Below, in pieces: positions 1 through 64,000 of a stretch of 64,000 bases of DNA (position 1 is its first letter; each line of letters begins with the position of its first letter). Location of the stretch: contig OY969414.1 in assembly GCA_963699155.1 (NCBI GenBank), forward strand, positions 1,899,757 through 1,963,756. The letters are read 5' to 3'. A program made the translations under genes and the position numbers. The notes under the pieces are model-generated. The model was not told the origin of the DNA. It saw nothing but the letters and a program-made list of their open reading frames with translations, and ran no database searches. The stretch is from an uncultured Chlamydiales bacterium. GTDB taxonomy: Bacteria > Chlamydiota > Chlamydiia > Chlamydiales > JAAKFR01.

Positions 1-1662
1 CCGACAGGCATGTTCTGCGCCGCAGCTCTATTGTTGATATTCTCAGAGTCCCACTATCTGGGGATGATGGTTGCAGCTTTTGCCCTGATTCTCGTGCTTT
101 TCCTGCGCTCCAGCTATCCTAAGGCCATTTTCAGAAATCTTGTGGCCACCAGCATCCGTTTTGAAACGAAAGCCTCTTATTATCTGAATCAGTTTTCAAA
201 CAAAGAGCTCAAAAGATCGGAGTTCGGCCTCCTTTCCCATCTCAAATTGAGCAGTGAAAAGAAACAGATGTTTGCCTACGAATACCTGCTCAAAATTGGC
301 CATGAACGGGTTCTTCCCCGTTTACTCAACCACATTGGAAAGTTGAGCCTTCCAGGAAAGCTGAAAGCGATCGAGCTGTTGAGTGAAAGTAGATGGGCAA
401 AGGAGACTCTTGTCTTAGAACGGCTGGAGCGCTGGCGCCGGATTCTCCCCCATCCTGCGATCAAGAGCTCTATCCACTTCTATCTCGCGCGGCATGGACT
501 ATTGCGCCCCGAAAAAATCATGCATGACCTCAAGAGTGAGCATCTTGGACTGAGAGCCGCTGCGATCCTGACGCTCAAGACAGCTCCCACCGCCTTTCAG
601 TTCCCCTCCTTCTTTGCTCAGGCCAACGACAATCTCCAAGGAATGCTCGCCTCCAAAAATGATCAGGAGGTCTGTCTGGCTCTAGAGATCCTTGGCCTCG
701 AAAAAGATCCTCAGCATATGGATACGCTCTTTCCCTTCATAAAACATCCCTCCCCTTCAGTGAATCGCGCCGCCGCCAAAGCGATCGCCCTGGCGGCCCA
801 CCCCGACCATAAAGAGTATGCCGAACAGATGATCCATAGGCTCGATTTCATGAGGGATCCCGAGATCCGGATCCACTGTTTACAGGCACTCGAAAAATTG
901 GCCTCTCACGAGATTGTCCGCCCTCTCATTTTAGCAGCGGTCCATTTCCGCCCCAATGAGCATAAGTTTGTCGAGCGCATCATTCTCGGCATCCCCGACA
1001 ACCTCACATCGATCCTCGTGCAGATCGTCCAGGACCGTCGCGTGGCTGATAAATGCCGCCTCCTCGCCGGTAAAATTTTAGGCAAAAAAGATCGCAAAAC
1101 GTTACAGAAAAGGCTCTACTCCCTTATCAGCCGCGAAATTGAACGCGCCTACTTCTACTTTTATCATGCCCAAATGATCCAGCAGCAGGTTCCTGAACAT
1201 GACCTGACCATCCTGCAAAAGGCGTTGAAGACAGGCTACCATTCGATCATCGACTTCATCATTCAACTGCTCGGCGTCGCCGGCTCTTTAGAAGAGTGTG
1301 AAGTGCTCTCCCATACGCTGAGAAGCCAAAACCGCAAGATCCGCGCCCAGGCCGTCGAGTCGCTCGAAAAAACGTGCGATGCCCGCCTCTTTGCGCTGCT
1401 TGAGCCACTCATCGATGAAGGGAATCCTGAGGAGACGGCACGCCTCTTTATCAAAGGAGGCGGAATTCCCCTCAACCTCACCCAGCTGCTCGATGCGATG
1501 AACCACTCCTCATCGCGCGCCGACCAGATCATCTCTCTCGCAATGAAAGCCCAGTTGAAAACGCCCGATTGGCGCACCACTCTGCGTGAAAAACTAGACA
1601 GCAACGAAGAAATTTTCCACCACTTTGCACACGAACTTTTGGAGGGACATGCGACACTTTAA
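1..1662 (+). CDS. Membrane protein with C-terminal HEAT/ARM repeats (chlamydial CT234-like), 5' end outside window
   Basis: Frame is open from base 1. TM segment followed by helical repeats. Lies directly upstream of a cNMP-binding gene and acpP, as in Chlamydia. Confidence 0.7.
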   Translation, partial: PTGMFCAAALLLIFSESHYLGMMVAAFALILVLFLRSSYPKAIFRNLVATSIRFETKASYYLNQFSNKELKRSEFGLLSHLKLSSEKKQMFAYEYLLKIGHERVLPRLLNHIGKLSLPGKLKAIELLSESRWAKETLVLERLERWRRILPHPAIKSSIHFYLARHGLLRPEKIMHDLKSEHLGLRAAAILTLKTAPTAFQFPSFFAQANDNLQGMLASKNDQEVCLALEILGLEKDPQHMDTLFPFIKHPSPSVNRAAAKAIALAAHPDHKEYAEQMIHRLDFMRDPEIRIHCLQALEKLASHEIVRPLILAAVHFRPNEHKFVERIILGIPDNLTSILVQIVQDRRVADKCRLLAGKILGKKDRKTLQKRLYSLISREIERAYFYFYHAQMIQQQVPEHDLTILQKALKTGYHSIIDFIIQLLGVAGSLEECEVLSHTLRSQNRKIRAQAVESLEKTCDARLFALLEPLIDEGNPEETARLFIKGGGIPLNLTQLLDAMNHSSSRADQIISLAMKAQLKTPDWRTTLREKLDSNEEIFHHFAHELLEGHATL

Positions 1663-2071
1663 TCTGATCGACAAAGCCTTTCTTCTTAAAAAGACCACCC
1701 TCTTCGGGTCGCTCGACCTCGATCTGCTCCTCTCCATCGCCGATAAGATGGAAGCATTAAACTATAAACCCACTGATAAGGTTTTTCAGCTCGATCAGGA
1801 TGCCACCCGAATGTATGTGATCATCTCTGGCCAAATCGCAATCGAGGATAAGGGGGGCATCCAGCTCGCCGAGCTTCTCCCTGGCGACTTTTTTGGAGAC
1901 GAGGCCCTTTTCAACGAAAAGCGCCGCTCCTACATCGCCCTCTGCAACACCAAAGTCGAGCTGCTGGCCCTCTCCCGCTCCCACCTCCTCAGTATCCTCC
2001 AGGAGTGCCCCTCTGTCGCTATCGCCCTCCTTGAATCCTATTCTGCCCCCCTCTCCTTCCGTCCCCGTTAA
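1649..2071 (+). CDS. Cyclic nucleotide-binding domain protein (CT235-like)
   Basis: cNMP motif MYVIISGQI...LLPGDFFGDEAL...R. ATG at 1649 follows GGAGG. Confidence 0.85.
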   Translation: MRHFNLIDKAFLLKKTTLFGSLDLDLLLSIADKMEALNYKPTDKVFQLDQDATRMYVIISGQIAIEDKGGIQLAELLPGDFFGDEALFNEKRRSYIALCNTKVELLALSRSHLLSILQECPSVAIALLESYSAPLSFRPR

Positions 2072-2114
2072 GAGCCATTTCTCGAGAGAAATTCACAATG
2101 AGAATGGCTCTTAA
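2068..2114. terminator. Inverted repeat after the cNMP gene, probable terminator (or IS-end remnant)
   Basis: TTAAGAGCCATT (2068-2079) pairs with AATGGCTCTTAA (2103-2114). Confidence 0.45.
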
Positions 2115-2123
2115 ATAAAGAAG

Positions 2124-2153
2124 TTGATTCTTTATCGAACCTTGATTTATAAT
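2124..2153 (+). promoter_or_regulatory. Putative sigma66/70 promoter of the small membrane-protein array
   Basis: TTGATT-18 bp-TATAAT, then AGGAG RBS and ATG at 2177. Confidence 0.55.
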
Positions 2154-2176
2154 CATAATTCAAACCAGGAGTTTTT

Positions 2177-2479
2177 ATGTCAGCAATTGCTTATAGGTGT
2201 ACCGGTGCATTTTGTGGAATCGTTCCCGAAAAAAGGGAAAAGGGTGGACAAATTTGTGATGGAGAGTGTGAAACCAGAGTCTGTGTCGGCCTAGGTTTGG
2301 GAGGTTTCGATATTTTAGCCACCATCACCCTGCTTGTTGTGGGCATTTTGGGAGCCTGCTCCGTCATCCCGATGCACCCCGGTGCTGCCTATAGCATGAT
2401 TGGCGTCGGAAGCCTCTTCGTCTTAGGATATATAGGTCTTGTTATCTTAACCAGATTAGCTAATGGGGGGGGTAGATAA
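2177..2479 (+). CDS. Small Cys-rich Inc-like membrane protein, paralog 1
   Basis: RBS present. Bilobed hydrophobic domain FDILATITLLVVGILGA..VI...AAYSMIG. Confidence 0.75.
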   Translation: MSAIAYRCTGAFCGIVPEKREKGGQICDGECETRVCVGLGLGGFDILATITLLVVGILGACSVIPMHPGAAYSMIGVGSLFVLGYIGLVILTRLANGGGR

Positions 2480-2484
2480 ACAAT

Positions 2485-2748
2485 ATGGCATGTCCCACTT
2501 TATCCCTTTCAAACTGCTGCTGCGGCGCTATTGATAAGCTTCACCATAGAAATCTTGTAGGTGCAATAGGATGCCTCTTTGATATCTTAGCCACGATTAC
2601 CTGTGTCGTGGTAGGTATTTTAGGGGCCACAGCTGTCATCCCTAAGTTAGGCCCTGCCGCTTCTTACAGTCTGATCGGCATCGGTTCAGCCATTCCTCTG
2701 CTCTATGGGATCACGTTTTTAGTGAAATCTTGCATTTGCAATCGTTAA
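2485..2748 (+). CDS. Small Cys-rich Inc-like membrane protein, paralog 2
   Basis: FDILATITCVVVGILGATAVI...AASYSLIG. N-terminal CCC. Confidence 0.75.
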   Translation: MACPTLSLSNCCCGAIDKLHHRNLVGAIGCLFDILATITCVVVGILGATAVIPKLGPAASYSLIGIGSAIPLLYGITFLVKSCICNR

Positions 2749-2754
2749 TTTTTA

Positions 2755-3033
2755 ATGTGCTGCCCCCTACTCTATTTCACCGATGGCTGCAAAAAGTCAC
2801 TCCCAGATACCTTTTGTGAAAACAATTGGGTCCACCGGATCATGTGCTCCTCTCTGATTTTTGATAGCCTGGCAGCCCTCACAACCCTCACCTTGGGCAT
2901 ACTAGGCCTATTATCTTTGATCGGTATCCCTCCCGCCGCTTCCTATGCCTCCCTCGCCACATCTGGGGCCATTTGTGGCCTCCTTCTCCTCGCCTTGATC
3001 CACGCCCAATATTTTAATGACCAACCCCTATAA
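2755..3033 (+). CDS. Small Cys-rich Inc-like membrane protein, paralog 3
   Basis: FDSLAALTTLTLGILG...PPAASYA. Starts MCCP. Confidence 0.75.
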   Translation: MCCPLLYFTDGCKKSLPDTFCENNWVHRIMCSSLIFDSLAALTTLTLGILGLLSLIGIPPAASYASLATSGAICGLLLLALIHAQYFNDQPL

Positions 3034-3044
3034 AGGAGTCTATT

Positions 3045-3326
3045 ATGTGTTTCCCTTCCCTCTACTTTACAGGTATGTGCTGTGACAAGTTGCCCGCTCA
3101 AAGAGATAAATTTGGCACAGTTTGCGGCAATACCCGAAATACACTCTCAGTGAGTAGTATGGTCTCAGACGCACTCCTCTTCATCACCTTACTGGTCGTC
3201 GGTATTCTCGGCGCTACCTCCGTCATCACCATGCCCCCGGCTGCTGCTTACAGCCTGCTCGGCCTCGCCTCCCTCATCTTCCTCACAAGCGCAATCACCT
3301 GTGTCAAATGCTACGTCGAAGCCTAG
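3045..3326 (+). CDS. Small Cys-rich Inc-like membrane protein, paralog 4
   Basis: AAGGAG RBS. DALLFITLLVVGILGATSVI.MPPAAAYSLLG. Confidence 0.75.
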   Translation: MCFPSLYFTGMCCDKLPAQRDKFGTVCGNTRNTLSVSSMVSDALLFITLLVVGILGATSVITMPPAAAYSLLGLASLIFLTSAITCVKCYVEA

Positions 3327-3378
3327 CACCCACATCTACCCCAAATTCAGGCCATTTTGGCCTCACCAAAAAAAGAGC

Positions 3379-3407
3379 TTGCTTCTTAATTAAAACTTAA
3401 TTATTAT
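3379..3407 (+). promoter_or_regulatory. Putative sigma66/70 promoter for paralog 5
   Basis: TTGCTT-17 bp-TATTAT upstream of GGAGG RBS. Confidence 0.45.
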
Positions 3408-3448
3408 AGAGCATAATTATCTATATAACTAACAAATGGAGGTAAATT

Positions 3449-3781
3449 ATGGCGTTCGCCGTTGGACACACAATTATGAATAGTGCCTGTTGCAGTGAAG
3501 TTTCTAGAAATGGTCCTTTCAGTCTCGGCTCACTGGTATTTGATGCTGTAGCCACGATCACACTTCTGGTCGTTGGCATCTTGGGTGCCACAGGGATCAT
3601 TCCTGGCGTAGGTTCTCCAGGTCATTGGATTTGCATCGGCCTTGGCGCCGCCATCCCCGTTCTTGATGTGCTAACTATAGTAAAACATAGATGCTGCAGA
3701 AAAAACGACTATCAATACGTAGCTATCCACTCTCATTATGTACCTGAAAGTGTCGTAGTCACGGCTGGTGAGACTTATTAA
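3449..3781 (+). CDS. Small Cys-rich Inc-like membrane protein, paralog 5
   Basis: GGAGG RBS. FDAVATITLLVVGILGATGII core. Confidence 0.75.
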   Translation: MAFAVGHTIMNSACCSEVSRNGPFSLGSLVFDAVATITLLVVGILGATGIIPGVGSPGHWICIGLGAAIPVLDVLTIVKHRCCRKNDYQYVAIHSHYVPESVVVTAGETY

Positions 3782-3784
3782 TAC

Positions 3785-3828
3785 AAAAAACAAGAAGCAA
3801 GTAACTGAAACCAGCTACTTGCTTCTTT
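3785..3828. terminator. Intrinsic, probably bidirectional terminator between convergent genes
   Basis: Stem AAGAAGCAAGTA.CTG / CAG.TACTTGCTTCTT flanked by A and T runs. Confidence 0.7.
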
Positions 3829-3847
3829 GATTTGAGTGAAGGGTGTT

Positions 3848-4084
3848 TTACTTCCCTTTCTTCTGGTTGATGTAGTTGATGACATCACCAACAGTTTTGA
3901 GCTTCTCTGCTTCTTCTTCGGAAATCTCGAAGCCGAAACGCTCTTCAAATGTCATGATCAACTCAGTTAAATCCAAACTATCTGCATTGAGATCTTCGAC
4001 GAACGACTTCTGGGGGGTGACATCTTTCTCATCGACCCCTAGCTGTTCGACAACGATATCAATGACCTCTTGTTCTAGTGACAT
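3848..4084 (-). CDS. acpP: Acyl carrier protein (alternative start 4108)
   Basis: DLNADSLD phosphopantetheine motif. MSLEQEV start resembles chlamydial AcpP. Confidence 0.95.
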
Positions 4085-4210
4085 AGTTGTTTCCTGTTCT
4101 TTTGTCATGTTACTCCTTAACGATGAAAAAGAGTTAGTATACCTTTCTTCACCGCTTTTTTGCAAATATTTTAGACCTCTTGCCAAACCTCCTGGGGCAG
4201 CAGAGGAGGT

Positions 4211-4963
4211 CTAATGCATCACCATCCCGCCGTCGACGGTGAGGACTTGGCCCGTTATATAATCGGCGAGGGGACTGGCCAAAAAGAGTGCCGCGGCCGC
4301 GATATCTTTGGGCTGCCCCATTTTTTGCATCGGGATCTGGTTTAATATGGCCTCTTTCTGCTTCTCATTGAGGGCAAGAGTCATGTCGGTCTCGATAAAA
4401 CCAGGAGCGATGCAGTTCGCGCAAATGTTACGAGAGGCCAGCTCCTTGGCGAGCGATTTGGTAAAGCCGATCATCCCCGCTTTGGAAGCGGCATAATTGG
4501 TCTGCCCGGCATTACCCATCAGTCCGACGACCGAGGCTATATTGATAATTTTTCCTTGACGCTGCTTCATCATCGGCCTGACAATGGATCTGCAGGTGTT
4601 ATAGACCGATTTGAGATTGGTGGTGAGGACAATATCCCACTCCTCGGGAGAGAGGCGCATCAGGAGGTTATCGCGGGTCACTCCTGCATTGTTGACCAAG
4701 ATATCGACGGAACCAAAATCTTGATAGACCTGCTCGATACACTTCTCGACCTGATTGCCATCAGAAACATCGACCTGATAAAAGCGCACTTGGCCCGTGC
4801 CTTGCGATTTTAACTCCTGAGCCGCTATCTCGCCCTTTTCACGGTTAGTGCCAAAGAGGGCCACTGCCGCTCCTTGCTCCACAAAAGAGGCGGCGATCGC
4901 TTTACCGATGCCCCGAGTGCCGCCCGTGACAATCGCTTTTTTATCTGCTAGTAATCTGTTCAT
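4211..4963 (-). CDS. fabG: 3-oxoacyl-ACP reductase
   Basis: TGGTRGIG, NNAG, YAASK motifs; fab operon. Confidence 0.95.
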   Translation of the reverse strand: MNRLLADKKAIVTGGTRGIGKAIAASFVEQGAAVALFGTNREKGEIAAQELKSQGTGQVRFYQVDVSDGNQVEKCIEQVYQDFGSVDILVNNAGVTRDNLLMRLSPEEWDIVLTTNLKSVYNTCRSIVRPMMKQRQGKIINIASVVGLMGNAGQTNYAASKAGMIGFTKSLAKELASRNICANCIAPGFIETDMTLALNEKQKEAILNQIPMQKMGQPKDIAAAALFLASPLADYITGQVLTVDGGMVMH

Positions 4964-5888
4964 AGACCTTATCTAAGTCCTCTACTGTGTTGATGGTGAG
5001 AGTCGGTACAGCAACCCCGATCTGCTTATTCATTCCCGTGAGCGTTTTTCCACAACCGATTTCGATAAAGAGATCGACCTCTGGCATCATCGTATGGACA
5101 CTCTGCTCCCAACGCACCGATGAGCAGAGTTGCTGAATCATCTCTCTGCGAATCTGCTCCGGATCATCCACAAAATGGCCGCTAACATTCATGACGAGAC
5201 GTGTGGGGCTGGTTAGAATATCGACTTCTCGGATACGTGCGGATAACTTCTCTTCCGCCAAACGCATCAAACCTGAGTGAAAGGCGCCATGCACTTTTAA
5301 CGGAATGGCCCGCTTGGCTCCTCGTGCTTTGGCTGCCGCCATGCCCGCCTCGACCCCTTTGAGGGTGCCCGAGATGACCGTTTGACCCGGGCAATTGAAA
5401 TTGGCCACCCAGAGATCGTTTGGCAGTTTGAGCGATGCCACCAGCTCCTCTACCTCAGGAGCTGTCAGTCCAAAGAGAGCCGCCATAGTCCCCTGCGTAG
5501 CTTCACAGGCGGCATTCATCGCCTCTCCACGAAATTGGACTAAGGGAAGTGCTGTTGTGAAAGGAATTCTTCCGCTCACTGTGAGGGCACTATATTCGCC
5601 TAAGCTCAATCCGGCACAAACCGCTGGCTTCAATTCGGGAAATTGCCCTCGAAGGACCTCGACCATCGCTAAGCTGGTCAGATAGATCCCTGTCTGGCTA
5701 TTGCGTGTTTCGGTGAGCGTTTCGAGAGGGCCTTCAAAGACAATTTTCGAAAGCGATCGTTTTAATATCTCATCTCCTTGGTCAAAAATATCGCGGGCAG
5801 CACGGAACACTTGGTAAAAGTCTTTGCCCATCCCAACCGTCTGAGCTCCCTGACCGGGGAATAAGAAGGCGATCCGTTTTAAACTCAT
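4941..5888 (-). CDS. fabD: Malonyl-CoA:ACP transacylase
   Basis: FPGQGAQ, GLSLGEY, GAFHS motifs. ATG at 5888 overlaps the fabH stop (ATGA). Confidence 0.95.
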   Translation of the reverse strand: MSLKRIAFLFPGQGAQTVGMGKDFYQVFRAARDIFDQGDEILKRSLSKIVFEGPLETLTETRNSQTGIYLTSLAMVEVLRGQFPELKPAVCAGLSLGEYSALTVSGRIPFTTALPLVQFRGEAMNAACEATQGTMAALFGLTAPEVEELVASLKLPNDLWVANFNCPGQTVISGTLKGVEAGMAAAKARGAKRAIPLKVHGAFHSGLMRLAEEKLSARIREVDILTSPTRLVMNVSGHFVDDPEQIRREMIQQLCSSVRWEQSVHTMMPEVDLFIEIGCGKTLTGMNKQIGVAVPTLTINTVEDLDKVYEQITSR

Positions 5889-6892
5889 GACTCTTCCACC
5901 TTCGATAAAAGAGTTGCGCCCCAAGTGAAACCGGCTCCAAAAGCGACTAGGAGGATATTTTCACCTTCTTTGACCGTTTTTTCTTTCAGAAACTCATCTA
6001 GAGCAATGGCGATCGCAGATGCCGAAGTATTTCCATACTTGTGGACCGTTTTAAAGACCTTCTCTTCTGCGATCTCGAACCGTTTGGCGATCGCATCGAT
6101 GATCCGTTCGTTAGCTTGGTGAGGGATCAACCAGCCGATCGCCCCTTCGGAGATGCCCGCTTTGGTTAGACACTCCTTGGCAGCATTTTCCATGCGGCGC
6201 ACCGCATGTTTAAAAACCTCTTTCCCCTCCATCACGATATAGTGCTCATTGTTTTGCACCGTTTCCATCGAGGCAGGCCTTCTGCAGCCGCCAGCAGGGA
6301 GGATCAAAAGTTCAGCCACCTCTCCATCGGCGCCCAAACAGGCCTCCTGGATGATTAACCCCTTTCCCGAATTGCTCACCACACAGGCTGCAGCCCCATC
6401 TCCAAAGAGGACACAGGTGTTGCGATCCTTATAATTGGTAATCGAAGAGAGCTTTTCCGAAGCGATCAATAAAATATTTTTATAGAGACCCGATTCGATA
6501 TAGCTTTTGGCCATCGATAGGCCGTAGAGATAGCCGGTGCAGGCAGCTTGGAAGTCAAAGGCAGCTGCTTGAGGTGCCCCTAAAGCCCGCTGAATCAGCG
6601 CCGCCGTGCTGGGGAAGATGAAATCGGGGGTCAGGGTAGCCACGAGGATAAGATCGATCTCTTGAGCACTCTTTCCGGCCGCCTCCAAAGCTCTCTGGGC
6701 CGCCTTTACACCCATCTCGGAGGTAAATTCGTCCGCGCGAGCAATCCGACGCTCTTTTATACCGGTACGGGTCGTGATCCACTCATCGGAAGTGTCCACC
6801 ATCTGTTCGAGATCTTGATTCGAAAGAACTCGCTCAGGTAGGTAGGATCCTGTCCCGATAAGACGAGCTTGAATTGACTTTGCTTTAGCCAT
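5885..6892 (-). CDS. fabH: 3-oxoacyl-ACP synthase III
   Basis: AACTG, PHQAN, GNTSAS catalytic motifs. Confidence 0.95.
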   Translation of the reverse strand: MAKAKSIQARLIGTGSYLPERVLSNQDLEQMVDTSDEWITTRTGIKERRIARADEFTSEMGVKAAQRALEAAGKSAQEIDLILVATLTPDFIFPSTAALIQRALGAPQAAAFDFQAACTGYLYGLSMAKSYIESGLYKNILLIASEKLSSITNYKDRNTCVLFGDGAAACVVSNSGKGLIIQEACLGADGEVAELLILPAGGCRRPASMETVQNNEHYIVMEGKEVFKHAVRRMENAAKECLTKAGISEGAIGWLIPHQANERIIDAIAKRFEIAEEKVFKTVHKYGNTSASAIAIALDEFLKEKTVKEGENILLVAFGAGFTWGATLLSKVEES

Positions 6893-7118
6893 AGAAGCAA
6901 GAATTTTACCAATTGATAATATAAAATGAAAGGTTTAAAACTGCTTGTCTATCTTGACTTTGTACATTTTTTGACGGCAGATTCGAGGAAACGACTGGCG
7001 ATTTATTTATTTTTTTGCGAAATTCATAGCCGAAGGCGCTATTAATGAGCAAAAAAATGAATAAAGCGACGGCGTTTTCTCTCGAAGATGCCTCAAAAAA
7101 TGTACAAAGTCGAGATAT

Positions 7119-7712
7119 ATGCAATACCCTGATCATCTATTAAAATTAATTGCGATTTTCAAAAAACTTCCTGGAGTTGGTTCCAAGAGCGCAGAACGGT
7201 TTGCCTTTCACCTCCTAGATTGGCCCGAGGAAAAACTGCTCGAGATGGGCCAAACCATCACCTCGACAAAAAGAAATTTAAAAAACTGCAGCGAATGTGG
7301 CTTTATTATCGAAGAGCAGTGCCCAATCTGTTCCGATTCTGGCCGTGAAACGACCACTCTCTGTGTCGTCGCCTCGCCTAAAGATATCTTTTTAATTGAG
7401 CAGACTCACAGCTTCCAAGGTCACTACCATGTTTTAGGGAGCCTCTTGTCCCCTCTTCATGGCATGGCACCACCGCCCCACTCGATAGAGAAGCTGAAGG
7501 AGAGGGCCCAGCGATTGGGCGTTGAAGAGATGATCTTCGCTCTCGATTCGACCCTTGAGGGGGATGCGACGGCGCTCTTCCTCAAAAAAGAGTTGGAGCC
7601 ACTCCAGTTGCGCACCTCGCGCCTCGCCCTTGGACTGCCTATGGGTAGCTCTCTTGACTACATTGACGGCGGGACGCTGGCGCGTGCGCTAGCCGGTCGT
7701 CACAGTTATTAG
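7119..7712 (+). CDS. recR: Recombination mediator RecR
   Basis: LPGVG.KSAER HhH motif, C4 zinc finger, Toprim EGDAT. Confidence 0.95.
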   Translation: MQYPDHLLKLIAIFKKLPGVGSKSAERFAFHLLDWPEEKLLEMGQTITSTKRNLKNCSECGFIIEEQCPICSDSGRETTTLCVVASPKDIFLIEQTHSFQGHYHVLGSLLSPLHGMAPPPHSIEKLKERAQRLGVEEMIFALDSTLEGDATALFLKKELEPLQLRTSRLALGLPMGSSLDYIDGGTLARALAGRHSY

Positions 7713-7815
7713 CCACGCCCTCACCGGCACCCCGCGAGTAAAGGAATGAGCTCGGTCGCCACAGTTATTAAATGTTTGCAGAAATAGCCCGGCTGGCTTA
7801 CGATTTCTCTACTTT

Positions 7816-10179
7816 ATGGCACTGAATAAACGTTTCTTACTTTTGCTTTTTCTCTTGGTCCCTTGTCTAGTACGAGGGCAGCAGTTCGAATTGATGAGAG
7901 TCGCTAAAATCGATGTCATCGCCGAAAACCTCTCCCCCGACGTCACCTTCAATCCCAATCAGGTACGCGCCCGCATGCACACCAAAGTGGGAAGCTTTTT
8001 CTCACAGGCGGAGTTTGATAATGATCTCAAGATGCTCGCCAATGAGTATGACCGGATCGAGCCTTTTATCGACGTCATCAACAATGAACTCCACATCACC
8101 TTACAGATCTGGCTCAAACCGTGCATCCGCGATATCATCTTTGTAGGAAATGACCACTTCTCCACGAAAAAGCTCCAAAAGACTTTAGAGATCGAAGCAG
8201 GCTCCCTCTTTGAAAGGGAGAACTTCATTAAGGCATTCAACAAAATCCGCTTGATGTATGTCAAAAAGGGCTTTTTTGAAGCCGAGCTCGACTATGAGGT
8301 CATTCCTCTCGAAGGAAATCAGGTCGATATTCAGATCAATATCCGTGAAGGACGTTCAGGCAAGATTAAAGAGATCCGTTTCCAGGGGCTGTCGCCCGAT
8401 GAGGAAGATGCCCTCCTAGAGACCATGCTGACCAAAAAATACAATCTCCTCCTCAGCTGGTGGACAGGCAAGGGTCTCTACCATCCCGAGATGATCGAAC
8501 ATGATCGCCTCCAAGTCATCAACTACTTCCAGAATCATGGCTTTGCCGATGCACTCGTCGATATCCGTATCGAGGAGGCTCCTTCTGATGACCGGATCAT
8601 CCTCTGCATCACAGTGGAGAAGGGAATCTGTTATAACGTAGGCAACCTGGTGCTCTCCGGTAATTGCCTCTTTCCCAACGAGAAAATTTGGGAGCAGTTC
8701 ACCTTTGGCATCGGGAGTGTCTACTCCCCCGAAGAGCTACGCAACACGCTTCAGGCCATCAACGATCTTTATGGTGGCTGCGGCTACATCGACACCCATG
8801 TCGACTTCCAGTTGACCCTGCGCGAGGATTGCCCCACCTATGATATTGCTGTCAGCGTTGAAGAGGGCGAACAGTACTATGTCGGCCTCGTCAAAGTCTT
8901 CGGCAACTGTTACACCCAGACAAGAATCGTTTTACACGAATGCCTCCTCTGTCCGGGAGAGGTCTTCGATTTACGCAAACTGGAAGCGACTGAGATTCGC
9001 TTGATGAATACCGGCTATTTTGGTGTGGTCAACGTCTATGCGGTCCGCTCTCAGATCGACGATCCCGAAGGTTGCCGTAACTACCGTGACGTCTATATCG
9101 AAATCGAAGAGACCGATACAGGAAACCTCGGCCTTTTCTTCGGATTTAGCTCCCTCGATCGCATCTTCGGCGGTGTCGAGATCACCGAAAGGAACTTTAA
9201 TATCTGTGGATTACCGGGAGTGTTCAAAAATGGGCCTTCAGCCTTGCGCGGTGCCGGTGAATTTGCAAACGCCAAAATCAATATCGGGGATCGCCAAACC
9301 AGCTACATCGCACAATGGACCAAACCCTACTTCCTCGATACGCCATGGATTTTTGGGATTGACTTGGAAAAAAATGATAACCGTGCCCTTTCAAAGGCCT
9401 ATGAGCTCACGACCTATGGCGGCAACGTCCATGCCACTTACATTCTCAATGCCTTTTTGAAGTATGATGTCTACTATAGAGCCCGCCACACCCATGTCTC
9501 GATACGCCACGATGACGAGAATTCTTTGCTCGAGAAAGAGGGCAACAATGATGGCTTCATTTCTGCCGTCGGCAACATGCTGATCTATGACTCTACCAAC
9601 AGTCCACGCCGTGCTTCTTGTGGCTTCAGATCTCGCTTGCTTTATGAGCTCGCAGGTGTCGGTGGCAAATTCCATTTCATGAAATTTGCTTACTTGAATG
9701 CCTATTATTATCCTCTCTTCCCTAAAGGAACCTTGAAGTTCCGTGGTGAGCTCCAATTCATCAAAACCTATGGTGGCACACGGCCCAAAACCATGCCCTT
9801 GAGCGAAAGACTCTTCTTAGGCGGTGAAACGACGGTGCGCGGCTATCGACCCTTCATCATCGGTCCTAAGTTTGCAAATAATGAGCCACGCGGTGGTGTC
9901 TCCTCGCTCTTGCTCTCGGAAGAATTTCAGTACAATATTTTGCCAGCCCCTTGCTTAGATGCCTTCGTCTTCGTCGATGCCGGTTATGTCTCTCTGAGCG
10001 AATTCACCCTTGGAAAGCCCTCAGCTGCTTATGGTATCGGGATCCGGGTCGAGATCATGCGCAATATGCCCATCATGCTCGGCTACGGCTGGCCACTCCA
10101 TAGGAAAGAGAGAGATGCTCGCGGGCGTGAGGATGATATTACGCAAAGGTTCTTCTTCGCCATGGGGGGCACATTCTAG
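7816..10179 (+). CDS. bamA: Outer membrane protein assembly factor BamA (Omp85)
   Basis: Signal peptide, POTRA repeats, VRGY motif, C-terminal F. Confidence 0.95.
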   Translation: MALNKRFLLLLFLLVPCLVRGQQFELMRVAKIDVIAENLSPDVTFNPNQVRARMHTKVGSFFSQAEFDNDLKMLANEYDRIEPFIDVINNELHITLQIWLKPCIRDIIFVGNDHFSTKKLQKTLEIEAGSLFERENFIKAFNKIRLMYVKKGFFEAELDYEVIPLEGNQVDIQINIREGRSGKIKEIRFQGLSPDEEDALLETMLTKKYNLLLSWWTGKGLYHPEMIEHDRLQVINYFQNHGFADALVDIRIEEAPSDDRIILCITVEKGICYNVGNLVLSGNCLFPNEKIWEQFTFGIGSVYSPEELRNTLQAINDLYGGCGYIDTHVDFQLTLREDCPTYDIAVSVEEGEQYYVGLVKVFGNCYTQTRIVLHECLLCPGEVFDLRKLEATEIRLMNTGYFGVVNVYAVRSQIDDPEGCRNYRDVYIEIEETDTGNLGLFFGFSSLDRIFGGVEITERNFNICGLPGVFKNGPSALRGAGEFANAKINIGDRQTSYIAQWTKPYFLDTPWIFGIDLEKNDNRALSKAYELTTYGGNVHATYILNAFLKYDVYYRARHTHVSIRHDDENSLLEKEGNNDGFISAVGNMLIYDSTNSPRRASCGFRSRLLYELAGVGGKFHFMKFAYLNAYYYPLFPKGTLKFRGELQFIKTYGGTRPKTMPLSERLFLGGETTVRGYRPFIIGPKFANNEPRGGVSSLLLSEEFQYNILPAPCLDAFVFVDAGYVSLSEFTLGKPSAAYGIGIRVEIMRNMPIMLGYGWPLHRKERDARGREDDITQRFFFAMGGTF

Positions 10180-10221
10180 AAAATGGACAAAAATCACACC
10201 TTTCAATGAAGGAAGTTTTTT

Positions 10222-10758
10222 ATGAAGAAAATCGTACCTATAATTGTCATTGCTGCGCTTTCATTTTGCTTGGGCAAAGTGAACGGAGCAGAGTTTAAAG
10301 TTGGCTTTGTCAACTTCAAAACCTGTATCGAAAAATCGAAGCAAGGGCAGCAAGAGAAAAATAATTTCGAAGCGATGAAAAAGCAGATGTCCGATGCTCT
10401 TGAAAAAACAGACAAAGAGCTGGAAGAGATCGCGAAAAAATTGGAAGACCAAGATTATATGGATGGTCTCTCCCCTGCCGCTGAAGATGAACTCAAACAG
10501 AAATTTCAAGTGTTGAGTCAAGATTATGCGCGCTATCAGAATCAGTTCTATCAGCTGCTGAACCAAGCTAACTACAAAATGCTTCAAGCGATGCATGATG
10601 AGGTCAGCCATGCTGCTGAGAAGGTACGTGAACAAAATGGCCTCTCACTGCTCCTGAACGAGGATTCCACATTTGCCCATGTGACCACTCTCGACTTCAC
10701 CCATGCTGTGATTGAGCAGATGGACAAACAGTTTGATTCTGAAATTGCTAAAAATTAA
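10222..10758 (+). CDS. skp: OmpH/Skp periplasmic chaperone
   Basis: Signal peptide, KVGFVNF, coiled coil; lies between bamA and lpxD. Confidence 0.9.
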   Translation: MKKIVPIIVIAALSFCLGKVNGAEFKVGFVNFKTCIEKSKQGQQEKNNFEAMKKQMSDALEKTDKELEEIAKKLEDQDYMDGLSPAAEDELKQKFQVLSQDYARYQNQFYQLLNQANYKMLQAMHDEVSHAAEKVREQNGLSLLLNEDSTFAHVTTLDFTHAVIEQMDKQFDSEIAKN

Positions 10759-10770
10759 GCAGAATCAAGC

Positions 10771-11832
10771 ATGAAGTCCTATACTCTCAAAGAGCTCGCA
10801 GCCCTTACGGGAGCCCAATTAGTGGGGAATCCCGACCATCGCATTTTGGGAGTAGAGAATTTAGAGGCGGCCCAATCAGATGAGGCCGCCTTTCTCGAAA
10901 ATTCACGCTATGAAAAGCAGGCTGAGTCGACACAAGCGGGAGTGATCTTTGTCACTCCCAGCTTGACTCTCCTGCCCAGCAAAAATTATCTCGTGACCGA
11001 CCAGCCCTCGCTCACTTTCCAGAAGGTCATCGAGCTATTTATTCCCCAGCCCGCTTCAGCCTATACTGGGATCCATCCCACAGCGGTCATCCACCCCTCC
11101 GCTCAGATTGGGGAAGGGGTCTCTATCGGTCCCTTTGTTGTCATCGACCAAGGGGCCATCATCGGCGCACGCACAACTCTCAGCGCCCATGTCTATGTGG
11201 GAGCTGAAACTGCGATCGGATCTGATTGCTACCTCCATCCCCGTGTGACTGTCCGCGAACGCTGCCAGATCGGCAACCGTGTGACGATCCAACCTGGAGC
11301 AGTTATAGGCTCCTGCGGATTTGGCTATCACACAGACCCCAAAGGGAAACATACCTTCTTACGTCAGCTAGGCAGAGTCATCGTCGAAGATGATGTCGAT
11401 ATCGGTGCCAACACGACCATCGATCGTGCCCGCTTCAAAGAGACCCGCATCTGCCGCGGCACAAAAATTGATAACCTCGTCCAGATCGCACACCAGGTCG
11501 AACTCGGCGAAGATAATCTCATTGTCTCCCAAGTCGGTATCGCCGGCTCGTCCAAAACTGGCCGTTGCGTCATCATGGGTGGCCAAGTCGGCATCGCCGG
11601 CCACCTCAGTATTACCGATGGCGTGATGATCGGCGCCCAAGCAGGCGTCAGCAAATCCCTCCAGCAACCCGGTGTCTACCAAGGCAGCCCCGCAGCTCCC
11701 ATCAAGGAGGCCTACACCCAGATCGCCCACCTCCGCAATCTCGGCAAACTAATCGCCCGCCTGAAAGAGATCGAATTCAAAATCCACGCCTTCGAAAACT
11801 CTGACTTCATCAAAAACCTCACGAAGGAGTAA
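10771..11832 (+). CDS. lpxD: UDP-3-O-(3-hydroxyacyl)glucosamine N-acyltransferase
   Basis: Hexapeptide repeats, IGANTTIDR, TKIDNLVQIAH. Confidence 0.95.
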   Translation: MKSYTLKELAALTGAQLVGNPDHRILGVENLEAAQSDEAAFLENSRYEKQAESTQAGVIFVTPSLTLLPSKNYLVTDQPSLTFQKVIELFIPQPASAYTGIHPTAVIHPSAQIGEGVSIGPFVVIDQGAIIGARTTLSAHVYVGAETAIGSDCYLHPRVTVRERCQIGNRVTIQPGAVIGSCGFGYHTDPKGKHTFLRQLGRVIVEDDVDIGANTTIDRARFKETRICRGTKIDNLVQIAHQVELGEDNLIVSQVGIAGSSKTGRCVIMGGQVGIAGHLSITDGVMIGAQAGVSKSLQQPGVYQGSPAAPIKEAYTQIAHLRNLGKLIARLKEIEFKIHAFENSDFIKNLTKE

Positions 11833-12887
11833 AGGATCTCGTGGCTCCAGCACCTTCTATTAGCCCTCATCAACCGCTAAATCTGACACTCTCTCCTGAC
11901 GCCGCTACACAGAATTGGCAACTGCCTGAAATCATGGTAACCATTTTTGAACGTCTCTCAGGACGTACCCTCGTTCACTGCCAGCGTGTTTGCAGAGGCT
12001 GGCACACGATCCTCACCGAACAAAAATTTGTGATCCGTATCGAAGCTGTTGAACAGGTCGTTTGGGTCAAAGGAATCCTACGTTCAAAGGTTGCAGCCGT
12101 CCCGATGCTCTATTTCATCCTCCTTCTCAAAGTGGCTCATGCTGAAAGAGCCACCGAAGAGAACCCTGAAGCTACTCATCAAGAGCTGAAAGAAATATTA
12201 AAGAATCATGTTCAACAGATAGGTTCGCCACACTTATTAACCAAACTCCTGGAATTGTGTTCAATCTGGTCGGTTGAAGATCGGGATGAGATCGAAAATA
12301 GAGCTGTGGCCCTTTCGCAAAACTGGCCCTCCCAGCCTGGTTATGAACCTAATGATGCATTTTCAGAATCCCTCTATTTTGCAAAATATCTGGCAAAATT
12401 AAGACCTGAGCTAGGAAAGGCTCTCTTCACACAAGTAGAGCAAAAATTTAACCCCAACGGTATCTGGCATTTTCTCTTTCTCAGAGAGCAGTTAATGGTT
12501 GACCCAGAGGCGGCAAAATCAGCGATAGAGCGTACCAAAAGAGATTGCCATTCTCTTGACCCAGAGCAGCTCTGCATCCTGCTAATTCTGATCGCCTCTC
12601 TTGAAAAATTCTGAGACCCAGAGTTGGGTAAACAGACCCTTCAGGAAGCTCAAACACTACTCCCTCTCTTCGAGGGAAAAGCGAAATTTTTCTTATCATA
12701 TCTTCTTGCAAAAGTGGAACATGACTACCAATTAGCTTCTGCTTCTGAAACCTTAAAAGAGGCAAACGCGCTCTTATCTCAACTTGAACTTACTGGCGAA
12801 TACGCAAAATGTTTAAGAATTGCCACTCAGATAGATGGAGCCGCCGCCCAAGAATTAGCCTCTGGACTCATGGGGAGTATCCCCTTT

Positions 12888-14302
12888 TATACTGCCACCG
12901 AGAACATTGGACACGGATTTGCGATATACTTAATCGCAAAACCAAGGAGATCCAACATGGAAGAAGGTGGTCAAATCAAACGATGGACCGCGGCACGTAA
13001 GATTGAAGTTGTCTTACGTCTATTAAAAGGAGAGTCCATCGATAAACTAAGTCGAGAACTCGGTGTAGAGGCTTATTTAATCGAAGAATGGCATTCAAAA
13101 GCAATTCAGGGCATGGAAGTGGGATTAAAAATGCGTTCCGAAGACCCTGTTCAACATGAATTAGACCATGCTAAGAAACGCCTGGGAGAGCTCATGATGG
13201 AAAACGAGCTCTTGCAGATAAAGGCCAACAAAGCACCGGGTTTTCGTATGGGGAGGTCCAAGAAATGAGCGAGAAGATCTCTCCTTCAACCCATCTTAAA
13301 TATGGTGTAGAATTAGTTTGTACAGTGTGGAAGTTTCCTCGCTCATCTTTCTATCATAATAGAAAGCGGCCATATAAACCTAAGGGGCTTCGAGGAAAAA
13401 AGCCGACCCTCTCAGACAATGATCTATTGGAGGCCATCAAAAAAGACATATCCGAAAGCCACTTTCAAGGAGAAGGACATCGAAAAATACATGCTCGATT
13501 AAAACGCTTCAAGAAACTAAATATTGGGCGGAATCGAGTTTTGAAGCTAATGAGAGAGCATAAAATGCTCTCTCCGTATCGCGTTGAACAGGGAAAAGAA
13601 CGCCTACATGATGGACGCATTACAACAGACCGCCCCAATGAAATGTGGGGTACAGATGCCGCTAAGATTTTCACCCTCGAAGATGGGTGGGTGTGGTTTT
13701 TCGGAGTAATTGAACATTGGAATGCTGAATGTCTAGGGTGGCATGTCACAAAGAAAGGAAGTCGATTTGCTGCAATAGAAGCCTTAAATAAGGCTGTTGA
13801 GGTTGTTTTTAGCAAAACATCCTCTAATGTGGCTCGTGGGGTCAGTTTACGAGTAGATCATGGCTCTCAATTTATGTCAGAAGGCTTTATTAACCAAACA
13901 CGGTACTGGGGCATAAGTATAAGCAAGGGCTTTGTGAAGGAGCCTGAAACCAACGGGGTGATAGAAAGGTTTCACAGAACATTTAAGGAGCAGATTGTAC
14001 ACGGTAGGCATTATCATGGCCTAGAAGACTTTAGGAAGGCTGTAGCAGAGTTCATTAAGTCGTACAATGAACACTGGCTTTTAGAAAAGCTAGATTATCA
14101 CTCCCCTCTGGAAGCCAGGGAGTTATATTCCAAAGAACACCCTTCTGAACAAATTTTATCGGCGTTAGCTGAGGTTGGAGAGGGAGCACGGCTACTTTGT
14201 TCTGGCAAGGATATGATAGCAAAAACTGAGAATTTTAGAATAATTTTAAAGCGACGGAAGAAATTTACGCAAATTTGTGTCCAAAGAAATGGTGGCGATA
14301 CA
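12888..14302 (+). mobile_element. IS3-family element, 1415 bp, 5'-TA...CA-3', with 14-bp direct repeats
   Basis: IRL TATACTGCCACC..TTGGACAC; IRR reverse complement TGTATCGCCACC..TTGGACAC. GGAGTATCCCCTTT at 12874-12887 and 14303-14316. The second copy starts with the same left end at 62819. Confidence 0.9.
12957..13268 (+). CDS. IS3-family OrfA (HTH)
   Basis: AAGGAG RBS. Identical to ORF 62888-63199. Confidence 0.85.
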   Translation: MEEGGQIKRWTAARKIEVVLRLLKGESIDKLSRELGVEAYLIEEWHSKAIQGMEVGLKMRSEDPVQHELDHAKKRLGELMMENELLQIKANKAPGFRMGRSKK

Positions 14303-14437
14303 GGAGTATCCCCTTTAGCTTTGATGGGTATCCTACAAATAAAGCTCTTTTTGAATTTGTATGGCGTAGCAATCCTGCTGAAGCAAAAGAGGCCTTATTC
14401 AAGTTTAAGCAGGTCTTTTCTCAAAAGGCTGAAGTAG
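13265..14437 (+). CDS. IS3-family OrfB DDE transposase (reads through IRR)
   Basis: rve core WGTD...VDHGSQF...NGVIERFHRT. ATGA overlap with orfA. Confidence 0.9.
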   Translation: MSEKISPSTHLKYGVELVCTVWKFPRSSFYHNRKRPYKPKGLRGKKPTLSDNDLLEAIKKDISESHFQGEGHRKIHARLKRFKKLNIGRNRVLKLMREHKMLSPYRVEQGKERLHDGRITTDRPNEMWGTDAAKIFTLEDGWVWFFGVIEHWNAECLGWHVTKKGSRFAAIEALNKAVEVVFSKTSSNVARGVSLRVDHGSQFMSEGFINQTRYWGISISKGFVKEPETNGVIERFHRTFKEQIVHGRHYHGLEDFRKAVAEFIKSYNEHWLLEKLDYHSPLEARELYSKEHPSEQILSALAEVGEGARLLCSGKDMIAKTENFRIILKRRKKFTQICVQRNGGDTGVSPLALMGILQIKLFLNLYGVAILLKQKRPYSSLSRSFLKRLK

Positions 14438-14567
14438 AACAAAACTTCTTGGAATTTGTTACTTATCTTTTCCGCTTCTACAACCCTTCCATTCCAGAAA
14501 ATTGGGAATATTCAACTCCCCATAATGCTTTTTCGCTTTTTTCTATTTAACGCAAGCCGAGCTGGCG

Positions 14568-15584
14568 TTATTTAAAAAAGTAGGATTTGATGATGAGGGC
14601 TTTCATAACGTGGCGGTCTAGGGCGGCATCGGAAAGCTTGCCACTGTCGACGAGGCTGACAAGGGTGGAAATCGCATCGGAGATGTTGGTGGAGCAGAGG
14701 AAGACATCGTAGAGCTGTTTAAATGCGGTGAGGAGCTCTTTTTCGAGATTTTCAGAAGGGGTGGAGGTGGCGTCGAAGAAGGTGAAGGTTTTGAAATTGA
14801 TCGTCTCTTGGACTTGGCCATTCTGGAAGGCCCCTTCTTGGAAAGAGAGGATATTGATCCCACTTTTGGTGGGGCTGCTCTCGGGCAGGGCAATTTTTTC
14901 TTTGCCGACGATACCATGGGCATTGCGAATCCCAAGACGGAAGGCTTTTGCCTCTTCTTCTGTCATGGGGAGGCCAGCCTCTCCACGCTCACGATCAAAC
15001 TGGATCTGGACGCCGAGTCTGCGGTTTTGCACCGTGACCGCTTTCCCCAAATCATTGTAGTGCTGCTGCGAGGGGCTATTGGGGAAGGGGTCGCCCTGTA
15101 GATAGAAAGAGAGCCCATGCTTGAAATCATTGGCAAAGAGAAGAGCGGTTTTTGAAAGCTGCTGGTAGTGCTCGATGAGATAGGCCTGGCGCCGATACTC
15201 CCCCTTATGAAAGAGAATTCCACCAATCTGCCACGCTTGGATCAGCAGCTCCACATCTCGCTGCAAATCGGTGTCATAGATCGCATCGGTAACCAAAAAG
15301 AAGAGTTGGGCTGCCTTCTCGTCCAGGGTGGTCAATTTTTGGAAGAGAGCCTGGGCTCTTTCCAACAGGGCACGATCGGCATAGACGCCTGTACGTTCAC
15401 TTTTGGCAGGGTTTTTTTCGGGAGTGTGTGGCTGAAAAGGGAGCTCCTCTTCGGTTTCCTCCCAAGCTCTACCCTGGTATTGGACCTTTTTTTTCTTCCC
15501 ATCCCGCGCATCTTCTTCTTGTCGATCGCCGTCGGTGGGTTGAACTCTCTGCATAGGGTGGCTGTATTGTGGACCGAAGATCAT
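14568..15584 (-). CDS. Hypothetical protein (338 aa)
   Basis: Long ORF with AAGGAG RBS. No recognised domain. Confidence 0.7.
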   Translation of the reverse strand: MIFGPQYSHPMQRVQPTDGDRQEEDARDGKKKKVQYQGRAWEETEEELPFQPHTPEKNPAKSERTGVYADRALLERAQALFQKLTTLDEKAAQLFFLVTDAIYDTDLQRDVELLIQAWQIGGILFHKGEYRRQAYLIEHYQQLSKTALLFANDFKHGLSFYLQGDPFPNSPSQQHYNDLGKAVTVQNRRLGVQIQFDRERGEAGLPMTEEEAKAFRLGIRNAHGIVGKEKIALPESSPTKSGINILSFQEGAFQNGQVQETINFKTFTFFDATSTPSENLEKELLTAFKQLYDVFLCSTNISDAISTLVSLVDSGKLSDAALDRHVMKALIIKSYFFK

Positions 15585-15803
15585 ACTCTACTCCTTAAAA
15601 CAATTATTATTATAGCATAGAAACATTAAGCCTGTATTAAGAGCGTTCTCATCATTTTTTGCAACGGAATGGTGAAAATTTCCCATCTCACAGAGGGTAA
15701 AGGAGAAAAAAATTCCTAGCTATATTAAAGGTGGGGTTAATGGACCATTACTGAAAATGGTCCGACTTGAATTTTAGATTTGTACCAACTAAGATAACAG
15801 GAT

Positions 15804-16802
15804 ATGTCAAGAGAGGAAGAGGCTTTAAAAATCTTAAAGAGGATCGGAAAAGAGAGGGCGCTCGCGGCTCTGCAATCGATGCTGACCATCCGCCATTTTG
15901 AAGTGCGTGGAGAGTCAGCTTATCAACATGGACTTGTGGGGGGCTTTTATCACGCCTACACAGGACAAGAGGCGATCCAAGTCGCGGCTGTCCAGGTTTT
16001 CGGAGCCAAGAACTGGTGGATTGCCACCTATCGCTGCCATGCGCTGGCGCTTCTCCTGGGGGCTACACCCAAAGAGTTGATGGCCGAGCTCTATGGAAGA
16101 GCTAATGGCAATGCGAAAGGGCGTGGCGGCTCTATGCATCTCTATACGGACCGTCTTCTGGGGGGCTTTGCCATCGTGGGCGGCCATCTCCCGATCGCTG
16201 CTGGAGCCGCTTTTTCGATCAAATATCAGAAACAGGATGGACAGTTCGCTCTCTGCTTTTTAGGCGATGGAGCCGTAGCTCAAGGCGCTTTTCATGAGTC
16301 TCTCAATCTCGCCTCTCTCTGGAACCTGCCTGTGATCTACATCATCGAGAATAATCAGTGGGGAATGGGTACCCATGTGAGCCGCGCTCTCAGCGTGTCG
16401 GAGCGTATCGCGGAGCGGTTGGCCCCTAGCTATAACATGAAGGGCTATACTCTCGATGGAATGAACTACTTTGAGTGCTATGAGGGATTCGAGAAGATCC
16501 GCGAAGAGGCATTGGCCACTTCACGGCCAATACTTGTCGAATGTGTCTGCGAACGGTTTAAGGGCCATTCGATCTCCGATCCCGGCCTCTACCGCACCAA
16601 AGAAGAGCTCCAACAGGTCATGAAACATGATCCTATCGCCTACCTACAGTTGATTCTCGAGCAAGGCAAGATGTTGACACCGGAAGAGTTCAAGGAGATG
16701 GACAAAGAGGCTAAATCGACGATCTTAGAGGCGATGGACTTTGCCGACAAGAGCCCCTGGCCCTCCCCTGCCACACTCGAGGAGGATGTCTATGCCCCCT
16801 AG
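15804..16802 (+). CDS. pdhA: Pyruvate dehydrogenase E1 alpha
   Basis: GRGGSMH, GDGA...N TPP motif, GHSISDP. Confidence 0.95.
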   Translation: MSREEEALKILKRIGKERALAALQSMLTIRHFEVRGESAYQHGLVGGFYHAYTGQEAIQVAAVQVFGAKNWWIATYRCHALALLLGATPKELMAELYGRANGNAKGRGGSMHLYTDRLLGGFAIVGGHLPIAAGAAFSIKYQKQDGQFALCFLGDGAVAQGAFHESLNLASLWNLPVIYIIENNQWGMGTHVSRALSVSERIAERLAPSYNMKGYTLDGMNYFECYEGFEKIREEALATSRPILVECVCERFKGHSISDPGLYRTKEELQQVMKHDPIAYLQLILEQGKMLTPEEFKEMDKEAKSTILEAMDFADKSPWPSPATLEEDVYAP

Positions 16803-17802
16803 CGAGCAAAAAAGTCAGCAGACGGGTTGGCAAACTGTCGAAATGCGCGAGGCGCTCCGCCAGGCGATCGATGAAGAGATGACCCGCGACCCTGCCGTCT
16901 TCGTAATGGGAGAAGAGGTCGCCGAATACAATGGGGCTTACAAGGTAACCAAAGGTCTTCTCGATAAGTGGGGTGCCGGACGTGTCATCGACACGCCGAT
17001 CTCAGAAATGGGCTTTGCTGGCCTTGGCATTGGAGCTGCGCTAACTGGTTTACGGCCCATTGTCGAATTTATGAGCTGGAATTTTGCTTTTGTGGGGTGT
17101 GATCAGATCATCTCCAATGCGGCGAAGATGCACTACATGTCGGGTGGCCGCTTTTCTGTGCCGATCGTATTCCGCGGGCCCAATGGAGCTGCAGTCCAGG
17201 TTTCGAGCCAACACTCTCACTGTGTCGAAGCCTTCTACAGCAACTGGCCAGGATTGATCGTCATCGTCCCCAGTAACCCTTATGACGCTAAAGGCCTCCT
17301 CAAATCGGCGATTCGCAACAACAACCCCGTCCTCTTTTTAGAAAATGAGCTCGACTATGGCATGAAGATGGAGATTCCGACTGCCGAGTATCTCGTGCCG
17401 ATCGGGAAGGCCAAGGTAGTACAAGAGGGGTCTGATCTCACTGTGATCACGCATGGCCGGATGGTCAACGTCTGCCACGAGGTAGTCCGACGTTTCGCTG
17501 CTGAAAAAATCTCCATCGAATTGATCGATCTCAGGACCATCAAACCGCTCGACACCTCTACACTCTTGCACTCCGTTCAAAAAACGGGTCGATGCGTAGT
17601 TGTCGAAGAGGGACACTACTTTGCCGGGATCACTGCAGAGGTGGGATTTGAAATTCAAGAATTCTGTTTCGACTATCTCGATGCTCCCCTCACACGAGTC
17701 TGTCAGAGGGAAACTCCGATGCCCTATTCGAAAGGTTTAGAAGCCGCAACTCTCCCTAATGCAGAGCGCATCACTGATGCCATCCGAAAAACGCTAAAAT
17801 AA
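16792..17802 (+). CDS. pdhB: Pyruvate dehydrogenase E1 beta
   Basis: MGEEVAEYNGAYKVT, DTPISE, QHSH. ATG at 16792 follows GGAGG. Confidence 0.95.
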   Translation: MPPSEQKSQQTGWQTVEMREALRQAIDEEMTRDPAVFVMGEEVAEYNGAYKVTKGLLDKWGAGRVIDTPISEMGFAGLGIGAALTGLRPIVEFMSWNFAFVGCDQIISNAAKMHYMSGGRFSVPIVFRGPNGAAVQVSSQHSHCVEAFYSNWPGLIVIVPSNPYDAKGLLKSAIRNNNPVLFLENELDYGMKMEIPTAEYLVPIGKAKVVQEGSDLTVITHGRMVNVCHEVVRRFAAEKISIELIDLRTIKPLDTSTLLHSVQKTGRCVVVEEGHYFAGITAEVGFEIQEFCFDYLDAPLTRVCQRETPMPYSKGLEAATLPNAERITDAIRKTLK

Positions 17803-17812
17803 GAAGTGAGTT

Positions 17813-19081
17813 ATGCCATTTACATTCACCATGCCCAAACTCTCCCCCACCATGGAAGAGGGAACGATTGCCAAGTGGCATAAAAAAGAGGGCGATTTTG
17901 TCGCTGAGGGCGATCTTCTCCTCGAAGTGGCCACCGACAAGGCGACTGTGGAGCATAATGCTCTCGATGAAGGATGGCTCAGAAAAATCTTGGTGTCAGA
18001 AGGAAAATCGGCCACCATCAATCAACCACTCGCCATCTTCACTGAAAAAGAGAAGGAGAGTATCGAAAGTTATCAAGTCAAAGAGCCTCCCAAAGCGGCA
18101 GCCCCAGTAGCTGCCGAAGAAAAGAGGGCTGAAGCCAAGCCACAAGTCGCTACTCCCACACTGAGTCAACCCGCTTTTGTCCCTGAACCGCCGCTTGCTC
18201 AGCCTACAGCAGAACCGAAGGATCGACACCTCCGTGCCTCTCCTCTCGCCAAACGACTAGCAAAGGAGCAAGGGTTGGACATCACCACCGTTAAAGGAAC
18301 AGGTCCTGGAGGACGCATCACCAGCAAAGATTTGGGCCAAGCGCAGCCGACAGGAGTGGTCACCTTTGGACGCGAGGAAGAGCCGACAATCCCCGCAGGA
18401 AGCTACGAAGAGATTCCCTTGAGCCCCATGCGCAAAATCATCGCACGCCGGCTCCAGGAGTCCAAAAGTTTCATTCCCCATTTTTATGTGAAACAGCTGG
18501 TCGATGCCGAGCCCCTCATCCTTCTCCGAGAGCAGCTCAAAACGTTTGGCCTCTCTGTTACCTTCAATGACATGATCCTGAGAGCCTGTGCCCTCGCTTT
18601 GAGAGAGCATCCCGAAGTGAATAGCGGTTTCAATTCGGTCAACCAGACAATCATCCGCTTTAAAACGGTCGACATCGGTGTGGCAGTGAGTTTCGAGGGC
18701 GGCTTGATCACCCCGATCGTGCGCCACGCCGATTTCAAAAACCTGGGTCAAATTTCGACAGAGGTTCGCGCGCTTGCAGAAAGAGCACGGGCGATGAAGC
18801 TGAAAGAGGAGGAGTATAAGGGAGGATCTTTCTGTCTTTCCAATCTAGGCATGTTTGGGATCACTGAATTCACTGCCGTCATCAATCCTCCCCAATCAGC
18901 CATCCTCGCTGTGGGTGGCATCACAGAAGCTCCTGTCGTCAAAGAAGGCAAAGTGGTGCCAGGGAAAACCCTTACCTTAGTCCTGAGCGCCGACCATCGG
19001 GTGGTCGATGGCGCCCACGGAGCCCAATTCATGAAAACAGTGCAGAAGCTGTTAGAAAACCCAGTTTCCCTTACGCTCTAA
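17813..19081 (+). CDS. pdhC: Pyruvate dehydrogenase E2 dihydrolipoamide acetyltransferase
   Basis: Lipoyl ATDKA, E3-binding domain, DHRVVDG. Confidence 0.95.
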   Translation: MPFTFTMPKLSPTMEEGTIAKWHKKEGDFVAEGDLLLEVATDKATVEHNALDEGWLRKILVSEGKSATINQPLAIFTEKEKESIESYQVKEPPKAAAPVAAEEKRAEAKPQVATPTLSQPAFVPEPPLAQPTAEPKDRHLRASPLAKRLAKEQGLDITTVKGTGPGGRITSKDLGQAQPTGVVTFGREEEPTIPAGSYEEIPLSPMRKIIARRLQESKSFIPHFYVKQLVDAEPLILLREQLKTFGLSVTFNDMILRACALALREHPEVNSGFNSVNQTIIRFKTVDIGVAVSFEGGLITPIVRHADFKNLGQISTEVRALAERARAMKLKEEEYKGGSFCLSNLGMFGITEFTAVINPPQSAILAVGGITEAPVVKEGKVVPGKTLTLVLSADHRVVDGAHGAQFMKTVQKLLENPVSLTL

Positions 19082-19104
19082 ACGAGCATAGCGAGTTCCC
19101 TGGC

Positions 19105-19489
19105 GCGCCGAAGGTCGCTCGCGGCCCTCAACGGGCCGCTGCCACTCCCAACGGCGCTAGTAACCTCCACTCACCTGGTTCCGCTCGATGTCGAGCCTAC
19201 GACCTCGAAATCGCCGCCGATCTCATCGCCCAAGTAGACTTTTGATGGAAGAGTTTGAGTGGCCTAAGGGCGAGCCGTTGCGAAGCTTCGGCGAGCCCCC
19301 CACCCCGGCCTTCGGCCGAGGCGAAGCTTCGGCGAGCCCCCCACCCCGGCCTTCGGCCGAGGCGAAGCCGAGTGCTGAAGCCGCGGGTAAACTTTCTAAA
19401 TTAATTTGAGAAACGTCCAAACGGACTCGGCAATTGGCGCCGTTGGGAGTGGCAGCGGCCCATTGAGGGCCGCGAGCGACCTTCGGCGC
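19105..19489. repeat. 53-bp GC-rich inverted repeat pair (19105-19157 / 19437-19489), REP-like
   Basis: GCGCCGAAGGTCGCTCGCGGCCCTCAACGGGCCGCTGCCACTCCCAACGGCGC and its reverse complement with 1 mismatch. Third copy at 20426-20478. Confidence 0.9.
19280..19368. repeat. 41-bp perfect tandem repeat x2 plus a partial copy
   Basis: GCGAAGCTTCGGCGAGCCCCCCACCCCGGCCTTCGGCCGAG at 19280 and 19321, followed by GCGAAGC. Confidence 0.95.
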
Positions 19490-19668
19490 CTTTCCCCCGC
19501 GCCTGTGACCAAGGCTGCGCCAGCAGCCGAGTGTCACAGCGACGGGCTTAATTTGTCGATTTTTTCACAGCCTCTCTGCGCTTCTAGCAGAGAGTAAGTA
19601 GTGGCGTAAGAGAGCTTCTAATTCTTTGCAGAAATCGCCTACAAATAGGCATGCTTTTCAATGAGCAA

Positions 19669-19747
19669 AAAAAATAACAGGATCGGCCGGCCCCAAATAA
19701 ATTTGGGGACCCCCCGGCCGGCAGGATCCCGCAAAGCGGGGCAGGAT
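19669..19747 (+). repeat. Left arm of inverted repeat flanking the GxxExxY gene
   Basis: 79 bp; reverse complement of 20277-20354 apart from one A indel. Confidence 0.95.
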
Positions 19748-19752
19748 AGGAT

Positions 19753-20166
19753 ATGGTACATGCTCAGTTCACATCACTTATTTTAAAAACCTGTTTTGAT
19801 GTAGCCAATGAACTTGGAGTTGGTTTTCTAGAGAACGTTTATAAAAATGCTCTTGCTGTGGCTTTGAGAGAATCTGGCTTCAAAATCGAGATTGAAAAAC
19901 CTTTTGAGGTAATTTTTCACGGGAAACAGATAGGATTCTATATCGCTGATCTTGTTGTTCAAGAATGTGTAATCGTAGAAGCCAAATGCTGTAGAGCGCT
20001 ACTTCCCCAACATCAGGCTCAATTGATTAATTATCTTGCTATATCGAAATGTCCCATAGGATTGCTGATCAATTTTGGGAATAAGAGATTAGAAATCAAA
20101 CGTGTGCAACATCCGGATTACGAAAATTCAGAGGATCGGCTTGCCCCCGAAGGGGAACACAAATAA
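19753..20166 (+). CDS. GxxExxY family PD-(D/E)XK nuclease-like protein
   Basis: ELGVGFLENVY, ADLVV...IVEAK, AQLINYL, GLLINFG; 137 aa. Confidence 0.9.
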   Translation: MVHAQFTSLILKTCFDVANELGVGFLENVYKNALAVALRESGFKIEIEKPFEVIFHGKQIGFYIADLVVQECVIVEAKCCRALLPQHQAQLINYLAISKCPIGLLINFGNKRLEIKRVQHPDYENSEDRLAPEGEHK

Positions 20167-20248
20167 AGAGCTCCCTCCCTTGAAAAAGAAAAAATAATGA
20201 CAATTGTATGAAGAAACATTCTTTTTCAAGGGAGAGAGCTCTTTATTT
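20161..20248. repeat. 30-bp stem-loop directly after the GxxExxY gene
   Basis: AAATAAAGAGCTCCCTCCCTTGAAAAAGAA (20161-20190) pairs with 20219-20248, 1 mismatch. Confidence 0.85.
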
Positions 20249-20276
20249 GTGTCACTTTGTGACGCAAGCCGACCCC

Positions 20277-20354
20277 ATCCTGCCCCGCTTGCGGGATCCT
20301 GCCGGCCGGGGGGTCCCCAAATTTATTTGGGGCCGGCCGATCCTGTTATTTTTT
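20277..20354 (-). repeat. Right arm of inverted repeat flanking the GxxExxY gene
   Basis: 78-bp reverse complement of 19669-19747. Confidence 0.95.
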
Positions 20355-20394
20355 ACCCATATAAGAAGTGCTTTTTGCTCAAATTTCTGATCGT

Positions 20395-20497
20395 ATGGAA
20401 GAGCTTGAAGCGGCCTAAGGGGCGAGCCGTTGGGAGCGGCAGCGGCCCATTGAGGGCCGCGAGCGACCTTCGGCGCGCAGGCGAGGGAACTTGCTAG
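20395..20497. repeat. Outer REP-like repeat copy
   Basis: 20426-20478 is inverted relative to 19105-19155. 20395-20432 is a near-direct copy of 19245-19280. Confidence 0.85.
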
Positions 20498-21585
20498 GCT
20501 ATAATTAAGCCGTTGAGATCGGCTAGAGCCCTTTGGTGAATCTCTAAGCTATTTTGTGCATCAAAGATCTCATAGAGCTCGCCTTTCTCTTCCTCGATAG
20601 CGTGGCTGAGACTTTCTCCACTGACGATTTTCCCATTTTGATAGTGGACAATGGCGATTGGCTGCCAGCAGCCAGCGAGATAGAAGCCATTTTTCCCCAG
20701 CTCTCCAGAAGCTCCTCCCCCTTCAAACTTCCATAAGGACTGCGGCCCTCTGACCGACCAGAAGCCTTCCGCTCGGCTCACATCTTCGTTCCAATCCCTT
20801 TCGATATAAGAGCCCAGCTTCCGTCCATTGAGAGGATCGAAGAAGGAATAGAGGCAGGAAAAAATGATCGCTGTGGCATAAAAAGGGGCTTTGACGATGC
20901 GGAAGAGTGAGTTTTTCCATTCGACAACAATCTCTTTTGCCTTCAGATCTTTAGCTGCTAAAATGTAGAAGGGGATGACAAAGAGACGCAAAATGTTATA
21001 GGCAATAGCGCCCACCATATGAACAGGCGTAAACGCTCCGACAACTAAGCTGACTGCATAGTGATCCTGCTCCCCTTTGACTCCATACATGTAGGCAAGA
21101 CCATTTCCTGCTTCATCTAAGGTAGACTTATCGATATATCCAGGATAGAGACCATGCTTTTTGCTCGCATAATAGGCTGACTCCCAGTAATCCTCACCGG
21201 AAAATTTCCCACTGTCCTGGTTGCTCAGAGGGTCTTGCTTGTATTTGAGGTTCGCAATGATAGCCACTGCCCCGCCAGTGAGCGCTACCAGGGGAATGGC
21301 CGCCAATTCGACATGGACCCAGTTGATATTCTGGAACCATTTCACAAAGTCTTGTGGAAAGGTGGTGAGCTGTTGATTGAGAGCTAAGATAGCTACCGTG
21401 ATGGCGATAATCATCACTACAAAAAGGGTGACACGGAGGGCAACGCGTGAACGGTATTCAAGGGGCATTTTTTCTTGGTAGGTACTATTGTTGGTCTGGA
21501 TCAGAGCCAGCTTAGAACCCATTTCCTGAGTACGAATCTGCGGTAACTGTGGGAGGGGGTCCCAACCCTTGGGAAATGATGCCAT
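20494..21585 (-). CDS. Hypothetical multi-pass membrane protein, paralog A
   Basis: Shares GRKLG..IERDWN..VS..EG.WSV.G...FEGGG...GFYLAGCWQP with the upstream gene. Confidence 0.75.
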   Translation of the reverse strand: MASFPKGWDPLPQLPQIRTQEMGSKLALIQTNNSTYQEKMPLEYRSRVALRVTLFVVMIIAITVAILALNQQLTTFPQDFVKWFQNINWVHVELAAIPLVALTGGAVAIIANLKYKQDPLSNQDSGKFSGEDYWESAYYASKKHGLYPGYIDKSTLDEAGNGLAYMYGVKGEQDHYAVSLVVGAFTPVHMVGAIAYNILRLFVIPFYILAAKDLKAKEIVVEWKNSLFRIVKAPFYATAIIFSCLYSFFDPLNGRKLGSYIERDWNEDVSRAEGFWSVRGPQSLWKFEGGGASGELGKNGFYLAGCWQPIAIVHYQNGKIVSGESLSHAIEEEKGELYEIFDAQNSLEIHQRALADLNGLIIA

Positions 21586-21592
21586 AAAATTT

Positions 21593-22783
21593 TCACCCGA
21601 TTGCTTTTTTTAGTGCGCGTGCTTCTTGAAAAAGCTGTTCGCCTTGAGTAGAGGCCGTTAAAGGGGTATCCACTGCAGCTGAACTCTCTTCATAAGAATG
21701 GCGCGCAAAGATTTGAGCAGAGACAAATTTCCCACCCTTTATCGTGCCAACGCCGGAGGGTTGCCAACAGCCCGCCAGGTAAAAACCAGTCCTACCTAGC
21801 CCTTCGGGTCCGCCACCACCCTCAAAGTGGAAGTGATCTCCAGCCCCACCCACCGACCAGTAGCCCTCATTGAGGCTGACCTCATCATTCCAGTCACGCT
21901 CGATCGAAGCACCCAGCTTTCGGCCTCCCATGGGGTTGACAAAGGTATAGAGCGCTGCCATGAAATAGGCCAGAGCGTAGAAAGGAGCTTGCACGACACG
22001 TTTGATCGATTTGGCAAATTCTTTGGGAATATCGGAGAGCTCAAAGGGACGAGCTCCCTCCACAGGTGGCATACAGCCTGTTTTTTCAACGACTAAGCGA
22101 AATAGGATGCAGAAGGGAATGATAATGGCTCGAAATGCATTGTAGGCGATGACTGCCACCATATAGACGGGAGCTAACAAACCGATCTGGTTACTGACAA
22201 GACAGTGGCCTGTAGGGTCTTTGATATAATAGAAGAAAATCTTTCCATCACCATTTTCATCTAGGGTCGACCGGTCGAAATAGAAATGGCTATCCTCAGA
22301 GTAGACTTTCCCCTGGCTGTTTTGTCGTTTATAGGTGACATGGCTGACCATCAGCTGGTCGCCAATATTACGGAAAGAGCCGCGATCTGATTCCAGCATC
22401 TGATCTTTTTTATGAGTCGCACGGTAGATAATAAAAATAGCGCCGCCGATCAAAACTGCTGCAATTCCTCCGCCTATGGCGGCGTGAATGGGATTGATTT
22501 GCCTTGCCCAGTCGATCAGGTTTTGAGGAAAGCTACCGATCTGACCTGTGAAGGCTAAAACGGCTAGAGCAACCACCGTCACAAACAGTAGAGAGTAAGC
22601 GCTGTTTTTGACCAGGGTCCCTGTCGTAAAGGTTTCGTTGTAGGATTCCTTAAAAGCGTAAGCTTTAAATTCCGGATTTGACTCGATCTCCTTGAGGCGA
22701 TCGGTTAAAACAGATGCCTTCTGGCCTTGCCAGGAATAGGAAAAGGTGGATTGGCTTGCTAAAGAGAGAGAACTACAACACAT
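21593..22783 (-). CDS. Hypothetical multi-pass membrane protein, paralog B
   Basis: Tandem paralog of 20494-21585. Confidence 0.75.
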   Translation of the reverse strand: MCCSSLSLASQSTFSYSWQGQKASVLTDRLKEIESNPEFKAYAFKESYNETFTTGTLVKNSAYSLLFVTVVALAVLAFTGQIGSFPQNLIDWARQINPIHAAIGGGIAAVLIGGAIFIIYRATHKKDQMLESDRGSFRNIGDQLMVSHVTYKRQNSQGKVYSEDSHFYFDRSTLDENGDGKIFFYYIKDPTGHCLVSNQIGLLAPVYMVAVIAYNAFRAIIIPFCILFRLVVEKTGCMPPVEGARPFELSDIPKEFAKSIKRVVQAPFYALAYFMAALYTFVNPMGGRKLGASIERDWNDEVSLNEGYWSVGGAGDHFHFEGGGGPEGLGRTGFYLAGCWQPSGVGTIKGGKFVSAQIFARHSYEESSAAVDTPLTASTQGEQLFQEARALKKAIG

Positions 22784-22837
22784 ATAGTAACATTTTAAAG
22801 TAAGAATATTAATTTTTGATAAAGATTAAAAAATCTT

Positions 22838-22866
22838 TTGACAATCTCATGAATTCTTAATAAACT
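22838..22866 (+). promoter_or_regulatory. Putative sigma66/70 promoter of glgP
   Basis: TTGACA-17 bp-TAAACT. Confidence 0.6.
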
Positions 22867-22891
22867 AGTCCTCGTAGGGGCCTGAAGTATC

Positions 22892-25348
22892 ATGACCGAT
22901 TTTGTCGTCTCAAACGAAGAACACCTCAAAGGAGATGCTAAGTCCCTCAAAGATTCGATCTGTAAGCACCTCCAATTTACCCTGGCTAAAGACAAATATA
23001 CCGCGACCAAGCGCGATCTCTTTCAAGCGACTGCTTACGCCATCCGCGACCATCTCGTCGGGAGGTGGATCAATACCCAACAGCAGTATTACGACACTGA
23101 CTCCAAAAGGGTCTACTACCTCTCCATGGAGTTTTTAATTGGGCGCACTCTCGAAAATAGCTTGGTCAATCTCGGTCTTCTCGAAAATTGCCGTAAAGCT
23201 GTCCATGAGCTCGGTTTTGATCTCGATCTGCTCTTTGAAGTGGAATCGGATGCGGGGCTGGGCAATGGAGGTTTGGGAAGGCTCGCTGCCTGTTTTCTCG
23301 ACTCGATGGCCACTCTAGGAATACCTGGCTATGGGTATGGCATCCGCTATGATTATGGCATTTTCAGACAAAATATTCATGATGGCAATCAGGTAGAGGT
23401 GCCTGATAACTGGCTCCGTTATGGGAACCCGTGGGAAATCTGTCGTGCAGAATACCTCTATCCGATCCAATTTTATGGGCGTGTCGTGCAATATACCGAC
23501 CCAAAGGGCAAGCTGCGCTGTGAATGGGTCGACACCCAAGAGGTGATGGCGATGGCCTACGACTATCCTGTTCCGGGGTATAGCAACGATACCGTCAACA
23601 CGCTGCGCCTCTGGCAGGCAAAATCGCATCGTGGATTTGATCTCAGCTACTTTAACCATGGCGATTATGTCCGCGCAGTCGAAGAGGTCGCTCTCACCGA
23701 GAACATCTCCAAAGTGCTTTACCCCAATGATAACATTTTTGAGGGAAAGGAGCTCAGACTGAAGCAGGAGTACTTTTTAGTCTCGGCAACGATTCAAGAC
23801 ATTGTCCGCCGCTACAACAAGGGCCATATCCACTTAGATGGACTCCCCGATAAGGTGGCAATCCAGCTCAATGACACCCACCCCGCTCTCGCCATTGCAG
23901 AGATGATGCGCATCCTGGTCGATCGTGAGGAGTTGAGCTGGGAAAAGTCGTGGGAGCTGACGAAAGACACTTTTGCTTACACCAATCATACGCTCCTCCC
24001 TGAGGCTCTGGAAAGGTGGCCCGTGCCCCTATTAGAACAAGTGCTCCCCCGTCATCTCGAGATTATCTACGAGATCAATCGCCGCTGGCTCGAAGAGGTG
24101 AATCGCCACTATCCTGGCGACAAAGAGAAGCAGCGTGCTCTCTCTTTGATCGAAGAGAGCAATCCCAAAACGGTCAACATGGCCCATCTCGCTATCGTCG
24201 GCGCAAGGAAAGTTAACGGTGTCTCTGCGCTTCACTCCGAGCTGCTCAAACACCATGTCTTTAAAGATTTTTGGGAGATGGACCCCGACAAGTTCACCAA
24301 TAAAACCAATGGCATCACCCCTCGCAGATGGCTGAAAAGCTGCAATCCCTCACTCTCGATGCTCATTACCGACCATATCGGTGACGAGTGGGTCCGTGAT
24401 CTGGGCCAGCTGACACGTCTCCTTCCCTTAGTCAATAATGAAGAGTTCTGTGAAGAGTGGCGAGAGGTCAAACGGTTGAATAAGGAGCATCTCGCCAAGA
24501 TTATCTTTTCCGAATATGAGACGCATGTCGATCTCAATTCCATCTTTGACTGTCATGTGAAACGGATTCATGAATACAAAAGGCAGCTTCTTAATATTCT
24601 CCGGGTGATCCACGATTACAACAACATCAAAGACAATCCTGAAGGTCCCTGGGTGCCCAGAACGATCATTTTCAGCGGAAAAGCCGCTCCAGGCTACTTT
24701 ATCGCCAAGAAAATCATCAAACTGATCACCGCTGTCGGCAATGTGGTCAACCACGACCCGATCGTCTCTCACTTCCTCAAAGTCATTTTCTTAGAAAATT
24801 ACCGAGTCACCCTCGCCGAAAAGATCATTCCTGCCGCCGACCTCTCGGAACAGATTTCGACCGCCGGAACAGAAGCTTCAGGAACTGGGAATATGAAATT
24901 TGCCCTCAACGGAGCACTGACGATCGGCACCCTCGATGGCGCCAACATCGAAATTCTCGAAGAGGTAGGCCCCGACAATATCTTTATCTTTGGCTTGAAA
25001 GCTGAAGAGGTAGAGTCACTCAAAGCCCATGGCTACAACCCCTGGGGCGTCTACCACCAAAACCCTGCCATCCACCGCGTCCTCGATATGATCCGCGATG
25101 GCTATTTCAGTGGAGGCGATCAGGAGCTCTTCAAACCTCTCCTCAGCTCCCTCCTCGATGGAGGCGATCCCTACTGCCTTCTCGCCGACTTCCAGTCTTA
25201 CATCGACTGTCAGGCCCGTGTCAGCGCCCTCTACAAAGACCAGACAGCCTGGACCAAAAAGTCCATCCACAATGTCGCTAAAATAGGAAAATTCTCAAGT
25301 GACCGCACCATCCAAGACTACGCCACCGAAATCTGGCGCCTCGACTAA
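22892..25348 (+). CDS. glgP: Glycogen phosphorylase
   Basis: [33 protein letters not shown] (PLP lysine). Confidence 0.97.
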
Positions 25349-26022
25349 TTTAAACACCTAAAAAAGATCGAAAGGCCATGAGTCCTTGAAAAGTATCTGA
25401 ATCTGGGGAGGCACCTCTGCTATAATATTGACACAGTTGAGGCCATTTCTCATCTACAAACTCGTGGTAGAGGCCACGAAACTCTTCTTGCGCTAGAGTT
25501 TCATCTACATCTTTGTATACTCCTGCCAAAACTCCAAAAGCGAAGAGATGCTCTGCTTCAAAAATTCCACCCTGGTGTTTATAGGGTATTTCGCTAACAA
25601 AATTCCACACCGCCTTCCTTGCATCAGAGCGTTCAGATTGTGAAATTCCCTGGATATACTCAACAGCTGATCTAAAACCAGCGTCCACAAATCGGTGTCG
25701 CTGGCCTAAATCCCTAATTGCTTCTTTGGCTGCCAAAAAGGCTGTGAAAAGCTTACTTTTATCCCCTTTGAGTAAAGCTGCCGCTTCTCCAAATTTGGCA
25801 AATCCTGGAATTTGAGGAGGGACGGGTTCGTTATTATTGGGTAGGCGATAACTCTCTCTTTTAGCTCGACACAGGATGATTGATCTGCGACAATTAAATC
25901 TCCGCTTCAGCGACAATTAAAATTCCTGTCCGACGACAATTATTTTTCCCTTCGGACGACAATTAAAATTCCCTTCGCTGAGACTTAAGAAGATAATCCT
26001 TTATCTCGTAAGGAGGTAAAGG

Positions 26023-27495
26023 ATGATTTCTAAAACACAGTATAGGAGATTGTGTAAAATGATTAATGAGGGAAATAATCTTAAAGATTCAGCTGCCAAA
26101 GCTGGCATAGATCCTAAGACAGCAAGAACTTACTTAAAGAATGATAACCCGCTGTTGCCAACAGATCATAATTGGAAAACAAGAACGGATCCGTTCGATT
26201 GCGTTAATTCCGAAATTGAAAGCATGCTAGAGCTTCAACCACGACTCGAAGCAAAGACAATTTTTGAGTATTTAGTAGAGAAATATCCGGGCAAATTTCA
26301 AGAAGGGCAATTGCGGACCTTGCAAAGAAAGGTCAAGAAATGGAAAGGACTCCAAGGACCACCTAAGGAGGTATTCTTTGCACAAATCCATAAGCCTGGG
26401 GATCTTTGCTCTTCAGATTTTACACATATGGAAAATCTTAAGATTACAATCCAAAGGAGCCCATTTCCTCATCTTGTTTATCACTTTGTTTTTACCTACT
26501 CGAATTGGGAGAGTGTAACTATTTGTTTTTCCGAGAATTTTGAAAGTCTAAGTGAGGGGTTTCAAAATGCAGTCTGGCAAGCAGGGGGCTCTGCCTTACG
26601 ACATCGCACAGATCGTTTGACGGCAGCAATGTCAAATTTCTCGAATAATCCTAAATTTGGTGCACGGTACCAGGCTCTTTTGGATCACTATGGTATTACA
26701 GGGACAAAAATACAAGCTGGTTGCCCGAATGAGAATGGCGATGTTGAACAGGCTCACCATAGGCTTAAGAGGGCTGTTGAGCAGGCACTAATGTTACGTG
26801 GTAGTCATGATTTTGAAACCGTTGAGGAATATCGTGGTTTTCTGAGAGATCTGGTGATAAAGCGTAATGCGGCAAGAAGTGTTCGTTTTAAAGAAGAACA
26901 AGAAAAGCTCAAAGAATTGCCTCCAGGAAGACTCCAAGATGCCACTGTTCATAGATTAACTGTAGGTAGAGGAAGTACAATCCGTTTAAAAGATAACACT
27001 TATTCTGTACCGAGTCGTTTGATTAACGAAGAGGTAGAGATACATCTTTTAGGAAGTATTGTAGAGATCTGGTACCAAGGTCAAAAAGTGGAGGAGTTTC
27101 CGCGCATGGTTGGGGCCCACAAGGCCCAGATTGATTATCGTCATATAATAGATTGGTTGATAAAGAAGCCTGGAGCATTTGAGAATTATCGCTATAAGGA
27201 AGAGTTATACCCTACAAGTACTTTTAGGGCAGCCTACGATGCTTTAAAAATTGGATCGCCTCAACGCTATGTGAAGGATTATCTAGGTATTTTGAAAGCA
27301 GCTGCACAAGATGGTGAGAGACGTGTAGGAGGGGTTTTGAAAAGTCTGCTTGTTAAAGATCAAATGATAACTCTTGAAAGCGTTTTACAGATACTTCGAA
27401 AACCAGAAAAAATATTTTCTTTAATGGATGTAGCTGTCTCTACAGTGGATTTATGTGTTTATGATTTAGCTTTGTTAAAGGAGTCACAATCATGA
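26023..27495 (+). CDS. istA: IS21 transposase IstA
   Basis: HTH plus DDE (SDFTH, RTDR, ENGDVE), 490 aa. Confidence 0.93.
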   Translation: MISKTQYRRLCKMINEGNNLKDSAAKAGIDPKTARTYLKNDNPLLPTDHNWKTRTDPFDCVNSEIESMLELQPRLEAKTIFEYLVEKYPGKFQEGQLRTLQRKVKKWKGLQGPPKEVFFAQIHKPGDLCSSDFTHMENLKITIQRSPFPHLVYHFVFTYSNWESVTICFSENFESLSEGFQNAVWQAGGSALRHRTDRLTAAMSNFSNNPKFGARYQALLDHYGITGTKIQAGCPNENGDVEQAHHRLKRAVEQALMLRGSHDFETVEEYRGFLRDLVIKRNAARSVRFKEEQEKLKELPPGRLQDATVHRLTVGRGSTIRLKDNTYSVPSRLINEEVEIHLLGSIVEIWYQGQKVEEFPRMVGAHKAQIDYRHIIDWLIKKPGAFENYRYKEELYPTSTFRAAYDALKIGSPQRYVKDYLGILKAAAQDGERRVGGVLKSLLVKDQMITLESVLQILRKPEKIFSLMDVAVSTVDLCVYDLALLKESQS

Positions 27496-28244
27496 ATACA
27501 ATAGAGCAGGTTTCAGAAGGTTTAAAAAGGCTGTTACTTCCAAAAATGAGTAAAAGCTTTTTTGAGTATGCTGAGAAGGCAAGAAAAGAAGAATGGGGCT
27601 ATGAAGAGTACTTGTTGGAGCTTGTAAGGCAAGAGGTTGAATCCAGAGAGAATAAACGCATCGAGAGATGGTTGAAAGAGTCAAATCTGCCCATTTCTAA
27701 ATCGCTTGCAAATTTTGATTTGAGCAGATTACCGAAGGGAGCTCAGCATCAGTTCAATGCCTTACGTGATGGCAAATTTCTAGAAAGAAAAGAGAATTTG
27801 TTATTATTTGGGACACCTGGTGCTGGGAAAACGCACTTGATGTGTGGTTTGGCCCAGGAGATGATAGGTAAGGGGTACAAGGCGTGCTTCAGTTCGTGTT
27901 CAGCACTGTTACAAGATTTGCTTATTGCGAAACAGGAACTGAAGCTGAACAGATTGATGAAAAAGCTGACAAGCTACGATCTGCTTGTTATTGATGAGAT
28001 TGGCTATGTGCAGCAGGAAAAGGAAGAGATGGAAGTGCTCTTTACCCTGTTTACATGGTGCTATGAAAGCACAAGTATTTTGCTGACCAGTAATTTGCCC
28101 TTTTCGAAATGGGAAGGGATTTTTAAAGATGCTATGATGGCTGCGGCGGCTATAGATCGTCTAGTGCATCACAGTGTAATACTTGAGTTAAACTTAACAA
28201 GTTACCGACTCGAGAAATCGAAAGCGAGGAAAGAAGAAAAATAA
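27492..28244 (+). CDS. istB: IS21 helper ATPase IstB
   Basis: GTPGAGKT, LLVIDEIGY, TSN, AIDRLVH. Confidence 0.95.
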   Translation: MNTIEQVSEGLKRLLLPKMSKSFFEYAEKARKEEWGYEEYLLELVRQEVESRENKRIERWLKESNLPISKSLANFDLSRLPKGAQHQFNALRDGKFLERKENLLLFGTPGAGKTHLMCGLAQEMIGKGYKACFSSCSALLQDLLIAKQELKLNRLMKKLTSYDLLVIDEIGYVQQEKEEMEVLFTLFTWCYESTSILLTSNLPFSKWEGIFKDAMMAAAAIDRLVHHSVILELNLTSYRLEKSKARKEEK

Positions 28245-28914
28245 GTGGTTTGCAAAGGAGCAAGCTCCTTTGCCGGGGTTTGGGGCAGAGCCCCATGAAA
28301 GATTGGGGGGCTGGGGGATTTATCCCCCAGAGAGAGAAAGTGCTTATGATGGGAGAAGAAAGTATTTTTCAACATAAGGAGTGGAAGAGGCGTCGTTTAA
28401 CTTTTCCCTCAAGAGCAAAAAAAATGACCGTTATGAAGATGGAACTGCAGTGAAGGGAAAAATAATTGTCGTTAAGGAGGAATTTTAATTGTCGTTACGC
28501 TAAGGATTAAAATTGTCGTTGAAGGGAAAAATAGTTGTCGTTAATCAGGATGATCCCAAGAGCCACAGCAGAGAGGCCTGCCACTCCAAGACCCCCACCT
28601 AAAAGAGACCATGCCAGCGTAGGGTTTAGCTTGAGGATATTGGTAGCTTGAATGAGGCCACTCCCACCTGTTAATGCTGCAATCAATCCAAGGCCGATAA
28701 AAATAGCCGGAAGAATGTATTTCAGCTTATCACATCCAGTTCTGGCCCCTCCCCCTAATAGGGGATAAGATGAAGAAGGATCTGAGGGAAAATAAATAGC
28801 ACCAGCCATAGAAAAAACTCCTAATTTTCCAAAAATTATAAACTAATATTGTTAATTTTAAACAAATGAGCTGGCTTATCAGGGGAATCGATAGGTAAAG
28901 GGATGGAATTTAAA

Positions 28915-29932
28915 TCAGTCGTGGGGTTTGTAAAAAAGCCGTTTCATTCTTGGCAAATGGTTCTCACAAAATTCCCTGTATTGACCTAATCGAAGGGGAT
29001 CATTCAATTCAATTCGTGCAAATTCTCGCTCGCAAAGATCTTCTAAACACCTGTGAAGCAACCAAGTATATTCCTTCCTAACCTGATAAATGGAATCAAT
29101 TTCTCCAATGATAGCGTCATCGCTTTTTTCTTGGAGATAGCAACCGCCCAACAAACCTAAAGCAAAGGCATGGTAGATCTCACTTCTCAGATTGTCGTCT
29201 AATGTAATTAAATGGCTTGCAAAGATCCACAATTTGGACCTGAAGACGAGATCAACGGCTTTAGGTGTACTAGCGAAACGACTTCCAAGAGTAAATCGAT
29301 AACCGGCCTCAAATCCAGCCATACCCATCCAAAGCACTCTATCTCGTACATGGTTTTTGTCTAAAGCAATCTCCAGATCCCTTCTTATTTGAGGATCTAC
29401 TTTTCCTGCTAAAGCCAATGCTTGATGACGCATTTCCCCATCCTCTAGTGGATTTACAGGTTTTTCTAACTCCTTCATTCCATCAATAATCCTTTGGACC
29501 CATGGTTGACGGACTTCACTTTTTTCACTCTCTGGTGCGACAGGCGCAGGAGAAGGATCCAGATCGCTAGATGAAGAGCGAGAAGGAGGTTTTGAAGATG
29601 TAGCCAAAAGAGGAGGCAAGGGACTTAGTAGAGGCCGCGCTTCTGGCTCAATTTCACCCTTTTTTTGTCGAAGAATGAGAGCAAGGGCAAGACCAGAAAG
29701 GATCGCCACGGTTAATCCCCCAATCAGGGTATAAAGGGCTTGTGAGGATGTCAGATGAAGAAAATTTGTGGAAGTGAGAACCCCCCCCGCCCCCTAATCC
29801 AGCTGTGAGCAGACCTAATACTAGGAGAACAACAGAGACGATCACCTTGGCTTTTTCACACTTTTTTTCAGGGGAAACGACAGCCACGTCAGGTATTTTA
29901 TCATCCGAGCTTGATCTAGAAATGGAAGCCAT
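28915..29932 (-). pseudogene. Inc-like membrane protein gene frameshifted at a G8 tract (29781-29788)
   Basis: Deleting one G fuses ORFs 29654-29932 and 28915-29709 into 338 aa, collinear with the neighbouring paralog. Confidence 0.75.
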
Positions 29933-29994
29933 TATATCTCAAATCTCTTCATTTTAAAGATTTATTATAAAAAAGTTCCAGAAATGATTCAAGT

Positions 29995-31578
29995 CTAAAC
30001 TCTTTTTCGGCCGAGGAGGCGGGTGATGAGGGTTGACTTCTGGTCTTGGAGGATTTTGAGTTCGTGGAGGATTTCGGCGGAGTTGGCTTCGGTGAGGGTA
30101 TCGAGAAGGTCGCGCTCATGGAGGGAGACGAGCTCGATTTCGTTGCGGAGGTATTCTTGCTCGAGGCCCCAGCGGAAAACGCGTCGGATGTAGGTGAGGA
30201 TGTTTTTAGTGGGGTTGTAGAGCTTGGGAAAGAAGCGGAGATAGTCAAAGCGGGTGGTCCGCTCGATGTTCTCCTTGTCGATCTCCTCTTGAGTGAGTTT
30301 GACACTAGCCCAGTTTTCATAGAGGGCGGCAATGCTTTGGTGGGCAGGGAATGCGTGGTAGACATTCATGATGAACTTGAAGAAGGCGGGAAAGATGAAA
30401 ATGCAGTCCCAGATGGTGACAGGGTAATATTTCCACCGTTTTTTACCCAAAAAGAGGGTGACATTACCGATGATCTTCGAGCCGATGCGCCAAAAGGCAA
30501 AGTCATCGAGATTGGCGAAGATCTGGAGTTTCGCTTGGGAAGCGGGGGTCAACTGGTGGTAGAAATAGTAGTCTCTTTCGTGCGGAGCAGGTGGATTAAA
30601 GGCATAGACCTGATCTACTAGATTGTGAGAATAGAGGGCAATCTGCTGCGCCAGGGCGCCACCCATGCTATGTCCAGCGACGAGAGGTGGTGTAGAGAAA
30701 TCGCGAAGCTGTTTGTGAATACGTCTCCAGGAATGGGCGTAGGCCTCTGTCGCCGAGCCATGTTCCGCGAAATTGGCCATAATGGAGCCAAGAACGGAGG
30801 GCTGAGAGGGCCACAGTTCTGTCCCTTGGCAGAGATAGATCGGGGGCTCCCCTTCTTCCTTAGGGATAAGGCTGACCGTTTTGACCCCTTCGGCAATGAG
30901 GTGTTGCTGGCATTGGTAGGGGACGAGATGATCTTTATTTTGAAAACTGGGAACCATCAAAATGAGACCATCGAGCTCGCGGTAAGCGGCCCCATGACTG
31001 AGGACAGCGAGGGTGAGAAAGCCTCTTTTTTCGCCATTTTCGATGGAGCTAAACTTTTTCAAGTCCCCAGCAATTTTCTCAAGAAGCTCTTTATCTTTTT
31101 TGAGACGGCTAAAGCGAAAGAGTTTGGGTAGTAACCCGGGCGGTGTAGCATCGACATCGTGGTAGGAGCAGTCTGGAGTATTCCACTCGACATGGATCGG
31201 CGCTAGCTCGATCGTCTTATCTTCGGGAGGCTCTCCTAACCGCTTCCACATGCGTAAAAAGAGGTCGACCTGGAGCGGTGCACCGAGCGCATACATGCGC
31301 AAGAAACCATCCTCACCGATGATTCTGGGCAGCGATTTGGGGCGATGCGGATCGCTCTCCTCAATCCATAAGGAGCGCACCAACTTGGAGGCCACGTCGG
31401 CCGTTGTCCCCAGCTCTTCGATCTGATAGCAGAGCGCTTTATAGACGCGGGCGAGCGTTTCTCGATTGGCTCTTCGCCCAGTTGGCTTCTGCTTCTGGAC
31501 ATCGAACCCCTCGCCTGTCCAGACGATCCAGGCGTGGCTATCGATTTTTTTATTTCCAAAGATTTCGCCAATTCTCAT
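29995..31578 (-). CDS. Alpha/beta hydrolase (lipase-like)
   Basis: GHSMGG nucleophile elbow, YAFNPP. ATGA-coupled to yggS. Confidence 0.7.
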   Translation of the reverse strand: MRIGEIFGNKKIDSHAWIVWTGEGFDVQKQKPTGRRANRETLARVYKALCYQIEELGTTADVASKLVRSLWIEESDPHRPKSLPRIIGEDGFLRMYALGAPLQVDLFLRMWKRLGEPPEDKTIELAPIHVEWNTPDCSYHDVDATPPGLLPKLFRFSRLKKDKELLEKIAGDLKKFSSIENGEKRGFLTLAVLSHGAAYRELDGLILMVPSFQNKDHLVPYQCQQHLIAEGVKTVSLIPKEEGEPPIYLCQGTELWPSQPSVLGSIMANFAEHGSATEAYAHSWRRIHKQLRDFSTPPLVAGHSMGGALAQQIALYSHNLVDQVYAFNPPAPHERDYYFYHQLTPASQAKLQIFANLDDFAFWRIGSKIIGNVTLFLGKKRWKYYPVTIWDCIFIFPAFFKFIMNVYHAFPAHQSIAALYENWASVKLTQEEIDKENIERTTRFDYLRFFPKLYNPTKNILTYIRRVFRWGLEQEYLRNEIELVSLHERDLLDTLTEANSAEILHELKILQDQKSTLITRLLGRKRV

Positions 31579-32249
31579 TGCGTAATAAAGAGCGCTGTTC
31601 CGATGCGAACGAGCGTTGCCCCCTCCTGGATCGCTAAAGGAAAATCATTCGACATTCCCATCGATAAGGTGGTCAAGTTTCCTCCTCTCTCCCCCAATTT
31701 TTCCGCACAATGTTTCAACTCCGAAAAGCAGTGGCGGATCGTTGCCTCATCTTCTGTCAGAGGGGCCATCGTCATCAATCCCTCCAGCGAGACCCCATTT
31801 AAATCGAGCAGCTTAGAGTAGACCTCTCTCCACCCCTCAAACGAGAGACCGCTCTTTGTGGCCTCCCCTGAGGTGTTGACTTCCAAAAGAATCGCCGTTT
31901 GAAGCCCCTCCCTCATACTCAAGAGCGAAATCCTCTCAGCCAGTTCCAGAGAATCGACCGAATGGATGAGAGTGAATCGCCCGATCACTTTGGAAACCTT
32001 ATTCTTTTGGAGCTTGCCGATAAAATGCCAACGGATATCACTCGGCAGCCGCTCCATCTTCTCTAACGCTTCATTCACGCGGCTCTCTCCAAAATCACGG
32101 ATTCCCAAAAAATAGGCCTCCCGCATCTCTTCGATAGTATGCCCCTTACTGACAGCCACCAATTTGATATCCTCACCCTTACGCCCCACCTGCTCTGCCG
32201 CTGCATCGATCTGATCCAGAACAGAACGGAGGTTCTTTTCAAGACCCAT
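31575..32249 (-). CDS. yggS: PLP homeostasis protein YggS
   Basis: LVAVSK, WHFIGKLQKNK, LSMGMSND, VRIGTALF. Confidence 0.95.
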   Translation of the reverse strand: MGLEKNLRSVLDQIDAAAEQVGRKGEDIKLVAVSKGHTIEEMREAYFLGIRDFGESRVNEALEKMERLPSDIRWHFIGKLQKNKVSKVIGRFTLIHSVDSLELAERISLLSMREGLQTAILLEVNTSGEATKSGLSFEGWREVYSKLLDLNGVSLEGLMTMAPLTEDEATIRHCFSELKHCAEKLGERGGNLTTLSMGMSNDFPLAIQEGATLVRIGTALFITQ

Positions 32250-32427
32250 CTTCCCTTTCGCTTTTCGGCTTAGCTATAATCTCCGAGGCGATCACCATCC
32301 GCTGTAAGGGTGTTTTTCCGCGAAAAAAGGGGGCCAGAGGATGGCGCGCCACTTTTTTGCCTTTTTTCTTTTTCACCTCCAGCCGGCTATGGAACTCAAA
32401 ACTGTCGTCAACTGTACGATGAGTCAT
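32239..32427 (-). CDS. Small basic hypothetical protein
   Basis: Fills the gap between floA and yggS; ends with the motif IASEIIAKPKS. Confidence 0.5.
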   Translation of the reverse strand: MTHRTVDDSFEFHSRLEVKKKKGKKVARHPLAPFFRGKTPLQRMVIASEIIAKPKSEREDGS

Positions 32428-32429
32428 TT

Positions 32430-33449
32430 CTAACCTCCTTGCGGGGGTATCTCTTCCTCTGGTTGACTGATCGCTTCGCGCATCTTGGTATCAGCCTGGA
32501 CATTCTTGAACCTCAAATAGTCCATATAGCCTAAATTCCCTTTTTTGAGCGCTTCAGCGATCGCTAAAGGGACTTGCGCCTCCGCTTCGACAAATTTGGC
32601 GCGCATCTCTTCCACCTTCGCGATATTTTCCCGCTCCCAAGCGACAGCCATCGCCCTGCGCTCTTCGGCTTTTGCCTGGGCAATGCGCTTGTCTGATTCG
32701 GCGCGGTCTGCTCTCAAACGGGCGCCGATGTTCTCCCCCACAGTGATGTAGGCGATGTCGATCGACAAGATCTCAAAAGCGGTTTGCGAGTCGAGCCCCT
32801 TTTCTAAAACCAGTTTGGAGATGCGCTGCGGATTTCCTAAGACATCGAGGTGGGTATCGGCCGTTCCGATCGCATTGACGATCCCCTCGCCGACTCGCGC
32901 GACGATCGTCTCCTCAGTGGCGCCACCGACGAGCTGGGTAATATTAGTCCGCACCGTCACACGCGCCCGGCAGAGCAGCTGCACCCCATCTTTAGCGACG
33001 CCGATGATGTAGTCCCCTTGCCCTTTTCCTGGACAGTCGATGACCTTTGGATTTACAGAGGTCTTCACGGCATCAAAAATGTTGCGCCCTGCCAGGTCGA
33101 TCGCAGTCGCCTGCTTCCAGGTGAGCGGAATATTGGCCTTGTCAGCGGCGATCATTGCTCCCACAACCTCCAGAACCCGTCCACCGGCCAGATAGTGGGT
33201 CTCCAGATCATTCACCTCGATCTGCTTCAAACCCGCCTTATAGGAGTTGATCCGGGCATTGACGATGATGCGTGGCGGAATTTTCCGCAGACTCATCCCG
33301 ATGATGTTGAAGAGGCTGATCGGTGTCCCCGAAACAAAGGCCTGAAACCACAAACTGATAAACTTCCCGACCACGGCGAGAATAAAGATCGCCACGATGG
33401 CGAGCGCAAAAATCAAGACATAAAATTCTACAGTGAGCTGAGCTATCAT
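32430..33449 (-). CDS. floA: Flotillin-like protein FloA (YqfA)
   Basis: [32 protein letters not shown]. Confidence 0.92.
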
Positions 33450-33904
33450 TTTAATTCCTTTACAATGAGATGGCCACCTTCCCCGCCTACGATTTCGACG
33501 GCAGCCCCTTTTACTAGATATCCCGTTTTCGAAACAGCCTGATACCTTCGATTTTCGACCAGGATATGGCCGGCCGGTTTTAAATCGGAAAGGGCCTCCC
33601 CTTTTTTGCCGATCAAAGCCTTGTCAAAGCTCGAGGCTACATAGCCACTTTGGGCATCTCCCAGATAAATTCCCCTGAATTTACCCTTTCGGATGCGCTG
33701 CAGTGTGAACCAGATGAGAAAGGCGACGAGAAGTATGATCGCGCAAGCGTACAAAAAGGTCCATAGAAACGAATGGGTCGAGAGAGCGAAGAAGATTATG
33801 CTGGCAATCAAGAGAGCGCCGGCAATACCTGCCAAGATGCCGCTCGGCAAAAAAAACTCGAGAAAGATCAGAAGGAGGCCTATGGAGAGTAAGATCCAAC
33901 TCAT
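33446..33904 (-). CDS. Short NfeD-family membrane protein
   Basis: TM helices plus C-terminal OB fold [16 protein letters not shown]. Confidence 0.85.
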
Positions 33905-35442
33905 CGGATCTCCTCGACGATGAGTTTGCTACCTTCGACAGCGATGACTCGAATCTTGTGATCGCGGTCGATGAAGCTGCCGCTACTCACCGCATCATAG
34001 AGCTCTCCTGCAATCTCCACTTTCCCCGCAGTTCGCAAGGGGGAGACAACAACCCCCTCAGCTCCAACTGCAGGTTGTTTTTCCTTGGAAATTCCAGCGC
34101 TGTAACCCTCTTGCGCACCGCGGTGGATTAAGGGAGAGAAAATTGCCAAACGGGGAGCGAGATATTTCCCCAAAAGGGCGATCACGATGAGAGAAGCGAC
34201 GATGGCCCCCGCGAGCCAGGCGAGCCGCACCAAAACGTACTGTCCTGCGGCATTGAGACTCCCTGTATCAAAGTCAAAGTGGACATCCCTAATCCCCGGC
34301 AGGAGCAAGCCCGCAAGACCGACGAGCGTCAGCAAGATCCCGATAATCCCCGTCACCCCAAAGCCCGGAATAACGAAAATCTCGACCATAATGAGCACGA
34401 TGCCTGCGAGCAAGAAGATCAGCTCGAGCCAGCTTGCCGCTTGGATGGCAAAATGGGAAAGCACAATGAGCGCCAAGCAAGTGACGGCAATGCCGCCAGC
34501 CACTCCAAAACCGGGCGTATGAATTTCGATATAAAAGCCGACGATGAGGCCCAAAAAGAGGAGAGCAACGACGATCGGGTTGTTGAGGAAGGTGAAAAAT
34601 CGAGTTTTCCAGTCCATCTGATAGGAGTGGATCACTGCGTGCGGAATCGATTGAAAGAAGGGAGCCGTAAAAAGAAGCTCTTGGCTGGCAGGCCACTCCC
34701 CTGCTTTTTTTTGCTCCTCACTGACTGGCACCAATTTCTGAGGGAGCAGCAGAAGATCGGCCACACCGAGATCGACCATCTCCTGGGCATTTAAGGTGAG
34801 CGGCTTGCCCTTACGCTTGATCACCCTATCTGTCGCCACAATCTGGTCATTGCTGGAGAGTTCCACCAGTTGATGCTCCCTTTGCACCAGCACCATATCG
34901 GCATCGACCATTGCTTCAGCAATCAATGGATTTCTGTCAAAGAAACGGGCTCTCCCTGCAAAGTCGGCCCGAATTGCTGAATTGACCTTTTCCGAGGTAG
35001 ACTCTCCGGTAGAGGTTACGGGCGTTGCCGCCCCCATGCTGCCATCCTTGACAGTCGTGATGTAGCGACAAGAGTAGGCCAACATGGCCCCTGCCGACAT
35101 CGCCCAGTTATTGATGAAAGCGACGACAGGAATGTCGTAGTTGGTGTCGAAGGCTTTCAGCGCATCGGAGATTTTCTGCGCCGGAAAGACTTCTCCACCT
35201 GGGGTATCGAGCTCCAAAATAATAAAGATGGGATGGAGGTGCTCCCTAAAGTAATCGAGAGCATTCTTCACATAGATATAGGTCCCTTGCGAAACCTGAC
35301 TATCATGCCCCCCAATGTAGAGATGGCCCACAGGGTTGGCCCCATGCTCGGAGTAGCGAATATGGTGGCGGAGGCTCTCCTCGAGGGATTCAGCAGCAAC
35401 AAAAAGCGGGACAAACAAGAAAAGAAGGAAGAGCATGCGCAT
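33901..35442 (-). CDS. nfeD: Long NfeD-family membrane serine protease (ClpP-class domain)
   Basis: LDTPGG, AMSAGAM, TM region with TPGFGV, C-terminal OB fold. Confidence 0.85.
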   Translation of the reverse strand: MRMLFLLFLFVPLFVAAESLEESLRHHIRYSEHGANPVGHLYIGGHDSQVSQGTYIYVKNALDYFREHLHPIFIILELDTPGGEVFPAQKISDALKAFDTNYDIPVVAFINNWAMSAGAMLAYSCRYITTVKDGSMGAATPVTSTGESTSEKVNSAIRADFAGRARFFDRNPLIAEAMVDADMVLVQREHQLVELSSNDQIVATDRVIKRKGKPLTLNAQEMVDLGVADLLLLPQKLVPVSEEQKKAGEWPASQELLFTAPFFQSIPHAVIHSYQMDWKTRFFTFLNNPIVVALLFLGLIVGFYIEIHTPGFGVAGGIAVTCLALIVLSHFAIQAASWLELIFLLAGIVLIMVEIFVIPGFGVTGIIGILLTLVGLAGLLLPGIRDVHFDFDTGSLNAAGQYVLVRLAWLAGAIVASLIVIALLGKYLAPRLAIFSPLIHRGAQEGYSAGISKEKQPAVGAEGVVVSPLRTAGKVEIAGELYDAVSSGSFIDRDHKIRVIAVEGSKLIVEEIR

Positions 35443-35468
35443 AAAAGGCCATCATGCTACTCCCCCTG

Positions 35469-36980
35469 CTAAAATGCAACTGCTCCTAAGAGAATCGTGA
35501 CCCGCTCCCTTGCTGGCTCTGTCAGCTGTCCCAGCAACTGTTGCGTGGTATGCTGCGCCTTATCATCATCTTCTGTAACAAAAAGCTCTTCGGCCTCTAT
35601 TACAGAGAGTTCATCCCAAGGGATCACTTCGAAGGAAATATCTCCCCATTCACGTAGTGCCTTGCCAATGCCAGGGCGTTTCAGGAATTCTGACCAAGGG
35701 AAGTGAGGGCTTTTGAGAATGTCGGAATCGATCCATTTGACCATGTTCACCGTTATCACTGAAATTAATGGCTCTATTTGATCGAGTGTGAGTTTTTCGG
35801 TAAAGCATTGGGCCTTCTTAATCCCATAGGGATGGCATTTGTTGAGGAAACTCTTCACTTCTTCGATCTTTTCAACAAGCATTGCCAGAAACTTTTCTAC
35901 GTTTTCAAAAAAGGTCTCTTCTTCGAGCTTAGCCAATTCTATCCCTATGCCCGCTTTATTCATCCAATGGTGCCAATTAAATCTCTCATCTCTCAGAACT
36001 TTGGGTAGGATAAAGGAGAAAAAGGTGGCCTTTAATCGAGGAGCAATTTGGTTGACTTTTTCAACTGTGAAATTGTTGAAAACTTTGAGCCCTTTAGCTT
36101 CATTTAGGGAGACATTCTCCCAAGGAATGTTTTCATCTTTAAAAATTTTCAGAGGCAAAAGGTCTGTCAGCGAGCCATCTAATTTAGAGAGATAGGGAAT
36201 GATTCTTTGGGCAATCTTTCTCATTCTAGTTTGATTAAACTTCATGGTCGACGCAGGAAGCAGTCTGGAAACCATTACCCGATCTGTACCCGAGTGTGCG
36301 ATGAGCAGGGCTAGCTGAACGCTTGTGAGCAAACCGACCACTTTTGGAGGAAGAGCTGCCAAATCGCTCGCTTGCAGCACTCTTTGCCGGAGCTCTCCCA
36401 GCGTTCCCGGCTTCGAATCAGAAGCCTCTTCTTTGAGTTTTGCTACCCGTAAAGAGAAGGCTGCCAGATCGGCGGGTTGAAAACCATCAATCTCTGCGAG
36501 CTTCTTAGCTAAAACTCGTTCTTCATTCGCAGCATAAATACCCATCACCCGCTTTCTTGTGAGGGTGTCGGCAGAGGGGTCAATATGAGGGGAATCTCTG
36601 GAGAGTACTCTTATCTGGTCTGTAGATTCCGCTAAACTCGTGACGGCATTCCAGGTATCATAAATGGAACGCGGGGTCGTAGGGTTTGAGGTGGAACGTG
36701 AGGTCACGGGGATTGAGGATAGTTTTTCCTCTTCAGCAGCCTCTTTTGAGCGTCTGTAGAGGAGAACTGAGACAACCACCAGCGCCACCAAGCTCACTCC
36801 TCCGCCTACTGTGAGAGAAATCCCCCCAACCATGCCCACGTCGAATGGCCAAGCCACGCCAAAAAGCCTTAAGATACCCAAAGCTAGGGCAACCGCACTT
36901 ATGCTTCCCCCCACTGCGGAAGCCGAAATCGACTTCGGTGTCCAATAAGAAGATGGATTGATACTTACTTCTGAAGCCAT
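35469..36980 (-). CDS. Inc-like protein with C-terminal FPW..FL..PGIG repeats, paralog 3
   Basis: MASEVS..SYWTPK N-terminus and bilobed hydrophobic domain. Confidence 0.75.
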   Translation of the reverse strand: MASEVSINPSSYWTPKSISASAVGGSISAVALALGILRLFGVAWPFDVGMVGGISLTVGGGVSLVALVVVSVLLYRRSKEAAEEEKLSSIPVTSRSTSNPTTPRSIYDTWNAVTSLAESTDQIRVLSRDSPHIDPSADTLTRKRVMGIYAANEERVLAKKLAEIDGFQPADLAAFSLRVAKLKEEASDSKPGTLGELRQRVLQASDLAALPPKVVGLLTSVQLALLIAHSGTDRVMVSRLLPASTMKFNQTRMRKIAQRIIPYLSKLDGSLTDLLPLKIFKDENIPWENVSLNEAKGLKVFNNFTVEKVNQIAPRLKATFFSFILPKVLRDERFNWHHWMNKAGIGIELAKLEEETFFENVEKFLAMLVEKIEEVKSFLNKCHPYGIKKAQCFTEKLTLDQIEPLISVITVNMVKWIDSDILKSPHFPWSEFLKRPGIGKALREWGDISFEVIPWDELSVIEAEELFVTEDDDKAQHTTQQLLGQLTEPARERVTILLGAVAF

Positions 36981-38362
36981 TAGTTTAATTCTCTTACGTG
37001 GTTGGCCCCTAAAACAGGGGCTATTTTTTGACGGAGCGGCTCACTAATCTGACGATAGAGCACCTTTGAATCATTGATGTAATAGTGACTGGTGGAGAAG
37101 AGTTCTGCGAGCTCTTTAGGTTTTTTTATCAGCTCATCCCATGGGAAATGAGCCAAGGAACCTACCATTTTGACGGTGTGCCTACGCAAGGCCCCTCCTA
37201 TATCTTCCATCGCAAGGAAGGCACTCCAGGGAAATTTGTCACTATTAAAATGATGAGTACAGTAACCGAGATGCCTGGCCTCCAAGTGAGGAGCAACGAT
37301 GATCAAGTTGTCGACGGAAAGATCTCGGAACAATTCCTGTGTCTTTTTATCACTCCAATCATCGGAGCGATCTCCGGGCTGAAAGAGACTTTTTATTTCT
37401 TTCTCGAAGGAGACAAACTCTTTCCAGGGAAAATGGGGCAGAGAAGTCACTTTGAGAAAACGAAGTTCATATCCGATGTTCGGTTGATCAAGAAACGGGG
37501 GCCAGGGAAATTGGGCATGCTGGAGATTGCTCTCTCCCATTAAGGAAAGATGTCCTACCCTCATTTGCGGAGCCAAAGCAGTTATTCCATCGATCTTGAG
37601 GAGTTGCAAAATGGTCGCTGTTCTTACTTTATCAGTCTCACCGAGAGGGAGAAGCTCTTCGACCTCTTCAGGATGTTCTGCCAACTCGTCCAAGGGCAAA
37701 TGATCTAGGCCGATGACTTGAAGAGTGCGCAATTCTCGTCCGATACCGGGGAGATTAAAAAAATGGCTCCAAGGGAAGGTGGCCTCTCTGCGTACTACCA
37801 GAGGGATCTGTTCTAAATGATCGACAGTGAGATGGGGAGCCACTTTTCCAAAAACTTCTAAATCCTCGATCTGCTCAAAGAGTTCTACAGTTACACGTAG
37901 TTCCCGAGTCTCTCGCCTTTCTCCCTTTGCTAAGGTGAAGAGATCCCCAACCTCGCCCCCATTGGCGGCTAAACCTTGCCAAATGTCTTCATATGGCAGA
38001 GGTTGTGGCCCAGCATAGAGAGGTGGCGGAAACTGCACAGGAGGTGGCGGAACAAAGAAAGGTTGGGGCTGAATGTATTCTTCACTCTCCTCCTCCTGCA
38101 CCTCTTTCCGCTGTAAAAGGCGATAGTGGCAATAGCGCATTGTGGAGACCACAAAGAGAATCAGTAACCCCACTCCGCCACCAGCCGTCAGCGAGATATT
38201 CCCAATCATCCCCATATTCTTAAATACTGAGATGCTGAGGAAACCTAACACCCCGAGTGCCACCGCTGTCACAGCCAGAAGGCCTGCCGCTGTCGATAAG
38301 GAAATAGATTTGCAACTCCAGTAGCTCTTCCCCAAACCCGATAAAGAAACTTCTGATGACAT
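36980..38362 (-). CDS. Inc-like protein with C-terminal FPW repeats, paralog 2
   Basis: MSSEVS..SYWSCK N-terminus; three repeat units. Confidence 0.75.
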   Translation of the reverse strand: MSSEVSLSGLGKSYWSCKSISLSTAAGLLAVTAVALGVLGFLSISVFKNMGMIGNISLTAGGGVGLLILFVVSTMRYCHYRLLQRKEVQEEESEEYIQPQPFFVPPPPVQFPPPLYAGPQPLPYEDIWQGLAANGGEVGDLFTLAKGERRETRELRVTVELFEQIEDLEVFGKVAPHLTVDHLEQIPLVVRREATFPWSHFFNLPGIGRELRTLQVIGLDHLPLDELAEHPEEVEELLPLGETDKVRTATILQLLKIDGITALAPQMRVGHLSLMGESNLQHAQFPWPPFLDQPNIGYELRFLKVTSLPHFPWKEFVSFEKEIKSLFQPGDRSDDWSDKKTQELFRDLSVDNLIIVAPHLEARHLGYCTHHFNSDKFPWSAFLAMEDIGGALRRHTVKMVGSLAHFPWDELIKKPKELAELFSTSHYYINDSKVLYRQISEPLRQKIAPVLGANHVRELN

Positions 38363-38377
38363 AGGCTATCCCTCGTT

Positions 38378-40303
38378 TTAGGTTGAAATCAGGCTTTTGT
38401 GATCGGGTGTTAATTTGTCAGCAAGGAGAGCGAGGGCTGGCTTCTTGAGCTGATTCAGGAGACGTGTCGTGCGCACCTTCTCATGACCCTCCTTGTTGCC
38501 CAAGCAGAAAAGAGCCTCTGCCTCAGATTGTGGAAGCTTATCCCAAGGAATGGCTTCGTAAGAGATATCTCCACTTTTACGGAAATAGTTGCCAATCCCA
38601 GGGCGCCCTAAAAAGTCATCCCAAGGAAATGCTTTGTCGTGAAAGAGCTCCTTCGGGATCAAAGAAAGATGGCCAATGGTCAGCACATCAAATAGCTTCT
38701 TAACTGCCCTGGCATTCAGTTTCTTGTAAGCCCTTAGTCTGTAATCTATATCCCAATCACTCTCATCACCTTTGAGCAGTGGAAATAAGGCTTTCGCCTC
38801 TTCAGGATTTAAAAGTTCCCAAGGAATCGTTTCAGGAAACGTAGAAATTTCTTTACGGTCTCTAAGGGCGATACCGATTCCCGGCTTTTGCAGAAAGTCT
38901 GACCAGGGGAATTTTTCGTCTGATAGAATTTCTTTTGACCATGGGAGATCTTCAGCTCTCAAAATGGCGACTAATTTGAGGATACTCGTGAGGTTTAAGT
39001 GGCCAACAAAAGTGAACACTCTTCCAAGCAAGACTTTAGCTTCTTCTGGGTAGTCTGCCATGAGGTTATAGGGCAAACTGTCTGGGAGGTCCTCTCTCTT
39101 GGAACAGAGAGCAGCAGCAGCGCCAATTCCTTTCTTGGCAAGCCAAACCGGCCACTCAAATTGGGGACTTTGCAAAATGGGTTTAGGGAGATATTCCAAA
39201 AATCTGGCGGCTAAGCGCGGTGCGATCTGATTAATTTTTTCGATGGAAACATCTTTGAAAATCTTTGTTCCAAAATAGAAATCTAACCCTTCTACTTGTT
39301 CCCAAGGGAATTTTTCATCCCAAAAAAGTTCGATGGGCAGAAGCGTTATTCGGTCATCACCCAATTTACCAATATGCGGAATCACTTGCTTAGCCATTGC
39401 CTCCACTCTCGATCTGTTAAATAGAGTTGCCCCATTGTTATTTCTAGTATAATGGTGGGAAGGATCTATCTTCGGCAAAAGGGGGCTTATGGAGCTTTGA
39501 TCTGTAGAAGGATCGGCCATTAAAGTGGCGATTTGATCACTCGTCAGTAATCCCTTTACATTTTGAGAAAGAGGCTCTACATCTTTCAGCGCAAGCATTT
39601 TCTGGCGCAGCTCACCGAGAGTTCCTTTTTGGGGATGGCGCACTACTTTCTTCAATATATCTAAACGCATATAGAGAACATCCATGACGCCAGGTCTATA
39701 ATCATCAATTTCTTTCAGAGGAATCGCCAAGAGCTGCTCATCGCTCATCAAATAGAGACGTGCCTGTAAGAGAGCATCCGTTGCTTCTTGTGCTCGAACG
39801 ACCTCTGCTTCAGATGTGTAAATGGTCATTCTGTAGTTCAGATAGGGAGTCTTTTGAAAACGTCGTTGCAGATCCGCTTCATAATCCCTGATCCCGAGCT
39901 CTTGAGCTGCTTGTTCCCAAGGTCCTAATGGTTTAGGGGGAGCAGGAGCAGGCGAAAAAGAGGGGGCGCTAGGCCTGATAGGAACCACAACGGCGGGTGA
40001 TGCGCTGCTCGGAATCACCACCGGTTGATGGACTAAAGGCGGCCCTGCGCTTTCTATTTTTTCTACATTTTTGGATCGGCAGTAGCGGATGACAGAGATA
40101 AGCGCTAAAATCACCAAAAGAGCTCCACCGCCACCTGACAAAGCGACACCGCCAATAAACCCAGCCCCTTGAAGAGTCACCCCCATGAGATTTAACACAC
40201 CGAGGACGACCGCAGTCACAGCAACTGTCCCAACGACTGCTGAAAGGCTGATGCATTTCGGGGTCCAATAAGAAGAGTGGTTGAGACTAACTTCTGAAGC
40301 CAT
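38378..40303 (-). CDS. Inc-like protein with C-terminal FPW repeats, paralog 1
   Basis: MASEVS..SYWTPK, bilobed TM, Pro-rich linker, repeats. Confidence 0.75.
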   Translation of the reverse strand: MASEVSLNHSSYWTPKCISLSAVVGTVAVTAVVLGVLNLMGVTLQGAGFIGGVALSGGGGALLVILALISVIRYCRSKNVEKIESAGPPLVHQPVVIPSSASPAVVVPIRPSAPSFSPAPAPPKPLGPWEQAAQELGIRDYEADLQRRFQKTPYLNYRMTIYTSEAEVVRAQEATDALLQARLYLMSDEQLLAIPLKEIDDYRPGVMDVLYMRLDILKKVVRHPQKGTLGELRQKMLALKDVEPLSQNVKGLLTSDQIATLMADPSTDQSSISPLLPKIDPSHHYTRNNNGATLFNRSRVEAMAKQVIPHIGKLGDDRITLLPIELFWDEKFPWEQVEGLDFYFGTKIFKDVSIEKINQIAPRLAARFLEYLPKPILQSPQFEWPVWLAKKGIGAAAALCSKREDLPDSLPYNLMADYPEEAKVLLGRVFTFVGHLNLTSILKLVAILRAEDLPWSKEILSDEKFPWSDFLQKPGIGIALRDRKEISTFPETIPWELLNPEEAKALFPLLKGDESDWDIDYRLRAYKKLNARAVKKLFDVLTIGHLSLIPKELFHDKAFPWDDFLGRPGIGNYFRKSGDISYEAIPWDKLPQSEAEALFCLGNKEGHEKVRTTRLLNQLKKPALALLADKLTPDHKSLIST

Positions 40304-40371
40304 AAGATCCTTTTTTTAAATAAGTATACCAGAGAACTGTAAATTATAAATTAAGAAAGGTTCAAGAAAAT

Positions 40372-41627
40372 GGTAACACCTGGGAAAAGCTGGACCCCTC
40401 AAAATTAGAACACTTAAGTTGCATGGGAACCGTCTCTTTTGAAAGGCTAAAGGAAAAAATTTTCGGGATTAAGAGAATAACGGGATTATAAGACTTTATT
40501 GAAAAATTGAGCCCGCATAAGCTGTCTTATCTTGTAAACTTAAGAGAGGTCATATGGGGCTCAGCACATATAGTATGATGATGAAAGGAACACCGCAAGA
40601 ATATCTTTTTCAATTTAAGAAGCAGGTTGTTAAAAGTGCTCAAGCAGAAGGAATTAAGCCTGCGATGAGAAGGTGGGGCTTAGGTAGAAATACCATCCGA
40701 CGTTGGTTGAGAAACTTTGAAGCGGAAGGGAATAAAGGTCTTTATGACAAAAGAAAAGGCCCTAACCATATTCCCCACAAGATTTCCCCAGAGCTAGAGA
40801 AGAAAATTATCCAAGCCCGCCACGAAGTGCCTTGTTATGGCCCCAGAAGATTGAAGTATTTTTTCAATATAGAGTGCTCATTAGATGCTATCTACAGGGT
40901 GCTTAAACAAAACGGTCTCACTGTCAAGAGACGCAAAAAATATCAAAAGAAGAACGATTTGAGAGAGGCTAAAGCAAAGTATCAGGCTTTTGGTCATATG
41001 CAAATGGATTTAAAGTATTTAAGGGATATTCCTAACTACTGGGGACAACTTAAACCTTTAAAGCTTCCACGTTTTCAATACACTGTGAGAGATACCAAAT
41101 CAGGTATGCTCTTTCTAGGCTTTTCGGATGAGCTTTCAGAACTTAATGCGAGAACGATGATCGATTATGTGTTAAGACGCTTACGCTCACAAATGCCCGA
41201 TAAAAAGATCATTGTGCAAACAGATAATGGTGTGGAATTTGGAGGAACAACAAGACATTTTGAGAAATCTCCCTTTTGCCAAGCTGTGCAGGCCCATGGC
41301 GGAGAGCATCTCTTCATTCCTCCGAAGCTGTGCAATGCAAATGGCGATGTGGAAAGTCTCCACAACCTTATTGAGACAGAGTTTTTTGATATTGCTAAAT
41401 TTGAATCTAGGGAAGATTTTATCCGAAAAGCTGAGAGCTACCGACTCTTTTTCAATTTAGAAAGGCCTAATAGCTATAAAGGAGGCAAAACACCCTGGCT
41501 GATTGCCCAGCAGGACTGGGCAGATAATGATCTAGCTAGTTATGCTGCAATAATAGAAACCGTCGATTTAGATAAAATGACCGTAACTGGTTATTCTAAG
41601 CGGGGTCCAGGTCTACCCAATTCTCCC
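40372..41627 (+). mobile_element. IS481-like insertion sequence (exact ends uncertain)
   Basis: Imperfect IR cores TGGGAAAAGCTGGACCCC (40381-40398) and GGGGTCCAGGTCTACCCA (41602-41619) around a single transposase. No clear TSD. Confidence 0.7.
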
Positions 41628-41687
41628 GAAACACCGACCCCAGTAAGTGATCAGAAACTGGAGGCGTGGGTATCGAAGCGTCATTGA
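40554..41687 (+). CDS. DDE transposase (HTH + integrase core)
   Basis: QMDLK, QTDNGVEF, NGDVESLH. Confidence 0.9.
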   Translation: MGLSTYSMMMKGTPQEYLFQFKKQVVKSAQAEGIKPAMRRWGLGRNTIRRWLRNFEAEGNKGLYDKRKGPNHIPHKISPELEKKIIQARHEVPCYGPRRLKYFFNIECSLDAIYRVLKQNGLTVKRRKKYQKKNDLREAKAKYQAFGHMQMDLKYLRDIPNYWGQLKPLKLPRFQYTVRDTKSGMLFLGFSDELSELNARTMIDYVLRRLRSQMPDKKIIVQTDNGVEFGGTTRHFEKSPFCQAVQAHGGEHLFIPPKLCNANGDVESLHNLIETEFFDIAKFESREDFIRKAESYRLFFNLERPNSYKGGKTPWLIAQQDWADNDLASYAAIIETVDLDKMTVTGYSKRGPGLPNSPETPTPVSDQKLEAWVSKRH

Positions 41688-41836
41688 TATACTAGAGATC
41701 TCTACCAATTCTTAAGCTACTTGCTCTTGTTTTGGGGGCTGTTGATGGCGTCATCGCCTCTATAAATTTTTAAACAACTCTATTGTCATTTAAGATTATT
41801 AGTATTATAATTTGACATCTTTAATTAGGATTAAAA

Positions 41837-42364
41837 ATGGCCTTTAGAATAGTCGGAAGTGCTACATCCCCCGAGACAAGCATTTCGTTGAGCACTTCTC
41901 CATTGCCACCCGAGGAGCTCATCGAAGATCTTTGGGATTATTTTCATACGATGCCGCTTTATGAATGCGACCGTTCGCCCAGGTTTTGGAGAAGCTTTGA
42001 TGAGAAGAGTTTGGCATTAGAATGGCCACTCCTTCCGCAACGCTCTCCTGAGCCGATCAGAAGAGCGCCTTCCCCTGAGGTCGAACAAACTCGATTCGCT
42101 CTACAAAAATCGGTTCCAGAAGAAAAACAATGGAAATGTCCTATTTCAGGTTGTTGGTCTAGTCAGAAAGCCAAGGCGACTTCTTTTACCCGCAGGCATG
42201 AACTTAAAAAGCATCTAATTAAGAAACACTCTCCTTTGGATTCAAGAATTATCGAGCTTTTTTTTAAGCAACCACGCTTCCCCTGTCCCGTAGCAGGCTG
42301 CACATCAGGCTTTTCAAGAAAAAATGATTTAAACCAACACCTCAAAAAGAAACATCTCGACTAA
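41837..42364 (+). CDS. C2H2 zinc-finger protein (two fingers)
   Basis: WKCPISGC...FTRRHELKKHLIKKH and FPCPVAGCTSGFSRKNDLNQHLKKKH. Confidence 0.8.
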   Translation: MAFRIVGSATSPETSISLSTSPLPPEELIEDLWDYFHTMPLYECDRSPRFWRSFDEKSLALEWPLLPQRSPEPIRRAPSPEVEQTRFALQKSVPEEKQWKCPISGCWSSQKAKATSFTRRHELKKHLIKKHSPLDSRIIELFFKQPRFPCPVAGCTSGFSRKNDLNQHLKKKHLD

Positions 42365-42378
42365 GCAAAGTCCTACTC

Positions 42379-42855
42379 TCACGAAGATCTTTTGGGGCTA
42401 AAGAGATGATTCTGGGCGGTGTAGAGAATGGCGATGAGGAGAATGATCGAGGGAATGATGAGATCGCCGAGATAGAGAAAGCGGCCGCTCGCCATTTCGA
42501 CGAAATGGGCATAGGCGATTCCAAAGAAAAAAAGGGTACTGACAAGGGCAGTGGCTAGCCAAAAACCCTTTTTGAACCAGATTGTGAGAAGGCCGACGAT
42601 GCCGAGAGCTAGATTGGCCATTGCGATCTCTGTTTGATAAGGGTTATCGGGAGGCCAACCGTTCAGGGCCGCGATCTTAGGACCATAAAAAAAGTGGCCG
42701 ATGAAGGCTAAAATAGCTGTAATCCCGACATTCAACGGGAGAAGATAACCTAAAAGCACTTTCGTGACTTCTTGAAAGGTGGCTCTCTTTTTAGAAAGGA
42801 TCAAATGGGTTACTGCTGCGAGAATTGCAATAATAAATAGAATTAATGGGTACAT
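42379..42855 (-). CDS. Small integral membrane protein
   Basis: About five hydrophobic helices, with GH.F...IA..NGW...PYQ.EIA.ANLALG motif. Confidence 0.7.
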   Translation of the reverse strand: MYPLILFIIAILAAVTHLILSKKRATFQEVTKVLLGYLLPLNVGITAILAFIGHFFYGPKIAALNGWPPDNPYQTEIAMANLALGIVGLLTIWFKKGFWLATALVSTLFFFGIAYAHFVEMASGRFLYLGDLIIPSIILLIAILYTAQNHLFSPKRSS

Positions 42856-42915
42856 ATAATTTTATTATGAAAGAACTTCTCGCAAAAGTCGACAAAATCT
42901 TAGCTCGACTTTATT

Positions 42916-44217
42916 TCACTCATTGAGAATCGCCTCTAAAATGCAATCGCGGGTGTAGAGGAGATGCTCTTCGGTGTGGGCCATCGAAACGAAATTGGCT
43001 TCGAATTGCGAGGGGGCCAGATAGATCCCTTTTTGGAAGAGACTCTGGAAGAAGCGGTTAAATCGAGAGATGTCGCATCTTTTGACATCGTCAAAATGGC
43101 GCACTTCACGCATCCCAAAATAGAGGGTAAAGAGAGAGCCTACTTGATGGAGGCAGAGATTGAGTCCATGGCGGTCGATTGACTGTTGGAGCGGATCTGT
43201 GATCAGCCGCGTCTTCTCTTCGAGGGTTTGATAAAAATGGGGCGCAGTGCAGAGTTTGACTGAGTGATAACCAGCCTCCATAGCAACGGGATTCCCGGAG
43301 AGGGTCCCCGCTTGGTAGACCGGCCCGAGAGGAGCAAGCCTATCCATGATCTCCGCTCTTCCACCAAAAGCGGCGGCAGGAAAGCCCCCGCCGATAATCT
43401 TTCCATAGCAGGCTAGATCGGGCGTGATGCCGAAGTATTCTGCCGCCCCGCCGAGAGCCAAGCGAAAGCCAGTGATCACCTCATCAAAGATCAGTAGGGC
43501 CCCGCAGCGGGCCGTCTCCTCTCTTAACATCGATAGAAAGTCATGTGAGGGCTCTACAAGCCCCATGTTAGCTGCAATGGGCTCTAAGATCACAGCAGCG
43601 ATTTGGGCGCCTCTCTCCCGTAATGTCTTCCTGCAAAGATCGATCTCGTTATAGGGAAGGCAGAGGGTCTGTTTGACAGCCTCTAGAGGCACGCCTGCAG
43701 AGGAAGAGGTGGGGGTGAGCGTAGAAACGCCCGAGCCAGCCTGCACTAAAAAGGGGTCACTGTGGCCATGGTAATTCCCAGAAAATTTGATGAAAAGCTC
43801 TCTCCCCGTATAGCCTCGAGCCAGCCGGATCGCCGTCATGGTGGCCTCAGTGCCCGAGGAGACAAAACGGATTTTCTCAATTCCAGGGAGATGCTCGACC
43901 AAGAGCTCGGCAACCTGCGCCTCGATCGCTGTCGTGATGCCAAAAGAGCTTCCCAGAGCCATCCTCCGAGCCGCTCCCTCGATGATCAGGGGGTGGGCGT
44001 GGCCATGTATCAAAGCTCCCCACGAGCCGCAGTAGTCGATGTAGGGGTTTCCATCGACATCGAAAACAAGGTCCCCCTTCCCTGATGCTGCTACTAAAGG
44101 GGTCTGATTGAGACCAGGGAATGAGCGGACGGGGGAGTTCACCCCTCCCGGTATGACCTGGCACGACCTCTGATAGATCCGTGCACTTTCATCACGCGCT
44201 AACTCTTTGGTTTTCAT
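42916..44217 (-). CDS. hemL: Glutamate-1-semialdehyde 2,1-aminomutase
   Basis: PGGVNSPVR, SGTEATM, FDEVITGFR, GKIIGGG. Confidence 0.96.
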   Translation of the reverse strand: MKTKELARDESARIYQRSCQVIPGGVNSPVRSFPGLNQTPLVAASGKGDLVFDVDGNPYIDYCGSWGALIHGHAHPLIIEGAARRMALGSSFGITTAIEAQVAELLVEHLPGIEKIRFVSSGTEATMTAIRLARGYTGRELFIKFSGNYHGHSDPFLVQAGSGVSTLTPTSSSAGVPLEAVKQTLCLPYNEIDLCRKTLRERGAQIAAVILEPIAANMGLVEPSHDFLSMLREETARCGALLIFDEVITGFRLALGGAAEYFGITPDLACYGKIIGGGFPAAAFGGRAEIMDRLAPLGPVYQAGTLSGNPVAMEAGYHSVKLCTAPHFYQTLEEKTRLITDPLQQSIDRHGLNLCLHQVGSLFTLYFGMREVRHFDDVKRCDISRFNRFFQSLFQKGIYLAPSQFEANFVSMAHTEEHLLYTRDCILEAILNE

Positions 44218-44327
44218 TTTTCCAGCCAACAAATCAAGGCGATCCTATCCCATCTCCAACAAAATGTAAAGCCGGCGCGGTTCGGCAGAGCCACATTTGA
44301 GCGCCCCATTGATCAAATCGGCGCCAT

Positions 44328-44590
44328 GAGGCTGTGAAAAAATCGATCAATTAGGCCCGTCGCTGTGACACTCGGGCGCTACGCGCCGGCCCCGCACTGC
44401 TTGGGCCTGGTTAACACCTGAGTCAGTGAAAGCCTCTCAGGTTACATCTTACGTGACTAATGCCTCGCCGCTCTTGCCTGCGAACGGGGCGCTACGCAGC
44501 CTCGGTCACAGGCGCGTGAGAAAGGCGCCGAAGGTCGCTCGCGGCCCGAAGAGGGCCGCGAGCGACCTTCGGCGCCCCACCCGCGCCTGC
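44328..44590. repeat. Dispersed copy of the 19.5-kb repeat element with a perfect 24-bp hairpin
   Basis: 44328-44375 matches the reverse complement of 19527-19574 at 45/48. Hairpin GGCGCCGAAGGTCGCTCGCGGCCC-GAAGA-reverse complement at 44524-44576. Confidence 0.9.
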
Positions 44591-44624
44591 AAGGCTAAAA
44601 ACCGTTTTTTCTCAATGCATTGCG

Positions 44625-45125
44625 TTAAAACTGGGTGATGTCGGGGAGGGGGTAGCGCTCGTTGTCAGGGAGCATGCTGTTGAGCTTTTCGATGAGGGCT
44701 GCAAACTCGGAGACGCCCTCCTTGGCCGAGAGGGAGACGCCGACCTGCTCCCAGAGTTTCAGCGAATCGCTGAAGAGGAGGGACTCTTCTTGGAGGGAGA
44801 GGTGATTGGCTTTGAGCTCCTGGTTGAGATAGTGTTCGAAGGCGACGATATCCCCCTTGACCAAGTTGACCGCGGAATCGGCTACCAGGACAGGGTAAGG
44901 GGTTTTGATCAGATGGTTGAATTTCTCGATGAGCTGGTTGAGTTGAAGGGAGGCAGCGAGAGGGCCTAGCTCGTCAGCCGTTAGCTGAACGAGGAGGGTG
45001 TAGGCCTCTTCTCGATACTTCTCAATCTCCTGAGAGAGCTTTCTCTGATTCTCCCCTATGATGTTGAGGAACATGATGAAAGTCGAGATGGAATAGGTGG
45101 CTTTTTCTTTGTTGAGAACTGACAT
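44625..45125 (-). CDS. Hypothetical protein (166 aa, helical)
   Basis: ORF fills the intergenic space; no domain recognised. Confidence 0.6.
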   Translation of the reverse strand: MSVLNKEKATYSISTFIMFLNIIGENQRKLSQEIEKYREEAYTLLVQLTADELGPLAASLQLNQLIEKFNHLIKTPYPVLVADSAVNLVKGDIVAFEHYLNQELKANHLSLQEESLLFSDSLKLWEQVGVSLSAKEGVSEFAALIEKLNSMLPDNERYPLPDITQF

Positions 45126-45192
45126 AACTCTAGTTTAGGGGATGGGAAAAAAATGAGAAAGCGCAAAAAAAGTTTTCGCAGTATCCTTCTCT

Positions 45193-46941
45193 GTGATGCG
45201 CAAGATGTTGATCCTGATCTTTCTCCTTTTCAACCTCGGGCAGACTCTCCTCGCCTATCAGGTCATTTTTGAAGGAGTAGAATCAAAAGAGATCAGAGAG
45301 GTCATCTCTTCTATCTCTAAACTCGACACTGAGCAGGACCGTGCTCCCCCCACCTTCTTCACTCTGAAAAAACGGGCAGAAGGGGATAAAAAAAATATCA
45401 TCAAAGCTCTCCACGCTTTTGGCTTTTATGAGGGTGAGATCCATCTTCTCTACCACGGAGAGTTCCCCCAAGTGACTGTCAGGGTCCAGATTTTCTTAGG
45501 AGATCAATATTTTTTTAATGGGCTGAATGTGATCGATGATCAGGGGGTTCCTTTTATGATAAGGGAGAGCCCCCTCGCCCTAGAAATGGGCCTTCCAGCC
45601 CGCTCTGACGTGATTCTGGATACTGAAGAAGAGATTGTCGATCAGCTTGCTGCGTGTGGATATCCAATGGCCTCTATTCTCAACAGAGAGGTGGTCGTCG
45701 ACCAGGCCTGCAAGGGTGTCTCTGTGAATTACATCATCCAACCTGGCCCCCTGGCCTATTTTGGCAATCTCTCTCTCCTGGGATTAAGAAAAGTCAGACC
45801 TGGCTATATTGAGAGGCGGATCGTCTGGGATAAAGGGGAACTTTTTAACCCTGAACCCCTCGCCCTGACTGAGAGCTATCTGCAAGAATCGGGTCTCTTC
45901 ACCTATGTCGTCGTGCGCCCGGCAGATGAGCTCGAGCCAGATGGTAGCTTGCCAATTTTGATCCAAGTCGAGGAAAAAAGGTTCCGTCATATCGGTTTGG
46001 GGGTCAGCTATAGCACTGATGAATCCTTTGGAGGAGTGGCTCAGTGGGGCCATGATAACTTTACTGGCTGGGGAGATGCCTTCTCCGCCGTCGCTGAGTA
46101 CTCTGGAGTGGTGAAACGGGCCACTCTTTTTTATGGCCTTCCCGATTTTTGGAGACGCAATCAAGATCTTCTTTTTAGTACAGAAATACGCCGCGAAGAT
46201 ACCCCCGGCTTTATCGAACGAGAGGCGAGCTTCCTGGTAAGATTGAGCCGAAAGGTCACCGACCTTTTTTCTTACAACTTTGGAGCGCGCTTTGAAAAGC
46301 TGTTGAGCACTAAATCGGACCATGACGCCAACTTCAACTTACTCAGCGCCCCCTTCCAAGCCCGCTGGGACACCTCCAATCGGCTCCTCAACCCCACTTC
46401 AGGAACTGTGATTGCCTATTTTGGAACCCCCTATCAAGCACTCTTCAACTCCTCTATCTTTTTTTACCGCCAGGAGGCCTTTCTCACGACCTACCACCCA
46501 ATCGTCTCTTCAGGTCGATTTGTCTTTGCCTTTTCGGCCCAATTGGGATCGATTGCCTTTCAGCCTCTCTTTGGTGTGCCGGCACCCAAAAGGTTCTACG
46601 CAGGCTCGTCGACCACTTTGCGTGGCTATAAATATTTAACAGTGAGCCCTCTTGAGGGGAAAAGACCGATCGGTGGCCGTTCGATCATGGTCTACTCTGT
46701 GGAAGCGCGCATCCGTTTCTTATGGGAATGTCTCTATCTAGCTGCCTTTTTTGACACGGGGAATGTCTACAAAAATCCCTTTCCCCATCTGAATGAAAAA
46801 GTGTTAAACTCTACTGGTTTCGGGATCCGCTACTTTACCCCATTAGGCCCGTTTCGGGTCGACATCGCCTTCCCTCTCAATAGGCGGAAAGGCATTGACA
46901 GATCGTTTCAAATCTATGCAAGTGTAGGACAGACGTTCTGA
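45193..46941 (+). CDS. tamA: Translocation and assembly module outer-membrane subunit TamA
   Basis: Signal peptide, POTRA, RFYAG..LRGY, GIRYFTPLGPFRVDIA, ends GQTF. Confidence 0.85.
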   Translation: MMRKMLILIFLLFNLGQTLLAYQVIFEGVESKEIREVISSISKLDTEQDRAPPTFFTLKKRAEGDKKNIIKALHAFGFYEGEIHLLYHGEFPQVTVRVQIFLGDQYFFNGLNVIDDQGVPFMIRESPLALEMGLPARSDVILDTEEEIVDQLAACGYPMASILNREVVVDQACKGVSVNYIIQPGPLAYFGNLSLLGLRKVRPGYIERRIVWDKGELFNPEPLALTESYLQESGLFTYVVVRPADELEPDGSLPILIQVEEKRFRHIGLGVSYSTDESFGGVAQWGHDNFTGWGDAFSAVAEYSGVVKRATLFYGLPDFWRRNQDLLFSTEIRREDTPGFIEREASFLVRLSRKVTDLFSYNFGARFEKLLSTKSDHDANFNLLSAPFQARWDTSNRLLNPTSGTVIAYFGTPYQALFNSSIFFYRQEAFLTTYHPIVSSGRFVFAFSAQLGSIAFQPLFGVPAPKRFYAGSSTTLRGYKYLTVSPLEGKRPIGGRSIMVYSVEARIRFLWECLYLAAFFDTGNVYKNPFPHLNEKVLNSTGFGIRYFTPLGPFRVDIAFPLNRRKGIDRSFQIYASVGQTF

Positions 46942-49376
46942 TGAAACTTTATCGATGGTTAATTGCTTCTCTGGTTCTTGTGGGTGTCGCCTTCCTCTTG
47001 CTACAGACCACTATAGCTAAAGATTACCTCAAAAAAATCGTCGAAAAAGAGATGGAGGGAGCTTTACAGATCGGCAAAATCGAGGGGGTTCTCCCCTTTT
47101 GGACCACTCTCAGCGATCTGCACTTCAAGACGGAAACCACTGAGATTTTTATTGACCGCGCGACTTTCTCACTTTCGCCACTCACGCTCTTGAAGAAACA
47201 TCTTGCGATTCATCATCTGGAAATTGAAAAAGCTGTGATTCAGACCAGCGAAGGTGAGCAGCCCGCTCCCTTTCCCCACTTTTCCTTTCCCATCGAGCTG
47301 CACCATTTCTCGATCAACACTCTCACCTTACAAGAGAGCCCACCCATTCACCTTTCCGGCTCAGCCGCACTCTGCGACGACTTTACCCTACAGCTATTTT
47401 TGGAACATCCGGCGCTTCCCACATCCATTAAACTCGACATAACAGCTGATCCGACCGATGCAGTGATTCATCTCCTAGCCTACTGGAAAAGGCCCGAAGA
47501 GCAGCTTTTTGTGAAGGGCTCCTATCAATGGAATCTTCAGAGCTTCGCAGGAAGCTGGTATGGAGAAAAGGGAGAGCACCAAGCGGAGGGGCTTCTCGAA
47601 ATGAATCTGAAAACAAAAGAAGCGATGGCCTCCGGCTCACTTCTCGAGCGTCCTTTTCTCATCAAAGCCAACCTCTCCTCACCTGATAATCCTATCTCCT
47701 TTCGTTATGGCGACGATCAGTGGAAGGTGGAGGGTAGCTACCATCTCGACCAGAAACGACTCGCCTTTCATCTCCAAGCCCATTCGATCGAATGGGAGAA
47801 AATTTCGATTCCAGAGTTAGCAATGGAGGGCATCTATCAGAATGATCAACTTCAATTCTCTTTAGAGCTACCCGAGTTTCAAGTCCGTGATCCTGCCTAC
47901 GAGCTCTTTCCACGCATTAAACTCCATTTAGAAGGAGAAGCGTCCACCGAAAATGTGGCCCTCAATGGACTCATTGAAGGCCTGGGAAGCCAACCCTTTT
48001 CCCTGGAGTGTAAAATCCCTCTACAAACCTCCTTCAGCCCCTCATTTCATATCGAAGTGGATGAGGCGGAGCCTTTCTTCTTGAGAGTATGGGGAAAAGG
48101 GGCAATTGACCCTCTTCTCGCCTTTTTGGAAAACGCCTCCCTCATTGCACGCGGAAATGTCGACCTCGATCTTCAAGCAACCGGGAGCTGGAAATGTCCA
48201 CAGATCTCAGGTCATCTGATCTATGATCAAGGTCAGATCGAAAGTTTCACGACAGGAGCTCTCTTTCAAGATATCTCATTGCGGATGGAGGGCTGTGAAA
48301 ATCGGCTGCATATTCTCTCTCTTCATGCTAGGGATGTGCATCAAGGTGAGCTCACCGGGTCAGGAGAGTTGATCTGGGATCCTGAAAATCACTTTCCATT
48401 CTCAATCCATCTTTTAGCCAGCCGCTATCATTTTTTAGCTGTCGATCCATTCACAGTGACGGCTGATGCCGATGTGACGATTTCAGGAAATACGCAAGAA
48501 ATGGCTTTTCAGGGAGAGGCGGAGCTTCTTGAGGGTTTTTTTGCGATCCCTTCTGACCTTCCAGTCCAGGTTCCCACGATAGAGGTCCGCTATCTCAATC
48601 CCCTCAGCATTCCTGTTAGCGAGCCCCCGAACCCAAAACAGATCCCCATCCATTGGGACTTACGGATCCATGCCGACCGCAATCTCCACATCGATGGACG
48701 CGGCCTCGACTCGGAGTGGGGAGGCACACTTCACATCACCGGTGAACAGACCGATTTTCACTTTGATGGAAAACTCAAATTGGTCCATGGCCGTTTTGAC
48801 ATCCTCAATCGCACCTTTGAGCTAGTCCACGGCCGCATCTTGATCGGAGGTCTAGAAGCTCATGATCTCTTCGTCGATCTCAGAGGGGATGCGGAATTCC
48901 CTAACTTGACAGCTTCAATCCTCGTCACTGGCTTCTTAGATAGCGCTCGGATCTCTTTTTGCTCAAACCCACCGATGAATACCAATCAGATCCTCTCCTG
49001 GATCCTCTTCCAAGAAGATATCAATGAACTCACACCTTTGCAGGCCTGTCGACTCGCCTCAATGCTCGTGACTCTTTCGGGAAAATATTCTGGCCCTAGC
49101 ACCTTTGAGAAGATCAAAAGCAAACTGGGAATCGATGTCTTAAGCATCACCGATTATGATATCGATTCCTCCGATTTGACCTTTCAGGTTGGGAAATATC
49201 TCTCTCAAGGAACCTTTGTCGGCGTCAACAAGAGCATATCCGGAGATTTTGATTCGGTCCTTATCCAGACAAGGCTGATCAGACATTTCTACCTCGAAGC
49301 CGATTATGGAGGCTCTCTGAACGGTGTTACCCCCAATGGCGGAAAAGTCATTCTCAAATGGTATAAGACTTACTAA
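46941..49376 (+). CDS. tamB: Translocation and assembly module subunit TamB
   Basis: N-terminal anchor, C-terminal TamB domain (GRGLDSEWGG, VGKYL); coupled to tamA. Confidence 0.85.
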   Translation: MKLYRWLIASLVLVGVAFLLLQTTIAKDYLKKIVEKEMEGALQIGKIEGVLPFWTTLSDLHFKTETTEIFIDRATFSLSPLTLLKKHLAIHHLEIEKAVIQTSEGEQPAPFPHFSFPIELHHFSINTLTLQESPPIHLSGSAALCDDFTLQLFLEHPALPTSIKLDITADPTDAVIHLLAYWKRPEEQLFVKGSYQWNLQSFAGSWYGEKGEHQAEGLLEMNLKTKEAMASGSLLERPFLIKANLSSPDNPISFRYGDDQWKVEGSYHLDQKRLAFHLQAHSIEWEKISIPELAMEGIYQNDQLQFSLELPEFQVRDPAYELFPRIKLHLEGEASTENVALNGLIEGLGSQPFSLECKIPLQTSFSPSFHIEVDEAEPFFLRVWGKGAIDPLLAFLENASLIARGNVDLDLQATGSWKCPQISGHLIYDQGQIESFTTGALFQDISLRMEGCENRLHILSLHARDVHQGELTGSGELIWDPENHFPFSIHLLASRYHFLAVDPFTVTADADVTISGNTQEMAFQGEAELLEGFFAIPSDLPVQVPTIEVRYLNPLSIPVSEPPNPKQIPIHWDLRIHADRNLHIDGRGLDSEWGGTLHITGEQTDFHFDGKLKLVHGRFDILNRTFELVHGRILIGGLEAHDLFVDLRGDAEFPNLTASILVTGFLDSARISFCSNPPMNTNQILSWILFQEDINELTPLQACRLASMLVTLSGKYSGPSTFEKIKSKLGIDVLSITDYDIDSSDLTFQVGKYLSQGTFVGVNKSISGDFDSVLIQTRLIRHFYLEADYGGSLNGVTPNGGKVILKWYKTY

Positions 49377-51079
49377 ACTTTCAAAGTCAGTGCCAGACGC
49401 TCCCCAATCTTCGGTGAGAAGAAGCGTGTTTCCATATGACGGATGAAGTTTTCTACCCCAATCTCTTGAATGCGGGCCAATTTATCTGCCTTGAGCTCTT
49501 TCTGAGCAAATTCAGGAAGCGCTTTGAATTCCTCATTTTCGAAGGAGAGATCGGTTCTGAGATAAGCCAACAGCTGGTCTTTGATGATCAAACCCTCGTT
49601 GAAGCGGTCTGTGCCTAGTTCGTAGGCATTGTGGTGCATCAGGTAGGTCTTCACAAGTAGAGGATGTTCTGAGACCTCAAAATGGCTTAACATCGAGTCG
49701 ATGACCGATTGATGGGTCGACTCCATCAAGTGTCGACTATGGTTGGGGCCATCTGGCTCGAGATTGACCATGATCGGCACCCGGACAAATTCACGGATCT
49801 GGGCCTTCGTCTCTTTGGGTATCACGGATGTATCGCCAGCGAAAAAGATCGCGCCATGATCACCATGGCGCCGCATCGCCCAACTACAAAAGAGGTGATT
49901 ATGGGCATCAGTGAGGCCACGATTTGACCAGTGGCAAGCAGCCAACGCATAAAAGCTGAATTTCTCTCTCCCCAATTGTACCTCCGTTTCGGTCCACCAA
50001 TGATGGCCGACAAAATGGGTGAAGCCCAAATCTCTGATGAAGTTTTCTATTTGAGGAGGTCCAAAAATGTAAGGATCGTCGGGTAGGAAATGAGTGATGG
50101 AGTCGACATCGAGATGATCGCGATGAGCATGGCTGATCAGAATGAGATGAATTCTCGGGAGTTGGTGTGGCATCAATCCCGGCCGTGTTTTTCGTCGATA
50201 GAAGATAGGGTCTAGATTGCCAAATGTGGGATCGGTGAGCACATTGATTCCCCCCAACTGAATCAGGAGGGTCGCATGGCCAATGTTGTGCAGGCTAGGC
50301 TCCGACGAGGCGATGAGAGGAGGGTCCAATTGATAGATATCAGCATCGGTCTCTCCTCGGCTGAAATAGAGAAAAGCGTGGTTGAAAGTGATCCCACGAC
50401 CTAACCGTTTCCCTTGGGTTTCAAGGCCGATTCTTGCAGCCTCCCAGCCATGGTTCTCCTCCTCTTCTTTATAATAGAAGCGACCCCCCTTTTTATAGAC
50501 CGGTTGCGCATAACCTGGTGGGAATCTTCGCTCACTGCGGACCACTTCCACCTTTTCAGCAACGAATCCAAAAAGTGAGGGGATCTCGTCTTCTGCTGTC
50601 TGATCCATGTGACGGGGTAGAGAAGAGGTTTCTCGGTAGCTAGCCAGTTTGACTGCAAGGAATTTGAGATGTGGGGCATTTTTATCCCCCGATTGGTTCA
50701 ATCGGTTAACACTGGCCTCCAGAGCATCAGCTAAATCTCCCTCTTCTGGTTCAGATCGGGTCAATTGACGCAGAACTCCTATTTTCTCAATTTTGGGATT
50801 CACCACATCGCTCCAATCCACCACAAATTGTCTAGGATCAGCATAAGGATTGTCGATCAGGAGTTGGAGATTAGCTTCCGCCAGCTCTTCGCTGGTTTTA
50901 GCCGATTCGATCACTTCACGTACGAGTGCGGGGATCGACCAGAGAATCAGCGCTCCCCCTCCAGCTAATGCAGAGCCTCCGATCCAAATGACCTTTTCAA
51001 AGGTGTATATGGAGGGAAGGCGGTTGAGAAAAAAGGAGACCGCAAAAAGAACTCCCCCTAAGGCTAAAATTGCCCCCAC
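49373..51079 (-). CDS. MBL-fold metallohydrolase (NAPE-PLD/RomA-like) with N-terminal TM hairpin
   Basis: IGHATLLIQ..VLTDP, SHAHRDHLD, HWSNRG, FFAGDT. Confidence 0.8.
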   Translation of the reverse strand: MGAILALGGVLFAVSFFLNRLPSIYTFEKVIWIGGSALAGGGALILWSIPALVREVIESAKTSEELAEANLQLLIDNPYADPRQFVVDWSDVVNPKIEKIGVLRQLTRSEPEEGDLADALEASVNRLNQSGDKNAPHLKFLAVKLASYRETSSLPRHMDQTAEDEIPSLFGFVAEKVEVVRSERRFPPGYAQPVYKKGGRFYYKEEEENHGWEAARIGLETQGKRLGRGITFNHAFLYFSRGETDADIYQLDPPLIASSEPSLHNIGHATLLIQLGGINVLTDPTFGNLDPIFYRRKTRPGLMPHQLPRIHLILISHAHRDHLDVDSITHFLPDDPYIFGPPQIENFIRDLGFTHFVGHHWWTETEVQLGREKFSFYALAACHWSNRGLTDAHNHLFCSWAMRRHGDHGAIFFAGDTSVIPKETKAQIREFVRVPIMVNLEPDGPNHSRHLMESTHQSVIDSMLSHFEVSEHPLLVKTYLMHHNAYELGTDRFNEGLIIKDQLLAYLRTDLSFENEEFKALPEFAQKELKADKLARIQEIGVENFIRHMETRFFSPKIGERLALTLKV

Positions 51080-51237
51080 GGCACAGGTGATCTTGCCCCC
51101 TGTTTTTTCGGCTCGAATCGCCCTGCATTAGTAGCCTCTAAATTTTTATTAACAGAGGAAGCTGACATAAACCACTTTATTTAAAATATTTTCATCTATT
51201 ATAATCTATTTATATTAATTTTTATTAAAGCGACCAT

Positions 51238-52143
51238 ATGGCTATCATCCATTATTACGCGACACCGACCAAAAACCCTGTCCAGCTTCTCTGGGAAGAC
51301 TATGGCTACAAAGCGATGGCTAAGTATATCTTAGAAAATTATGAAATCGTCTCTGCCTGGGTTAGTAGTCACCACCAGAAGCTACCAAACAGTCTCAAAC
51401 TCTGCCGAGTCATTTTACTTGGGGAATCTCATTCTGAAGATCTAGATCGCTTCCTGAATGGGGTTGTGGCCGGTTTCTTTTGTCAACAAAAGTCGGTCGT
51501 TCTCGTGCATGAAGGAATTAAAGATTTCCAGCTAAAATATATTGCGCCAGAACTTGGTCTTACAAGGCTCTCTTGGGATTGGGCAACTGCACCCTTTACC
51601 TACCCCATCACCACTGCCTATCAAGTTGCGAAAGCTGAAAATGCAAGCCTCTTCGAGGAGTGCCAGAAACTGCTCGCGATTGATGACTTTCCACTCTTCG
51701 CAGAATCTCTACTCACGAGCAGTTTTGCCTCTCTTGCTGATGAATGTTATGGAGCGCTGGACGAATGGAAAGAGGCGCTTCTGGACCATCTGATCAGCCG
51801 CTTTACGCAGCAAATAGAAGCATCAGATAAGATCGAAGAGGAACTTAACTGCTGGCGTGAAAAACACTTTATCGAAACGGTGGCAGAACAGCTGGCAGAG
51901 GGGCGGACAGTGATTACCTTTTCAGGGGGTGCTCATAATTGGAAGATCAGTCGAATGACCGACTATCTCGCAAGAAACCAGATTCCCCACCTCTCATTGA
52001 TTTCGAAAACTACTCACCCTAAACTGGAAAAAGTGATGGAAAAGACCAGTTTCAGACTGGAAATGAAAGAGACCCGCCATAGGCTCGCTCAATTGCTACA
52101 GCTTAGAGCAGAGCGGGATCTTGCCAACGCCCCTGCTTCTTGA
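51238..52143 (+). CDS. Hypothetical protein, possibly EreA/ChaN/TIKI-fold
   Basis: VILLGESH...HEG...R..HF...GGAH motif spacing. Confidence 0.55.
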   Translation: MAIIHYYATPTKNPVQLLWEDYGYKAMAKYILENYEIVSAWVSSHHQKLPNSLKLCRVILLGESHSEDLDRFLNGVVAGFFCQQKSVVLVHEGIKDFQLKYIAPELGLTRLSWDWATAPFTYPITTAYQVAKAENASLFEECQKLLAIDDFPLFAESLLTSSFASLADECYGALDEWKEALLDHLISRFTQQIEASDKIEEELNCWREKHFIETVAEQLAEGRTVITFSGGAHNWKISRMTDYLARNQIPHLSLISKTTHPKLEKVMEKTSFRLEMKETRHRLAQLLQLRAERDLANAPAS

Positions 52144-53860
52144 TGAGAGCGATCAACCGCTCATCCGCCTCATCCATCGGGATATTCTTTTCGACCCGCT
52201 CTTTACCGATGTAGAGATCGATTTTACCTGGAAGCGAGCCGACATAGCCAAAATCGGCATCGGCCATCTCCCCAGGTCCATTGACGATGCAGCCCATGAT
52301 GGCGATTTTCACTCCCGGCAGGTGGGCCGTCTTTTGGCGAATCTTGGCCGCCACAGACTGGAGATCGAAGAGGGTGCGGCCACAGCCAGGGCATGAAATA
52401 AATTCGGTCTTGGAAGCGCGCATGCGCGACCCTTGCAGAATGGCAAAGCCGAGCGAGCGTCTCATGGCGAGTGGGACCTGGGCTTGGATACAAACGCCCT
52501 CGCCCAATCCGTCGCAGAGAAGAGATCCCATCTCAGCTGCCGCATGGATCGTTAAATCTTCTTGTGAAAGGGCGTAGGTAAAGTCTAACACGACTGGAGT
52601 CTCAATTTTTTTGCTCTGAAGCCACTCAAAAAAGCGGCGCGCCTGGTTCACAGGATTCTCTGTGGGCGCAAAAAGGATGAAAGGTGGCTGATCTTGGGCG
52701 ATTGCTTCCCAACTCTCACTCTTTTCTGAGACCAGATAGGGCTTTGTGATCACCCCGATTCCTGCTGCACGCAGTTTTGCTAGCTTGGGATGGTCACTCT
52801 CAGAGATCACCAGATCGACTGCGCCGGCCTCTTTTTTAGGGCGGCCTAGCTCCAAGCTGCAGCCCAGGTCGGCAAAAAAGCTAGCGCTTTCGATCTCTTC
52901 ACTATTTACACGCACAGCGACAGTGCCATCACGATGGAGCGGCTCAGAAACTGCCACCTTTCTACGCTTCAAATGGCAAGAAATCCTCTCTTTTTCCTGA
53001 TAACTCTTTCCAAAATTGACCAGCCGCTGACAGGGATCGATCTCCTGCCAGGGATCTTCGGTCAAGGAGACCCGGATCGTGTCCCCAAGCCCGTCAAGGA
53101 GGAGCGAACCGATCCCGATAGCCGATTTGACTCTCCCATCCTCGCCCTCACCGGCCTCAGTCACTCCCAAATGGAGGGGATAATCCCACCCCAGCCGCTC
53201 CATTTCAGAGGTCAAGAGGCGGTAAGCTTCGATCATCACCTGAGTATTGCTCGCCTTCATGGAAAAGATGATGTCATGGTAATCGAGCTTGCGGCAAACC
53301 CGGGTAAATTCGAAGGCCGATTCGACCATGCCCCGAGGAGTGTCCCCGTAGCGATTCATGATCCTGTCAGAGAGAGAACCATGATTGGTCCCGATGCGCA
53401 GCGCTCTCTTCAACCGTTTACACTTCTCTACGAGCGGGGTAAATTTTTCCTCAAGTCTTGACAGTTCTTCAGCATAGCTTGCGTCATCGTAAACGATCGT
53501 TTGAAAAGAGGCTCTCTTATCGACAAAGTTACCCGGATTGATTCTCACCTTGTCGGCAAATTCGGCAACAAGCAGAGCTGCAGGGGGATAAAAATGGATA
53601 TCGGCGACGATCGGGATCGAATATCCCCGTTTCAGGAGGGCGTTCTTAATCCCCTCGCACGCCTCGGCCTCTTTTTTTCCCTGGACGGTGATACGGGCAA
53701 TTTCGCAACCGGCATCGGCTAACCGAATGATCTGAGCCACAGTGACTTCCACATCACGCGTATCGGAAGTAGTCATCGATTGGATGCGCACTGGATGATT
53801 TCCCCCCACACAGACGCCTCCCACCCATACTTCTCGCGCCCTTCGCCGCTCTCTCTTCAT
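52103..53860 (-). CDS. ispG: (E)-4-hydroxy-3-methylbut-2-enyl-diphosphate synthase, long form
   Basis: IQSMT, RINPGN, HLGVTEAG, SCPGCGRT, GCIVNGPGE. AGGAG RBS before ATG at 53860. Confidence 0.96.
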   Translation of the reverse strand: MKRERRRAREVWVGGVCVGGNHPVRIQSMTTSDTRDVEVTVAQIIRLADAGCEIARITVQGKKEAEACEGIKNALLKRGYSIPIVADIHFYPPAALLVAEFADKVRINPGNFVDKRASFQTIVYDDASYAEELSRLEEKFTPLVEKCKRLKRALRIGTNHGSLSDRIMNRYGDTPRGMVESAFEFTRVCRKLDYHDIIFSMKASNTQVMIEAYRLLTSEMERLGWDYPLHLGVTEAGEGEDGRVKSAIGIGSLLLDGLGDTIRVSLTEDPWQEIDPCQRLVNFGKSYQEKERISCHLKRRKVAVSEPLHRDGTVAVRVNSEEIESASFFADLGCSLELGRPKKEAGAVDLVISESDHPKLAKLRAAGIGVITKPYLVSEKSESWEAIAQDQPPFILFAPTENPVNQARRFFEWLQSKKIETPVVLDFTYALSQEDLTIHAAAEMGSLLCDGLGEGVCIQAQVPLAMRRSLGFAILQGSRMRASKTEFISCPGCGRTLFDLQSVAAKIRQKTAHLPGVKIAIMGCIVNGPGEMADADFGYVGSLPGKIDLYIGKERVEKNIPMDEADERLIALIKKQGRWQDPALL

Positions 53861-53925
53861 AAGATCTCCTAAAAAATTCATTTGACACTCAGCTAATCAA
53901 CTAAGGATAATTCAAGAGGGGGAAA

Positions 53926-54411
53926 ATGGCCACCTATACCTTTTCAGAAACAATTGATTTTTTCAGCGAGAAGCTGAAGGCGGAAGCTCCAGAAGAGGAT
54001 ATCACCCACAAAAAGGTGGAGCTTGTGATCGATGAATTTCATCTTTTAGTCATGCAAGGTCGATGGGAAGGGAGCCTGCATCTCAAAATGGTCCTCGGAC
54101 TGATGTTACAGCCGCTCCGAGAGCAGAGATTAAAAGAGCTCGCCTGCAGCAATTTTCTTGGCGTCAATACTGGCGGATGCCATCTCGCTTTCGATGCGGC
54201 AGGCGTCACTCTCAGCCTCCATTGCCACACCACTGCTGGAACTTCGCCACAAGAAAATTGGGAATGGCTCCACCGCATTGTCAGCGTGGCCCGGGAGTGG
54301 AATAAGGTACTGGCTCTATGGGACGAATTTGTCTCTTTAACGACCCCAAAAAAGGAGAGGGAAGATGAACGGCGGAGCGATCCCCCCTTCCGGAAAAACA
54401 TCCGAGGGTAG
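53926..54411 (+). CDS. Putative CesT/Tir-family type III secretion chaperone
   Basis: Small alpha/beta protein with L...NFLG..TGG.HLA.D motif and C-terminal amphipathic helix. Confidence 0.65.
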   Translation: MATYTFSETIDFFSEKLKAEAPEEDITHKKVELVIDEFHLLVMQGRWEGSLHLKMVLGLMLQPLREQRLKELACSNFLGVNTGGCHLAFDAAGVTLSLHCHTTAGTSPQENWEWLHRIVSVAREWNKVLALWDEFVSLTTPKKEREDERRSDPPFRKNIRG

Positions 54412-54566
54412 AGCCTTTCCCCCCGAAGTGAAAGCCAACTCACCCCTAGCACAGCAGCTTTCAAGCGAAGGGCCACAGCTCAACCTTGCGATTGCGCACT
54501 ATTCTCTCTTCGTTTGGTTGATCCCCACTGAATTTTCGCTGGGGCGATTCAGCCGGAGGGCAAGCC

Positions 54567-55028
54567 ATGACCCCTTTTGAGACCTTTTTGACACAGTTAG
54601 CCCCTCTATTGCAATTCCCCTCACTCTCCCCTGATGCCAAGGGAGCCTGTTTGATCATCATGAAAGAGGGAAATGTGCTGCTTCTCTTTGAATTTGATGA
54701 ACAGCTTGTGCCCAATACGGTTCTTCTCTCCTCACTTCTCTGCTCCATTCCTCAGGAGCGCCGAGCGGAGGTCTATGAAGCGCTTCTGATCGGAAATCAA
54801 ACGATCGAAGAGACCCTCTCCGCCAAACCCGATGAGGACTTACTCTATCTACATCAACGCTTTCATCCTGCCATTGAAGCCGCTGCTTTGGAAAAAGAGC
54901 TCTCTCATTTTTTAGAACAGGAGAGGGTTTGGAGAGAGAAAATTGCGATCATCTCAGCTTCCCCCCCGCGTCTCGAGCGTATCCTTCCCCACCCCTCTTC
55001 GATCCAAGTCTTTCCTTATAAGGCATAA
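54567..55028 (+). CDS. Putative CesT-family type III secretion chaperone
   Basis: FE..L..L.....L.PD..GAC.I and YEALLIGN motifs; acidic, 153 aa. Confidence 0.65.
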   Translation: MTPFETFLTQLAPLLQFPSLSPDAKGACLIIMKEGNVLLLFEFDEQLVPNTVLLSSLLCSIPQERRAEVYEALLIGNQTIEETLSAKPDEDLLYLHQRFHPAIEAAALEKELSHFLEQERVWREKIAIISASPPRLERILPHPSSIQVFPYKA

Positions 55029-55046
55029 TCTACTATCGTTCGGACT

Positions 55047-55844
55047 ATGAGCTTCTACTGGAATCAGCTGTATAAAGCCTTTGCTGGCGTCGGGTTTTGG
55101 GCCCTCTTCATGGGACAAACCATTTCGGCAACAGTGCGCCGTCCACCCTCCTGGAGCTTGCTGCTCGATCAATTTTATCAGATCGGTGTGCTCTCGATTC
55201 CAGTGGTCGCGATTACAGGTTTTTCGACGGGCCTTGTGCTGGCAGCTCAATCGTTTTACCAACTTTCCGATAAGGGATTGGCCAGCGCTACAGGCCTCTT
55301 GGTCGGCAAGAGCATGCTGACAGAGATCGGCCCCGTTCTCACAGCCTTTATGGTGACAGGACGCGTCGGCGCTTCGATGACTGCAGTTCTAGGCAGCATG
55401 CGGGTGACCGAGCAGATAGATGCACTGAGGTCAATGGCTGTCAGTCCACTCAGATATCTCATCGCTCCAAGGGTGATCGGAGGCATCGTGATGCTTCCGC
55501 TTTTGACAATCTTCAGCGCGATGATGGGGATTTATGGCGGATATCTGATTTCTACTACAGTGTTTGGCATGACCAAACAGGGCTATTTCGACCCAATGCC
55601 CGGCGCCCTCGCCTCTTTCGATATCTGGACGGGCATCATCAAAGCCACTGTTTTTGGCTTTTTGATCAGTACGATCGCCTGCTACAAGGGGATGACGACC
55701 CGCGGTGGAGCTGCCGGGGTTGGGAAAGCAACTACAAACAGTGTCGTCATCTGTTATATCTATATTTTGATCATCAATTTTATATTGACTGTCGGTCTCA
55801 ATGTTTTGCATATTCTTTTTGTTGAAAGAGTTGAGAGCTATTAA
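55047..55844 (+). CDS. mlaE: Mla ABC transporter permease
   Basis: EIGPVLTA..VTGRVGA, MRVTEQIDAL, GVGKATT. Confidence 0.92.
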   Translation: MSFYWNQLYKAFAGVGFWALFMGQTISATVRRPPSWSLLLDQFYQIGVLSIPVVAITGFSTGLVLAAQSFYQLSDKGLASATGLLVGKSMLTEIGPVLTAFMVTGRVGASMTAVLGSMRVTEQIDALRSMAVSPLRYLIAPRVIGGIVMLPLLTIFSAMMGIYGGYLISTTVFGMTKQGYFDPMPGALASFDIWTGIIKATVFGFLISTIACYKGMTTRGGAAGVGKATTNSVVICYIYILIINFILTVGLNVLHILFVERVESY

Positions 55845-56591
55845 GTGATTCGGGTTAAAAATCTCTATAAGAGCTATGGGGGCAAGCAGGTCTTGAAGGG
55901 TTTGAATCTCGAGATTCAGACGGGTGAGACAGTGGTCATTCTTGGCCGCTCTGGCACAGGAAAGAGCGTCTTGCTTCGCCAGATCCTGGGCATTGAAAAA
56001 CCAGATGCGGGTGAAATTTACCTAGACGATATCTGTCTCACTGCTTTGAAAGAGACGCAGCTTTACCAGATACTCAGGGAAATGGGGATGCTCTTTCAGG
56101 CATCGGCTCTCTTCGACTCGATGACTGTTGGGGAAAATACTGCTTTTTATTTGAAGCAGCATAATCATATGTCTTCCAAAGAGATCGCTGAACGGGTGGC
56201 TGGCGCCTTGAAAATGGTCGGCTTAGAAGGAACAGAGGAGCTGATGCCCTCTGATCTTTCTGGAGGGATGCGCAAAAGAGCAGCGCTGGCACGGCTGATC
56301 GTCTACCGTCCCCAAGTTCTCCTCTATGACGAGCCCACGACCGGGCTAGACCCGATTACAGCGATGCAAATCAACGATCTTATTTTGGCGACACAAAAGC
56401 AGCTTAATGCCACAAGCATCGTTGTGACCCACGATCTCTGTTCCGCTTTCCATGTGGGCGATCGGATTGCCTTGAATCACGAAGGGCAGATCCGGTATAT
56501 CACCACAAAAGAGGAATTCGTGAAAATTGATGATCCTATCGTTCAAACTTTTTTAAAGAACTCCATGCCCAATGGGTTTATTCATGATTGA
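55845..56591 (+). CDS. mlaF: Mla ABC transporter ATPase
   Basis: GRSGTGKS, LSGGMRKR, DEPTTGLDP. Confidence 0.92.
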   Translation: MIRVKNLYKSYGGKQVLKGLNLEIQTGETVVILGRSGTGKSVLLRQILGIEKPDAGEIYLDDICLTALKETQLYQILREMGMLFQASALFDSMTVGENTAFYLKQHNHMSSKEIAERVAGALKMVGLEGTEELMPSDLSGGMRKRAALARLIVYRPQVLLYDEPTTGLDPITAMQINDLILATQKQLNATSIVVTHDLCSAFHVGDRIALNHEGQIRYITTKEEFVKIDDPIVQTFLKNSMPNGFIHD

Positions 56592-56626
56592 CGCATTGGG
56601 AACATTTTGGTTAGGGGGCTTCATTC

Positions 56627-57499
56627 ATGTCTGACATGATGAAAGCGTTTTGGCTCGGGGTTTTCATTTTAGTGGCGCTTTTGATCGTCATCGGTCTCGT
56701 TCTTTTTATTAAACCTAGTGTCGGCGATGCCAAAACCAAACTCACCGTCCGCTTTTCCAATATCGATAGGGTGACGAAAGGAACCCGGGTCACTTTCGCA
56801 GGAAAGCCGGTGGGAGAAGTACTCGAGATTCGTCAGGTACCCGATCCAAGGCAAGCTGCTTCCGATGCCTCTGGAAATCTCTTTATTTACGAACTGATAC
56901 TCAGAGTCGATTCTTCAGTCAAAGTCTACAGCTATGACGAGATCGTTTTTGCCACCTCAGGTTTGATGGGTGAAAAATCGATCTCTATTATCCCCAAGGC
57001 ACCACCTCATGGTGCTTTCCCTGCCCAAAATGTGACTGACGAGATCCTCTATGCGCAGTCAACCGATAAGTTTGAGCAGACCTTAACCAAAATCACAGGT
57101 GTGGCCGAAACATTTGGAGATACTCTGGTGGAAGTGGGGCTCTTTGTTCAAAATAACAATGAAGAGTTGAAGAGAGCCCTGACAACCATTGCCGATGCTT
57201 CCAGTGAGCTCCACCAATTTTTTAATCAGATGAATGAAAAGGACTTTGTGGAAAGTTTCACCAACGCTTCGGAGGCAATCGTCGCTTCGATGGCACAGGT
57301 GGAAGACTTTTTTGCCTTGGTCCAGACAGGAGAGGGAACTCTTGGGCGACTTTTGAACAGCGACTCACTCTATGTCCAGCTCCATACGACACTCTGCCAA
57401 GTGAGAGCCGTCCTTGCCGATATCCAAAATTATGGTCTACTCTATCAATTTGACCGCAAATGGCAGCGTATGCATGATGCCGAAAGAAGCTGCTATTAG
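56627..57499 (+). CDS. mlaD: MlaD/MCE-family protein
   Basis: N-terminal TM, MCE domain (GT.V.FAG.PVGEV, SGLMGEK), GEGTLGRLL. Confidence 0.88.
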   Translation: MSDMMKAFWLGVFILVALLIVIGLVLFIKPSVGDAKTKLTVRFSNIDRVTKGTRVTFAGKPVGEVLEIRQVPDPRQAASDASGNLFIYELILRVDSSVKVYSYDEIVFATSGLMGEKSISIIPKAPPHGAFPAQNVTDEILYAQSTDKFEQTLTKITGVAETFGDTLVEVGLFVQNNNEELKRALTTIADASSELHQFFNQMNEKDFVESFTNASEAIVASMAQVEDFFALVQTGEGTLGRLLNSDSLYVQLHTTLCQVRAVLADIQNYGLLYQFDRKWQRMHDAERSCY

Positions 57500-57502
57500 T
57501 AT

Positions 57503-58072
57503 ATGGAACAGATCCCCTATTCCCACCTCGAGAAAGGCACCTTCCTCATCGCAACACCTGATGTGGAATCGGGCATGTTTTTTCGCAGCGTCCTTCTCCT
57601 CTGCGAACATAGCACCAGCGGCTCATTTGGTATCATCATTAACAAAAATCTTGAGTTGGAGCTTCCAGAAGAGATCTTATCTCTCGACCAATTGAATAAT
57701 CCACGCGTCAGCATCCGCGCGGGAGGACCTGTCCAAACGAATCAGATGATGCTTCTTCACTCCTCCACCAGCATCCCCGAACAGACGATCGAAATCTGTC
57801 CAGGTGTCTACTTAGGTGGTGACCTCCAATTCCTCCAAGAAGCCATCGCCGATCCCAATGGTCCCAATCTCCGACTCTGCTTTGGCTATGCCGGCTGGCA
57901 AGCAGGTCAGCTCGAGCGTGAATTTCTCGACGGCGGCTGGTTCATCCACCCCTCTTCTGCTAAACATATCTTCGAAACAGCCCCAGAAAAGCTCTGGCAG
58001 CAGCTCCTGCGCGAACTCGGCGGAAGATACGCCACCCTCTCCATGATCCCCGAAGACCTCTCCCTCAATTAG
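57503..58072 (+). CDS. yqgE: YqgE/AlgH family protein
   Basis: [33 protein letters not shown]. Confidence 0.92.
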
Positions 58073-58090
58073 AGAAAATTTAACAGTGGT

Positions 58091-58172
58091 GTTTCATTTA
58101 GACTGCGACGGCAGCAGTTCTTCGAGCTTTCACTAGCGTTTCATTTTGACTGCGACGGCAGCAGCTCCTCGA
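58091..58172. repeat. 35-bp direct repeat duplicating the 3' end of the adjacent gene
   Basis: 58091-58125 vs 58138-58172, 3 mismatches. Confidence 0.85.
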
Positions 58173-58629
58173 CTGAGGGGGGCTCTCGCTTTTGGAAGGG
58201 AGTGGTGGTGAAGACGAGGACGCCGCCAAAGTCTGAAGCAAGAGTGATTAAGATGAGAAGGGCAATAGAAACAAACAAAGAGATCCATTGCCAATAGAGC
58301 CTGGGCATGTAGCGATTGACTATTTTGATGAGGGTGTAGAAGGCAACCACAGCAAAAGTGATGAATCCTAGTACACGGTGAAAGGCAAGATAACCATCAC
58401 CCACATAGTGCTTTGCAGCCTCCCATCCTGTCAGTATAGTTAATCCCGTAGTAACAAATGTAGCGAGTGTGAACCAAAAGGAAACTGTCTTTATCGTTTC
58501 ATTCCTGAGCATAAGGTATAAAACTTCTAAAACGAAGAGTGTACAGATAAAGACGATGGGAAAATGCAACAAAATGGGATGATAGCTCCCTAAGTTGAGC
58601 CAATAGGGCAAAGTGGTTGAAGTATCCAT
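58141..58629 (-). CDS. DUF2231-like membrane protein (His-containing, possibly heme b binding)
   Basis: HPILLHFPI, TG...A, HR.LG, four TM helices. Confidence 0.75.
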   Translation of the reverse strand: MDTSTTLPYWLNLGSYHPILLHFPIVFICTLFVLEVLYLMLRNETIKTVSFWFTLATFVTTGLTILTGWEAAKHYVGDGYLAFHRVLGFITFAVVAFYTLIKIVNRYMPRLYWQWISLFVSIALLILITLASDFGGVLVFTTTPFQKREPPSVEELLPSQSK

Positions 58630-58635
58630 AAGAAG

Positions 58636-59010
58636 TTATTCTTTATATTTTGCGATGGCTGCTTTAATTTGGGCCAATTCAGTTTGTAATTTGTCTTCTG
58701 GCAAGTTTTTGAGAGCTTGGCGCAAAGCATCCTTTTTACTGGAAGCTGTGTAATAAATCATGAAGTCGAGAATCGTCTTTTGTTCATCTGCAGAAATATT
58801 GGCTCCCTCCATCTGGCTCATCTTAGTGATCATCGCCTGAATATCACTAGGAAGAAGCTCTGTCCCTGTTAGAGAAGTTTGAATATTATGGCATTTGGAA
58901 CATTTGACCTCGAAAACCTTAAAGTCATTCTGCAAAGTGGCTTTATCAGCTGCCTCAAGAGAGCTTATCATCCCCACAGTGAAGATGACAGCAAACGCTC
59001 TTTTCAACAT
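58636..59010 (-). CDS. Periplasmic monoheme c-type cytochrome
   Basis: Signal peptide, CSKCH, downstream Met (MITKM). Confidence 0.75.
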   Translation of the reverse strand: MLKRAFAVIFTVGMISSLEAADKATLQNDFKVFEVKCSKCHNIQTSLTGTELLPSDIQAMITKMSQMEGANISADEQKTILDFMIYYTASSKKDALRQALKNLPEDKLQTELAQIKAAIAKYKE

Positions 59011-59025
59011 TTTCCCCCCTTAAAA

Positions 59026-61014
59026 TTAATAGGCTAACACAAACTGGAGAGTGAAGAGGTTATTCCTAAACCCCACATCTCCCCAGTGGAAATCGTAACC
59101 TAATTTCAAACGGGCTACCGGTGTGAAATAATAGCTTCCACCGACAGTAAACTCATGGGCATTGTTGTCTAGAAGATCACTCCACCGACTACTGGCTCTC
59201 AGAGCAACTTCGGTGCTTCCCAAGAAACAGGGCGTAAAAAAGCGACTCAAGCAGAAAAAGCGATCTAGCCATGTCAAGAAGAAGGCATATTCTGCCCAGT
59301 ATCCTGACTGAACAATTCGCCCCGTCAAATTATCAAAATCGGACCAGATGTATTCCCCGCGAAAAACGGTATCGCTGGTAATATCCCAGTTCCAATCGAA
59401 AACGAATGCATCGAAGTAGAGATCGACGTTTGCCAATGGTCCCGTAATCACATTATTATTACTATTCCATTGCCCCCTCATGCCAGAAAAGCCGATTTCG
59501 AACCAGGGGTCATGCCAATAAGCGATACGGCCTCCATATGATTTATCTCGGTTATTGTCTGTATTCGTCGCAGCAAATGAGATGGTCGAACCTGTTTGGG
59601 TGGGACCATTTCCGACCCAGAACTCATAAGTCATAAAAGAACACCAGAAGCATCGGCCTAGAAAATGCAATGGAATCGCTCCCTTAAACTCGACGCCAAA
59701 ATCTGTCCCGGGAACAATAGCCGTATTCCTTATTAATGGGTTGGAGGGTAATTTATTGATCCAAGTTGCAGCATACCATGCGTCGAAAGTACCTAAAGGA
59801 AGGGGGAATTTCCCACACTGGAAGGTCAGCCAATCGTTGTAAAAGTAGGCGAGGTAGGCATAGACTAAAGTGGTTGTTGTGGTAGTTCCAGCCTGACTGA
59901 AAACCATTTTTGAAGCGAACAAAAAACTATCCCCGTAACGGGCCAACCAGATTGGCACCCATGCAGCCGAAAAGGTGTCATTGGCATGTTCTGGAACTTC
60001 GTAACTGAAAGTAAAGAAGCCAGTAAAGACAGTATTGATTTTTGGATGGGAAGCCACAAAGACGAGAGGTGAAGGAGGTGGCCCCCCACCTGCTGTCGTA
60101 GCTTGAGCCAACACATCTTCAATCCCTGCTTGACCTCCAGCAGCCTTTTCATCCTTTTTCTCTGTTCCACCCGCCTGATTTAACGCCGTATCAATGTTTG
60201 TTGAGGCAGGCGCATTTGCCTCCCCTTTCGAAGTTTGGCCTAGCACCGACTCAATATCGGATTTCGCTGCTGGAGCCGCCGCTGCCTCTTTTTCCCCCGC
60301 TGCAGGTGTTGCCGCTGGCGGTGCTGGTGCGGGAGCGGGAGGCTCCTCTTTTGGACCAAAGATCTTTCCAAAAATCCTCTCAAAGCGCTTTTTACGGGCA
60401 GTGCGGACCGTCACTGTGCCGTAAGGTTCACCCATCAAGAAGCTGGTAATTTTTCGATAGTCGCAAGCAGGCATGGGGATAATGACGCGCATGTGCATCA
60501 TGATGGTTTTCCACTCATCTGGGCCAAACTCACCAGGACGTCGTTTGACGTGGACAGCCTGCGCCCAATCCTTATAAATATCAGCTCCAGGCGGTTGTAA
60601 AGGGCACAAATAGCCACACTTGCTATAGGGTAGACAGTAGAGTCCCGCATCCTCACAAGGGACCTCTTCCCAAGGAGCATAGTCAGCATAATTGTCAGGG
60701 TCGCAGCAATCGATATATTCAATTTTTGGCGGAGGGGGAAAGCATGGAGGCATAGGTGGAGGACCACCTTCTGGCGGTGGGGGCACACCTGGAGGCAGCT
60801 CTGAAACACCTCCTTCTGGAGGTGGAGGAGCTCCAGCCCCAGGCGGGCCGCCAACAGCTGGTCCACCGCTCGGTGGCAGAGGCTGGCTCGCTTGTGCTAG
60901 ATGTTTGAATCCTTTCATATAAGGACAACTTCCCCTCTCATTTTGCGAGGTGGGATATCCCACAAGTGAAGCAGTAGAGGATAGCAGGAGAAAAAGTGAG
61001 AGCGCGGTTTTCAT
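59026..61014 (-). CDS. Outer-membrane beta-barrel (porin-like) with Pro/Cys-rich N-terminus and degenerate cytochrome c-like domain
   Basis: Signal peptide. C-terminal alternating beta strands (GKFPLPLG, WINKL, GNGP, DNN.DK..GGR) ending in aromatic Y. Confidence 0.7.
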   Translation of the reverse strand: MKTALSLFLLLSSTASLVGYPTSQNERGSCPYMKGFKHLAQASQPLPPSGGPAVGGPPGAGAPPPPEGGVSELPPGVPPPPEGGPPPMPPCFPPPPKIEYIDCCDPDNYADYAPWEEVPCEDAGLYCLPYSKCGYLCPLQPPGADIYKDWAQAVHVKRRPGEFGPDEWKTIMMHMRVIIPMPACDYRKITSFLMGEPYGTVTVRTARKKRFERIFGKIFGPKEEPPAPAPAPPAATPAAGEKEAAAAPAAKSDIESVLGQTSKGEANAPASTNIDTALNQAGGTEKKDEKAAGGQAGIEDVLAQATTAGGGPPPSPLVFVASHPKINTVFTGFFTFSYEVPEHANDTFSAAWVPIWLARYGDSFLFASKMVFSQAGTTTTTTLVYAYLAYFYNDWLTFQCGKFPLPLGTFDAWYAATWINKLPSNPLIRNTAIVPGTDFGVEFKGAIPLHFLGRCFWCSFMTYEFWVGNGPTQTGSTISFAATNTDNNRDKSYGGRIAYWHDPWFEIGFSGMRGQWNSNNNVITGPLANVDLYFDAFVFDWNWDITSDTVFRGEYIWSDFDNLTGRIVQSGYWAEYAFFLTWLDRFFCLSRFFTPCFLGSTEVALRASSRWSDLLDNNAHEFTVGGSYYFTPVARLKLGYDFHWGDVGFRNNLFTLQFVLAY

Positions 61015-61230
61015 TACAAGTCACACAATTATTTTAAAAAGAGAAAGTTAAAATTAGAATATGAGCGACAATTTGTCAAAATAAAAGACCTCATGCGAAC
61101 AGGCTCCTACCTCTCTAGTATCATTTTCAGAGATAAAACGCCATTCACACACAAAAATTTGGCTAGTTGGCGTAAAACCCATTTGATTTTTTCGCCAAAT
61201 AGGTCTATTCTGAAATCCAATTGGCGTAAA

Positions 61231-62685
61231 ATGAAAAAGTATTTTGTCCCTGAAAATCAATTTTTCATCGGAAGGAAAGAGGAGATAAAGCAAATCTATG
61301 AGGTTAGCTTAAGCCCTGGCTCTAAGATTTTCGTGGTGTATGGAAGAAGACGAGTAGGAAAAACAGAGCTACTTGAACAAGTCTTCCGAACAAGAAATCT
61401 TATCAAATTTGAAGGGAGGGAGGGTAAATCAGAACGAGAGCAGATGCAATTTGTCATGGAGCAGCTCGCCAATTATTCAAGTGAATCCCTACTAGCCCGT
61501 GTGGTGATTAAAGATTGGGTTGAAGTTTTCCAAGAGATCGCTTCTCGTACAAAAAAAGGATGTTGGACGATTTACTTTGAGGAGGTGCAGTGGCTGGCCA
61601 ACTATGGAACCGATTTTGTGACGGCCTTAAAATATGTTTGGGATAATCATTTCCATCATAATCCAGACCTGATCCTCATCTTATGTGGTTCCTCCCCCTC
61701 TTTCATGATTCATTCAGTGATCAAGTCGAAAGCTCTATACAATCGATCTCAGTATGAAATTCCATTAAAAGAGCTAAATCTCATCGAAGCCAAGGCGATG
61801 CTCAACACTTATTCATTAAGTGAAATTTTGGATGCCTATCTGACATTGGGAGGAATTCCAGAATATCTAAAACATTTAAACCCCAAACAATCGTTCTATT
61901 TAAACCTCTGTAAAGAATCATTTCTTCCAGGAGCATTTTTTGCTTCAGAGTATGAACGTATATTTACGAGCAGTTTGGCCAGTAATAAGCACTACCGACG
62001 CATCATTGCTTATCTCAGTCGGCATCGATTTTCTACACGAAATGAAATCTTAAAGCATTTGAAATTGGATTCCGGTGGGGGTATTTCAAATGAATTATTA
62101 GACCTAGAAGAATGTGGATTTATTGATAGCTATGTCCCTTATTATCTTTCTGAAAGAAGTCGTCTAGTCCGTTACTGCATCACAGATGCCTATTTGCATT
62201 TCTACTTTCGTTTCATTGAGCCTCAAAAAAAGGAAATCGTGCAGGGCAATTTCCGATCAAATCCCCAGCGGGCTCTAAACATGCATTCTTATCAGCAGTG
62301 GTTAGGGTATGCTTTTGAACGTTTTTGTCGAAAATATCACCGTCAAGTTGCTACGCTTTTAGGATTTCAAGATGTACAATACCGCTCAGGTGCTTATTTC
62401 AGTCGATTAGCAATTGAAAATGAACCCGGATTTCAAATCGATTTGCTATTTGATAGAGATGATAAAGTACTCACAATCTGTGAAATAAAACATACTCAAT
62501 CTCCAGTATCTAGCAAAGTCATTGACGAATTTGAAAAGAAGTTGCAAGCACTGCCGAACTTAAGAAAAAAAACAATTCAAAAAGTCCTAATCTCGAATCG
62601 AGGTGCGGATGCGAGTTTACAAAGAAGAGCTTATTTTGACCGAATCATCCAATTAGAAGATCTTTTTGCTCCTCACATTTGGTGA
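61231..62685 (+). CDS. AAA ATPase with winged helix and C-terminal PD-(D/E)XK (DUF234-type) domain
   Basis: FIGRKEE, YGRRRVGKT, CGSS, GGIPEYL, QIDLL...ICEIK. Confidence 0.85.
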   Translation: MKKYFVPENQFFIGRKEEIKQIYEVSLSPGSKIFVVYGRRRVGKTELLEQVFRTRNLIKFEGREGKSEREQMQFVMEQLANYSSESLLARVVIKDWVEVFQEIASRTKKGCWTIYFEEVQWLANYGTDFVTALKYVWDNHFHHNPDLILILCGSSPSFMIHSVIKSKALYNRSQYEIPLKELNLIEAKAMLNTYSLSEILDAYLTLGGIPEYLKHLNPKQSFYLNLCKESFLPGAFFASEYERIFTSSLASNKHYRRIIAYLSRHRFSTRNEILKHLKLDSGGGISNELLDLEECGFIDSYVPYYLSERSRLVRYCITDAYLHFYFRFIEPQKKEIVQGNFRSNPQRALNMHSYQQWLGYAFERFCRKYHRQVATLLGFQDVQYRSGAYFSRLAIENEPGFQIDLLFDRDDKVLTICEIKHTQSPVSSKVIDEFEKKLQALPNLRKKTIQKVLISNRGADASLQRRAYFDRIIQLEDLFAPHIW

Positions 62686-62887
62686 CCGGTCCGATAGGCC
62701 TCGCCGATCAATTAATGCCATCTCCCAGATGAGAGCGGAAGATTTCAGATGCTAAGTATTTTCCTTTCTCAATTTCACCCATTGGGCAAAATAAGGAGAG
62801 CGAGCTTGAAACAACCAATATACTGCCACCGAGAACATTGGACACGGATTTGCGATATACTTAATCGCAAAACCAAGGAGATCCAAC

Positions 62888-63199
62888 ATGGAAGAAGGTG
62901 GTCAAATCAAACGATGGACCGCGGCACGTAAGATTGAAGTTGTCTTACGTCTATTAAAAGGAGAGTCCATCGATAAACTAAGTCGAGAACTCGGTGTAGA
63001 GGCTTATTTAATCGAAGAATGGCATTCAAAAGCAATTCAGGGCATGGAAGTGGGATTAAAAATGCGTTCCGAAGACCCTGTTCAACATGAATTAGACCAT
63101 GCTAAGAAACGCCTGGGAGAGCTCATGATGGAAAACGAGCTCTTGCAGATAAAGGCCAACAAAGCACCGGGTTTTCGTATGGGGAGGTCCAAGAAATGA
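62888..63199 (+). CDS. IS3-family OrfA
   Basis: Identical to 12957-13268. Confidence 0.85.
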   Translation: MEEGGQIKRWTAARKIEVVLRLLKGESIDKLSRELGVEAYLIEEWHSKAIQGMEVGLKMRSEDPVQHELDHAKKRLGELMMENELLQIKANKAPGFRMGRSKK

Positions 63200-64000
63200 G
63201 CGAGAAGATCTCTCCTTCAACCCATCTTAAATATGGTGTAGAATTAGTTTGTACAGTGTGGAAGTTTCCTCGCTCATCTTTCTATCATAATAGAAAGCGG
63301 CCATATAAACCTAAGGGGCTTCGAGGAAAAAAGCCGACCCTCTCAGACAATGATCTATTGGAGGCCATCAAAAAAGACATATCCGAAAGCCACTTTCAAG
63401 GAGAAGGACATCGAAAAATACATGCTCGATTAAAACGCTTCAAGAAACTAAATATTGGGCGGAATCGAGTTTTGAAGCTAATGAGAGAGCATAAAATGCT
63501 CTCTCCGTATCGCGTTGAACAGGGAAAAGAACGCCTACATGATGGACGCATTACAACAGACCGCCCCAATGAAATGTGGGGTACAGATGCCGCTAAGATT
63601 TTCACCCTCGAAGATGGGTGGGTGTGGTTTTTCGGAGTAATTGAACATTGGAATGCTGAATGTCTAGGGTGGCATGTCACAAAGAAAGGAAGTCGATTTG
63701 CTGCAATAGAAGCCTTAAATAAGGCTGTTGAGGTTGTTTTTAGCAAAACATCCTCTAATGTGGCTCGTGGGGTCAGTTTACGAGTAGATCATGGCTCTCA
63801 ATTTATGTCAGAAGGCTTTATTAACCAAACACGGTACTGGGGCATAAGTATAAGCAAGGGCTTTGTGAAGGAGCCTGAAACCAACGGGGTGATAGAAAGG
63901 TTTCACAGAACATTTAAGGAGCAGATTGTACACGGTAGGCATTATCATGGCCTAGAAGACTTTAGGAAGGCTGTAGCAGAGTTCATTAAGTCGTACAATG
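63196..64000 (+). CDS. IS3-family OrfB transposase (partial)
   Basis: Same sequence as 13265 onward; runs off the window. Confidence 0.88.
   Translation, partial: MSEKISPSTHLKYGVELVCTVWKFPRSSFYHNRKRPYKPKGLRGKKPTLSDNDLLEAIKKDISESHFQGEGHRKIHARLKRFKKLNIGRNRVLKLMREHKMLSPYRVEQGKERLHDGRITTDRPNEMWGTDAAKIFTLEDGWVWFFGVIEHWNAECLGWHVTKKGSRFAAIEALNKAVEVVFSKTSSNVARGVSLRVDHGSQFMSEGFINQTRYWGISISKGFVKEPETNGVIERFHRTFKEQIVHGRHYHGLEDFRKAVAEFIKSYN

Follow-up and report, generated by a model that had tools for sequence, protein, structure and literature searches.

An intact GxxExxY nuclease cassette with hairpin-bearing inverted arms in a chlamydial genome: a putative nuclease analogue of REPIN-RAYT elements

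The window analysed here, a stretch of 64,000 nucleotides from the genome of an uncultured Chlamydiales bacterium, carries at 19589-20425 a cassette that has six copies in the genome, of which this one alone is intact. In it a GxxExxY nuclease gene is held between inverted arms built from short reiterated units of 6-7 nt. We give a probability of about 0.5 to the reading that this segment is a hairpin-inflated local version of a frame design spanning many phyla, and a putative nuclease analogue of REPIN-RAYT. Under this reading several nuclease protomers would bind units on both arms, and the enzyme would act, possibly by cutting, on the paired arms or on a hairpin or cruciform formed by them. 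Together with host replication and repair, the nuclease would keep the two arms alike and maintain the cassette, and a copying step may occasionally seed cassettes or gene-less palindromes elsewhere. A wider proposal, which we put forward tentatively and consider somewhat doubtful, is that GxxExxY nucleases are the enzyme partners of phylum-spanning palindromic selfish elements, with clade-specific units read by the protein and arms kept alike via a nuclease-processed hairpin or cruciform.

The nuclease gene and its arms

The gene (19753-20166, plus strand) encodes a protein of 137 aa, assigned to GxxExxY / PDDEXK_3 by profile matches, alignment and a predicted model. The protein matches PF13366 over profile positions 2-117 of 117 (E = 1.5e-36, 125.7 bits, cut-off 22) and TIGR04256 (E = 2.7e-38, 130.9 bits, cut-off 35); PF13366 is its sole Pfam match. 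In an alignment of 14 sequences G24, E27 and Y30 of the GxxExxY motif, as well as D66, E76 and K78, occupy invariant columns, in agreement with the preliminary description, which had reported a PD-(D/E)XK gene with intact D...EAK residues. Judged by its sequence, the protein is a member of the GxxExxY family (PF13366, TIGR04256) in which both the motif and the D/E/K residues are intact.

A restriction-endonuclease-like fold is predicted from the model (pLDDT 90.6). The top Foldseek matches were all PD-(D/E)XK nucleases, the best being Cas4 SSO0001 and nucleases of the lambda-exonuclease/RecB type (4ic1, 4r5q, 3syy and 1avq; E 2.8e-5 to 6e-3, TM about 0.5). The predicted likeness to Cas4, RecB and lambda-exonuclease extends to the D...ExK residues, whereas the GxxExxY protein is much smaller, with a core of about 120 residues, and its locus has neither CRISPR context nor a helicase partner. 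A sequence search of solved structures gave no match up to E = 10, and PADLOC and PHROGs contained no family for the nuclease. We know of no strand-transfer chemistry for the PD-(D/E)XK fold on its own.

The inner arms (19669-19734 and 20289-20354) are 66 nt long and 100% complementary. They extend to 19669-19750 and 20274-20354, and at these lengths of 82 and 81 nt they differ by one mismatch and by an indel of 1 nt in the loop of the small hairpin; the preliminary description was right about the existence of inverted arms, but had given them 79/78 bp and one indel. The left arm (19669-19752, plus strand) consists of ACAGGAT (19677-19683), a 37-nt hairpin (19684-19720), GCAGGAT (19721-19727), a 13-nt hairpin (19728-19740), GCAGGAT (19741-19747) and AGGAT (19748-19752), and ends at the ATG at 19753. 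The right arm (20274-20354, minus strand) is its reverse complement. Each arm therefore holds three (A/G)CAGGAT units plus AGGAT, in an unusual spacing with GC-rich hairpins between the units, and the modular arm of CAGGAT units and hairpins described beforehand, with AGGAT directly before the ATG, agrees with this anatomy. The final units of the left arm serve also as a Shine-Dalgarno-like AGGA.

The gene is closely bracketed by this inverted repeat: the left arm abuts the ATG, and the right arm is displaced by about 110 nt because a nested palindrome (20133-20275) lies between it and the gene end. This palindrome holds a stem of 34 nt (20157-20190 and 20219-20252, 97%) that spans the stop codon; a stem had indeed been noted here, but as one of 30 bp following the stop. 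The last ~19 codons and the stop of the gene come from the inserted palindrome, and the C-terminal tail has low pLDDT and is missing from homologs. Within the last conserved codons lies ATCCGG (20111-20116, plus strand), which was aligned by eye with the gene end of a congener, where ATCCTG units overlap the last codons. It is likely what is left of the first unit that the right arm had ancestrally.

The insertion site and the copies in the genome

The cassette is part of a 1.41-kb block whose left neighbour is pdhC (17813-19081, plus strand; dihydrolipoamide acetyltransferase with PF00198, PF00364 and PF02817) and whose right neighbour is a convergent gene of 363 aa without Pfam or NCBIfam match (20494-21585, minus strand). 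Of the placement between pdhC and glgP given earlier, only the pdhC side is adjacent, as glgP follows two genes after the 363-aa gene. The whole block is missing from the site in three congeners, where pdhC is followed by the homolog of the 363-aa gene across a gap of roughly 10-90 nt, read off the sequences. Identity in pdhC to these congeners is no more than about 70-74%; they clearly show an empty site, but no exact junction or duplication could be read. The empty sites looked for in relatives thus exist. The CAGGAT units are kept in two congeners, and the hairpins between the units vary, being 8 nt and none in one congener, 13 and 14 nt in the other, and 37 and 13 nt in the window. This hairpin content is symmetric, with the same hairpins on both arms of each copy.

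The left part of the block is a MITE-like repeat with hairpin-rich arms (19085-19579), of which the left arm is truncated (19085-19157), the right arm is full (19426-19574), and the core contains a 41-nt tandem duplication (19274-19355) and an IS-type terminus (19381-19420). At the other end of the block stands a solo copy of the MITE arm module (20426-20497), which overlaps the 363-aa gene at its stop codon. According to the preliminary description, an outer 53-bp inverted pair closed the cassette. This pair has a third copy within the block (19437-19489) and belongs to an unrelated, abundant family, which makes up the arms of a MITE-like repeat of roughly 570 nt with about 10 paired copies at inter-arm distances of 190-370 nt; the arm module has 35 BLAST matches in the genome, self-matches counted in. 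Only the outermost ~20 nt (19085-19102 and 20477-20497) pair uniquely with each other. A Pfam search of the gene and the ORFs of the block gave no transposase domain, as had been stated; the four spurious ORFs had no Pfam domain at all, and no recombinase gene is present within the block.

Among the other five copies of the cassette, four share identical catalytic-core deletions and one, copy E, is a solo arm. A left outer segment outside the inverted arms (19589-19668, plus strand) is common to all gene-bearing copies, and a right one (20355-20425, plus strand) to all six, so that the similarity among the copies runs past the arms by ~80 nt on the left side and by ~70 nt on the right. The possibility of att-like or duplicated ends was dropped, as alignment of the two outer segments gave scores at shuffle level in inverted (14 versus 14.7 +/- 2.5) and in direct (17 versus 14.7 +/- 2.7) orientation. 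With two shared outer segments that do not repeat one another, the unit which multiplied here did not end at the arms. Both termini of an IS-like element enclose copies A and D, and one such terminus accompanies copy B; a duplication of about 13 nt was seen by eye at copy D, and no target-site duplication of the cassette itself could be defined. To identify the IS-like shell, the genome was searched with PF05598, which had no match, and with PF13751, which matched once, below its cut-off and at another place in the genome. Given the similarity past the arms and the location of two copies in IS-like shells, the spread of the six copies does not require the nuclease, and the nuclease-dead derivative probably became more numerous through the nuclease to a lesser extent than by hitch-hiking in a larger repeat or in an IS-like shell. 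An assembly artefact was ruled out, the genome being a single contig with six copies in distinct flanks. Three soil-metagenome DNA runs from one study gave low-depth short contigs identical to this genome, which are not independent evidence; they also contain pieces of other copies, namely a 139-nt skip as in the deleted copies and a loose end matching the A/B/D flank.

The CAGGAT-type arms (11 full arms and one 27-nt piece) all occur with the six cassette copies, and a genome-wide count accordingly gave no REP-like scatter for this type. The window gene is the sole intact copy of the CAGGAT cassette lineage in the genome, but it is not a lone family member as had been thought: a second intact, divergent paralog lies at genome positions 2249367-2249741, along with fragments. 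This paralog belongs to the G clade and has arms of the type ACGCAAAG/ACGCAGAG. At least 12 gene-less palindromes of the ACGCAAAG type were found, whose ends are defined by the arms and which have a conserved loop of their own.

In another chlamydial genome (G035), all 10 aligned full-length copies (12 retrieved, about 13 matched) and all 15 aligned fragment copies lie inside IS5-like elements, so amplification there needs no nuclease activity. No cassette-free copies of the IS were found in G035, where each copy of at least 87% identity carries a cassette, whole or as a fragment, and an exact insertion junction could not be read.

Framed loci across the GxxExxY family

GxxExxY / PDDEXK_3 is a large family occurring in bacteria, archaea and viruses. 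The function is given as 'Unknown' in the one survey that lists it (PMC3424549), and in our literature search no paper was found that assigns the family a function or describes GxxExxY cassettes framed by unit arrays.

Among the loci of relatives, 20 of the 23 that could be tested score 30 or more for flanking inverted arrays, a count that includes ten near-identical copies from one genome. A broad scan, with one genome per species and loci from many phyla, gave a frame score of 30 or more in 47/74 testable loci and in 1/267 shifted control windows, and a score of 40 or more in 34/74 and 0/267, respectively; in the other 27 of the 74 loci no clear frame was seen. The expected enrichment of GxxExxY loci for flanking inverted arrays of short units is hence borne out. 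The units, not the spacers, are conserved between the arms: mismatches from arm to arm amount to 56/824 (6.8%) in the reiterated cores and 166/687 (24.2%) in the spacers. Triple CACAGAG arrays are present in 11 of 41 related genomes, and PF13366 was found in 10 of these 11 and in 9 of the 30 without such arrays.

On the protein tree the unit type changes only 2 times among 55 labelled rows, as compared to 15-17 times in five shuffles. At the basal split (SH-aLRT 95) all 14 T-type and all 4 A-type rows fall on the side of the window protein and all 37 G-type rows opposite; each unit type spans many phyla. Units ending in GAT or GAA characterise the clade in which the window protein is placed, on a long branch that makes its exact placement unsure; the protein has four of the five T-clade signature residues (F15, F25, E48, G109), and its own unit ends in GAT. 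In these sequence comparisons unit type tracks protein clade, and the window fits its clade. As gene and arms are inherited together, clade-specific units alone are no proof of recognition.

Related systems and alternative explanations

The closest parallel we considered is that of the REP/REPIN elements and RAYT genes (Bertels & Rainey 2011, PMC3116915; PMC3337134). As in those systems, a short palindromic repeat type flanks one small enzyme gene in inverted orientation, doublets of this type that lack the gene are dispersed in the same genome, and the gene is usually of low copy number. The enzyme of REP/RAYT systems, however, is a Y1 HUH (IS200/IS605-like) transposase, whereas that of the cassette is a PD-(D/E)XK nuclease, and a single REP hairpin contrasts with GxxExxY arms made of arrays of 2-5 reiterated units of 6-8 nt. 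Nor does the CAGGAT type resemble the many dispersed gene-less doublets of REP/RAYT, although other unit types in the genome of the window do have dispersed gene-less palindromes. The generality of the frame, the conservation of units, the tracking of clades, the gene-less palindromes and the empty sites fit a REP/RAYT-like partnership, and lend partial support to the analogy drawn in the preliminary description, without the outer pair that it had included.

ORF-bearing intervening sequences (IVS) of 23S rRNA, such as that of Leptospira, which lie within a helix of the 23S rRNA and are removed by RNase III, offer another comparison. Like the cassette, they have a small selfish ORF within a stem of terminal inverted repeats, inserted where the host tolerates it; an example is the 428-nt IVS of Coxiella burnetii with S23p (PMC4990558). 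The cassette differs from them in being intergenic, between pdhC and a protein-coding gene and without an rRNA match, in carrying another ORF family (PF05635 was not found in this genome), and in having arms that are unit arrays with sequence-specific conservation. With IS elements and MITEs the cassette shares inverted ends, one intact and several internally deleted copies, and absence from the same site in relatives, but it has no transposase domain and its copies are similar past the inverted arms.

It is unlikely, if by no means far-fetched, that the arms act at the RNA level, where a stem in the transcript would hide the ribosome-binding site or be cut by RNase III and so insulate the host operon, as in ORF-bearing IVS of 23S rRNA, with a nuclease blind to the arms and passive spread by IS, MITE or recombination. 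The folded transcript of 19660-20365 does pair the arms end to end at -337 kcal/mol, far below the -190 +/- 6.6 of 20 shuffles, but the same folding is expected of any perfect inverted repeat. An AGGA stands just upstream of the ATG within the left arm, and the upstream arm across the family often ends 0-40 nt from the start, so that it must be transcribed or overlap the promoter; the hitch-hiking evident in this genome and in G035 would also suit such an explanation. Against it, the arm mismatches of 66 loci show no sense-strand excess of G-U-compatible changes (120 sense versus 128 antisense, with 323 transversions), the cores are complementary and the spacers relaxed, a pattern that a plain stem would not require, and gene-less palindromes keep their units though they have no ORF to insulate. 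When 20 related loci were compared with Rfam, nothing reached the gathering score except one tRNA, and none of the loci lies in rRNA; in the window the post-stop stem alone drew matches, all of them below threshold and to generic long hairpins of the miRNA type. A promoter and terminator scan gave no plus-strand promoter-like site, with counts at shuffle level.

We regard as distinctly improbable a homing-type cycle, in which the nuclease would cut arrays of its own unit type that are unoccupied, or palindromes of that type without the gene, and repair would proceed from the gene-bearing copy with the arms as short homology; the gene would thereby be copied into palindromes that spread otherwise. 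The unit type of the second paralog has gene-less palindromes with the arm ends of the gene-bearing copy, flipped loops between inverted arms are found, and the identical hairpin inserts on both arms of a copy need arm-to-arm copying or repair. Yet the gene-less ACGCAAAG elements remain unoccupied, each keeping the conserved loop, despite the intact paralog; the CAGGAT type has one gene-less copy only, copy E, and the arms are short for RecA-type repair. Least credible is a phase switch in which recombination between the 80-nt arms flips the gene, as the preliminary description had allowed, and this we consider very improbable indeed. Small loops are flipped relative to the window copy in copy A (the stem loop) and in copy C (the small hairpin, the stem being deleted), but the gene keeps the same orientation with respect to the distinct outer segments in all five gene-bearing copies, no strand-change joint occurs in the low-depth contigs of the three metagenome runs, and a recombinase gene is lacking from the block.

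The gene-in-frame design around the GxxExxY family in many phyla suggests a selfish DNA partnership, and the clade-specific frame of unit arrays provides a concrete, testable candidate substrate for the family. The window offers a natural series of arms with constant units and differing hairpin fillers, and an intact copy alongside catalytically deleted ones; it also warns that copy number can stem from riding in IS elements. Action of the protein on its own arms, if real, would make the system a partnership of repeat and enzyme based on a restriction-type fold, and would bear on the origin and persistence of palindromic repeats in bacterial genomes. Should the proposal of GxxExxY nucleases as partners of selfish elements be true, the window copy would be an autonomous element of an environmental chlamydia, the deleted copies would be its nuclease-dead derivatives, and hairpins would be growing between the units.

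The nuclease gene and its arms

Direct reading of the region identified a GxxExxY gene at 19753-20166, encoding a 137-aa protein that matches the full profiles of both PF13366 (E 1.5e-36) and TIGR04256, 'GxxExxY protein' (E 2.7e-38). Aligned with 13 relatives, it shows invariant columns at G24, E27 and Y30 of the motif and at the nuclease residues D66, E76 and K78. Its structure is predicted with confidence (pLDDT 90.6); Cas4 (4ic1) is the closest fold (E 2.8e-5, TM ~0.5), with lambda-exonuclease/RecB-type nucleases also among the closest. A sequence search against solved chains gave no match, and a functional account was not found in the literature searched under GxxExxY, PDDEXK_3/PF13366 or TIGR04256.

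The inverted arms described around the gene are borne out: 66 nt are perfectly complementary, and pairing, interrupted by a single indel and a single mismatch, reaches 82 versus 81 nt. Each arm consists, in order, of ACAGGAT, a 37-nt GC-rich hairpin, GCAGGAT, a 13-nt hairpin, GCAGGAT and AGGAT, and the ATG lies directly at the end of the left arm. One hairpin holds a second hairpin within its own loop. The stem reported after the stop codon exists, but measures 34 nt and spans that codon. A nested palindrome of 143 nt (20133-20275) lies between gene and right arm, which it displaces by ~110 nt from the gene. The last ~19 residues of the protein, absent from homologs and modelled with low confidence, are now encoded by this palindrome. 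By-eye alignment places a degenerate ATCCGG where a congener (same-genus genome) has the first unit of its right arm.

Two congeners carry this cassette lineage. In one, whose gene is broken by a 75-nt perfect hairpin within its ORF (locus L136, reverse strand, about 1700-1800), the arms consist of GAGGAT, an 8-nt hairpin, GCAGGAT, a 2-nt spacer and GCAGGAT, the downstream arm overlapping the last codons. The other has an arm of ACAGGAT, a 13-nt hairpin, GCAGGAT, a 14-nt hairpin and ACAGGAT, and has lost the gene almost wholly. Compared with the window copy, the units are thus conserved and the hairpins between them vary; these hairpins seem to grow. Both arms of any one copy always carry the same hairpins, which independent insertions would not explain and which points to arm-to-arm copying or repair.

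The inserted block and its neighbours

The cassette (19589-20425) lies between a MITE-like element with a truncated left arm (19085-19579) and a solo MITE-like arm module (20426-20497). The 53-nt pair previously taken to close the cassette does not do so: a third copy lies inside the block (19437-19489), BLAST gives 35 hits in the genome, self-matches included, and the sequence forms the arms of a MITE-like family of ~570 nt (about ten paired copies aligned). Exclusive pairing of the two sides with each other is confined to their outermost ~20 nt. Within the MITE-like core, a GC-rich 41-nt unit is tandemly duplicated (19274-19355, 95% identical), and related GC-rich modules come after the right end in several of the cassette copies. 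Two MITE-like copies on the genome's single contig, C1 (2062456-2063123 and 1636195-1636921), have octamer-array palindromes inserted in their cores, showing that these repeat families nest within one another.

Three congeners have nothing like 19085-20497 between pdhC and the gene that follows it, a homolog of the 363-aa right neighbour described below; the preliminary description had proposed a search for such empty sites. The gap read from the congeners' sequences is roughly 10-90 nt. Judged from this comparison, the block is an insertion. The exact junctions are unreadable because the congeners are only 69-74% identical to this genome in pdhC. The right neighbour is not glgP, as first stated, but a convergent gene of 363 aa that matches no family. 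Adjacent paralogous genes of 363 and 396 aa occupy 20494-22783 on the minus strand between pdhC and glgP. Neither matches Pfam or NCBIfam, and the three congeners keep homologs at the same position.

Copies, paralogs and dispersed arrays

The repeat unit with its gene occurs six times in the genome, and only the window copy is intact. Gene bases 152-289 and 319-378 are missing from copies A, B and D; copy C has the same deletions and more, and little except the right arm is left of copy E. The deletions in A to D remove D66, E76 and K78 and, being shared, demonstrate that what multiplied was a nuclease-dead derivative. All gene-bearing copies have ~80 nt left and ~70 nt right of the arms in common; when compared, these outer segments were not repeats of each other. 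A different IS-like element encloses copies A and D with both termini and adjoins copy B with one. These three observations argue that the arms are not where the multiplied unit ends. In copies A and C, loops enclosed by nested inverted repeats lie in flipped orientation.

In a related genome, G035, there are 67 PF13366 matches alongside 116 triple arrays. About 13 full-length copies were matched and 12 retrieved, and all ten that were aligned lie in one IS5-like element, between transposase gene and right end. A second IS5-like element houses 15/15 aligned fragment copies. Every copy of the first element at ≥87% identity coincides with a cassette or fragment. In G035 the high copy number is a case of hitch-hiking. 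Near-identical IS-borne cassettes (locus L023 versus L021 and L022) have about 2, 3 and 5 upstream CACAGAG units, which means that arrays gain and lose units quickly.

Contrary to the preliminary description, the gene is not alone in its genome: besides fragments, there is an intact, divergent paralog of 125 aa (C1:2249300-2249900; L008:1425-2025), with mutS-like and uvrC-like genes on either side and ACGCAAAG/ACGCAGAG arrays as its frame. Three ~50-nt tandem repeats of arm-like sequence follow its downstream arm. The genome holds 61 arrays of at least three octamer units. At least 12 gene-less palindromes are of the ACGCAAAG type; their ends are arm ends, and they share their own conserved loop in either orientation. 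Octamer-unit arrays also form long tandem series of nine copies with a 50-nt period (C1:520342-520767) and seven with a 125-nt period (C1:2337297-2338072). All five close CACAGAG-type pairs (C1:376718-376788, 522769-522841, 706031-706102, 835360-835431 and 1156957-1157034) are 'inside-out': CTCTGTG arrays come first, then an A/T-rich loop, then CACAGAG arrays, which reverses the arrangement of gene-flanking arms. As to genes with CACAGAG-type arms, no intact one was seen in the genome, just a fragment beside an array at ~1712 kb.

A repeat frame across the gene family

PF13366 matches occur in 19 of 41 related genomes, own genome included. The proposed enrichment of flanking inverted repeats was confirmed in 20/23 testable full-length loci of relatives (score ≥30; shuffles ~18 ± 2), ten of the 20 being near-identical copies in one genome. 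A broad scan, using one genome per species and keeping the best 80 loci from more than 15 phyla, archaea included, agreed: 47 of 74 testable loci scored at least 30 versus 1/267 shifted control windows, and 34/74 versus 0/267 at least 40. Arrayed units of CACAGAG, CACGGAG, CACAGAT, CACGGAT or CACGAAA, spaced 8-11 nt apart, make up the arms. Triple CACAGAG arrays were found in 11/41 related genomes (a backwards control pattern gave 0-1 matches per genome), and PF13366 is present in 10/11 genomes with such arrays versus 9/30 without, these related genomes not being independent samples. One same-genus genome (G001, 74% complete) has 23 triple CACAGAG arrays and no hit to PF13366 at E ≤ 0.001; either its arrays have outlasted the gene, or the gene falls in sequence missing from the assembly.

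The arms might instead be constrained at the RNA level, the stem being kept only for pairing. The two arms seldom differ in their reiterated cores (56/824 mismatches) and often do so in the spacers (166/687), and G-U-compatible transitions number 120 for the sense RNA versus 128 for the antisense only, beside 323 transversions. Pairing alone predicts neither the contrast between core and spacer nor the parity of sense and antisense. Unit type follows the protein on a tree of 92 proteins, 55 of them labelled by the last base of the unit. The labels need 2 changes, compared with 15-17 in five shuffles, and T-, A- and G-type units each span many phyla. A basal split (SH-aLRT 95) groups all 14 T-type and all 4 A-type rows with the window protein (36 rows), opposite 56 rows with all 37 G-type rows. 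Such clustering is expected from common descent because gene and arms travel together; what it establishes is a long-lasting constraint on the units rather than recognition itself. The window protein, whose unit ends in GAT, has 4/5 distinguishing residues of the T clade (F15, F25, E48 and G109), its exact place being unsure because of a long branch. The second paralog falls in the G clade.

The nuclease might mobilise the cassette, as the preliminary description proposed; the copies in this genome do not require such an activity. Recognition by the nuclease of its own unit arrays is the best-supported reading, with a probability of about one half. The finding is real. One design turns up repeatedly around GxxExxY genes, and the window cassette represents it locally in an unusually elaborate form.
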